Source of the DNA: Escherichia coli
GTDB taxonomy: Bacteria > Pseudomonadota > Gammaproteobacteria > Enterobacterales > Enterobacteriaceae
Assembly (NCBI RefSeq): GCF_044324785.1
Contig: NZ_CP172127.1
Reading direction: 5' to 3' (one strand)
DNA: 64,000 nt
Shown piece by piece: positions 1 to 64,000 of this stretch. The first letter of the stretch is position 1. Every line of letters starts with the position of its first letter. The position numbers and the translations under genes are program-made. The notes below the pieces were generated by a model. That model was not told where the DNA came from. It searched no databases and was given only the letters and a program-made list of their open reading frames with translations.

Positions 1-1574
1 TGGATCCGTGCTGCCAGCGCGTGGATAAGCTGCCCGCGACGTTCTTCATCGCTGATCCGACACTGGATCTGCAAAATGATTTTTTCTTGGGCGGTAACAA
101 AAGCAATCGCATCGCCAGAATGAATTTCCGGTTCCTGTTCCGCAATATATTCAATATCCTGCGGCCAGATATTACGGCCACGAATAATAATCAGATCTTT
201 AATGCGTCCGGTGACATACAGATAACCGTCCAGCAGATAACCGAGGTCGCCGGTGTCTAACCAGCCCGTCGCGGCAATCTCGTCTTGTGAAATCTGGTCG
301 CCAAAGTAACCGCTCATCAGGCTAGGGCCGGAGATGCAAATATGGCCTACCACACGTTCCGCGACAGGTATACCTGCTTCATTGCGGATTTCAATGCCAT
401 GTTCCGGCAACGCTTTACCGCAGTTGACGAAAGTCGATACGGCGCGTGTTTCAGCATCCGGCGCGACGGCTTTGCCCTGATATTCGAGGATGTCGCGATC
501 CACTTCGTTAACCACAACCCCGGAAGCTTCATCAGAGAAGCTGACAGCCAGCGCATTTTCTGCCAGTCCGTAGCACGGCATGAAAGTTTTATCGTCAAAG
601 TTGACCTGACGGAAACATTCAGCGAATTGATGGAGTTGTTCTGCGGAGATGGGTTCTGCACCAATACCAGCGACGCGCCAGCAGGAAAGATCCAGTTCAG
701 CGAGATCTTTTTCATTCACGCGGCGCTGGCACAATTCATAGCCAAACGGCGGCGCAACGGAAACGGTGCCGCGATTTTTACTGATCAATTTAAGCCATTG
801 CAGAGGACGCATGGCAAAATCCTGAGTGCGCAAATAATCTACTGAGAGTTGCGTGGCGACGGGGGTCAGGAGAAAGCCGACCAGTCCCATATCATGGTAG
901 AAAGGCAGCCAGGAGACGCAGCGGTCGCCAGGGCGTAATTTTATGCCATCGTGGCTTATAGCACGTAGATTAGCCATCACTTCGCGATGGGTGATAATGA
1001 CGCCACGGGGAAAACGGGTGCTGCCGGAGGTGTACTGGAGGTAGGCGATATCGTTCGGAACTGGACGCTGGAGCGCAACATCGGCTTCCGGTAATGCCTT
1101 AAACCAGGCGTGGCTTAAAACATGTAATTCGGGGTTGTTGTTATGCGTCGCGGCATTGACCAGTGGCAACCACTCATCACCAGTGATAATGGCTGCGGGC
1201 TGGCAACTTGCCAGTAAACCCTGCAGCTTGCCGCTCCAGGAATCCCGCTGACCGACGCCCATGGGAATCGCCAACGGGACGGCGACTAAGCCGGCATACT
1301 GGCAGGCAAAAAAAGCCTCTACGAACCCGCTACTGGTTTCGGCAATCAGTGCCACGCGATCGCCTTTTTTCAGGTTTAGCGATAACAACCGCTTCGCACC
1401 AGCTTCGGCACGCGCTTTTAACGTCTGATATTCCAGTTGATCTTCAAGTTGGCAACGTCTGTCATAAAAATTCATTCCAGCGCTACTCAGAGCGGCATAG
1501 TCCAAAGCATCAACCAGCGTTGGAAAATCGGCATAGCGCATAGGTAGGGAATGCGTAAAGATTTTATTAGACAT
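1..1574 (-). CDS. Fatty-acyl-AMP ligase / acyl-CoA synthetase-like AMP-binding enzyme, 5' part only (gene runs off the window start)
   Basis: Minus-strand translation from ATG at 1574 (MSNKIFTHSLPMRYADF...) stays open to position 1 and contains the adenylate-forming motif YTSGSTRFPRGV plus GWLDTGDLGY. Absent from the ORF track, presumably because its stop lies outside the window. The + strand ORFs 342..845 and 1208..1543 are antisense artefacts. Confidence 0.6.
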   Translation of the reverse strand, partial: MSNKIFTHSLPMRYADFPTLVDALDYAALSSAGMNFYDRRCQLEDQLEYQTLKARAEAGAKRLLSLNLKKGDRVALIAETSSGFVEAFFACQYAGLVAVPLAIPMGVGQRDSWSGKLQGLLASCQPAAIITGDEWLPLVNAATHNNNPELHVLSHAWFKALPEADVALQRPVPNDIAYLQYTSGSTRFPRGVIITHREVMANLRAISHDGIKLRPGDRCVSWLPFYHDMGLVGFLLTPVATQLSVDYLRTQDFAMRPLQWLKLISKNRGTVSVAPPFGYELCQRRVNEKDLAELDLSCWRVAGIGAEPISAEQLHQFAECFRQVNFDDKTFMPCYGLAENALAVSFSDEASGVVVNEVDRDILEYQGKAVAPDAETRAVSTFVNCGKALPEHGIEIRNEAGIPVAERVVGHICISGPSLMSGYFGDQISQDEIAATGWLDTGDLGYLLDGYLYVTGRIKDLIIIRGRNIWPQDIEYIAEQEPEIHSGDAIAFVTAQEKIILQIQCRISDEERRGQLIHALAARI

Positions 1575-1944
1575 ATACACCACGAAAAAATTGGATATCA
1601 AAAATAAAATGACAATAATGCGGTGGATTATATAGGCATAAAAGATAAATGAGATAGTATTTTCATCAGTGTGAAAATGAACATTGATTTAAATAATGAA
1701 TTTGAGTTTTTTGTTTTTATTGTGAATGATATTTAATTTATGAATATATTAAGAAGGAGCCTTGTCCGGTCGCCTTAAATCGACAAAAGGCATTGTGGCG
1801 CTTCTGTGTAGTCTCTGACCTTATCGTAATCATTAATAAATACTATTTATTCGTCGTTTGTATTCATTGGGTTGATTATTAAGGTGCCGTTCGTTGCTGT
1901 TGCAACCTGTTTGTCACCGTTAATTATTTGTTACCCACAGAACT

Positions 1945-3087
1945 ATGGAATGCGATCTGCTGATGATTAAAATTGAAAAAGTAATTAATAAAAATGACCT
2001 TAAGGCATTTATCGCTTTTCCGTCATCACTTTATCCCGACGATCCAAACTGGATACCCCCTTTATTCATTGAACGCAACGAGCATTTGTCTGCGAAAAAT
2101 CCGGGGACGGACCATATCATCTGGCAGGCGTGGGTGGCAAAAAAAGCGGGGCAGATAGTTGGGCGTATTACCGCGCAAATAGATACCTTGCACCGCGAGC
2201 GTTACGGCAAAGATACCGGTCATTTCGGCATGATTGACGCCATTGATGATCCGCAGGTTTTTGCCGCGTTGTTTGGCGCAGCGGAAGCGTGGTTGAAGTC
2301 ACAAGGTGCAAGTAAGATCAGCGGGCCTTTCAGCCTGAATATCAATCAGGAAAGCGGATTACTGATTGAAGGTTTTGACACTCCGCCCTGTGCGATGATG
2401 CCACACGGCAAACCGTGGTATGCCGCGCATATTGAACAACTGGGTTATCACAAAGGCATTGATTTACTGGCGTGGTGGATGCAGCGAACCGATCTCACTT
2501 TCTCTCCGGCGCTAAAAAAACTGATGGATCAGGTGCGCAAAAAAGTGACCATTCGCTGCATCAATCGCCAGCGGTTTGCCGAAGAGATGCAGATCCTGCG
2601 TGAGATTTTCAATTCTGGCTGGCAGCACAACTGGGGATTTGTGCCGTTTACCGAACATGAATTCGCGACCATGGGCGATCAACTTAAATATCTGGTGCCG
2701 GACGATATGATCTACATCGCTGAGATTGATTCTGCACCCTGCGCGTTTATTGTCGGCTTGCCAAACATCAACGAGGCGATTGCCGATCTGAACGGATCGC
2801 TCTTTCCCTTCGGCTGGGCAAAATTGCTGTGGCGTTTAAAAGTCAGCGGTGTGCGAACTGCGCGAGTACCGCTGATGGGCGTGCGGGACGAGTATCAGTT
2901 CAGCCGCATCGGCCCGGTGATTGCGTTGTTATTGATTGAAGCCTTACGCGATCCGTTTGCCCGCCGGAAGATCGATGCGCTGGAGATGTCATGGATCCTC
3001 GAAACCAATACAGGCATGAATAACATGCTGGAACGCATTGGGGCAGAGCCGTACAAGCGTTACCGATTGTATGAAAAGCAGATTTAA
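1945..3087 (+). CDS. yghO: YghO-like GNAT-type acyltransferase family protein
   Basis: 380-aa ORF recalled as YghO (intact here; position next to glcC matches the K-12 order). Start uncertain: an in-frame ATG at 1963 (MIKIEK) is an alternative and neither has a clear Shine-Dalgarno. Confidence 0.55.
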   Translation: MECDLLMIKIEKVINKNDLKAFIAFPSSLYPDDPNWIPPLFIERNEHLSAKNPGTDHIIWQAWVAKKAGQIVGRITAQIDTLHRERYGKDTGHFGMIDAIDDPQVFAALFGAAEAWLKSQGASKISGPFSLNINQESGLLIEGFDTPPCAMMPHGKPWYAAHIEQLGYHKGIDLLAWWMQRTDLTFSPALKKLMDQVRKKVTIRCINRQRFAEEMQILREIFNSGWQHNWGFVPFTEHEFATMGDQLKYLVPDDMIYIAEIDSAPCAFIVGLPNINEAIADLNGSLFPFGWAKLLWRLKVSGVRTARVPLMGVRDEYQFSRIGPVIALLLIEALRDPFARRKIDALEMSWILETNTGMNNMLERIGAEPYKRYRLYEKQI

Positions 3088-3162
3088 TACCAGATCCTGT
3101 TAAGCGCAGGGGCGATCCCTCGCCCCTCGGGGAAAGGGTTAGGGTGAGGGTGAAAACTCGGC

Positions 3163-3933
3163 TCACATTCCCACCTTGTTCATCTCCAGCGGCACCGCCG
3201 AGCGAATCAAATGGTGGCCTTCCAGCTCGATATCGTGGAGATTCTTTTTCACGGTCCGCACATGATCGCGTGCTGCGCGCTGGGCGACGTGCGGCAGCCG
3301 CTGCAACACCGCGTTGTAGATCCGCGCATGCTGGCGATCGATCTGCTTTTTTTGCTGTGGTCGATGGTAGAGATTATTTACGCTGGCAAACACTGAATTA
3401 AACATCAGATCGGTCAATGATTGCAGCGTAAACACCAACACCTGATTGTGAGAAGCCTGACAAATGGCGAGATGGAAAGCGTGATCCAACTGCGCATGTT
3501 CGATCAGCGAAATCTCTTTGTTGTTCTCACTGGCGGCGAGCATTTTTTCATAACAGCGGGTTATCACAACAAAATCAGCCTGGGTTCCCAGCGTTGCCGC
3601 CAGCCTTGCCGATTCACCCTCCAGCAATGCGCGAACGTCGAGCAGATCGTACAGCGTTCGCGGCTGCGTACTGAACAGATGGATCAGCGGGCTGGTGTCC
3701 TGCACCCGATTAAGCCGTGCGACACGAGAATCGCGACCCTGCGCCGTTTCAATAATCCCGCGCCCGCGCAGCACGGTCAGCCCTTCACGCAGTGCGGAGC
3801 GTGAGAAGCCGAGCTTTTCACACAGTCGACGTTCCGAGGGAAGCGGCTGACCGACCTTCAGTACGCCGTCGATAATTAACCGTTCGATACTCTCTGCAAC
3901 CACTTCGCAAATAGGGCGACGTTCATCTTTCAT
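3163..3933 (-). CDS. glcC: GntR/FadR-family transcriptional activator of the glycolate operon
   Basis: Protein from MKDERRPICEVVAESIERL... matches recalled GlcC. The track ORF extends 23 codons upstream; the ATG at 3933 is taken as the start. Divergent from glcD. Confidence 0.9.
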   Translation of the reverse strand: MKDERRPICEVVAESIERLIIDGVLKVGQPLPSERRLCEKLGFSRSALREGLTVLRGRGIIETAQGRDSRVARLNRVQDTSPLIHLFSTQPRTLYDLLDVRALLEGESARLAATLGTQADFVVITRCYEKMLAASENNKEISLIEHAQLDHAFHLAICQASHNQVLVFTLQSLTDLMFNSVFASVNNLYHRPQQKKQIDRQHARIYNAVLQRLPHVAQRAARDHVRTVKKNLHDIELEGHHLIRSAVPLEMNKVGM

Positions 3934-4183
3934 TCCCGGACCTCGTGCACAGGTAGGACCAATTTTTCTGTTCTTAACTCGCAAAACACGCACATCACGC
4001 AAGTGATTATGTTACATCAATTTAACATTAAGTTAACCAAGACAAGGTCACAGAGCTGGAAAAAAAATGGTCTGACCGGTAGCTAAAGAGATAGACGAAA
4101 ACGAAAAGCCCGCTTAATAACTGTTCACAGAAGCAGCGCGAAAAAATCAGCTGCCACACAACACAACAAAGCGAACCCTACTC
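3934..4183. promoter_or_regulatory. glcC-glcD divergent intergenic control region
   Basis: 250 bp AT-rich spacer between divergent glcC and glcD. The glc promoters and GlcC/IHF sites are known to lie here, but no individual site was mapped from sequence. Confidence 0.4.
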
Positions 4184-5683
4184 ATGAGCATCTTGTACGA
4201 AGAGCGTCTTGATGGCGCTTTACCCGATGTCGACCGCACATCGGTACTGATGGCACTGCGTGAGCATGTCCCTGGACTGGAGATCCTGCATACCGATGAG
4301 GAGATCATTCCTTACGAGTGTGACGGGTTGAGCGCGTATCGCACGCGTCCATTACTGGTTGTTCTGCCTAAGCAGATGGAACAGGTGACGGCGATTCTGG
4401 CTGTCTGCCACCGCCTGCGTGTACCGGTGGTGACCCGTGGTGCAGGCACCGGGCTTTCTGGTGGCGCGCTGCCGCTGGAAAAAGGTGTGTTGTTGGTGAT
4501 GGCGCGCTTTAAAGAGATCCTCGACATTAACCCCGTTGGTCGCCGTGCGCGCGTGCAGCCGGGCGTGCGTAACCTGGCGATCTCCCAGGCCGTTGCGCCG
4601 CATAATCTCTATTACGCGCCGGATCCGTCCTCACAAATCGCCTGTTCGATTGGCGGCAATGTGGCGGAAAATGCCGGTGGCGTTCACTGCCTGAAATATG
4701 GTCTAACCGTACATAACCTGCTGAAAATTGAAGTGCAAACGCTGGACGGCGAGGCGCTGACGCTGGGATCGGACGCGCTGGATTCGCCTGGTTTTGACCT
4801 GCTGGCGCTGTTTACCGGATCGGAAGGTATGCTCGGCGTGACCACCGAAGTGACGGTAAAACTGCTGCCGAAGCCGCCCGTGGCGCGGGTGCTGTTAGCC
4901 AGCTTTGACTCGGTAGAAAAAGCCGGACTTGCGGTTGGTGACATCATCGCCAATGGCATTATCCCCGGCGGGCTGGAGATGATGGATAACCTGTCGATCC
5001 GCGCGGCAGAAGATTTTATACATGCCGGTTATCCCGTCGATGCCGAAGCGATTTTATTGTGCGAGCTGGACGGCGTGGAGTCTGACGTACAGGAAGACTG
5101 CGAGCGAGTTAACGACATCTTGTTGAAAGCGGGCGCGACTGACGTCCGTCTGGCACAGGACGAAGCAGAGCGCGTACGTTTCTGGGCCGGCCGCAAGAAT
5201 GCCTTCCCGGCAGTGGGGCGCATTTCCCCGGATTACTACTGCATGGATGGCACCATCCCGCGCCGCGCCCTGCCTGGCGTACTGGAAGGCATTGCCCGTT
5301 TATCGCAGCAATATGATTTACGCGTTGCCAACGTCTTTCATGCCGGAGACGGCAACATGCACCCGTTAATCCTTTTCGATGCCAACGAACCCGGTGAATT
5401 TGCCCGCGCGGAAGAACTGGGCGGGAAGATCCTCGAACTCTGCGTTGAAGTTGGCGGCAGCATCAGTGGGGAACATGGCATCGGGCGCGAAAAAATCAAT
5501 CAAATGTGCGCCCAGTTCAACAGCGATGAAATCACGACCTTCCATGCGGTCAAGGCGGCGTTTGACCCCGATGGTTTGCTGAACCCAGGAAAAAACATTC
5601 CCACGCTACACCGCTGTGCTGAATTTGGTGCCATGCATGTGCATCACGGTCATTTACCTTTCCCTGAACTGGAGCGTTTCTGA
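4184..5683 (+). CDS. glcD: Glycolate oxidase FAD-linked subunit
   Basis: 499-aa ORF MSILYEERLDGALPDVDRTSV..., FAD-binding oxidase family; first gene of the glcDEFGBA order. Confidence 0.92.
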   Translation: MSILYEERLDGALPDVDRTSVLMALREHVPGLEILHTDEEIIPYECDGLSAYRTRPLLVVLPKQMEQVTAILAVCHRLRVPVVTRGAGTGLSGGALPLEKGVLLVMARFKEILDINPVGRRARVQPGVRNLAISQAVAPHNLYYAPDPSSQIACSIGGNVAENAGGVHCLKYGLTVHNLLKIEVQTLDGEALTLGSDALDSPGFDLLALFTGSEGMLGVTTEVTVKLLPKPPVARVLLASFDSVEKAGLAVGDIIANGIIPGGLEMMDNLSIRAAEDFIHAGYPVDAEAILLCELDGVESDVQEDCERVNDILLKAGATDVRLAQDEAERVRFWAGRKNAFPAVGRISPDYYCMDGTIPRRALPGVLEGIARLSQQYDLRVANVFHAGDGNMHPLILFDANEPGEFARAEELGGKILELCVEVGGSISGEHGIGREKINQMCAQFNSDEITTFHAVKAAFDPDGLLNPGKNIPTLHRCAEFGAMHVHHGHLPFPELERF

Positions 5684-6735
5684 TGCTACGCGAGTGTGAT
5701 TACAGCCAGGCACTGTTGGAGCAGGTGAATCAGGCGATTAGCGATAAAACGCCGCTGGTGATTCAGGGCAGCAATAGCAAAGCCTTTTTAGGTCGTCCTG
5801 TCACCGGGCAAACGCTGGATGTGCGTTGTCATCGCGGCATTGTTAATTACGACCCGACCGAGCTGGTGATAACCGCTCGTGCCGGAACGCCGCTGGTGGC
5901 GATTGAAGCGGCGCTGGAGAGCGCCGGGCAAATGCTCCCCTGCGAGCCGCCACATTATGGTGAAGAAGCCACCTGGGGCGGGATGGTCGCCTGCGGGCTG
6001 GCGGGGCCGCGTCGCCCGTGGAGCGGTTCGGTCCGCGATTTTGTCCTCGGCACGCGCATCATTACCGGCACTGGAAAACATCTGCGTTTTGGTGGCGAAG
6101 TGATGAAAAACGTTGCCGGATACGATCTCTCGCGATTAATGGCCGGAAGCTACGGTTGTCTTGGCGTGCTCACTGAAATCTCGATGAAAGTGTTACCGCG
6201 ACCGCGCGCCTCCCTGAGCCTGCGTCGGGAAATCAGCCTGCAAGAAGCCATGAATGAAATCGCCCTGTGGCAACTCCAGCCGCTACCCATTAGTGGCTTA
6301 TGTTACTTCGACAATGCGTTGTGGATCCGCCTTGAGGGCGGCGAAGGATCGGTAAAAGCAGCGCGTGAACTGCTGGGGGGCGAAGAGGTTGCGGGTCAGT
6401 TCTGGCAGCAATTGCGTGAACAACAACTGCCGTTCTTCTCGTTACCAGGTACCTTATGGCGCATTTCCTTACCCAGCGATGCGCCGATGATAGATTTACC
6501 CGGCGAGCAACTGATCGACTGGGGCGGGGCGCTACGCTGGCTGAAATCGACAGCCGATGACAATCAAATCCATCGCATCGCCCGCAACGCGGGCGGTCAT
6601 GCGACCCGCTTTAGTGCCGGAGATGGTGGCTTTGCCCCGCTACCGGCTCCTTTATTCCGCTATCACCAGCAGCTTAAACAGCAGCTCGACCCTTGCGGCG
6701 TGTTTAACCCCGGTCGCATGTACGCGGAACTTTGA
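5683..6735 (+). CDS. glcE: Glycolate oxidase FAD-binding subunit
   Basis: 350-aa ORF; start overlaps the glcD stop (ATGA), typical operon coupling. Confidence 0.9.
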   Translation: MLRECDYSQALLEQVNQAISDKTPLVIQGSNSKAFLGRPVTGQTLDVRCHRGIVNYDPTELVITARAGTPLVAIEAALESAGQMLPCEPPHYGEEATWGGMVACGLAGPRRPWSGSVRDFVLGTRIITGTGKHLRFGGEVMKNVAGYDLSRLMAGSYGCLGVLTEISMKVLPRPRASLSLRREISLQEAMNEIALWQLQPLPISGLCYFDNALWIRLEGGEGSVKAARELLGGEEVAGQFWQQLREQQLPFFSLPGTLWRISLPSDAPMIDLPGEQLIDWGGALRWLKSTADDNQIHRIARNAGGHATRFSAGDGGFAPLPAPLFRYHQQLKQQLDPCGVFNPGRMYAEL

Positions 6736-6745
6736 GGAGCAGGCT

Positions 6746-7969
6746 ATGCAAACCCAATTAACTGAAGAGATGCGGCAGAACGCGCGCGCGCTGGAAGCCG
6801 ACAGCATCCTGCGCGCCTGTGTTCACTGCGGATTTTGTACCGCAACCTGCCCAACCTATCAGCTTCTGGGCGATGAACTGGACGGGCCGCGCGGGCGCAT
6901 CTATCTGATTAAACAGGTGCTGGAAGGCAACGACGTCACGCTTAAAACGCAGGAACATCTCGATCGCTGTCTCACTTGCCGTAATTGTGAAACCACCTGT
7001 CCTTCTGGTGTGCGCTATCACAATTTGCTGGATATCGGGCGTGATATTGTCGAGCAGAAAGTGAAACGCCCATTGCCGGAGCGAATGCTGCGCGAAGGAT
7101 TGCGCCAGGTAGTGCCGCGTCCGGCGGTCTTCCGTGCGCTGACGCAGGTAGGACTGGTGCTGCGACCGTTTCTGCCGGAACAGGTCAGAGCAAAACTGCC
7201 TGCCGAAACGGTGAAAGCTAAACCGCGACCACCGCTGCGCCATAAGCGTCGGGTTTTAATGCTGGAAGGCTGCGCCCAGCCTACGCTTTCGCCCAACACC
7301 AACGCGGCAACCGCGCGAGTGCTGGATCGTCTGGGGATCAGCGTCATGCCAGCTAACGAAGCAGGCTGTTGTGGCGCGGTGGACTATCATCTTAATGCGC
7401 AAGAGAAAGGGCTGGCGCGGGCGCGAAATAATATTGATGCCTGGTGGCCCGCGATTGAAGCAGGTGTCGAGGCAATTTTGCAAACCGCCAGCGGTTGTGG
7501 CGCGTTCGTTAAAGAGTATGGGCAGATGCTGAAAAACGATGCGTTATATGCCGATAAAGCGCGTCAGGTCAGTGAGCTGGCGGTCGATTTAGTCGAACTT
7601 CTGCGCGAGGAACCGCTGGAAAAACTGGCAATTCGCGGCGATAAAAAACTGGCCTTCCACTGCCCGTGTACCCTACAACATGCGCAAAAGCTGAACGGCG
7701 AAGTGGAAAAAGTGTTGCTTCGTCTTGGATTTACCTTAACGGACGTTCCCGACAGCCATCTGTGCTGCGGGTCGGCGGGAACATATGCGTTAACGCATCC
7801 CGATCTGGCGCGCCAGCTGCGGGATAACAAAATGAATGCGCTGGAAAGCGGCAAACCGGAAATGATCGTCACCGCCAACATTGGTTGCCAGACGCATCTG
7901 GCGAGCGCCGGTCATACCTCTGTGCGTCACTGGATTGAAATTGTAGAACAAGCCCTTGATAAGGAATAA
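6746..7969 (+). CDS. glcF: Glycolate oxidase iron-sulfur subunit
   Basis: Translation from ATG 6746 (MQTQLTEEMRQNARALEADSILRACVHCGFCTATCPTYQ) has two CxxCxxCxxxCP ferredoxin-like motifs; AGGAG Shine-Dalgarno at 6734-6738. The track ORF start at 6557 is an in-frame overlap with glcE. Confidence 0.9.
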   Translation: MQTQLTEEMRQNARALEADSILRACVHCGFCTATCPTYQLLGDELDGPRGRIYLIKQVLEGNDVTLKTQEHLDRCLTCRNCETTCPSGVRYHNLLDIGRDIVEQKVKRPLPERMLREGLRQVVPRPAVFRALTQVGLVLRPFLPEQVRAKLPAETVKAKPRPPLRHKRRVLMLEGCAQPTLSPNTNAATARVLDRLGISVMPANEAGCCGAVDYHLNAQEKGLARARNNIDAWWPAIEAGVEAILQTASGCGAFVKEYGQMLKNDALYADKARQVSELAVDLVELLREEPLEKLAIRGDKKLAFHCPCTLQHAQKLNGEVEKVLLRLGFTLTDVPDSHLCCGSAGTYALTHPDLARQLRDNKMNALESGKPEMIVTANIGCQTHLASAGHTSVRHWIEIVEQALDKE

Positions 7970-7973
7970 CAAA

Positions 7974-8378
7974 ATGAAAACTAAAGTCATTCTTAGCCAG
8001 CAAATGGCGAGTGCAATTATTGCCGCAGGTCAGGAAGAGGCGCAGAAAAATAACTGGTCTGTTTCCATTGCTGTTGCTGATGACGGCGGTCATCTGCTGG
8101 CGTTAAGCCGCATGGACGATTGCGCGCCGATTGCGGCTTACATCTCCCAGGAGAAAGCGCGTACCGCCGCGCTGGGGCGTCGTGAAACTAAGGGCTATGA
8201 AGAGATGGTGAACAACGGACGTACCGCGTTCGTGACTGCGCCGTTACTGACGTCGCTAGAAGGTGGCGTACCGGTTGTTGTGGATGGGCAAATTATTGGT
8301 GCCGTGGGCGTTTCTGGTTTAACCGGAGCACAGGATGCGCAGGTCGCGAAAGCGGCAGCAGCGGTGTTGGCGAAATAA
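7974..8378 (+). CDS. glcG: GlcG protein (DUF336 / heme-binding-like)
   Basis: 134-aa product from ATG 7974 (MKTKVILSQQMASAIIAAGQEEAQKNNW...); the track start at 7956 is TTG. Confidence 0.88.
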   Translation: MKTKVILSQQMASAIIAAGQEEAQKNNWSVSIAVADDGGHLLALSRMDDCAPIAAYISQEKARTAALGRRETKGYEEMVNNGRTAFVTAPLLTSLEGGVPVVVDGQIIGAVGVSGLTGAQDAQVAKAAAAVLAK

Positions 8379-8399
8379 GCGAAAACGAGGAGATAAACA

Positions 8400-10571
8400 A
8401 TGAGTCAAACCATAACCCAGGGCCGTTTACGCATTGACGCCAACTTTAAACGTTTTGTCGATGAAGAAGTTTTACCGGGCGTGGAGCTGGACGTTGCGGC
8501 GTTCTGGCGCAATTTTGATGAGATCGTTCACGATCTGGCACCAGAAAATCGTCAGTTGCTGGCAGAACGCGATCGCATTCAGGCGGCGCTTGATGAGTGG
8601 CATCGCAGCAATCCGGGGCCGGTTAAAGATAAAGAGGCCTATAAATCTTTCCTGCGTGAACTGGGCTACCTGGTGCTACAACCGGAGCGCGTGACGGTGG
8701 AAACCACGGGCATTGACAGCGAAATCACCAGCCAGGCGGGGCCACAGCTGGTGGTTCCGGCAATGAACGCCCGCTACGCGCTGAACGCGGCGAACGCTCG
8801 CTGGGGCTCACTGTACGATGCGTTATACGGCAGCGACATCATCCCGCAGGAAGGGGCGATGGTCAGCGGCTACGATCCGCAACGCGGTGAGCAGGTTATC
8901 GCCTGGGTTCGGCGTTTCCTCGATGAATCACTACCGCTGGAAAACGGCAGCTATCAGGATGTGGTGGCGTTTAAGGTGGTCGATAAACAATTACGCATCC
9001 AGTTGAAAAATGGTAAAGAAACCACGTTACGTACCCCGGCGCAGTTTGTCGGTTACCGTGGCGATGCCGCTGCGCCGACCTGCATTTTGCTGAAAAATAA
9101 CGGTCTGCATATTGAACTGCAAATTGATGCCAACGGGCGGATTGGCAAAGACGATCCGGCGCATATCAACGATGTTATCGTCGAAGCGGCCATCAGTACC
9201 ATTCTCGACTGCGAAGATTCGGTCGCGGCGGTTGATGCGGAAGATAAAATCCTGCTGTACCGCAACCTGCTGGGCCTGATGCAGGGGACTCTGCAAGAGA
9301 AAATGGAAAAAAACGGTCGGCAAATCGTGCGTAAACTGAATGACGATCGTCATTACACCGCCGCCGATGGCTCTGAAATTTCTCTGCACGGACGCTCGCT
9401 GCTGTTTATCCGCAACGTGGGTCATTTGATGACTATTCCTGTGATTTGGGACAGCGAAGGCAATGAAATCCCGGAAGGCATTCTTGATGGCGTCATGACT
9501 GGCGCGATTGCCCTCTATGATTTAAAAGTGCAGAAAAACTCGCGCACTGGCAGCGTCTATATTGTGAAACCGAAAATGCACGGTCCGCAGGAAGTGGCGT
9601 TCGCCAACAAACTGTTTACCCGCATTGAGACAATGCTCGGTATGGCACCGAATACCCTGAAAATGGGCATTATGGATGAAGAACGCCGGACCTCGCTGAA
9701 CTTGCGTAGCTGTATCGCTCAGGCGCGCAACCGCGTGGCGTTCATCAATACCGGTTTCCTCGACCGTACCGGCGATGAAATGCATTCGGTGATGGAAGCG
9801 GGCCCGATGCTGCGTAAAAACCAGATGAAATCGACGCCGTGGATCAAAGCCTACGAACGTAATAACGTGCTTTCCGGTCTGTTCTGTGGGCTACGTGGAA
9901 AAGCGCAAATCGGTAAAGGCATGTGGGCAATGCCGGACCTGATGGCAGACATGTACAGCCAGAAGGGCGACCAATTGCGTGCCGGGGCAAACACGGCCTG
10001 GGTTCCGTCGCCAACTGCCGCTACGCTCCATGCGCTGCACTACCACCAAACCAACGTACAGAGCGTGCAAGCCAACATTGCCCAGACCGAGTTCAATGCT
10101 GAATTTGAACCGCTGCTGGACGATCTGCTGACTATTCCGGTTGCTGAAAACGCTAACTGGTCGGCGCAAGAGATCCAACAAGAGCTGGATAACAACGTGC
10201 AGGGGATTCTGGGGTACGTGGTGCGTTGGGTGGAGCAGGGGATTGGTTGTTCAAAAGTGCCGGATATTCACAACGTGGCGTTGATGGAAGACCGCGCAAC
10301 GCTGCGTATTTCCAGCCAGCATATCGCCAACTGGTTACGTCACGGTATTCTGACCAAAGATCAGGTGCAGGCGTCGCTGGAGAATATGGCGAAAGTGGTT
10401 GATCAGCAAAACGCTGGCGATCCGGCTTATCGTCCAATGGTGGAGAATTTCGCTAACTCGTGTGCTTTTAAAGCTGCCTGCGATTTGATCTTCCTCGGCG
10501 TGAAACAGCCAAACGGCTATACCGAACCGTTATTACACGCATGGCGTTTACGCGAAAAAGAAAATCATTAA
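8400..10571 (+). CDS. glcB: Malate synthase G
   Basis: 723-aa [30 protein letters not shown]..., recalled as malate synthase G in the glc operon context. Confidence 0.93.
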
Positions 10572-10926
10572 TAGCGTCAAAAAAAGCCCCGGCAAGATTT
10601 ATTGTCGGGGCTATGATAGTAACTGCGGTAGTACATTTATCCCGGAAATAACCGGAGCGATTATCAGGGGTTAACAATATTAAATACCCGTAGCGCATCA
10701 CTAGCGGGATTAAAACAACAATATGGACATCTTAACGATACTCTGCGCCTGCGTGTGCGGAACAGAAACCCTTACCCGATATACTTGTTATGCCAGAGGT
10801 AGCAATTGCGTTAGCGGCGTACTGTTGCTGTAAAGTATAACGCCTATATTTTACAGTTCAGTCCTCTTTTGCTTATTACAACCTTAAGTATATCAAGCAT
10901 ATAAAGATAATAAGAGACTGAACAAT

Positions 10927-12609
10927 ATGGTTACCTGGACCCAAATGTATATGCCGATGGGAGGACTGGGGCTATCCGCTCTGGTCGCCCTGATCCCAAT
11001 AATATTCTTCTTCGTTGCACTCGCGGTATTACGTCTGAAAGGACATGTCGCTGGAGCAATAACCCTTATATTATCTATTCTGATTGCGATATTCGCCTTT
11101 AAAATGCCGATTGATATGGCATTTGCTGCTGCGGGCTATGGCTTTATTTATGGTTTATGGCCTATTGCGTGGATTATTGTCGCGGCGGTATTCCTGTATA
11201 AATTAACCGTTGCCAGCGGCCAGTTCGATATTATCCGCAGCTCGGTTATCTCCATCACCGACGATCAGCGTTTGCAGGTGTTACTGATTGGTTTCTCCTT
11301 TGGTGCGCTGCTGGAAGGGGCGGCTGGCTTTGGCGCACCGGTGGCGATTACCGGTGCGCTGCTGGTGGGCCTGGGCTTCAAACCGCTATACGCGGCGGGG
11401 CTGTGTCTGATTGCCAACACTGCGCCGGTGGCGTTTGGTGCGTTGGGTGTGCCAATTCTGGTCGCCGGTCAGGTAACGGGAATCGATCCGTTCGACATTG
11501 GCGCAATGGCGGGACGTCAGTTACCGTTCCTGTCGGTTCTTGTGCCGTTCTGGCTGGTAGCAATGATGGACGGCTGGAAAGGGGTGAAAGAGACGTGGCC
11601 AGCGGCGCTGGTTGCAGGGGGAAGCTTCGCTGTCACTCAGTTCTTTACCTCTAACTATATTGGTCCGGAACTGCCGGATATTACTTCGGCGCTGGTGAGT
11701 ATCGTCTCACTTTCTTTATTTCTTAAAGTCTGGCGGCCAAAAAATACCGAAACGGCAATCAGTATGGGACAATCCGCAGGTGCGATGGTGGTGAATAAAC
11801 CGTCTTCTGGCGGTCCCGTGCCTTCAGAATATCGTCTGGGGCAAATCATTCGTGCGTGGTCACCGTTTTTAATCTTAACGGTGTTGGTCACCATCTGGAC
11901 CATGAAGCCGTTTAAAGCGTTATTTGCTCCGGGCGGCGCGTTTTATTCACTGGTGATTAATTTCCAGATCCCTCATTTGCATCAACAAGTCTTGAAAGCG
12001 GCCCCCATTGTCGCCCAGCCGACGCCAATGGACGCGGTGTTTAAATTCGACCCCCTCTCCGCTGGCGGCACCGCTATTTTTATTGCGGCGATTATCTCGA
12101 TCTTCATCCTCGGCGTGGGGATCAAGAAAGGGATTGGTGTCTTTGCCGAAACGCTAATTAGTCTGAAGTGGCCGATATTGTCGATTGGCATGGTGCTGGC
12201 GTTCGCCTTCGTGACCAACTATTCCGGTATGTCCACCACGCTGGCGCTGGTACTGGCTGGTACAGGCGTGATGTTCCCATTCTTCTCACCGTTCCTCGGC
12301 TGGCTGGGCGTATTCCTTACCGGCTCGGACACTTCTTCAAACGCCCTGTTTGGTTCACTGCAATCGACCACGGCGCAGCAAATCAACGTCTCTGACACCC
12401 TGCTGGTGGCAGCAAACACCAGCGGCGGCGTAACTGGCAAGATGATCTCCCCGCAATCTATCGCTGTGGCCTGCGCCGCGACGGGCATGGTGGGGCGAGA
12501 ATCTGAACTGTTCCGCTACACCGTGAAGCACAGTCTGATTTTTGCCAGCGTTATCGGCATTATCACGCTGTTGCAGGCGTATGTGTTTACCGGGATGTTA
12601 GTTTCGTAA
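10927..12609 (+). CDS. glcA: Glycolate/lactate permease (LctP family)
   Basis: 560-aa polytopic membrane protein; last gene of the glc operon. Confidence 0.9.
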
Positions 12610-12618
12610 GTCAATAAT

Positions 12619-12650
12619 GCCGGATGATCGTTAATCTCATCCGGCTTCGT
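12619..12650 (+). terminator. Putative intrinsic terminator after glcA
   Basis: Hairpin gccggatgatcg-ttaatc-tcatccggc immediately after the glcA stop, followed by a moderately T-rich tract. Confidence 0.4.
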
Positions 12651-13093
12651 TTACATTATTCTGTCTTATTAATGGAAAAATTATTTCCCGCTTTATTATC
12701 CATGCGGCAATAATGTTTTGCGTTCAGATAACATGCTAAATAATTAAGAGCGTGAGAACATCTATTTTTTATCACGCAAAACAAGTCTGTATTAATTATG
12801 TTCGCTTGATGAGCAAACTCCGTTCTATCTGTTGCTTTTGCAATCTTAATCGTTAAAACTACCAACAAATTTATATAGTTACGTTGTGAATGGTTGTTAA
12901 TTTTTTGTTTATTGAAATTTCGTAAAAATAACCATCCAGACATCGAATAGGGGTTATTCTTATAAATTTTACCTGTTTTTCTATCAATGATGCCGTTTTC
13001 TTAAGAATGGAGGAAGTTATTAAAGAAGATAAAGCATAAAACTATTTCCTCGGTTACGAATCTTTTAACTTTGTTTTGTCACTTGCGTTATTA

Positions 13094-16000
13094 ATGAATA
13101 AGAAATTTAAATATAAGAAATCGCTTTTAGCGGCTATTTTAAGCGCAACCCTGTTAGCCGGTTGTGATGGTGGTGGTTCAGGATCGTCCTCCGATACGCC
13201 GTCTGTAGATTCTGGATCAGGGACTTTGCCGGAAGTGAAACCCGATCCAACACCAACCCCGGAGCCGACACCTGAGCCGACGCCGGACCCAGAACCTACG
13301 CCGGATCCAACACCTGATCCTGAGCCGACACCAGAACCGGAGCCAGAACCTGTTCCTACGAAAACGGGTTATCTGACCCTGGGCGGAAGCCAGCGGGTAA
13401 CTGGTGCTACCTGTAATGGTGAATCCAGCGATGGCTTTACCTTTACGCCAGGCAATACCGTGAGTTGTGTGGTGGGCAGTACGACCATTGCAACATTCAA
13501 CACCCAGTCAGAAGCTGCGCGTAGCCTGCGTGCGGTTGACAAAGTGTCGTTTAGCCTGGAGGACGCGCAGGAGCTGGCGAATTCTGAAAATAAGAAAACC
13601 AACGCCATCTCTCTGGTGACGTCCAGCGACAGTTGCCCCGCAGATGCAGAACAGCTTTGTCTTACTTTCTCGTCAGTGGTTGATCGCGCGCGATTTGAAA
13701 AACTGTATAAGCAAATTGATCTGGCAACAGACAATTTCAGCAAGCTGGTCAATGAAGAGGTGGAAAACAATGCTGCGACTGATAAAGCGCCGTCCACCCA
13801 TACCTCAACGGTAGTGCCAGTCACGACAGAGGGAACAAAACCGGATCTGAACGCGTCCTTCGTGTCGGCTAACGCGGAACAGTTTTATCAGTATCAACCC
13901 ACTGAAATCATTCTTTCCGAAGGCCAACTGGTGGATAGCCTGGGGAACGGTGTTGCTGGCGTTGACTACTACACCAATTCAGGCCGTGGCGTAACTGACG
14001 AAAACGGTAAATTCTCCTTTAGCTGGGGCGAAACCATCTCCTTTGGTATCGATACCTTTGAACTGGGCTCAGTACGTGGCAATAAGTCGACCATTGCGCT
14101 GACTGAATTGGGTGATGAAGTTCGCGGGGCAAATATCGATCAGCTCATTCATCGTTATTCGACGACTGGTCAAAATAATACTCGTGTTGTTCCGGACGAT
14201 GTACGCAAGGTCTTTGCCGAATATCCCAACGTGATCAACGAGATAATCAATCTTTCGTTATCCAACGGTGCGACGCTGGATGAAGGCGATCAAAACGTTG
14301 TGCTGCCTAACGAATTTATCGAGCAGTTTAAGACGGGTCAGGCCAAAGAGATCGATACCGCGATTTGTGCGAAAACCAACGGTTGCAACGAAGCTCGCTG
14401 GTTCTCGCTGACAACGCGCAATGTTAATGACGGCCAGATTCAGGGCGTTATCAACAAGCTGTGGGGCGTGGATACGAACTATCAGTCTGTCAGCAAGTTC
14501 CACGTCTTCCATGACTCTACCAACTTCTATGGCAGCACCGGTAATGCGCGCGGTCAGGCAGTGGTGAATATCTCCAACGCGGCATTCCCGATTCTGATGG
14601 CGCGTAATGATAAAAACTACTGGCTGGCCTTCGGCGAAAAACGCGCCTGGGATAAAAACGAGCTGGCGTACATTACGGAAGCGCCTTCTCTCGTTGAGCC
14701 GGAAAACGTTACGCGCGATACCGCCACCTTTAACCTGCCGTTTATTTCGCTGGGGCAAGTCGGTGAGGGCAAACTGATGGTTATCGGTAACCCGCACTAC
14801 AACAGCATTTTGCGTTGTCCGAACGGTTACAGCTGGGAAGGCGGTGTTGATAAAAACGGTCAGTGTACGCGTAACAGTGATTCTAATGATATGAAGCACT
14901 TTATGCAGAACGTGTTGCGCTATCTGTCCGACGATAAATGGACGCCGGACGCGAAAGCCAGCATGACCGTAGGTACCAACCTGGATACTGTCTATTTCAA
15001 ACGTCATGGTCAGGTTACAGGAAACAGCGCTGAGTTCGGCTTTCATCCGGATTTTGCGGGTATCTCTGTTGAGCATTTAAGTAGCTATGGCGATCTCGAC
15101 CCGCAGGAAATGCCGCTGCTGATCCTCAACGGCTTTGAGTATGTGACTCAGGTTGGTAACGATCCTTATGCAATCCCGCTGCGAGCAGATACCAGCAAAC
15201 CGAAGCTGACTCAGCAGGATGTGACCGATCTGATCGCCTATCTGAACAAAGGTGGATCGGTGCTGATCATGGAAAACGTGATGAGCAATCTTAAGGAAGA
15301 GAGCGCGTCTGGCTTTGTACGTCTGCTTGATGCCGCAGGTCTGTCGATGGCACTGAACAAGTCGGTAGTAAATAACGATCCGCAAGGGTATCCGAACCGC
15401 GTTCGTCAGCAGCGCGCAACGGGCATTTGGGTCTATGAACGTTATCCTGCCGTAGATGGTGCGCTGCCGTACACCATCGATAGTAAGACAGGGGAAGTTA
15501 AGTGGAAATATCAGGTAGAAAACAAACCTGATGACAAACCGAAGCTGGAAGTTGCCAGCTGGCTGGAAGATGTAGATGGCAAACAGGAAACGCGTTATGC
15601 CTTTATTGATGAGGCCGATCATAAAACAGAGGATTCTCTGAAGGCTGCGAAGGCAAAAATCTTTGAGAAGTTTCCTGGATTAAAGGAGTGTAAGGACCCA
15701 ACTTACCACTACGAGGTCAACTGTCTGGAATATCGTCCTGGCACGGGGGTTCCGGTTACTGGTGGCATGTATGTTCCACAGTATACGCAACTAAGCCTTA
15801 ACGCCGACACGGCAAAAGCGATGGTGCAGGCTGCGGATTTAGGCACCAACATTCAGCGTCTGTATCAGCATGAGCTCTACTTCCGGACCAATGGTCGCAA
15901 AGGTGAGCGTCTGAGCAGCGTCGATCTGGAACGTCTGTACCAGAACATGTCGGTCTGGCTGTGGAATAAAATTGAATATCGTTATGAAAACGACAAGGAT

Positions 16001-17656
16001 GACGAGCTGGGCTTTAAAACGTTCACCGAGTTCCTGAACTGCTACGCCAACGATGCCTATACTGGCGGCACGCAGTGTTCTGATGAGCTGAAAAAATCGC
16101 TGGTCGATAACAACATGATCTACGGCGAGAAGAGCGTTAATAAAGCGGGCATGATGAACCCGAGCTATCCGCTCAACTATATGGAAAAACCGCTGACGCG
16201 CCTGATGCTGGGTCGTTCCTGGTGGGATCTGAACATCAAAGTTGATGTCGAGAAGTATCCGGGAGCGGTATCGGCAGAAGGTGAGAAGGTTACTGAAACC
16301 ATCAGCCTGTACTCGAATCCGACCAAATGGTTTGCGGGTAACATGCAGTCTACTGGCCTGTGGGCTCCGGCTCAGAAAGAGGTCACCATTGAGTCTACTG
16401 CATCAGTTCCTGTGACTGTCACCGTGGCGCTGGCCGACGACCTTACCGGACGTGAGAAGCATGAAGTCGCTCTGAACCGTCCGCCAAAAGTGACGAAAAC
16501 CTATGAGCTGAAAGCCAATGGTGAGATGAAGTTTACGGTTCCTTACGGTGGTCTGATTTATATCAAGGGCAACAGCCCACAGAATGAGTCAGCCGAATTC
16601 ACCTTTACTGGTGTGGTGAAAGCGCCGTTCTATAAAGATGGCGCATGGAAAAACGCTCTGAACTCCCCTGCGCCGTTGGGCGAGCTGGAGTCAGACGCTT
16701 TCGTCTACACCACGCCGAAGAAGAACCTTGAGGCCAGCAATTTCACTGGTGGCGTAGCAGAATTCGCTAAAGATCTGGATACCTTTGCCAGCTCGATGAA
16801 TGACTTCTACGGTCGTAATGATGAAGACGGTAAGCACCGGATGTTTACCTATAAAAACTTGACGGGGCACAAGCATCGTTTCACCAACGATGTGCAGATC
16901 TCCATCGGTGATGCGCACTCTGGTTATCCGGTAATGAACAGCAGCTTCTCGACGAACAGCACCACGCTGCCGACGACGCCGCTGAACGACTGGCTGATCT
17001 GGCACGAAGTTGGTCACAACGCTGCAGAAACGCCGCTGACTGTTCCTGGCGCAACTGAAGTAGCGAACAACGTGCTGGCGCTGTACATGCAGGATCGCTA
17101 TCTCGGCAAGATGAACCGTGTCGCTGACGACATTACCGTCGCGCCGGAATATCTGGAGGAGAGCAACGGTCAGGCATGGGCGCGCGGCGGTGCGGGTGAC
17201 CGTCTGCTGATGTACGCACAGCTGAAAGAGTGGGCAGAGAAAAACTTTGATATCAAGACGTGGTATCCAGATGGCAATCTGCCAGCGTTCTACAGCGAGC
17301 GTGAAGGGATGAAAGGCTGGAACCTGTTCCAGTTGATGCATCGTAAAGCACGCGGCGATGAGGTTGGCAAAACCAAGTTTGGCGAAAGAAATTACTGTGC
17401 CGAATCCAACGGTAACGCTGCCGACAAGCTGATGCTGTGTGCATCCTGGGTCGCCCAGACGGATCTTTCGGAGTTCTTTAAGAAATGGAATCCGGGCGCG
17501 AATGCTTACCAGTTGCCGGGAGCGAGCGAGATGAACTTCGAGGGCGGTGTGAGCCAGTCGGCTTACGAGACACTGGCGGCGCTTAATCTGCCGAAACCGC
17601 AGCAAGGGCCGGAAACCATTAATCAGGTTACCGAGCATAAGATGTCAGCTGAGTAA
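13094..17656 (+). CDS. sslE: SslE/YghJ secreted lipoprotein zinc metalloprotease (M60-like mucinase), type II secretion substrate
   Basis: Start at ATG 13094 (MNKKFKYKKSLLAAILSATLLAGC) with lipobox LLAGC, a Pro/Thr/Glu-rich linker, and the HEVGH zinc-binding motif near 17003-17017 (WLIWHEVGHNAAE). Sits directly upstream of the gsp genes. Confidence 0.9.
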   Translation: MNKKFKYKKSLLAAILSATLLAGCDGGGSGSSSDTPSVDSGSGTLPEVKPDPTPTPEPTPEPTPDPEPTPDPTPDPEPTPEPEPEPVPTKTGYLTLGGSQRVTGATCNGESSDGFTFTPGNTVSCVVGSTTIATFNTQSEAARSLRAVDKVSFSLEDAQELANSENKKTNAISLVTSSDSCPADAEQLCLTFSSVVDRARFEKLYKQIDLATDNFSKLVNEEVENNAATDKAPSTHTSTVVPVTTEGTKPDLNASFVSANAEQFYQYQPTEIILSEGQLVDSLGNGVAGVDYYTNSGRGVTDENGKFSFSWGETISFGIDTFELGSVRGNKSTIALTELGDEVRGANIDQLIHRYSTTGQNNTRVVPDDVRKVFAEYPNVINEIINLSLSNGATLDEGDQNVVLPNEFIEQFKTGQAKEIDTAICAKTNGCNEARWFSLTTRNVNDGQIQGVINKLWGVDTNYQSVSKFHVFHDSTNFYGSTGNARGQAVVNISNAAFPILMARNDKNYWLAFGEKRAWDKNELAYITEAPSLVEPENVTRDTATFNLPFISLGQVGEGKLMVIGNPHYNSILRCPNGYSWEGGVDKNGQCTRNSDSNDMKHFMQNVLRYLSDDKWTPDAKASMTVGTNLDTVYFKRHGQVTGNSAEFGFHPDFAGISVEHLSSYGDLDPQEMPLLILNGFEYVTQVGNDPYAIPLRADTSKPKLTQQDVTDLIAYLNKGGSVLIMENVMSNLKEESASGFVRLLDAAGLSMALNKSVVNNDPQGYPNRVRQQRATGIWVYERYPAVDGALPYTIDSKTGEVKWKYQVENKPDDKPKLEVASWLEDVDGKQETRYAFIDEADHKTEDSLKAAKAKIFEKFPGLKECKDPTYHYEVNCLEYRPGTGVPVTGGMYVPQYTQLSLNADTAKAMVQAADLGTNIQRLYQHELYFRTNGRKGERLSSVDLERLYQNMSVWLWNKIEYRYENDKDDELGFKTFTEFLNCYANDAYTGGTQCSDELKKSLVDNNMIYGEKSVNKAGMMNPSYPLNYMEKPLTRLMLGRSWWDLNIKVDVEKYPGAVSAEGEKVTETISLYSNPTKWFAGNMQSTGLWAPAQKEVTIESTASVPVTVTVALADDLTGREKHEVALNRPPKVTKTYELKANGEMKFTVPYGGLIYIKGNSPQNESAEFTFTGVVKAPFYKDGAWKNALNSPAPLGELESDAFVYTTPKKNLEASNFTGGVAEFAKDLDTFASSMNDFYGRNDEDGKHRMFTYKNLTGHKHRFTNDVQISIGDAHSGYPVMNSSFSTNSTTLPTTPLNDWLIWHEVGHNAAETPLTVPGATEVANNVLALYMQDRYLGKMNRVADDITVAPEYLEESNGQAWARGGAGDRLLMYAQLKEWAEKNFDIKTWYPDGNLPAFYSEREGMKGWNLFQLMHRKARGDEVGKTKFGERNYCAESNGNAADKLMLCASWVAQTDLSEFFKKWNPGANAYQLPGASEMNFEGGVSQSAYETLAALNLPKPQQGPETINQVTEHKMSAE

Positions 17657-17663
17657 GCCTGTA

Positions 17664-17765
17664 TGCCGGATAAGGCGCTCGCGCCGCATCCGGCATGAAA
17701 TAAGGCCCATCGGGCCTGGAGGAAAGCCGTATGGCATACACCTGCAGGCCCGCATCCGGCAAGTT
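17664..17765. repeat. REP/BIME-type repetitive extragenic palindromes
   Basis: tgccggataaggcgctcgcgccgcatccggca (17664-17694) is a typical REP palindrome and a second gcccgcatccggca copy follows near 17755, in the sslE-pppA spacer. Confidence 0.6.
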
Positions 17766-17785
17766 ACAACAAATAACCTTTAACC

Positions 17786-18595
17786 ATGTTTTTTGATGTT
17801 TTTCAGCAATACCCCGCGGCGATACCCGTCCTGGCTACCGTCGGAGGATTGATTATCGGCAGTTTTTTGAATGTGGTGATTTGGCGTTACCCCATCATGC
17901 TGCGCCAACAAATGGCGGAGTTTCACGGTGAAATGCCGAGTGCGCAGTCAAAAATAAGCCTTGCGCTACCGCGTTCGCACTGCCCACATTGTCAGCAGAC
18001 CATCCGGATACGTGACAATATTCCGCTGCTCTCCTGGCTGATGCTCAAAGGGCGCTGCCGTGATTGTCAGGCGAAAATCAGCAAGCGTTATCCGCTGGTG
18101 GAGTTATTGACAGCACTCGCTTTTTTGCTGGCGAGTCTGGTGTGGTCAGAAAGTGGATGGGGACTGGCGGTGATGATATTATCCGCCTGGCTGATTGCCG
18201 CGAGCATCATCGACCTCGATAACCAATGGCTGCCCGATGTTTTTACTCAGGGCGTATTGTGGACCGGGCTGATTGCGGCATGGGCGCAACAGAGTCCGTT
18301 AACGCTACAAGACGCAGTTACCGGCGTCCTGGTGGGGTTTATCACTTTTTACTCCCTGCGCTGGATAGCCGGAATAGTTCTGCGTAAAGAAGCATTAGGC
18401 ATGGGCGATGTATTATTGTTCGCCGCTTTAGGTAGTTGGGTGGGGCCGTTATCACTGCCCAATGTTGCTTTAATCGCCTCATGCTGCGGCCTGATATATG
18501 CCGTTATTACAAAAAGAGGATCAACCACACTGCCTTTTGGACCGTGTTTAAGTCTGGGCGGTATAGCAACACTTTATCTACAGGCATTGTTTTAA
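17786..18595 (+). CDS. pppA: Prepilin peptidase (GspO-type) of the T2SS
   Basis: 269-aa membrane protein with an N-terminal CPHC...CRDC zinc-binding cysteine tetrad and polytopic profile. Confidence 0.85.
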
Positions 18596-18660
18596 TGATA
18601 ACCACGTCATTATCAAAGTGACATTTTAACTCTTATTAATAACCTTAGAGATTATTTACC

Positions 18661-19071
18661 ATGTCGATAAAACAAATGCCAGGGAGGGTATTAATATCGC
18701 TATTGTTGAGCGTTACAGGATTATTAAGTGGCTGTGCCAGCCATAATGAAAATGCCAGTTTACTGGCGAAAAAACAGGCGCAAAATATCAGCCAAAACCT
18801 GCCGATTAAATCTGCGGGATATACCTTAGTGCTGGCGCAAAGTAGCGGCACGACGGTAAAAATGACCATTATCAGCGAAGCGGGTACTCAGACCACGCAG
18901 ACACCTGACGCCTTTTTAACCAGCTATCAACGACAAATGTGCGCTGACCCGACGGTGAAATTAATGATCACTGAGGGAATTAATTACAGCATAACGATTA
19001 ATGATACACGTACAGGTAACCAGTATCAGCGGAAACTGGATCGTACCACCTGTGGAATAGTCAAAGCATAA
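18661..19071 (+). CDS. yghG: Small outer-membrane lipoprotein, putative secretin pilotin (YghG/AspS-like)
   Basis: 136-aa ORF with signal peptide and lipobox LLSGC; located between pppA and gspC. Confidence 0.7.
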   Translation: MSIKQMPGRVLISLLLSVTGLLSGCASHNENASLLAKKQAQNISQNLPIKSAGYTLVLAQSSGTTVKMTIISEAGTQTTQTPDAFLTSYQRQMCADPTVKLMITEGINYSITINDTRTGNQYQRKLDRTTCGIVKA

Positions 19072-19088
19072 CGTCGGGTAGATATAAA

Positions 19089-20048
19089 TTGGCGCGGGTT
19101 GTTTTTCGTGACGCACGAATTTATCTCATTCAATGGCTGACAAAAATTCGTCACACTCTTAACCAGAGACAATCTCTTAATACAGACAAAGAGCATCTGC
19201 GCAAAATTGCACGCGGGATGTTCTGGCTGATGCTGCTTATTATTTCTGCAAAAGTGGCGCATTCACTCTGGCGCTATTTCTCCTTTTCTGCGGAATATAC
19301 GGCGGTTTCCCCATCGGCGAATAAACCGCTCCGTGCGGATGCAAAACCGTTCGATAAAAATGACGTGCAATTAGTCAGCCAACAAAACTGGTTTGGCAAA
19401 TATCAACCCGTCGCCGCACCGGTAAAACAACCTGAATCTGCGCCTGTGGCAGAAACGCGTCTTAATGTGGTGCTGCGCGGGATCGCCTTTGGTGCCAGAC
19501 CCGGCGCGGTTATTGAAGAAGGCGGCAAACAGCAGGTCTATTTGCAGGGTGAACGGCTTGGCTCTCACAACGCGGTGATTGAGGAAATTAATCGTGACCA
19601 TGTGATGCTGCGCTATCAGGGGAAAATGGAACGTCTGAGTCTGGCAGAAGAGAAGCGTCCCACCATAGCCGTGACCAGCAAAAAAGCCGTCAGCGACGAA
19701 GCAAAGCAAGCTGTTGCTGAGCCTGCTGCCAGTGCGCCAGTTGAGATCCCGGCTGCCGTGCGTCAGGCACTGGCGAAAGATCCGCAGAAAATTTTTAACT
19801 ATATCCAGCTTACGCCTGTGCGTAAGGAAGGGATTGTCGGTTATGCAGTGAAACCGGGGGCAGATCGTTCTCTGTTCGATGCCAGCGGTTTTAAGGAAGG
19901 CGATATCGCCATTGCGCTAAATCAGCAGGATTTCACTGATCCACGAGCAATGATTGCTCTGATGCGGCAGTTACCTTCAATGGATTCCATTCAACTTACG
20001 GTTTTACGCAAGGGTGCGCGCTACGACATTTCCATCGCGCTGCGCTAA
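19089..20048 (+). CDS. gspC: T2SS inner-membrane component GspC
   Basis: 319-aa ORF with one predicted TM segment (FWLMLLIISAKV) and a C-terminal PDZ-like region. Start uncertain: the track start is TTG and the first in-frame ATG is at 19218. Confidence 0.7.
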   Translation: MARVVFRDARIYLIQWLTKIRHTLNQRQSLNTDKEHLRKIARGMFWLMLLIISAKVAHSLWRYFSFSAEYTAVSPSANKPLRADAKPFDKNDVQLVSQQNWFGKYQPVAAPVKQPESAPVAETRLNVVLRGIAFGARPGAVIEEGGKQQVYLQGERLGSHNAVIEEINRDHVMLRYQGKMERLSLAEEKRPTIAVTSKKAVSDEAKQAVAEPAASAPVEIPAAVRQALAKDPQKIFNYIQLTPVRKEGIVGYAVKPGADRSLFDASGFKEGDIAIALNQQDFTDPRAMIALMRQLPSMDSIQLTVLRKGARYDISIALR

Positions 20049-20077
20049 CCGCATTTAATCCAGGAGAATCATTCATC

Positions 20078-22138
20078 GTGTTTTGGCGTGATATGACGTT
20101 GTCGGTCTGGCGTAAGAAGACAACTGGCCTCAAAACAAAAAAGCGTTTACTGCCGCTGGTGCTGGCAGCGGCATTATGCAGTTCACCGGTCTGGGCGGAA
20201 GAAGCCACTTTCACCGCTAATTTTAAAGATACCGACCTGAAATCGTTCATCGAAACCGTCGGCGCTAACCTTAATAAAACCATCATTATGGGGCCGGGCG
20301 TTCAGGGGAAAGTGAGTATTCGCACCATGACCCCGCTCAATGAACGCCAGTATTACCAGCTATTCCTTAACCTGCTGGAAGCACAGGGGTATGCCGTCGT
20401 ACCGATGGAAAACGACGTGCTGAAGGTGGTGAAATCCAGTGCCGCGAAAGTCGAGCCGCTGCCGCTGGTCGGTGAAGGCAGCGACAACTACGCGGGCGAT
20501 GAAATGGTCACCAAAGTCGTGCCGGTACGTAATGTGTCGGTACGCGAGCTGGCACCGATTCTGCGCCAGATGATCGACAGCGCAGGCTCAGGCAACGTTG
20601 TTAATTACGATCCCTCCAACGTGATTATGCTTACCGGACGCGCCTCAGTTGTGGAGCGCCTGACGGAAGTGATCCAGCGCGTGGATCATGCGGGTAATCG
20701 CACCGAAGAGGTGATCCCGCTGGATAACGCCTCGGCTTCGGAAATCGCCCGCGTGCTGGAAAGCCTGACGAAAAACAGCGGCGAGAACCAGCCTGCGACG
20801 CTGAAATCTCAAATTGTCGCCGACGAACGCACCAACAGTGTGATTGTCAGTGGTGACCCGGCCACGCGGGACAAAATGCGCCGCCTGATCCGTCGGCTGG
20901 ACTCAGAAATGGAGCGCAGCGGCAACAGCCAGGTTTTCTATCTCAAATACAGCAAAGCCGAAGATCTGGTCGATGTACTGAAGCAGGTCAGCGGCACGCT
21001 CACGGCGGCTAAAGAAGAGGCGGAAGGCACCGTCGGTAGCGGGCGTGAGGTTGTCTCCATCGCCGCCAGCAAACACAGTAATGCCCTGATTGTTACCGCG
21101 CCGCAGGACATCATGCAGTCGCTGCAAAGCGTGATTGAACAACTGGATATTCGCCGTGCTCAGGTGCACGTCGAGGCGTTGATCGTGGAAGTTGCCGAAG
21201 GTAGCAATATCAATTTCGGCGTGCAGTGGGCGTCGAAAGATGCCGGATTAATGCAGTTTGCTAACGGTACGCAGATCCCTATTGGCACGCTGGGTGCAGC
21301 CATTTCTCAGGCGAAACCGCAGAAAGGCTCCACGGTGATCAGTGAAAACGGCGCTACCACCATTAACCCGGATACTAACGGCGATCTCTCCACGCTCGCT
21401 CAGCTTCTTTCTGGCTTTAGCGGTACGGCGGTTGGCGTGGTGAAAGGCGACTGGATGGCGCTGGTACAGGCGGTCAAAAACGACTCCAGCTCGAACGTGC
21501 TCTCCACGCCGAGTATCACCACGCTGGACAACCAGGAAGCCTTCTTCATGGTGGGCCAGGACGTTCCGGTATTAACCGGCTCTACTGTTGGCTCTAATAA
21601 CAGCAATCCTTTCAATACGGTAGAGAGGAAAAAAGTCGGCATCATGCTGAAAGTCACGCCGCAGATTAACGAAGGAAACGCGGTACAGATGGTGATTGAG
21701 CAGGAAGTGTCGAAGGTGGAAGGACAGACCAGCCTCGATGTCGTGTTTGGCGAGCGCAAACTGAAAACCACCGTGCTGGCTAACGATGGTGAGCTGATCG
21801 TGCTTGGCGGTCTGATGGACGATCAGGCGGGAGAAAGCGTGGCGAAAGTGCCGCTGCTTGGCGATATCCCATTGATTGGTAACCTGTTTAAATCGACGGC
21901 GGATAAAAAAGAAAAACGTAACCTGATGGTATTTATCCGCCCGACCATTCTGCGTGACGGTATGGCGGCAGACGGCGTGTCGCAGCGCAAATATAACTAT
22001 ATGCGCGCCGAACAGATCTATCGCGATGAGCAAGGCTTGAGCCTGATGCCGCACACCGCGCAGCCGGTACTGCCAGCGCAAAATCAGGCTCTACCGCCAG
22101 AAGTTCGCGCGTTCCTTAATGCCGGGAGAACGCGTTAA
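20078..22138 (+). CDS. gspD: T2SS secretin GspD
   Basis: 686-aa ORF with signal peptide and secretin C-domain; GTG start with AGGAG Shine-Dalgarno at 20063-20067. Confidence 0.9.
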
Positions 22139-32246: not shown

Positions 32247-35200
32247 ATGAAATCAATATTGTATTATTTAGAGCCACGTACAGAATTAAATGACAAATTA
32301 TTTCGCTATGCAACACTACGCTCTTATCTACTACCTGAAATTGATGGCCTTAGGATAGCTGATAAGAGCCTCGATTTTAAAATGATCGTTTCTCGTACGA
32401 TTTATAATAAAGCAAAACAAAATAATTTAAAAATGGAGGGTATCGATTTTATAATTATTGATGAAGATGTATTTGAAAAGAACTCATATCTGAAGAATAT
32501 TAATGTTAGTAATGAATTATATCATGGGAATTTAAATATAAAGGCTAATGAAGAACTAAAATCAATCATATCTGCTTGCCTTCCTGTTGATTATAAACCA
32601 GATATTATTATTTCATATGAAAGCCCAGCTCCATTTTTTAAAGAGATATTTCCATCATCTTTACTTTTAAACGCTATGTTTGGAATTTTTTCAAGGGCAC
32701 CATTTCCTGCATATGGGTTATTAGACCCATGTGGTTTGTATGAATATTCATATCAATATAAATATGCTGATAAAATTCGTGCTGAGGAGATTTCAGAAGA
32801 AGAAAAGGAAGTTATAAAATTACTCAGAAGACAAAGTTCAAGAGCACTTGCTGCTTATCATCCTCTCAAGAAATATATTTCATCATTATATGAAAAATAT
32901 GATCGACTTGTTGTATTAGCATGTCAAGTGGATAACTATTTTTCTTATAATAGTTGTACCAATTATCCATCACAATATGCGATGGTGGAAGATGTTCTTT
33001 CTCAAGTTCCATCAAATATTGGTGTTATAGTTACAGAACATGGCTATAAAAGACAAATAAGTGACGAGCAAATTGAGTCTTTAAATGAAAAATACAGTAA
33101 TTTTATATATTTTTCTAAAAAAGATGTATTCACACCAAGTCAATTTATTCTTCCTTATGTAGATGGTGCTTTATCAGTCTCGTCATCGATTGGTTATCAG
33201 GCTGCTTTATGGCAGATTCCATATTTTGGTCTTGGAAAATCACAAGTCGATGTACTCTGTTCAAATACATCATTAATGAGCTTCGTTAATGATGTTGAAA
33301 AAGGCATAAAGATTGATCGTGATAATATTCTTTATGTTTTACTTTCAAAAGTTCACTTATCACATAAAAATGATTTGTTTAATGGAAAATCTTATCTAAA
33401 TAAGTTGAAGGATTTATTTAATAAGTTTACCTCTAATTGCGACGAATATGAGTATTTTAACACTAAAAAAAGTATTGATGAAGTTCGAAAAGATATCATC
33501 TGTGGCAACAGAGAATGGTTACTTAAAAAAAACTTTATTGACTCAAAATTAGTTCCTGAAGTAGACCATTTACGTGTTGCAATGTCGCATTCAAAAGCGA
33601 TCTCTTATGATCTTTTTGATACTCTTGTTGAACGTGATTTTGTTGAACCTCATGAATTATTTAATCTAATTGAATCCCGTGTACGTAATGAGTTAAACAA
33701 TAAAAACTTCCCTTTCTATTATGTAAGACGACAAGCCGAAATTGACTTGCGCAGAGAGACAAGAGGTGAGTTTGAAATTACTCTCGATGAAATTTACGAA
33801 AGATTTCCAAGATACTTTGATCTTACTTTAGAACAACTAGAGAAGATAAAAAATATAGAAATAGATGCTGAAGTCGAACTCGTTCATCCGAAAAAAGAAA
33901 TGGTTCGTGAATTTTATTTTTCTCAAATGATTTGTGAAAGTGTATCTATCATTACAGATATTTATCTTTCTCAGAATGTTATTGAGCGTATTTTACAAAA
34001 AGTAAAAATTAGTGGTTACAATAAATTATTGGTTTCAGCAGAAACTAAAACAAGAAAACATAACGGAACTATTTATCCTGAATATTTGAAATATATAAGA
34101 GATAATTTTGATATTAATGCAGGACAGGCTCTTCATGTCGGTGATAATAAACAAGCTGATGGTGATATGGCTAAAAAACATGGCATAAAAACATATGTAT
34201 TTCAAAAAGCGATTGATAATTACAAAAAATCTTTAATTGCTGATATTTTACGTTCCAGTATTAATCATCCAGGTATTTCGAGTTCTGTTATTAATGGTTT
34301 GTTTGCTAACAAATATCACGCAGGACACTGGTTTAAAATTAACAAGGAATCAATTTTTAATGCTGACGAATATAATTATGGCTATATGGCAATAGGGCCT
34401 CTTGTTGTTGGCTTTACTCAGTGGTTGTATCGGCGGGTTAATAAATTAGGTATCAAAAAATTATATTTCTTATCCCGCGATGGATGGATTCTTAAAAAAA
34501 CATTCGATTATTTTTATCCTGAATCATCATCTGGCATCAAGACCGAATACCTGTACAGCTCTCGTCGAACTGCAATGGTAGCATCGTTAAGAAATATTGA
34601 TGATATTATTGAAGTTGCCTCTCAAAACTTCAATGCTAGAAAGCTAAGTGACTTTTTATCTACTCGTTTTGGGCTGGATGTGGATACTGTTAAAAAATCT
34701 GTTCTTGAAAAATATAATTACAAGCATGACACTATTGTTTCTCCTTATTTTGAATTTGGAAAGCTGATTGGTTTTTTAAAAGATATTCATCATACAATAT
34801 TGTCTAATGCAAAAAATGAACGTGAAAGCTATATCGATTATTTACGAGAAACTGGATTTGAAAATGATTGCTTAAATGGCGGTGCTACTGTTGTTGATAT
34901 TGGTTACAGTGGTTCCATGCAATATTATTTAAAAAAAATACTGCAATGCCCTTGTGTGAACGGATTTTATTTTTTAACACATCACCATAGTCGTGATTAT
35001 TTTTCAAATGATCATTTTGAAGGTTTCTTGCAAAATCTTGATGATCATAAGATCGCTTATAGACATGGATTAAATGATCATGTGTTTATTTTTGAAGCAG
35101 CATTAAGTTCCCCTGAAGGAAGTCTGATTAAAATGGAAGGGAAAGGTCAAGAAAGAGAAATGATTTTTCTCGAGGCAGAAGAAGAGATTGTAAGAAAAAA

Positions 35201-35756
35201 TGCTCTATTAGGAACACATCGTGGCGTAATGGACTTTGTTCATGATATCAAAACTCGTTTTGGTTCTTACTTTAAATACATTGAATTTTCTCCTATTCTT
35301 TCTTCTCAACTTATTTTGAATTTTGCGAATAATCCCAACGGTATAGATGCAGGGATGTTTGCTTCTCATGAAGTCGAAAATGTTTTTGGTGGGGGGTCTG
35401 TATGCTTAATTTCGCCTTTACTAGATTGCTATAAGGACTCTAATGGCACCATTAACCCTAAAATTATCGATGAGTTATTAAAAGCATCTAAATGGAAGAG
35501 AGGTGCCAGTGCTTATTATAACTTAGTCAATGGAACTCAACCGCGAGTTAATCCTGCTAAAATGCCAGCGCCATCTGTTAACCCAGTTGTTGTGAAGCAA
35601 ACGCCACAAACTACTTATGCACATCCTTTAAAGACAACTACGCAGCGTAAACTTGCTAAGTTAAAAAAAGACCCATATTTATTCTTTAATGATTCCCAAA
35701 AACCTCTTTTAAAAAGTTTACGATTGTTCTTCAAAAATACATCAAAGCTTAATTAA
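32247..35756 (+). CDS. Putative multidomain capsule polymerase of kps region 2 (KpsC/KpsS-like glycosyltransferase domain + HAD-like phosphatase domain + uncharacterised C-terminal domain)
   Basis: 1169-aa ORF with AAAAGGAG Shine-Dalgarno; strongly AT-rich. The N-terminal part carries SVSSSIGYQAALWQIPYFGLGKS, resembling the TS..GFEALL...P.YAGWG motifs of KpsC and INSTAGISAL of KpsS in this window. Central HAD motifs DLFDTLV (33609-33629) and GDNKQADGD (about 34140-34166). Basic C-terminal tail. Confidence 0.6.
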   Translation: MKSILYYLEPRTELNDKLFRYATLRSYLLPEIDGLRIADKSLDFKMIVSRTIYNKAKQNNLKMEGIDFIIIDEDVFEKNSYLKNINVSNELYHGNLNIKANEELKSIISACLPVDYKPDIIISYESPAPFFKEIFPSSLLLNAMFGIFSRAPFPAYGLLDPCGLYEYSYQYKYADKIRAEEISEEEKEVIKLLRRQSSRALAAYHPLKKYISSLYEKYDRLVVLACQVDNYFSYNSCTNYPSQYAMVEDVLSQVPSNIGVIVTEHGYKRQISDEQIESLNEKYSNFIYFSKKDVFTPSQFILPYVDGALSVSSSIGYQAALWQIPYFGLGKSQVDVLCSNTSLMSFVNDVEKGIKIDRDNILYVLLSKVHLSHKNDLFNGKSYLNKLKDLFNKFTSNCDEYEYFNTKKSIDEVRKDIICGNREWLLKKNFIDSKLVPEVDHLRVAMSHSKAISYDLFDTLVERDFVEPHELFNLIESRVRNELNNKNFPFYYVRRQAEIDLRRETRGEFEITLDEIYERFPRYFDLTLEQLEKIKNIEIDAEVELVHPKKEMVREFYFSQMICESVSIITDIYLSQNVIERILQKVKISGYNKLLVSAETKTRKHNGTIYPEYLKYIRDNFDINAGQALHVGDNKQADGDMAKKHGIKTYVFQKAIDNYKKSLIADILRSSINHPGISSSVINGLFANKYHAGHWFKINKESIFNADEYNYGYMAIGPLVVGFTQWLYRRVNKLGIKKLYFLSRDGWILKKTFDYFYPESSSGIKTEYLYSSRRTAMVASLRNIDDIIEVASQNFNARKLSDFLSTRFGLDVDTVKKSVLEKYNYKHDTIVSPYFEFGKLIGFLKDIHHTILSNAKNERESYIDYLRETGFENDCLNGGATVVDIGYSGSMQYYLKKILQCPCVNGFYFLTHHHSRDYFSNDHFEGFLQNLDDHKIAYRHGLNDHVFIFEAALSSPEGSLIKMEGKGQEREMIFLEAEEEIVRKNALLGTHRGVMDFVHDIKTRFGSYFKYIEFSPILSSQLILNFANNPNGIDAGMFASHEVENVFGGGSVCLISPLLDCYKDSNGTINPKIIDELLKASKWKRGASAYYNLVNGTQPRVNPAKMPAPSVNPVVVKQTPQTTYAHPLKTTTQRKLAKLKKDPYLFFNDSQKPLLKSLRLFFKNTSKLN

Positions 35757-35764
35757 TATAATGT

Positions 35765-35794
35765 GAGTCGCACTATGGTGTGACTCTTTTTTAT
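35765..35794 (+). terminator. Putative intrinsic terminator between the two region 2 genes
   Basis: Hairpin agtcgcac-tatg-gtgtgact followed by a T6 run directly after the polymerase stop codon. Confidence 0.5.
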
Positions 35795-35874
35795 ATGTCA
35801 GTGATAGTTATTAATGAAATATTTAATGCGCGAAGGTGTACGATTTTTACAATATTTAGAGACTGGTGGGTCAA

Positions 35875-36885
35875 ATGAGTATTTCTTTGAAAAATATTGA
35901 TTTTGCTAAAGGTCCTGTTGATTCCCTCCATCATGATTATTACTTATGGCGAGGGAAGAACATTGAGGATAAAAGACTTTTTCTCGTTTTCTCATCTCGG
36001 GGAGCAGGTCCTGGAGAATTTAGTTTTTTCAAAACTTTTGATGCGCTTAATGTAAATGTTTTGCATGTTACACCCTCTGATTTTTCATGGTACCAAAAAG
36101 GGTTAGTCGGTTTAGGGAGTGATTTGCCTTCTGCATTTAAAGCCCTATCTGACCGAATAGATAATTTCTGTATTTATCATAAAATAAAACAAATTATCTG
36201 TGTAGGGGCTTCCATGGGAGGATATGGTGCTTTAATTTATGGGGCTTTATCTAGTAGAAAAATAAAAACAACACTTATTCTTTTTGGCACCGAAACAATA
36301 TTAAAACTTCCTTATTCTAAAAGTTCTGAGAGTGAATTTGATATTCTCAAAAAATTTAAAGATGTAAGGTTTCTAGATTATTCTGATCTTGATGTGAATA
36401 TGATATTTGGTGAGTTTGATATTGTAGATACTTATTGTGCTTTATCGATGCGACATGATCGAAATTTTTCATTTTTTTCATGCACTAGCGCCTCACATGT
36501 TGTTCCGGAATACTTAAATAGACAAATTGGAATTGTTAATTTTTTTACAGACTTCTTATCGGGTGGAAGATCTTTTATTGGAAGAGGCCACATTGCTTCT
36601 GAGCTTTATCCTGAGGATATTTCTCCTCTTCTGTTCTCGAAACAATTTACTGAGGAATACAATAATGCCCTCCTCTGTTGCTTGAAAAAATATCCTTCAT
36701 TTGGGTTTGCATGGAATAGATTAGGCGTATATTTACACAATATAGGAGATCTGGCTGGGTCTTTAGCAGCATTAAAAAGAGCATTTTTCATCAACCCTGA
36801 TTATCCAAATACAATTGAGCATCTTAACTCGGTAAGAAATAAACTAAAAACTTTTAGTTTTTATGTATACTTGTGTGAGGAATGA
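35875..36885 (+). CDS. Alpha/beta-hydrolase-fold protein of kps region 2, candidate capsule-modifying enzyme (possibly O-acetyltransferase or esterase)
   Basis: ATG 35875 (MSISLKNIDF...) 7 nt after GGTGGG; nucleophile-elbow motif GASMGG near 36201-36221; low GC like the polymerase gene. Confidence 0.5.
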   Translation: MSISLKNIDFAKGPVDSLHHDYYLWRGKNIEDKRLFLVFSSRGAGPGEFSFFKTFDALNVNVLHVTPSDFSWYQKGLVGLGSDLPSAFKALSDRIDNFCIYHKIKQIICVGASMGGYGALIYGALSSRKIKTTLILFGTETILKLPYSKSSESEFDILKKFKDVRFLDYSDLDVNMIFGEFDIVDTYCALSMRHDRNFSFFSCTSASHVVPEYLNRQIGIVNFFTDFLSGGRSFIGRGHIASELYPEDISPLLFSKQFTEEYNNALLCCLKKYPSFGFAWNRLGVYLHNIGDLAGSLAALKRAFFINPDYPNTIEHLNSVRNKLKTFSFYVYLCEE

Positions 36886-36934
36886 ATAGCAATATATCTC
36901 AATATCTAAGAGCTGGTTTTTATATCGTTCATAG

Positions 36935-38143
36935 TTATAATTTTTTTACTTTTATTTGTTTTCTTACTCTATCCCCATAATAAACCCCATTAACCTGCGT
37001 CTTCACCAATAAATACCCCCGAAACTTCTTAAACAGTTTCATATCCGGTTTAAAATCGGCCTGCCAGAACTGGTGCAAATGCCCTTGATACGTCAAGCCT
37101 TTGATGTCGTACAGGGCATTGCCCATCACTTTGAGTGGTTTGTTGTGAATCAGCGCAGATATCCCCGCCGTACTGTTAATTGTCACCACCGCTTTTGCGT
37201 GGCGTAACAATTCCGGCATCGGGAGATCGTGCACATAAATGACTCGTTCCCCTAAGCCATATTCCTTACTCAACCGCTTAATTAATGGTCGATAGAGTCT
37301 GTGACCACGATCCATTGGATGGTGCTTGATCACCAAATAACTTTCTTTCGGTGCTTTACGTGAAAATGAGTACATGACTTCATTAATATAGTCACGCACA
37401 TCGTTATAATTGCTGTGGTTACGAATCTGGCTATCGTTATACACCTGCAAAACGGCAAGATAATAACGCTGATCCAGCTCATTCATTAACCTCGGCAATA
37501 CCTTACGCTGTGTTACCTTGTAAAGTTGCTTGCGCCAGTATGCACGAACCCAGCAACGTGCTTCATACCAGGGGGAAAACGATTTATGGTGGCGGTAGCG
37601 AGGGAACTCATGGCGGTAATGCCAGCCCATCAGGTAATACCACATCGCATGACCTATACGTTTCATCGTTGAAGGTTTTAAGTTCTCAACGTGCGGCGCA
37701 GGCATATCTGGTAACTTACGATAAAAATCCGGATCGCGCGGTAGCGATGAATATGCGTTTACTCCGCCTTCTTCAACGGTTATAAATTGCGGGCGTAAAT
37801 ATCCTTCTTCAAATGCCAGAAAGCGGAGCCCTTTCGACTTTGCCCAGCGTTTTGCTTCTTTATGCAATGGGCGACAGTCACCAAAACAGAGGATGGTATC
37901 AAAGTCATATTGCCGGTGGAGATCCCGTAACCATCCGGGGAACTCTTTCGGCGTTTGGTAGTAGGCCAGGTATTGTCGATGGCGGCAGTAAAAACGATCC
38001 CCACCGTTGAATACAACATTCACAGCGTTACGTCCTAATGACTCTAACCATTCGGCGACGTCATTGAAAAAAGGTCCCATCGGCCCCTGCAATAGCAGAT
38101 ATTTTTTACCGGATAATAAAACGGTTAGTGCATTACCTTGCAT
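36935..38143 (-). CDS. kpsS: Capsule biosynthesis protein KpsS (Kdo transferase for the glycolipid anchor)
   Basis: 402-aa ORF with INSTAGISALIHNKP motif; convergent with region 2, first region 1 gene encountered from the right. Confidence 0.9.
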   Translation of the reverse strand: MQGNALTVLLSGKKYLLLQGPMGPFFNDVAEWLESLGRNAVNVVFNGGDRFYCRHRQYLAYYQTPKEFPGWLRDLHRQYDFDTILCFGDCRPLHKEAKRWAKSKGLRFLAFEEGYLRPQFITVEEGGVNAYSSLPRDPDFYRKLPDMPAPHVENLKPSTMKRIGHAMWYYLMGWHYRHEFPRYRHHKSFSPWYEARCWVRAYWRKQLYKVTQRKVLPRLMNELDQRYYLAVLQVYNDSQIRNHSNYNDVRDYINEVMYSFSRKAPKESYLVIKHHPMDRGHRLYRPLIKRLSKEYGLGERVIYVHDLPMPELLRHAKAVVTINSTAGISALIHNKPLKVMGNALYDIKGLTYQGHLHQFWQADFKPDMKLFKKFRGYLLVKTQVNGVYYGDRVRKQIKVKKL

Positions 38144-38177
38144 AAATAATTTGCGTAATAGTCAACTATGAAATTGT

Positions 38178-40205
38178 TTAGCCAAATCTGACCTTGCAGA
38201 ACATAATTAATTTGCGGTAATAGCGTATTACCCGTCCCGCTTTTTTTCGGGTAATAAACATCGGCTTACGCGGCGTCTGGATTAAATATTCCGCAGCTTC
38301 CTCAACCGTAATAGGCTGTAGCCGTGTTGGGTGAATATATGTTGGGTAAACAATCAACGCCTGATAGATCAAGTCTGCTATCGTTAATTTTTGCTCGCGG
38401 CGCGGGCAATGATGTTCATCAACGGTTAAACCCCAACCGGCATAGAAGGGCAGGCCGTAACAATGAACTTGCTTGCCATGTAATAACGCTTCAAACCCGG
38501 ACAATGATGTCATGGTGTGCACTTCATCTGCGCGCTGAATGCATTGAATAATATCGGCGCCCAGTGCCTGATAATCAGCGAGTTCAGCAGTCAGTTCTGC
38601 CGGAATATCGCCCTTGCGATTCCCCACCAGTACATCCGGGTGCGGTTTATAAACAATGTAGGCGTGCGGATTGCGCTCGCGTACTGTGCGTAATAACTCA
38701 AGGTTGCTCTTAATCGAGACAGTGCCTGTTTTAATGGAGGCATCGTCCTCTACCTGACCCGGCACCAGGATAACTTTTTTATCTTTGGCTTCGGCTGGTA
38801 GAGAGAAATCGGCTCCCAGGTTGTACTTACTCAGTTTGCTTTCAACCAGTCGCTGGCGTAATTTTTCAGCTCGCATCTTCTGCGCCAGCGTTAGCTGGCT
38901 ATGATTCAGCAGCACTTCCAGATCGCTGGGGCGTGTGGCGTCATAGTAAATACCGCGTTTATCCAGCACCAGCGATAGCGGCGGCAGCAGGTCAGAGCCA
39001 AGTCCGGATGAACGCAGAAAACCATCTTCCATTCGCCATAACGGCAGTGATTTTCGCTGCGCTTCGGCTCGCCATTGCTGTTCTCCCTTTACACCCCATA
39101 CCACGCAGGCGCTCGCCGCAGTACAGCGACGTGAAAAACTCAGCCGGTTTGTTGCCGTTTGCAAGAAAGGTTTCAGGATCGCTGACTTCCACAGCGTTAA
39201 GCCTGGCGCCCATAAATAACCATCACGCTGTTGCAGATGTCGACGTTGTAATTGCAGCCATTGCAGCACGGTAAATAGATCGCTTACTTCTCCCGTTTGC
39301 GGATCGATATAGCGACAGTAACGCAGGTATGCAGCGGCAAAAAGTTCCTCCAGCGTGGCAGAACCGCGTCGGGCAGATAACAAAGCGGACTGTGGATGAC
39401 GATCGTCGGTTAAACCCCAACCTGCATACCAAGGCTGGCCGAAACATGTTACTGGTTTTCCTGCCAGCAAGGCTTCAAAGCCGTACTGGGAGGTCACGAC
39501 GTAAACCTGGGAAACGTGTCGCAATAGCGACTGCGGGCTGACATTCTCGGCAATCAAACGTACTCGTTGCGTGGCACGCAGATCAGCGAAATAACCTGTT
39601 TTCTTTCCTTCCAGTACATCTGGGTGCACCTTCACCCAAATTTCGGCTTGAGGATTTTCCGCCATCGCGGCTTCCAGCATGGCAGCAAACTCATGCGGGC
39701 CAGCATTGCCATACGTCACTGACATATCATTAAATGTCTGATCGACAACCAGAACGATGTCTGCACGTTCTGACTCATCAGCCACAAACGCAGGTGCCAG
39801 GTTATATTTCGACAAATCTCCGGTCACGATGGTGTGCATCGCTTCTCTGGCCTGGCTTATCAGAGCTGTATTTCCGGCTTTATCCTGTACCAGTTTCTCC
39901 AGTGCTGAAGGCTTGCTGGCATCGTAGTAAATGCCACAATCATCCACCACCAGAGAAAGCGGCGGCTCGCCATTGACGCCAAGATCCAGCGAACGCACAA
40001 ATCCATCTTCCAGACGAATGACGGGTTTTCCCGCTGCTTTGGCGATGGCGACTGGTTTCGCCGCGCTGGGACGATGTCCCCACACGGCGATAGCATCAAC
40101 TTCTTGCGGAACAGGGCGCAGCAGAGAAAGTTTCTGGCACGGTTGCGCCAGAAATTTCTCCAGATGCGGAATACGCCAGATGCCAGGCGAGTAAATGCCA
40201 ATCAT
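38178..40205 (-). CDS. kpsC: Capsule biosynthesis protein KpsC (tandem-domain beta-Kdo transferase)
   Basis: 675 aa with an internally duplicated motif HPDVL...TS..GFEALL.GK.V.C.G.P.YAGWGLT in both halves. Confidence 0.92.
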
Positions 40206-40942
40206 GCGTTTTCAGCCAGTTCCTGTGCCATCAGGGCGCGCACTTTTTCCAGGCATGCTGGGGTGTCGACGCCCGGACCGGTTGCGGCAACCTCAAATGT
40301 GCGGATGTTGATCCCTGCGCTCATCAACCGCAGCTGCTCCAGTGATTCTGCCTGCTCTGGCATGGACTCCGGTAACTGACTGTAGTTTTGCAGCACATCG
40401 CGACGATAAGCGTAAATACCAACGTGTTTCAGGTAGCGCGCTTTTTCAGCATTACGCGGATAGGGAATCGGCGAACGGCTGAAATAAAGCGCATCCTGGC
40501 GGGTATTTACCACCACTTTTACCGTGCTTGGCTCGGTCGCTTCTTCGGCAGAAATCGCGTGGCATAGCGTTGCCACTGGCAACGCGGGATCATCACGCAT
40601 TCCTTGTAACAGCGTTTCTACATCCCGCGGGCGAATCATTGGTTCATCGCCCTGCAGGTTAATGTAGATATCTGCCTCGACTTTATGCATCACCTCGACC
40701 AGCCGATCGGTGCCGGATTCATGATCGTTGCGCGTCATGATGGCTTTCCCGCCAAACGCCTGCACGGCCTTTTCAACACGCGGGTCGTCTGTTGCCACCC
40801 AAACTTCCGCAACGCCCGCCACCTGTAACGCACGCTCGTAAACATGCTGGATCATCGGTTTACCAACAATATCGAGCAGTGGCTTACCCGGCAGGCGCGA
40901 GGAGCCATAGCGAGCCGGAATGACAATAACTGCTTTGCTCAT
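40202..40942 (-). CDS. kpsU: CMP-Kdo synthetase (3-deoxy-manno-octulosonate cytidylyltransferase), capsule-specific copy
   Basis: 246 aa, [23 protein letters not shown]-terminus typical of KdsB/KpsU; overlaps kpsC by 4 bp. Confidence 0.92.
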
Positions 40943-40951
40943 TTCAACTCC

Positions 40952-42631
40952 TTACAAAGACAGAATCACTTTTGCACCCACCGCCAACTGGTAAAGGATG
41001 GTGGAAATACCGCGAGTAACTTCAATGTTTTTCGATTCATATTTCGGCAGAACCATAATCTCATCGCCCGGTTTGAGTGAATCCACATCTTCTGCGTTGA
41101 CGGCTGCACCGTTCTGACGAATGACGATAATTCTGGCGTTACCCGATTTCTGCGTCAGGCCACCACATTTCTCGATGTAATCCTCGGTGGTCATACCCTT
41201 CTGCCAGCTCACCGCGTTCGGGAACAGCACTTCGCCATGAACCATAACCAGCGATGTTTTCTCCGGAATATTGATGACGTCGCCATCTTCAAGCAGAACA
41301 GAATCAATATTGGATTCGTTGAGGATCACTTCACCTTTCGGAACAACGGTGCGTGCTTTCGCCACAAAGCGGCTGATCAGTTGTGCTTCCTGCATTCGCA
41401 GGCTGGCTTCTTCTTTGGTGGATGACTGGGCAGAAAGTGATGCTTCCTCCAGCTTTTGCAGCGAGAGATTCAGCATCTCTTTCTGACGCTGAGCCACTGA
41501 TGGGCGATAAAGCTGAACTGCGTTCATCTGCGACATGCTGTTCGGGCGGACTTTTTCCAGAACCGCACGCATAGTGGAACCATAAGGCAGTACCATGGCA
41601 TGTTCACCGGAGTGTGCGCCTTCAACCCGCACCTGAATGGTGCCGGCATAGCGGTCAGTGCTCACGATTAAGGTATCGCCATTTTGCAACATACGGCCTG
41701 GCGCAGAACTGATCGGATAGTATTCGCTGCGTTTTTGCAGCCCCTGTTTACGCATAATCGTAATGTGAGTCGCGCCAGGCTTAGGGCGCGCCCAGCTCAA
41801 CGCTTCCGTTACGGGAATGCTGCTTTCGCGGAACTCAAAGTCGTAGCTGTTAAAGACATCGCCCTGAACGCTGAAAGTATGCTGACGCGGCCCGACGATG
41901 ATGGTGTCACCATCGGCGAACTGCGAAAGCCCCAGTTTGCCGTTCAGCAGGAAGTCGTACAGGTTGACGTTGGAGCGCACGCGGTTACCGCGCTTGACCA
42001 CAATATCAACGTAACTTCCGCGCTCTGGATCAACGCCGCCAGCCTTGATCAGATAATTGAGTAACGAATCAGACGTCACACCGCCATACAGACCAGGATT
42101 ACGCACAAATCCGGTCACGTACACTTTTACTGGCTGCGCCTGTAATAAGGAGGCGTAGACGTTGACGTTGGACTGGTATACTTCCTTCACTTTGGATGTG
42201 ACCAGGGCATTTAGCTGACTATTACTGACGCCAGCAACTTTCACCGGACCAACGTTCGGCAGGAAAATATTACCTTTGGGATCAACCTGTAACGCACCAT
42301 CAAAGGTGAACGCACCCCACAAGCGAACCTGAATGCTATCACCCGGATTCAGAATATAGTCAGGGTTGAATCCTACCGTCGCACCGCTATCTGCGCTGGT
42401 GCCGTTGAAAAGTTGAGCACCAAACATACGGCTCATTACCACCGGCGGTGCGGGCGGCGGGGTATTGTCGAAGCCGCTCATGTTTTGCGTATCCGACTGT
42501 TGCCCGTTCAGAATACCGGTAAGCGGCGCGGCTCCTGTAAGGTTTGGGTCGGCGTTAATATCAATGGCCGCGCTGGCCTGCGCCGCGTGACAGGCGGCAA
42601 TCAGTAAAATTGATTTAAATAATTTCATCAC
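40952..42631 (-). CDS. kpsD: Capsule outer-membrane export protein KpsD (OPX family)
   Basis: 559 aa with signal peptide (MMKLFKSILLIAACHAAQASA); polysaccharide export family. Confidence 0.92.
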   Translation of the reverse strand: MMKLFKSILLIAACHAAQASAAIDINADPNLTGAAPLTGILNGQQSDTQNMSGFDNTPPPAPPVVMSRMFGAQLFNGTSADSGATVGFNPDYILNPGDSIQVRLWGAFTFDGALQVDPKGNIFLPNVGPVKVAGVSNSQLNALVTSKVKEVYQSNVNVYASLLQAQPVKVYVTGFVRNPGLYGGVTSDSLLNYLIKAGGVDPERGSYVDIVVKRGNRVRSNVNLYDFLLNGKLGLSQFADGDTIIVGPRQHTFSVQGDVFNSYDFEFRESSIPVTEALSWARPKPGATHITIMRKQGLQKRSEYYPISSAPGRMLQNGDTLIVSTDRYAGTIQVRVEGAHSGEHAMVLPYGSTMRAVLEKVRPNSMSQMNAVQLYRPSVAQRQKEMLNLSLQKLEEASLSAQSSTKEEASLRMQEAQLISRFVAKARTVVPKGEVILNESNIDSVLLEDGDVINIPEKTSLVMVHGEVLFPNAVSWQKGMTTEDYIEKCGGLTQKSGNARIIVIRQNGAAVNAEDVDSLKPGDEIMVLPKYESKNIEVTRGISTILYQLAVGAKVILSL

Positions 42632-42651
42632 AAACTCATTCAGCGACAGCG

Positions 42652-50957: not shown

Positions 50958-53804
50958 TCAGAAAGTCACATTCAGCGTGGCCTGACCGTTATAACCTTCA
51001 GCGCTGCTGCCGCTGACACTGTGGGCATAACCGGCCTGAACGCCCAGGGTGATATTTTCCCGGACACGGGCTTCCAGTCCGGCCTGCAGGTCCAGTGACG
51101 TGCCATTCCGGGACGGTGAGAACGTCATGTTACTGCCGGCGGCGGCTGTACCCATGCTCATGTCACCCCGGGAGCTGAAAGTGCGGATAACAGAAGGCTG
51201 TACCCACCAGTTCACCGGCAGTTCACTCACACGGTGTTTTGTACTGTCGCGCAGAGTGTCACGGGATGAGGTGCCTTCGCCAAAGGTCATATCGTTGTGG
51301 CTGCCCAGACGGAAGCCGGCACGCACATGTTGTGTACTGCCATGCCCGAACTTCACATAACCGGCGTTATCCTGGCCGTCATCCAGGGAGAGCCCCTGCC
51401 AGGTGTACTGCAGTTGTGGCTCCAGCATCAGGTTGTCAGTGATACTGAAGGGCAGACCGGTTTCCAGTGAGCCCAGCCAGCCCCAGCCCCGGGCGCGGAA
51501 GTCGTTATTGTCCGATGACGCTTTCATGCTGTGGCGGGTTCCCTGTGCCACAATGTCAGCCCACAGGCCGGAGGACGTGTGTGTCAGATTCAGGTATCCG
51601 CCCAGGCTGCCGGCATCATCCCGGACCGTGCCGGCGCGGGAACCGTCATCATCCTTAACATCAACGGAAGAATGGCCTGCAGCACCATATACCCCTGTCG
51701 TCAGAGACATACCGGCAACCTCTGTTCTGAGCAGGTCACCCTCCAGATGGACGAAGCCATAGCTGCCGCTGCTTTCCGGCGTGGCTCCACGGGCAATACC
51801 GCCGTTGTTATCGTGACCGAGATGACCGCCCTGAATGCTGAGACGGACGCTGTTATTTTCACCGCTTACACCGGTCTGATGGCTGCGGGAGCCTGCCAGA
51901 ATCCGGTCATAGTCCATTGCCTGTGTCAGCATGGAGGCATACAGGGGGACTTCAGCACGATAAGCATTTTCACTGCGCAGGTACCAGTCTTCATCGCTGT
52001 CACGGTTCAGGGTGTAGTTAAAGGCTCCGGCCTGAAGCGGGCGACTCAGGGCAAACGCACCTTCTTCTGTGGTGGCACCATTCTGTGCATCCACAACCCG
52101 GATACCCTGTCCGGAGGTTGCCACCCCGAGGTTACTGTTTCCGACATTTGTAAACGCAAGCCAGGTTTTGCCGGTTGCCTGACCACCATTAATCACCAGC
52201 TGGTCAGAGGTATTGCTGCCATCAAGGCGAACACGCATATTGATGGTGCCACCCTGACCGGTGAGGTTACTGGTTGTCAGTTTATGGAACGTTACCGGGG
52301 CGTTGCCTTTTGCAACAGCACGGCTCAGTACGGCATCCGGTGTTGTCTGATTGTCAAAGTAAATCTCCCCTGCGTTAACAATATCGCCGGTACTGACCAC
52401 ATCACCATTCAGTACCATGCTGGCGCCTTTACTGAGCTGTGTTCTGCCACTCAGACTTCCCCCGGCAGCCAGCATCAGTGTTCCACGATGTCCGACAGTG
52501 GTGTTGCTGGCCTGTCCCCCGGCATTAACCGTAAAGCTGCCGCCATTTTCCAGCAGCAGGTCGCTGGCCTGACCGGATATGCCATCAATACTGAACTTAC
52601 CGCTGGCATTGGTCCCCTCAACAGTGGCACCACTGTCTGCTATCAGGGCACCACCGGATGTCATGGTGACATCTGTTGCCTTACCACCGGCAGACACTGC
52701 CAGGGTACCGCCGTCATCCACCAGTGTTTTCTGCGCTGAATGGCCCTCCAGTACATCCAGGCGACCGCCGGACTCCAGAACAACGCCGTCAGCCTTACCG
52801 TTTTCCACTGTGAAATTGCCCAGACGGTTGCTGCCGGTGACGGTTGCCGCCGTACTGGTGACCAGTGCGCCGCCCTGCGTCAGGGTGACATTCGTGGCTG
52901 TACCACCGGCGTTCACCTGCAGTTTGCCTTTCTGGTTAACGGTGGTGAAATCCGCCAGACCACCTTCCTTGATAATCTGCCAGCCGTCACTGTTAACAAC
53001 AGTGCCAGACGCCGTACCGCCGTTGTGCACATACTGGTACCCCCCATTCAGCGTGGTATCCAGTGCGTGACCATGTACAGTCTGGTCGCCGCCGGCATAA
53101 ACCACAGTGGTATTTGCCGTTCCTTCAGCAGCCACAATCTGACGACCATTTTTATTGATGGTGGTGCGTACGGCATCTCCGTAGACGGTCTGCCCGGTAT
53201 CACCATTTTCCGCATCCGGTCCCCCTTCCGCGCCGGTATTCACAACCGTGTCGGTTGCCACTGCGCCGGATTTGACGGCCTGCCAGCCCTTCTCATTAAT
53301 GACGGTACCCGTTGCAATCCCGCCTTCATGTACCCACTGCTCACCGCCGTTCAGCGTGGTGTTCACTGCCTGCCCCTGAAGGCTCTGTCCGCCTCCGGCA
53401 CTGATAACCGTGTCTGAAACGCTTCCTCCGGCATTCACTCTCTGAAGACCACCACCGGTGACAGTAGTGTTGTTGGCGATACCGCCATTTTGTATCCATT
53501 GCCCGCCGGTATTGACCTCGTTATCCGGCCCATACTCCAGCCCGGTACTGATGGTCATTCCGTTGGTCGTACCGAAGACAATCTGGTTGTCATGATTTTC
53601 CAGTGCTCCGCCGCTCACGGTTTCTCCCGCCTGTACAACCGTGTCAGCAGCCAGTGCCGGGACTGATGTGACAGCAGCAAGAGACAGCGCAACCGCCACA
53701 CCGGCGCGTTTTCCCCGTGAGCGGGCCAGTTCGGAGGCCACCACCAGGGTGCCCGTAATGTGATTCCATACCAGCCTGTAGCTGGTGTTCAGATGTCGTT
53801 TCAT
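50958..53804 (-). CDS. flu: Antigen 43 self-associating autotransporter adhesin
   Basis: Start at ATG 53804 ([52 protein letters not shown] extended autotransporter signal peptide); repetitive beta-helix passenger; C-terminal beta-barrel ending in F. Confidence 0.9.
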
Positions 53805-54021
53805 CAGCTTTTCCTTACAGAGGGTGAATAAAAAAGCCGGTACCCACAAATGTGGATACCGGCAGGTACAAAACAGCATGGTCAGATAAAGTGTTTTTTC
53901 CCGGACATAAATGCTTCCCCTCTCTCATCCGCCAGAGAAGTATCAGTCCGTTGTGTGCAATTCCGTTCTGCATGATGAAGAGATTCAGCTGCCTTTTCGC
54001 AGGCCATTAACCACTATAAAT

Positions 54022-54057
54022 GATCGATTGTGACGATCGATACCTGTTTTATCGATC
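54022..54057. promoter_or_regulatory. Dam-methylation/OxyR phase-variation switch of agn43 (three GATC sites)
   Basis: GATC at 54022-54025, 54035-54038 and 54054-54057 inside tgatcgattgtgacgatcgatacctgttttatcgatcg, about 220-250 bp upstream of the flu start codon. Confidence 0.6.
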
Positions 54058-54176
54058 GTTTTATTCTATTAATAACAAGGCAGCCACGCAAGAGAAACAG
54101 GAGGAGTATGAGGGGTTTGTGTCATGTTTTCAGTTGGTTAACGCAATGTAATCAGGCATTTCCTCTGGCAGAGTGT

Positions 54177-55049
54177 TCAGAAGAAAATCCAGTTCCATAC
54201 CGCGCGGGCAACAGAGACCACGGTGTCACGGACGGCACGCAGAACCGTACGAGCCACAGAGGCAACACAGACGCTCTCCGCCGTGTCAAATATCCGGTCC
54301 ACCGCACCGGTAAACTGTTCACGGGCCTGCCCCCGGACAGATTCCGTGCACAGCTCGTCCTGCAGGCGGGTCATCAGGGGACTGGCGGCATGGTCGGGAA
54401 GTGCTGTCATGAGCGCACTGACCAGCGTATCCAGTTCCCAGCCGGTGCGGGCCGATACGGCCACAACCGGATGTACGGGCCGGAACAGCCGGAATACCGC
54501 ATCTGTTTTCTCACGAATGTTCTGTTCCTGTGCGGGAGAAGGCTGAATACCTGCCATATCCCATTCATGGCAGGGCTCCGTTTTGTCGGCCTGCGTCACC
54601 ACAAACAGCACCTGCTGATGTCCCCGGTGCAGGATGTGTCGCCAGAAATAGTCATCCACAGACAGGGCCCGGTCATCGGCTTTAATCAGCCACAGTACCA
54701 GGTCAAGTTCAGGCAGAATGTCACGGTACAGGGCTTCATACTCTGCATCCCTGTCCCGGCTCTCGCCCACCCCGGGCAGGTCAGTGATAACCATGCTGTG
54801 ACCATGGCCACTCAGACGGAAGCGCTGCACTTCCCGGGTGCCGGCGTGAACATCACTGACCGGGGTGACCTCCCCCTGAAACAGTGCATTACAGAGTGAG
54901 GATTTACCGGCCCCGCTTTTTCCCATAATGCCAATCACGGGTTCGTGGCTGGTGAGTTTGCGCAGATGTTCCAGGATGTGACGGGAAAGTGAGTAAGGCA
55001 GGGAGGAGAGCGGTTTTTCAATTGCCTCAATGGCATCAGACGGATTCAT
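54177..55049 (-). CDS. YeeP/YfjP-family GTPase (50S ribosome-binding GTPase domain)
   Basis: Start at ATG 55049 (MNPSDAIEAIEKPLSSLPYSLS...); P-loop GIMGKSGAGKSS; located upstream of flu as in CP4-44. Confidence 0.75.
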   Translation of the reverse strand: MNPSDAIEAIEKPLSSLPYSLSRHILEHLRKLTSHEPVIGIMGKSGAGKSSLCNALFQGEVTPVSDVHAGTREVQRFRLSGHGHSMVITDLPGVGESRDRDAEYEALYRDILPELDLVLWLIKADDRALSVDDYFWRHILHRGHQQVLFVVTQADKTEPCHEWDMAGIQPSPAQEQNIREKTDAVFRLFRPVHPVVAVSARTGWELDTLVSALMTALPDHAASPLMTRLQDELCTESVRGQAREQFTGAVDRIFDTAESVCVASVARTVLRAVRDTVVSVARAVWNWIFF

Positions 55050-55278
55050 ACATGTATTCCCGGTGAAAAAAGACAAAACCCCGCGCACCGGAAAGGTGGC
55101 GGGGGGATTCACGGAGATAATATCTGCCTGAAATTATTTGGAATGCAGGTATATGTGGCTGATTTGTATCAGCTAATGAGTACAGGTCTGAATCTAATCT
55201 GACAGTCCGCTCTGTGCCAGGAGCGGACATTGTTTTCCAACTATTACCTAAGCCTGCGAACCATCTCATCTTCACCCC

Positions 55279-56166
55279 TTAAATTCTCAATGTATCGATA
55301 ACCGCTCGTAGGGCGGGTGACACATTGCGGTGCGGATAATAGATATATGAACCCTCCAGGCGTTGGCTGTAGCATTGCAAAACTCTGATTAGCGCCCCCT
55401 GTTCTATATCATCAGACACTAATTCCTCCGGAACATAAGCCAGCCCCAGACCTAGCCTTGCGGCTTTGGCTTCCATATAACTGTCAGCAAAGGCCCATTG
55501 TCCCTGAGGCTGATGGGTGATCTTTTTACCGTCCTGATTGAGTTCCCAGGCATACAGACTGCCGTCGCCGAACTGGTAAGCGATGCAGGGATGACCTACT
55601 AAATCGGTGGGGGTTTGTGGAAATCCGTAGCGCTGAAAGTGCCCGGGCGTGCCGACAACAGCCATCTCCATATCGGGCGAAATGCGCACCGCAACCATAC
55701 CGCTATCCACTTCCGAGCCCAGACGTATACCGGCATCGAAGCGCTCAGTAATAATATCGACAAACCGGCTTTCGCTGATGAGCTCCAGCCGAATATCCGG
55801 GTATCGTTGTTTAAACACCGCCAGCTTCGGCAGCAGCACTTTATCAATGGCGTGCTGGCTCGCATTAATTCGGACCGTACCCGATGGTGTATGGCGATAA
55901 TGGGCCAGCGTGGCAAGCCCCATATCTAAGGCGTCAAATCCAGATTCGACGTTTCGATAGAGTAACTCGCCGGCATGGGTGAGCGATAACTTGCGCGTGG
56001 TGCGTACCAGAAGCTGCACGCCCAGTCGCTCTTCCAGCTCGCGCACTGCACGGCTAATTCCTGACTGCGCCAGGCCAAGCCTCTGCGCGGCGGCGGTAAA
56101 ACTCCCTTCTCGCACGACCTGCATAAACAGATAGAGATCGTTATAGTTTTCCCGTTTCGCCATCAT
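55279..56166 (-). CDS. LysR-family transcriptional regulator
   Basis: 295 aa with N-terminal HTH (FTAAAQRLGLAQSGISRAVRELEERLGVQLL) and LysR substrate-binding domain; divergent from the hydrolase gene. Confidence 0.8.
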   Translation of the reverse strand: MMAKRENYNDLYLFMQVVREGSFTAAAQRLGLAQSGISRAVRELEERLGVQLLVRTTRKLSLTHAGELLYRNVESGFDALDMGLATLAHYRHTPSGTVRINASQHAIDKVLLPKLAVFKQRYPDIRLELISESRFVDIITERFDAGIRLGSEVDSGMVAVRISPDMEMAVVGTPGHFQRYGFPQTPTDLVGHPCIAYQFGDGSLYAWELNQDGKKITHQPQGQWAFADSYMEAKAARLGLGLAYVPEELVSDDIEQGALIRVLQCYSQRLEGSYIYYPHRNVSPALRAVIDTLRI

Positions 56167-56333
56167 CCTTCCCCTGCTGCATCACAATTCAGAACAATAT
56201 GTTATTAATCTTAGCATTTTTTACCCTCTAATTAGCACTATTAATGCTAACTATAATGTGCGCGTTGCAACAAAGCACAGCAGTGTTATCCGTATGAAAC
56301 CAGTATCTGGCACATTTTATGAGGGGGATTTTG

Positions 56334-57470
56334 ATGACTGCTTTCACCCAAAAATTGACAGCCGCGATATCCACCATGCTGTTATGCGTATCATTAAGTG
56401 GAGTCACAAATATGAGTTACGCTGATACAACCAATCCGAACGCGCCCGTTTCGCAGGTCGAGAAATGGGATAAAACTTTTGCTGAGAGCACGAAAGTTGA
56501 TCACCGTAAGGTGACCTTTCCGAACCGGTACGGGATCACCTTAGTCGGGGATCTCTATATACCGAAGGATCGTGGCGATCGCAAGATGGCAGCAATTGCT
56601 GTTAGTGGCCCCTTCGGGGCGGTGAAAGAGCAATCCAGTGGCCTGTATGCGCAGACGCTGGCTGAACGGGGGTTTGTCACTCTGGCTTTTGACCCTTCAT
56701 ACACGGGGGAAAGCGGCGGCTACCCGCGAAACGTCGCATCTCCGGATATCAACACCGAGGATTTCAGCGCGGCGGTTGATTTCTTAGGCCTGCAAAAAGA
56801 GGTGGATCGCAACCGTATCGGGTTGCTCGGCATCTGCGGATGGGGTGGCATGGCCTTAAACGACGCCGCGATGGACACACGTGTCAAGGCGGTGGCGAGC
56901 AGCGTGATGTATGACATGAGCCGTGCAATGGGGCATGGCGTGGGCGATGGCAAAGACCGCTATACCACTGCCGATCGTCGTGCCGTATTGCAGTATTTGA
57001 ACATGCAGCGCTGGAAGGATGCTGAAAATGGCGCTTTCGCGCCAGGCGGGCATGATATTTACGTTGATGAGAAGGGCAACGTCACCGCTTCCGATCGTAT
57101 TTTACCGGAAACTTTGCCAGCGAATTCTAATCCGGTATTGAAAGAGTTCTTTGATTATTACCGCATGCCGCGTGGTTTCCATGCGCGTTCGGTCAACTCA
57201 ACCAGTGCCTGGAATGCAACCATGCCGCTGTCATTTATGAATATGCCGCTGCTGAGTTACGCTAATGAAGTTACTATCCCTACACTCATCGTGACCGGTG
57301 AAAAAGCCCATTCACGCTATTTTGCTGAAGATGCCTTTAAGGCAATCGGCAGCAAAGAGAAAGAGTTAGTGATTGTCCCCGAGGCAAACCATGTTGATCT
57401 GTACGACAACGTTGCGGGTAAGATCCCATTTGCCAAATTTGAGCAATTTTTCAAGGCAAACTTAAGATAA
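56334..57470 (+). CDS. Secreted alpha/beta-hydrolase-fold protein
   Basis: ATG 56334 with GAGGGGG Shine-Dalgarno; predicted signal peptide (MTAFTQKLTAAISTMLLCVSLSGVTNMSYA); GICGWGG nucleophile-elbow-like motif. Confidence 0.55.
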   Translation: MTAFTQKLTAAISTMLLCVSLSGVTNMSYADTTNPNAPVSQVEKWDKTFAESTKVDHRKVTFPNRYGITLVGDLYIPKDRGDRKMAAIAVSGPFGAVKEQSSGLYAQTLAERGFVTLAFDPSYTGESGGYPRNVASPDINTEDFSAAVDFLGLQKEVDRNRIGLLGICGWGGMALNDAAMDTRVKAVASSVMYDMSRAMGHGVGDGKDRYTTADRRAVLQYLNMQRWKDAENGAFAPGGHDIYVDEKGNVTASDRILPETLPANSNPVLKEFFDYYRMPRGFHARSVNSTSAWNATMPLSFMNMPLLSYANEVTIPTLIVTGEKAHSRYFAEDAFKAIGSKEKELVIVPEANHVDLYDNVAGKIPFAKFEQFFKANLR

Positions 57471-57646
57471 CCCGAAAGGTTTACCAGGCCACCTGTCGTA
57501 AACGGGTGGCTTTTAACTGCCTGGTGTGATGCAGAATATGCCGCATCTCCCTATATTCTCACCCAACTATTATGTCGTTATTCCCTGAATAACTTCTGAC
57601 CCGATTGCGCTTGAATCTGGCTGGTTCGATATTAAGGGGGCTAATA

Positions 57647-58840
57647 ATGTCCACTGTAAGTCTCAAACAATTATACGGAAAAACGCATGCATACTGGAGC
57701 GGCGTATTCGCCATGACGCTTTGCGTGTTTGTGCTGATCGCTTCTGAGTTTATGCCAGTCAGCCTGCTTACGCTCATTGCCCATGATTTGCACGTTACCG
57801 AAGGGCTGGCAGGGCAAGGAATTGCTGTCTCTGGTGCGCTGGCGGTGCTTACCAGTCTGACTATCTCCCGTATTACCGGAGACCTGAATCGAAAATATCT
57901 TCTGCTGGGGCTGACGGCCTTAATGGCCATATCGGGAATAGTTATCACCATAGCACCTGACTATCCGGTTTATATGCTGGGGAGGGCCCTGATTGGTATC
58001 GTCATTGGAGGGTTCTGGTCAATGTCGGCTGCAACCGCCATTCGGCTCGTGCCGAAGCAGCATGTCCCCCGCGCACTGGCAATTTTTAACGGCGGAAACG
58101 CACTGGCCACCGTTGTGGCAGCGCCACTTGGTAGCTATCTGGGGACAACCATCGGCTGGCGTGGGGCCTTTTTATGTCTGGTCCCCCTTGCGATAGCTGC
58201 GTTCATCTGGCAATGGGTCAGTCTGCCTCCGATGGAAAGTGATAAAACACAAAAGCTACAGAGATCTGTGCTTCGCCTGTTCAGCGTTGCCATCGTACCA
58301 ACGGGACTGCTGGCCTGCGGACTCTTCTTTATGGGACAGTTTGCTTTATTTACCTACGTGCGCCCCTTTCTGGAGAGCGTCACCAGAGTGGGACCTTCTG
58401 ATCTTTCTCTGATTTTGCTCGCAATAGGTGTAGCAGGTTTTGTCGGCACAATGATCGTCTCAACATTCCTGAACACCATATTTTATAAGACCTTAATAAT
58501 GATCCCGTTGCTTATGGCAGCGATTACCGGTGCGTTACTGCTGGTCGGACACCATATCTGGGCTGTTGCCGTTTTACTCAGCCTGTGGGGGCTACTTGCG
58601 ACAGCTGCGCCAACGGGGTGGTGGACATGGATAGCACGCGCGTTACCCGAAGATGCAGAGACGGGGGGAGGCCTCATGGTTGCAGTGATTCAGTTATCTA
58701 TTGCACTTGGTTCAACGGCTGGAGGTCTGGTATTCGACAGTCTGGGATGGAGAAGTGCTTTTGGTTTAAGTGGTTTGTTACTTCTGGGAGCGGTAGCGAT
58801 GACATGTGCCACATCCCGTCAAAACAGGAAGGCGCAGTAG
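57647..58840 (+). CDS. Major facilitator superfamily transporter
   Basis: ATG 57647 with AAGGGGG Shine-Dalgarno; about 12 predicted TM helices; MFS-like loop motif GRALIGIVIGGFWS. Confidence 0.8.
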   Translation: MSTVSLKQLYGKTHAYWSGVFAMTLCVFVLIASEFMPVSLLTLIAHDLHVTEGLAGQGIAVSGALAVLTSLTISRITGDLNRKYLLLGLTALMAISGIVITIAPDYPVYMLGRALIGIVIGGFWSMSAATAIRLVPKQHVPRALAIFNGGNALATVVAAPLGSYLGTTIGWRGAFLCLVPLAIAAFIWQWVSLPPMESDKTQKLQRSVLRLFSVAIVPTGLLACGLFFMGQFALFTYVRPFLESVTRVGPSDLSLILLAIGVAGFVGTMIVSTFLNTIFYKTLIMIPLLMAAITGALLLVGHHIWAVAVLLSLWGLLATAAPTGWWTWIARALPEDAETGGGLMVAVIQLSIALGSTAGGLVFDSLGWRSAFGLSGLLLLGAVAMTCATSRQNRKAQ

Positions 58841-61302
58841 CGCAATCCTTTTATTTCTGGCGTACGCTCTTTAAGGCATCCGGCTGAGAGGCTAATGATC
58901 ACTCCTCGCTCACAACGGACCTTCAGCTCAGCCGCTCCGGCCGCTTCATGCCATGAATGTACGCAGCCAGTCAGAATATTAAGGTGCGGATTTCAGTTCA
59001 CTTGTCAGCCCAGTGATACAGGACAGTAATGACCAACAATTTGGTATTGATACAACAAGTTGCGGCCCCGGTTCGTGGGGGAGATGAAACGACGGTAGCT
59101 GAAGTTACTGAAATGAAGAATTCAGAGAGACTGAATGATATGCCTCACCTTTAGTGAATAGTGTAAAAACGGGAGACTCTCACCCGAGATTATCCACTCA
59201 TGCTCAATGTATAATTTTCGTGCCCCTCACAGGTAAGAGCCGGATGCATTCGTTGTGTACGTTGCAGAATTGGTAACCGGGGACCCTGCAGTCTTTAACT
59301 CCGAGTCTTGTGCTGCTCATTTGCCACAAAATCCTGGTACGCCAGCTCAATCATTTCATTCAACAGTTTTTTTGGGGGGCACCACGACTTCGGGCAATAC
59401 TTTCAGGCTGTTTGTGGATTTTTCCGGACAGTTTCAGCGGAACGGAACCATCAGCACGTTCATCACGCCTTTTTTGTTGCTCCCGGGCACTTTTCAGTTC
59501 ATCCACAATATAGCTGCTCTTCTCGCATTTTTGCCGATTTTAAAAATGCGAACAAAACATCCGTACATGATGTACAGATTAAACTGCCAGGGACTGGTGT
59601 CAGAAAGCCTCCGGTTAGCCTGCTCTTTCCGGAATGTGCCGGTTATGAAAAACCGGAAATTCAGTCTCTGTTGTAAGATGTACCCTCTGATACTACGTTT
59701 TCGTTTTCTCTGTGTATTTAACTCACTGTATTTATTGTCTTTTTAAGCCTGACTGATATTCTCCGGTCATAGTGTGCCGGATAGACATCCCGTAACCTTC
59801 TCATTTTTATATAAAAATACCTGCACTGTCTTCAGCGCATCTGTCTCCTTTAAGTAAAAAATGTTTTCACGTATTGCTGTAAATTCATTTTAAATCAGTA
59901 TGTTATCCTGATATTGCTGTCTCCTGGTTTGATGCGTAATCGTTCTGCCTTTCTGGATGATTCTGGTGCTTCCGGGTGCATTCTCCTCTGCACATGCAAC
60001 AGTTCGTCATCGCCACGTGCCCAAAAAGCATATAAAAACGAATCGAATCTGATCGTTTTTTCAATCGTTTTTCACAGGAATTTCGTAGGGTGTTCTCCGC
60101 TATAGCCTCCATATTTGCTGTCTTTTTCTTCATAAATCGTATGCAATATAACCAGTCTGTCAAGACATCTTCCCTGCTGTTGAGGTGACGATCTCATTTC
60201 TGGTCTTTTCCGGGAGAGAGACGGTCAGATGAGCGAGCCGGATTTACTGCCAGAGGTACTCCCCGCGGCAGAAAATAGTGCTCCTGTTTCCGCAATCCGG
60301 GATCGGCAACGTCCCATGGTTAATGCCACTTGCAGCGTCAGGCACTGCAGGTTTACGTCGTGATCTGATTTCTTCTGCACTTATCCCGATCACGGAAGTT
60401 CCCCCTGCGCAGACATCGGTTCCTGCCGACATCTCACAATACCGCCAGGCTGTCATGCAGTAACACCCGCAATGCGGTCTGCGGTTTTAAGCGCACTCTC
60501 CTGTTTTCAGTGCACCGATAAGCGTTATAGAAAGTCTGGGGTGAGTTACTGAATGTCTGTTAAGTGGTGCCGTGGGTGGAGACTGCTTACTTTTCCACAG
60601 CAACTGCAGTCATTCAGGATGCTCAGGAGAGAATATGTCAACGCCACGAGCCGGGCCATTTTCATGCCAGCCAGTATATTTTCTACACTGATGCAGTCTG
60701 ATTTTCACCATTCCATCCTCACTGATTGTCGTGTTGTTTTGGGTCATCACCACAGCTTTCCGTTTCTCTTTTAATCGGTAACGCTCTCCTTTGATATTCA
60801 GCGTGGTTGAGTGATGCAGCAGTCAATCCAGGAGCGCTGTTGTCCGGCAACCACCATATCAACTTCTTCCCGGCGTGCCGGCGCTGGTATCCAGGCCGGG
60901 TTTCGAAGCGAAGCGTTCCTGACGGACTCATTGACATCCGGGCCGGATGTAGTCATGCAGCATGGAACGTCCGCCCGTATACACTGACGGCGTCCGGCCG
61001 TGTACAGAGATCGGTAAAATTCGTTACTACAACTGTTCCTGAATATCTGACGAAGAAACATTCAGCAATAACATCCGGCCGTGTACATCTCTTTTGCGGT
61101 GCAGGGAGCACTGTCGCCATGTACTTATTGTCACCAGGGTGAGGCATGTACCGCAGCATGCCAGCTCAGCAATGACAGGATGCCCTTAAGACATCCGTCA
61201 TGGCTCAGTATGATGACGACGAACACGCTCTGCAGGTGAGCATGCAGGGCCGGGGGTATCATCATTTCCGTATTTTGCCGCACCTTCCGGAAACAACCGG
61301 CA

Positions 61303-61920
61303 TCAGTTACGGTTACCGTCAACCGTTGTGCGGTATGCCAGGAGCACGTACTGATCCATCAGATCCGTCAGTGCTGCGTTCTGCTTCTGACGGTCGATGA
61401 TCCATTCCCCCAGCTCTTTTTCTGATTTCCGTTTCAGGTTCTCCGTCCAGTCGTCAAGGCTGTTTCCGGTCATTAAATCAAGCCAGCAAAGCCAGACCAG
61501 TTTGAGGCGCAACTCCGTGCCACCAAACTGACGGAAGAGGCTGATCAGTTTATTTGCCAGAGAACGCTGCCTCAGACGTTCACATTCAGACAGCAGAATC
61601 CCTTCCAGCATCGGATGATGAACCAGCAGATGTTCGCTGGTGCATAAGTTCACCACCAGATCATCATCCAGGGGCGGCGTGGCCCGTTTGTCAGAGCCAT
61701 AAATCAGCCGGTGCAGACTCCGGGGTACGATGGCAATCTTCGGTTTTTCACCATTGAATGACACCCACCCGGGCGTCAGATTATGGAAGTAGTGGATATT
61801 CGGATGACACACGCCCCAGGATACGGCGTGCCGGGTGAAGCCGGTCAGCCATTTCTGGTAGCTTTCGTGGAGCAGCTCGTAACGGGTCTGATACTGTGGT
61901 TTCATTTTCATATTCCTCAC
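61303..61920 (-). CDS. Inovirus Gp2-like protein (YfjJ/YagK family), island-associated
   Basis: 205-aa ORF adjacent to alpA, as in CP4-57-like elements; assignment from recall. Confidence 0.5.
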   Translation of the reverse strand: MRNMKMKPQYQTRYELLHESYQKWLTGFTRHAVSWGVCHPNIHYFHNLTPGWVSFNGEKPKIAIVPRSLHRLIYGSDKRATPPLDDDLVVNLCTSEHLLVHHPMLEGILLSECERLRQRSLANKLISLFRQFGGTELRLKLVWLCWLDLMTGNSLDDWTENLKRKSEKELGEWIIDRQKQNAALTDLMDQYVLLAYRTTVDGNRN

Positions 61921-61998
61921 GGGGGATAACAGGCAGCAGAGTGCCGCCGGCAGGCCGGAGATTGCGTCTGCTGTGGGCGAAGGGCCAGTGGTTAAAAA

Positions 61999-62205
61999 TT
62001 ACGGACGGGACTGTGCAATACGCGCCTGCAGCCAGGCTTCCACTTCACTTTTCAGCCAGCGGGAGCTGCGGCCGAGTTTGATGGGAGCCGGAAAGGCCCC
62101 ATCCTTGATGAGCTTGTAAAACCACTTATCGGTCAGGCCGGTCAGCTGAGTGATAAACGTCATATCGACCATCTGGTCATCCATCAGCGAAACTGGGGTG
62201 GTCAT
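61999..62205 (-). CDS. alpA: AlpA-family phage/island transcriptional regulator (excisionase-like HTH)
   Basis: 68 aa; FITQLTGLTDKWFYKLIKDGAFPAPIKLGRSSRWLKSEVEAWL matches the recalled AlpA family. Confidence 0.8.
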   Translation of the reverse strand: MTTPVSLMDDQMVDMTFITQLTGLTDKWFYKLIKDGAFPAPIKLGRSSRWLKSEVEAWLQARIAQSRP

Positions 62206-62588
62206 AAAAATCTTCTCCGGATGTTGTTAATCTCAGCCGGCGTTGATGATGAAAACAACGCACCACCTTCACCGGCATAACAACCGGGGAGAAACGTAAA
62301 AAATCAGTAGGGGAATATTCCTGCCAGGAGAGAAACTGTTGTGTACAGGCAATACAGGTTGTCTGTTTTGTCAGTGAAGCCGGTATAAACGGAAGATGAT
62401 TTTGTGTTGCCGGAATATGGGATGGCGTTTTGCCGTGACAGGATCAGTATTTTCAGTGATGATTATTACTGTGCAGGGGAGTACCGGAGATAAACCACGC
62501 CCTGTACCTGCCAGAGCGGAGGTTTGTATTGACTGAACGGAAGATAAAGCGAGGTAAACACTGTTGCGGTGAGCGGAGAAGACTGAGA

Positions 62589-64000: not shown

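What the first reader, a model, noticed from the sequence alone, without database searches (positions are those of the whole stretch)
58841..61302. 2.5 kb ORF-poor stretch inside the island with short repeats and palindromes
Between the MFS transporter gene and the Gp2-like gene no frame gives a convincing protein; the six-frame ORFs here are short and compositionally odd. The stretch contains ccggccgtgtaca twice (near 60985 and 61075) and the palindrome catccgggccggatg (near 60930). It may be decayed island genes or may encode small RNAs or regulatory structures.
Basis: seen in the sequence. Interest (0 to 1): 0.4.

Follow-up and report, generated by a model that had tools for sequence, protein, structure and literature searches.

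The report
Decayed island genes and IS21 fossil
The 2.5-kb gene-poor stretch is ordinary genomic debris inside an E. coli genomic island: a backbone gene gutted by a 936-bp deletion, its orphaned AT-rich upstream spacer, and the stump of an old IS21-type insertion sequence. There is no evidence of a structured RNA.

Summary
Window 58841-61302 has no intact credible gene, GC falls to about 35-44% in the middle, and both the 14-mer TCCGGCCGTGTACA (60993, 61074) and the palindrome catccgggccggatg (60936-60950) are present.

The stretch resolves into known kinds of relic:
- **Dead backbone gene (59295-59531, minus strand).** This is the remnant of a 391-aa island gene that is intact at the same position in other E. 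coli. Here it has a 936-bp deletion, a 1-bp frameshift and an early stop.
- **Spacer (59532-60228).** This is the AT-rich, ORF-less region upstream of that gene. It varies about as much as the neighbouring gene and IS pseudogene.
- **Unidentified segment (60229-60635).** It is variable and rich in indels.
- **IS21-family fossil (60636-60981, minus strand).** It keeps the right terminus, IstB aa 214-265 and IstA aa 85-133, with stops and a ~1.4-kb internal deletion.
- **Native 3' flank (60977-61302)** of the neighbouring 205-aa gene.

The palindrome is decayed IstA codons. The 14-mer pair is more than chance but is not kept in a 95%-identical paralogue.

Rfam, ARAGORN, fold z-scores and covariation give no support for an RNA. 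RefSeq already annotates both gene fragments as pseudogenes. Interest is low.

The parts
58841..58905 (.). 3' flank of the cargo MFS-transporter gene. The cargo/backbone junction lies at about 58902-58906.
   Evidence: Similarity to other island copies starts at query positions 62-66, which is window 58902-58906.
58906..59294 (.). Island-backbone DNA downstream of the 391-aa gene. It carries a 34-bp insertion (59014-59047) relative to the paralogue L005.
   Evidence: About 90% identical to L005 7497-7143. No conserved ORF and no Rfam hit.
59295..59531 (-). Pseudogene remnant of the 391-aa island-backbone gene. It keeps the start codon and the last ~70 codons. The 936-bp deletion joint is at 59502|59503, with a 1-bp frameshift at 59379/59380. 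The reading frame from the retained ATG gives MREEQLYCG and then a stop.
   Evidence: The intact gene is L005 5967-7142 (WP_032155386.1) and its equivalents in L002, L004, L009, L010 and L011. PGAP annotates 59295-59506 as 'frameshifted; incomplete'. The deletion joint is present in 328 of 5426 genomes.
59532..60228 (.). AT-rich ORF-less spacer upstream of the dead gene, presumed to be its promoter/leader region. A sigma-70-like TTGACA-16-TACGAT lies on the minus strand at 60163-60136.
   Evidence: The surrounding 1.1-kb block (59530-60650) is present and unannotated in 2092 of 5426 E. coli genomes. In five alleles 5.8% of sites vary, against 6.5% in the adjacent gene and 4.6% in the IstB fossil. 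No ORF is conserved across copies because of 2-bp indels.
60229..60635 (.). Variable segment of normal GC content and unknown origin, lying between the spacer and the IS insertion point. Its ORFs starting MSEPDLL... (60229) and at 60278 are not conserved.
   Evidence: 15.5% of sites vary, and the clades differ by 2-bp, 43-bp and 12-bp indels. There is no Pfam hit, and tblastn finds only the same module.
60636..60981 (-). IS21-family insertion-sequence fossil. The right terminus is TGTCAACGCCACGAG at 60636. IstB aa 214-265 lies at 60843-60688 with an internal stop and a lost stop codon. IstA aa ~85-133 lies at 60981-60839 with stops and frameshifts. About 1.4 kb between them is deleted, and the left end is missing.
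   Evidence: tblastn gives IstB E=1e-18 at 71% identity and IstA E=3e-4. DNA identity to IS21 is 85% and 82%. PGAP annotates an 'AAA family ATPase' fragment.
60936..60950 (.). On the minus strand it is the decayed IstA codons YIRPGC (IS21: YIQPKR).
   Evidence: tblastn alignment. The homologous site in L011 reads acgtccagactgaatgtag and is not palindromic.
60970..61087 (.). Three copies of TCCGNCCGTNTACA, at 60970 (2 mismatches, inside IstA codons YTGG), 60993 and 61074 (both exact).
   Evidence: In the 95%-identical paralogue L003 the two exact sites read gcccggtcatgtgca and tccagccgtgtact.
60977..61302 (.). Native 3' flank of the 205-aa gene. It is joined to the IstA stump by a deletion with ATA microhomology. 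It contains the start of a 66-aa PGAP ORF (61200-61400, plus strand) that runs antisense into the 205-aa gene.
   Evidence: 95% identical to L005 4317-4000 and 93% identical to the IS-free island L012 from 61159. The junction was compared with L003 and L011.
61303..61920 (-). Neighbouring intact 205-aa gene, given for context. It is paired with the AlpA gene at 61999-62205.
   Evidence: ORF list. AlpA matches Pfam at E=3e-9. A 61%-identical homologue sits next to AlpA in Citrobacter koseri L013.

Best explanation
The stretch is non-functional relic DNA in the backbone of a CP4-type E. coli genomic island that also carries Ag43, a GTPase, DUF932, an antirestriction gene, RadC, CbtA/CbeA and AlpA. 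Read along the minus strand, the ancestral order was AlpA, the 205-aa gene, an IS21-family element, a long upstream region, a 391-aa gene of unknown function (possibly with a ribbon-helix-helix C-terminus), and the GTPase. Three things are shown here. First, the IS21-type element decayed early: it lost about 1.4 kb internally and its left end, and it gained stops. Because the same fossil is shared by all sampled island paralogues that carry this module, I infer that the decay predates their divergence. Second, in the lineage of this window a further deletion with ATA microhomology fused the IstA stump to the 3' flank of the 205-aa gene. Third, a 936-bp deletion plus a 1-bp frameshift destroyed the 391-aa gene. 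It is inferred, not shown, that the AT-rich 0.7-kb spacer was that gene's promoter and leader and is now orphaned. The palindrome and short repeats are by-products of decayed IstA codons and of the deletion joint, not functional motifs.
For: - The window is 100% identical to strain A20, whose RefSeq annotation already marks the pseudogene fragments.
- An intact 1149-1176-bp gene sits at the same position in L002-L005 and L009-L011, and the block alignment defines the 936-bp gap and the frameshift.
- The junction-spanning query is found whole in 328 genomes, but only up to the joint in most of the other ~1765 genomes that match.
- IS21 homology to IstA, IstB and the right terminus is clear.
- The spacer, the gene and the IstB fossil vary at similar rates: 5.8%, 6.5% and 4.6% variable sites.
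- No RNA signal was found.
- The repeats and palindrome are not conserved in paralogues.
Against: - About 1.1 kb (59532-60635) has no identified origin, yet it is retained in 2092 genomes.
- Fold z-scores on the minus strand across 59441-59940 run consistently at -1.5 to -2.6.
- An invariant promoter-like site exists, so a transcript from the spacer cannot be excluded.
- The exact 14-mer pair is statistically non-random, and its origin, proposed here to be a short conversion or templated patch, is only inferred.
- No expression data could be consulted.
Confidence: 0.85

Rival explanations
1. The AT-rich spacer (59532-60228) encodes an unannotated minus-strand regulatory RNA. It would be either a long structured 5' leader of the 391-aa gene or an sRNA of about 300 nt running from the promoter-like site at 60163-60136 to the hairpin and T-run at 59839-59812. 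It would remain functional even where the gene is dead.
For: - The -35 and -10 hexamers are invariant in all seven copies.
- A terminator-like hairpin lies on the same strand.
- Minus-strand z-scores run at -1.6 to -2.6 over about 500 nt.
- The block is kept without annotation in 2092 genomes.
- Long ORF-less upstream regions also precede the analogous gene in L012 (1.1 kb) and in Citrobacter koseri (0.5 kb).
Against: - Rfam gives no hit.
- The alifold structure has 2 compensatory pairs against 13 pairs broken in some copy.
- The number of promoter-like and terminator-like sites is no higher than in shuffles.
- Variability equals that of the adjacent gene and of a bona fide IS pseudogene.
- The L012 and C. 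koseri spacers share no sequence with this one.
- Neither exact core motif tried occurs in any of 100,044 species-representative genomes.
Confidence: 0.1
2. The 14-mer repeats and the palindrome at 60930-61090 are protein-binding sites, for example the multiple terminal transposase-binding repeats of an IS21-family left end, or operators for AlpA or the 205-aa protein.
For: - Three copies lie within 118 bp and nowhere else in 64 kb, against 0.30 expected.
- On the minus strand they begin TGTA..., loosely like the TGT... ends of IS21-family elements.
- They lie just upstream of the IstA stump.
Against: - The left ends of IS21, ISEc62 and IS100 examined here (TGTCAGCGCC..., TGTCACGAACGG...) do not resemble the motif.
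- The first copy is IstA coding sequence at aa 85-88, about 350 bp inside where a left end would be.
- The two exact copies read gcccggtcatgtgca and tccagccgtgtact in the 95%-identical paralogue and diverge further in L011.
- The sites lie downstream of the AlpA/205-aa operon, not upstream of it.
Confidence: 0.04
3. The spacer is a DNA-level transfer or replication element, such as an oriT or a single-strand promoter, serving the co-oriented leading-region-like genes (DUF932, antirestriction, RadC) downstream.
For: - The spacer is AT-rich and non-coding.
- It sits upstream of a long co-oriented array that resembles plasmid leading-region genes.
Against: - There are no long inverted repeats; the longest local ones are imperfect 19-nt arms.
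- Fold z-scores are far weaker than I would expect for a long single-strand hairpin promoter (the expectation is my own knowledge, not a tool result).
- The one MOBP-like ATCCTG string (about 59904) is TACCTTG in the other copies.
- No relaxase was identified, and the module is essentially absent from plasmids and phages.
Confidence: 0.02

Closest known systems
IS21-family insertion sequences (IS21, ISEc62, IS100)
   Same: Window 60636-60981 keeps the IS21-type right terminus (…CGTGGCGTTGACA), the C-terminal 52 aa of the IstB helper ATPase (71% identical) and IstA aa ~85-133. DNA identity to IS21 is 82-85%.
   Different: It is only a 346-bp stump of an element whose istA and istB genes alone span about 2 kb in the intact copy. 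It has an internal ~1.4-kb deletion, in-frame stops, a lost istB stop codon and no left end. It is immobile and shared by all island paralogues sampled that carry this module.
Deletion and frameshift pseudogenes of accessory-island genes, as already flagged by NCBI PGAP
   Same: An intact orthologue exists in other strains at the same position, and disabling lesions are present here. RefSeq annotates 59295-59506 as 'frameshifted; incomplete'.
   Different: The parent gene (391 aa) has no family assignment in Pfam or NCBIfam. It shows no third-codon-position excess of variation.
CP4-6, CP4-44 and CP4-57-type cryptic-prophage-like islands of E. coli K-12
   Same: Same backbone gene set: CbtA/CbeA-type toxin-antitoxin, DUF987, RadC/JAB, antirestriction, DUF932, GTPase, Ag43, AlpA and YagK/YfjJ. 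K-12 CP4-6 aligns at 64-76% across the toxin-antitoxin to GTPase part.
   Different: K-12 CP4-6 has no counterpart of 58841-61302. CP4-44 and CP4-57 were not compared here; including them rests on my own knowledge.

Membership tests
IS21-family insertion sequence | IstA (DDE transposase) coding sequence | tested here: met
   Partial only: aa ~85-133 at 60981-60839. tblastn gives E=3e-4 and 1e-3 in two frames, with stops. DNA identity is 82% over 148 bp (E=1.6e-34).
IS21-family insertion sequence | IstB (AAA+ helper ATPase) coding sequence downstream of istA | tested here: met
   Partial only: aa 214-265 at 60843-60688, 71% identical, E=1e-18, with one internal stop. PGAP annotates an 'AAA family ATPase' fragment.
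IS21-family insertion sequence | Terminal inverted repeats at both ends (TGT...ACA) | tested here: not met
   The right terminus is present at 60636 and matches IS21's CGTGGCGTTGACA. No left terminus was found; the IstA stump is fused directly to unrelated flank at ~60977-60983.
IS21-family insertion sequence | Complete istA and istB reading frames (a potentially active element) | tested here: not met
   About 1.4 kb between IstA aa 133 and IstB aa 214 is missing, and stops are present. It qualifies only as a fossil.
Pseudogene of the 391-aa island-backbone gene | Intact orthologue at the syntenic position in other genomes | tested here: met
   CDSs of 1149-1176 bp lie between the same spacer and flank in L002, L003/L005, L004, L009, L010 and L011. 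The alleles are 96% identical in mean column identity.
Pseudogene of the 391-aa island-backbone gene | Disabling lesions in this copy | tested here: met
   A 936-bp deletion (L005 5998-6933), a 1-bp deletion at 59379/59380, small indels at the start, and a stop after 9 codons.
Known structured RNA (any Rfam 15 family) | Covariance-model score at or above the family's gathering threshold | tested here: not met
   Only two sub-threshold matches at E 0.45 and 0.67 (27.9 bits against 37; 20.2 against 40). One lies inside the IstB fossil and the other is outside the region.
Novel conserved structured RNA | Base pairs supported by compensatory changes across homologues | tested here: inconclusive
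   With seven copies, 2 pairs are compensatory, 8 have one-sided changes and 13 are broken out of 112 pairs. Diversity is too low for a firm negative, and no homologues were found outside E. coli.
CRISPR array (raised by the sub-threshold Rfam hit CRISPR-DR13) | Several regularly spaced copies of the direct repeat | tested here: not met
   A single copy at 60679-60708 inside the IstB fossil. No tandem or direct-repeat family is found there.
   No Pfam hit even at E<=10, and no NCBIfam hit. BLASTP against the island's own YagK/YfjJ-type protein gives E=1.2.

The most novel reading that the evidence does not exclude
The 0.7-1.1-kb unannotated block (59532-60635) is carried unchanged in length by about 2,090 E. 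coli genomes. It could encode an unrecognised minus-strand regulatory RNA or long leader, starting near 60129, that controls the island's co-oriented 391-aa gene to GTPase array and persists even where the 391-aa gene is deleted.
Probability: 0.1. Interest if true: 0.35.

Novelty: already known. Interest (0 to 1): 0.08.

Why it matters
It matters little biologically. The result shows that an apparently odd, ORF-poor 2.5 kb is explained by routine island decay: one deletion pseudogene, one IS fossil and orphaned intergenic DNA. It should therefore not be pursued as a candidate for a new RNA or system.

Minor practical points:
- The 936-bp deletion joint marks a lineage, being present in 328 of 5426 complete genomes, including strain 83972.
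- The 1.1-kb unannotated block and the family-less 391-aa and 205-aa backbone proteins remain uncharacterised parts of a very common E. coli island module.

Tried and rejected
- **Rfam.** An E-value scan of 56000-64000 gave only two chance-level hits.
- **tRNA, tmRNA and tandem repeats.** ARAGORN found none, and TRF found nothing relevant.
- **Hidden proteins.** The eight largest ORFs scanned against Pfam gave nothing. tblastn of the 60229-60463 ORFs against plasmids returned only the same module.
- **'Ultraconserved non-coding element'.** The spacer core looked 94-100% conserved. The adjacent gene (96%) and the IstB pseudogene are equally conserved, so I rejected this.
- **Conserved small ORFs in the spacer.** The 86-aa minus-strand ORF and a 28-aa ORF are both broken by 2-bp indels in L003 and L008.
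- **Homologues outside E. coli for covariation.** Two exact-motif scans of 100,044 species-representative genomes gave 0 hits. The phage collection gave none and plasmids gave 3.
- **14-mers as IS21-family left-end repeats.** The ends of IS21, ISEc62 and IS100 do not resemble them.
- **oriT or single-strand promoter.** There are no long hairpins, and the single ATCCTG string is not conserved.
- **K-12 CP4-6 counterpart, including the sRNA EyeA.** There is no similarity to the region.
- **Literature.** One search on this island module returned nothing relevant.
- **Technical note.** run_python saw only some of the fetched loci, so L002-L004 and L008-L011 were analysed through DNA alignment and get_sequence.

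Full report
**Context.** The window is E. coli. Region 58841-61302 is 100% identical to strain A20 (NZ_CP028755.1) and several other genomes, and some part of it matches 3359 of 5426 complete E. coli genomes. A20's RefSeq annotation places it in a CP4-type genomic island next to yghD and the gsp operon. On one side lie DUF4942, CbtA/CbeA, DUF987, JAB/RadC, an antirestriction gene, DUF932, Ag43, a GTPase, a LysR regulator, an alpha/beta hydrolase and an MFS transporter. On the other side lie a 205-aa hypothetical gene, AlpA, a 263-aa hypothetical gene, Hha and YagK/YfjJ-type genes. Within the region PGAP annotates only three features: a 'hypothetical protein, frameshifted, incomplete' fragment (window 59295-59506, minus strand), an 'AAA family ATPase' fragment (60688-60822, minus strand), and a 66-aa ORF (61200-61400) that overlaps the next gene.

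**Observation check.**
- No convincing ORF exists, and the eight largest ORFs have no Pfam domain.
- GC drops to 0.345-0.445 between 59700 and 60200.
- TCCGGCCGTGTACA occurs exactly at 60993 and 61074, with a degenerate third copy at 60970. It occurs nowhere else in 64 kb, against 0.30 expected by chance.
- The palindrome catccgggccggatg is at 60936-60950.

**The dead backbone gene.**
- In paralogous or orthologous islands of other strains, an intact 1149-1176-bp gene (382-391 aa) lies on the minus strand exactly where the window has 59295-59531. Examples are CUVET23-CCU17, AVS0662, 11899A, EH01-18-04-A, ATCC 11775 and CRE1493.
- Block alignment to L005 shows window 59380-59502 matching L005 7056-6934, and then window 59503 onward matching L005 5997 onward. 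So 936 bp (L005 5998-6933) are missing.
- One base is also missing at 59379/59380, small indels sit at the start, and the frame from the retained ATG reads MREEQLYCG and then stops.
- A 151-bp query spanning the joint is found whole in 328 of 5426 genomes, including strain 83972. Most of the other ~1765 genomes that match do so only up to the joint.
- The parent protein has no Pfam or NCBIfam family. Its homologues are all 'hypothetical' proteins from E. coli, with ~30%-identical relatives in Citrobacter and Cronobacter.
- Its C-terminus aligns (E=5e-4) with a 305-aa positional analogue in an IS-free island variant (L012). That analogue's C-terminus gives a sub-threshold ribbon-helix-helix hit (RHH_1, E=0.01). 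The RHH assignment is therefore only a weak inference.

**The IS21-family fossil.**
- tblastn with IS21 IstA and IstB from a plasmid copy (L006) finds IstB aa 214-265 at 60843-60688 (71% identity, E=1e-18, one stop). It finds IstA aa ~85-133 at 60981-60839 in two frames with stops.
- DNA identity to IS21 is 85% and 82%, and the ~1.4 kb between the two pieces is absent.
- The IS21 right terminus is preserved. On the minus strand ...CTCGTGGCGTTGACA ends at 60636.
- No left terminus is present. In L010 and L011 the IstA stump extends further (to aa ~40), and in L009 a later IS100 has inserted into it with a CATTG duplication.
- In the window the stump ends at ...cccgtata and joins the 3' flank of the 205-aa gene (L003...gccatacagacgg...) across ATA microhomology.
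- The fossil is present in every sampled copy of this module, so I infer it is old. The IS-free variant L012 shows what the flank looks like without it.

- On the minus strand the palindrome encodes YIRPGC, the decayed equivalent of IS21 IstA YIQPKR. The same site in L011 (acgtccagactgaatgtag) is not palindromic.
- The degenerate 14-mer copy at 60970 is IstA codons YTGG.
- The two exact copies lie in the native flank, but in the 95%-identical L003 they read gcccggtcatgtgca and tccagccgtgtact. They are still more different in L011.
- The pair is therefore non-random but lineage-specific. A short conversion or templated patch near the deletion joint is my inference for its origin.
- The ends of IS21, ISEc62 and IS100 do not resemble the motif.

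**The unexplained 1.1 kb (59532-60635).**
- This block occurs at full length, and without annotation, in 2092 genomes. It is essentially absent from plasmids (3 records) and absent from phages.
- Two of its invariant core motifs occur in none of 100,044 species-representative genomes.
- The AT-rich part (59532-60228) first looked unusually conserved, at 94-100% in 50-nt windows. In the same five alleles, however, it has 5.8% variable sites against 6.5% for the 391-aa gene and 4.6% for the IstB pseudogene piece. The conservation therefore reflects recent common ancestry or recombination, not detectable constraint.
- The distal part (60229-60635) is more variable (15.5%) and carries 2-, 12- and 43-bp indels that destroy its ORFs.
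- No small ORF is conserved.

**RNA tests.**
- Rfam gives nothing near threshold.
- Fold z-scores on the minus strand across 59441-59940 are modest, at -1.5 to -2.6.
- RNAalifold structures have 2 compensatory pairs against 13 broken pairs.
- A good sigma-70-like site (TTGACA-16-TACGAT, minus strand, 60163-60136) is invariant in all copies, but promoter-like sites are no more frequent than in shuffles.
- Long ORF-less regions also precede the analogous gene in L012 (1.1 kb) and in a Citrobacter koseri island (0.5 kb), without sequence similarity.
- The most economical reading is that the block was the promoter and leader region of the now-dead gene, plus the unidentifiable remains of the IS21 target.

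**Comparison with known things.** Everything identified belongs to known kinds: an IS21-family fossil and a deletion pseudogene, both already flagged in RefSeq, inside a CP4-type island. K-12 CP4-6 shares only the toxin-antitoxin to GTPase portion (64-76%) and has no counterpart of this region, including its sRNA EyeA locus.

**Verdict.** The residual uncertainty is a possible transcript from the orphaned spacer. I give that about 10%, and it would be of modest interest. Overall interest is 0.08.

Noticed in passing
window 61303-61920 (-) and 61999-62205 (-): The 205-aa gene has no Pfam or NCBIfam family and no similarity to the island's YagK/YfjJ protein. It is nevertheless consistently paired with AlpA, including a 61%-identical homologue next to AlpA in a Citrobacter koseri island (L013 4602-5498). 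It looks like an uncharacterised conserved AlpA partner.
   Followed up: partly
L005 5967-7142; L002 4394-5566; L010 1323-2474; L011 1326-2474: The intact 391-aa backbone gene has no known family. Its 74 variable sites among five alleles are spread 26/24/24 over codon positions, so there is no third-position excess. That is unusual for a gene kept intact in more than 1,700 genomes; it could reflect relaxed selection or recombination blocks.
   Followed up: partly
window 61200-61400 (+): A 66-aa ORF annotated by PGAP (WP_096980503.1) runs antisense into the 3' end of the 205-aa gene. It is preserved as a 65-aa ORF in the divergent island L012 (3042-3239). It is probably a shadow ORF, but this was not tested.
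   Followed up: no
window 59502|59503: The 936-bp deletion allele is present in 328 of 5426 complete E. coli genomes, including the asymptomatic-bacteriuria strain 83972 and the mouse isolate M8. It could serve as a lineage marker.
   Followed up: partly
window 55050-58905: The cargo block (LysR regulator, alpha/beta hydrolase, MFS transporter) lies between the GTPase gene and the dead 391-aa gene. In ATCC 11775 (L010) the two backbone genes are only 84 bp apart. In other strains different cargo occupies this slot, such as dynamin-family, DUF2971/GNAT or TonB/ABC transporter genes.
   Followed up: partly
window 57453-57512 (+): A sub-threshold Rfam match to NsiR4 (20.2 bits against a gathering score of 40) is a GC-rich hairpin overlapping the 3' end of the alpha/beta-hydrolase gene (stop at 57470). 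It is most likely that gene's terminator.
   Followed up: no
NZ_CP079635.1 9440-10509 (hit H131): A copy of the 1.1-kb block (87.7% identical) sits on a 1.04-Mb record labelled as a Klebsiella pneumoniae plasmid. That is an odd host and replicon for an otherwise E. coli chromosomal module.
   Followed up: no
L009 3908-5870 and L002 7064-8866: In several strains an IS100 has inserted into the older IstA stump, with target duplication CATTG. The result is nested IS21-family elements, one IS inside an IS fossil.
   Followed up: partly
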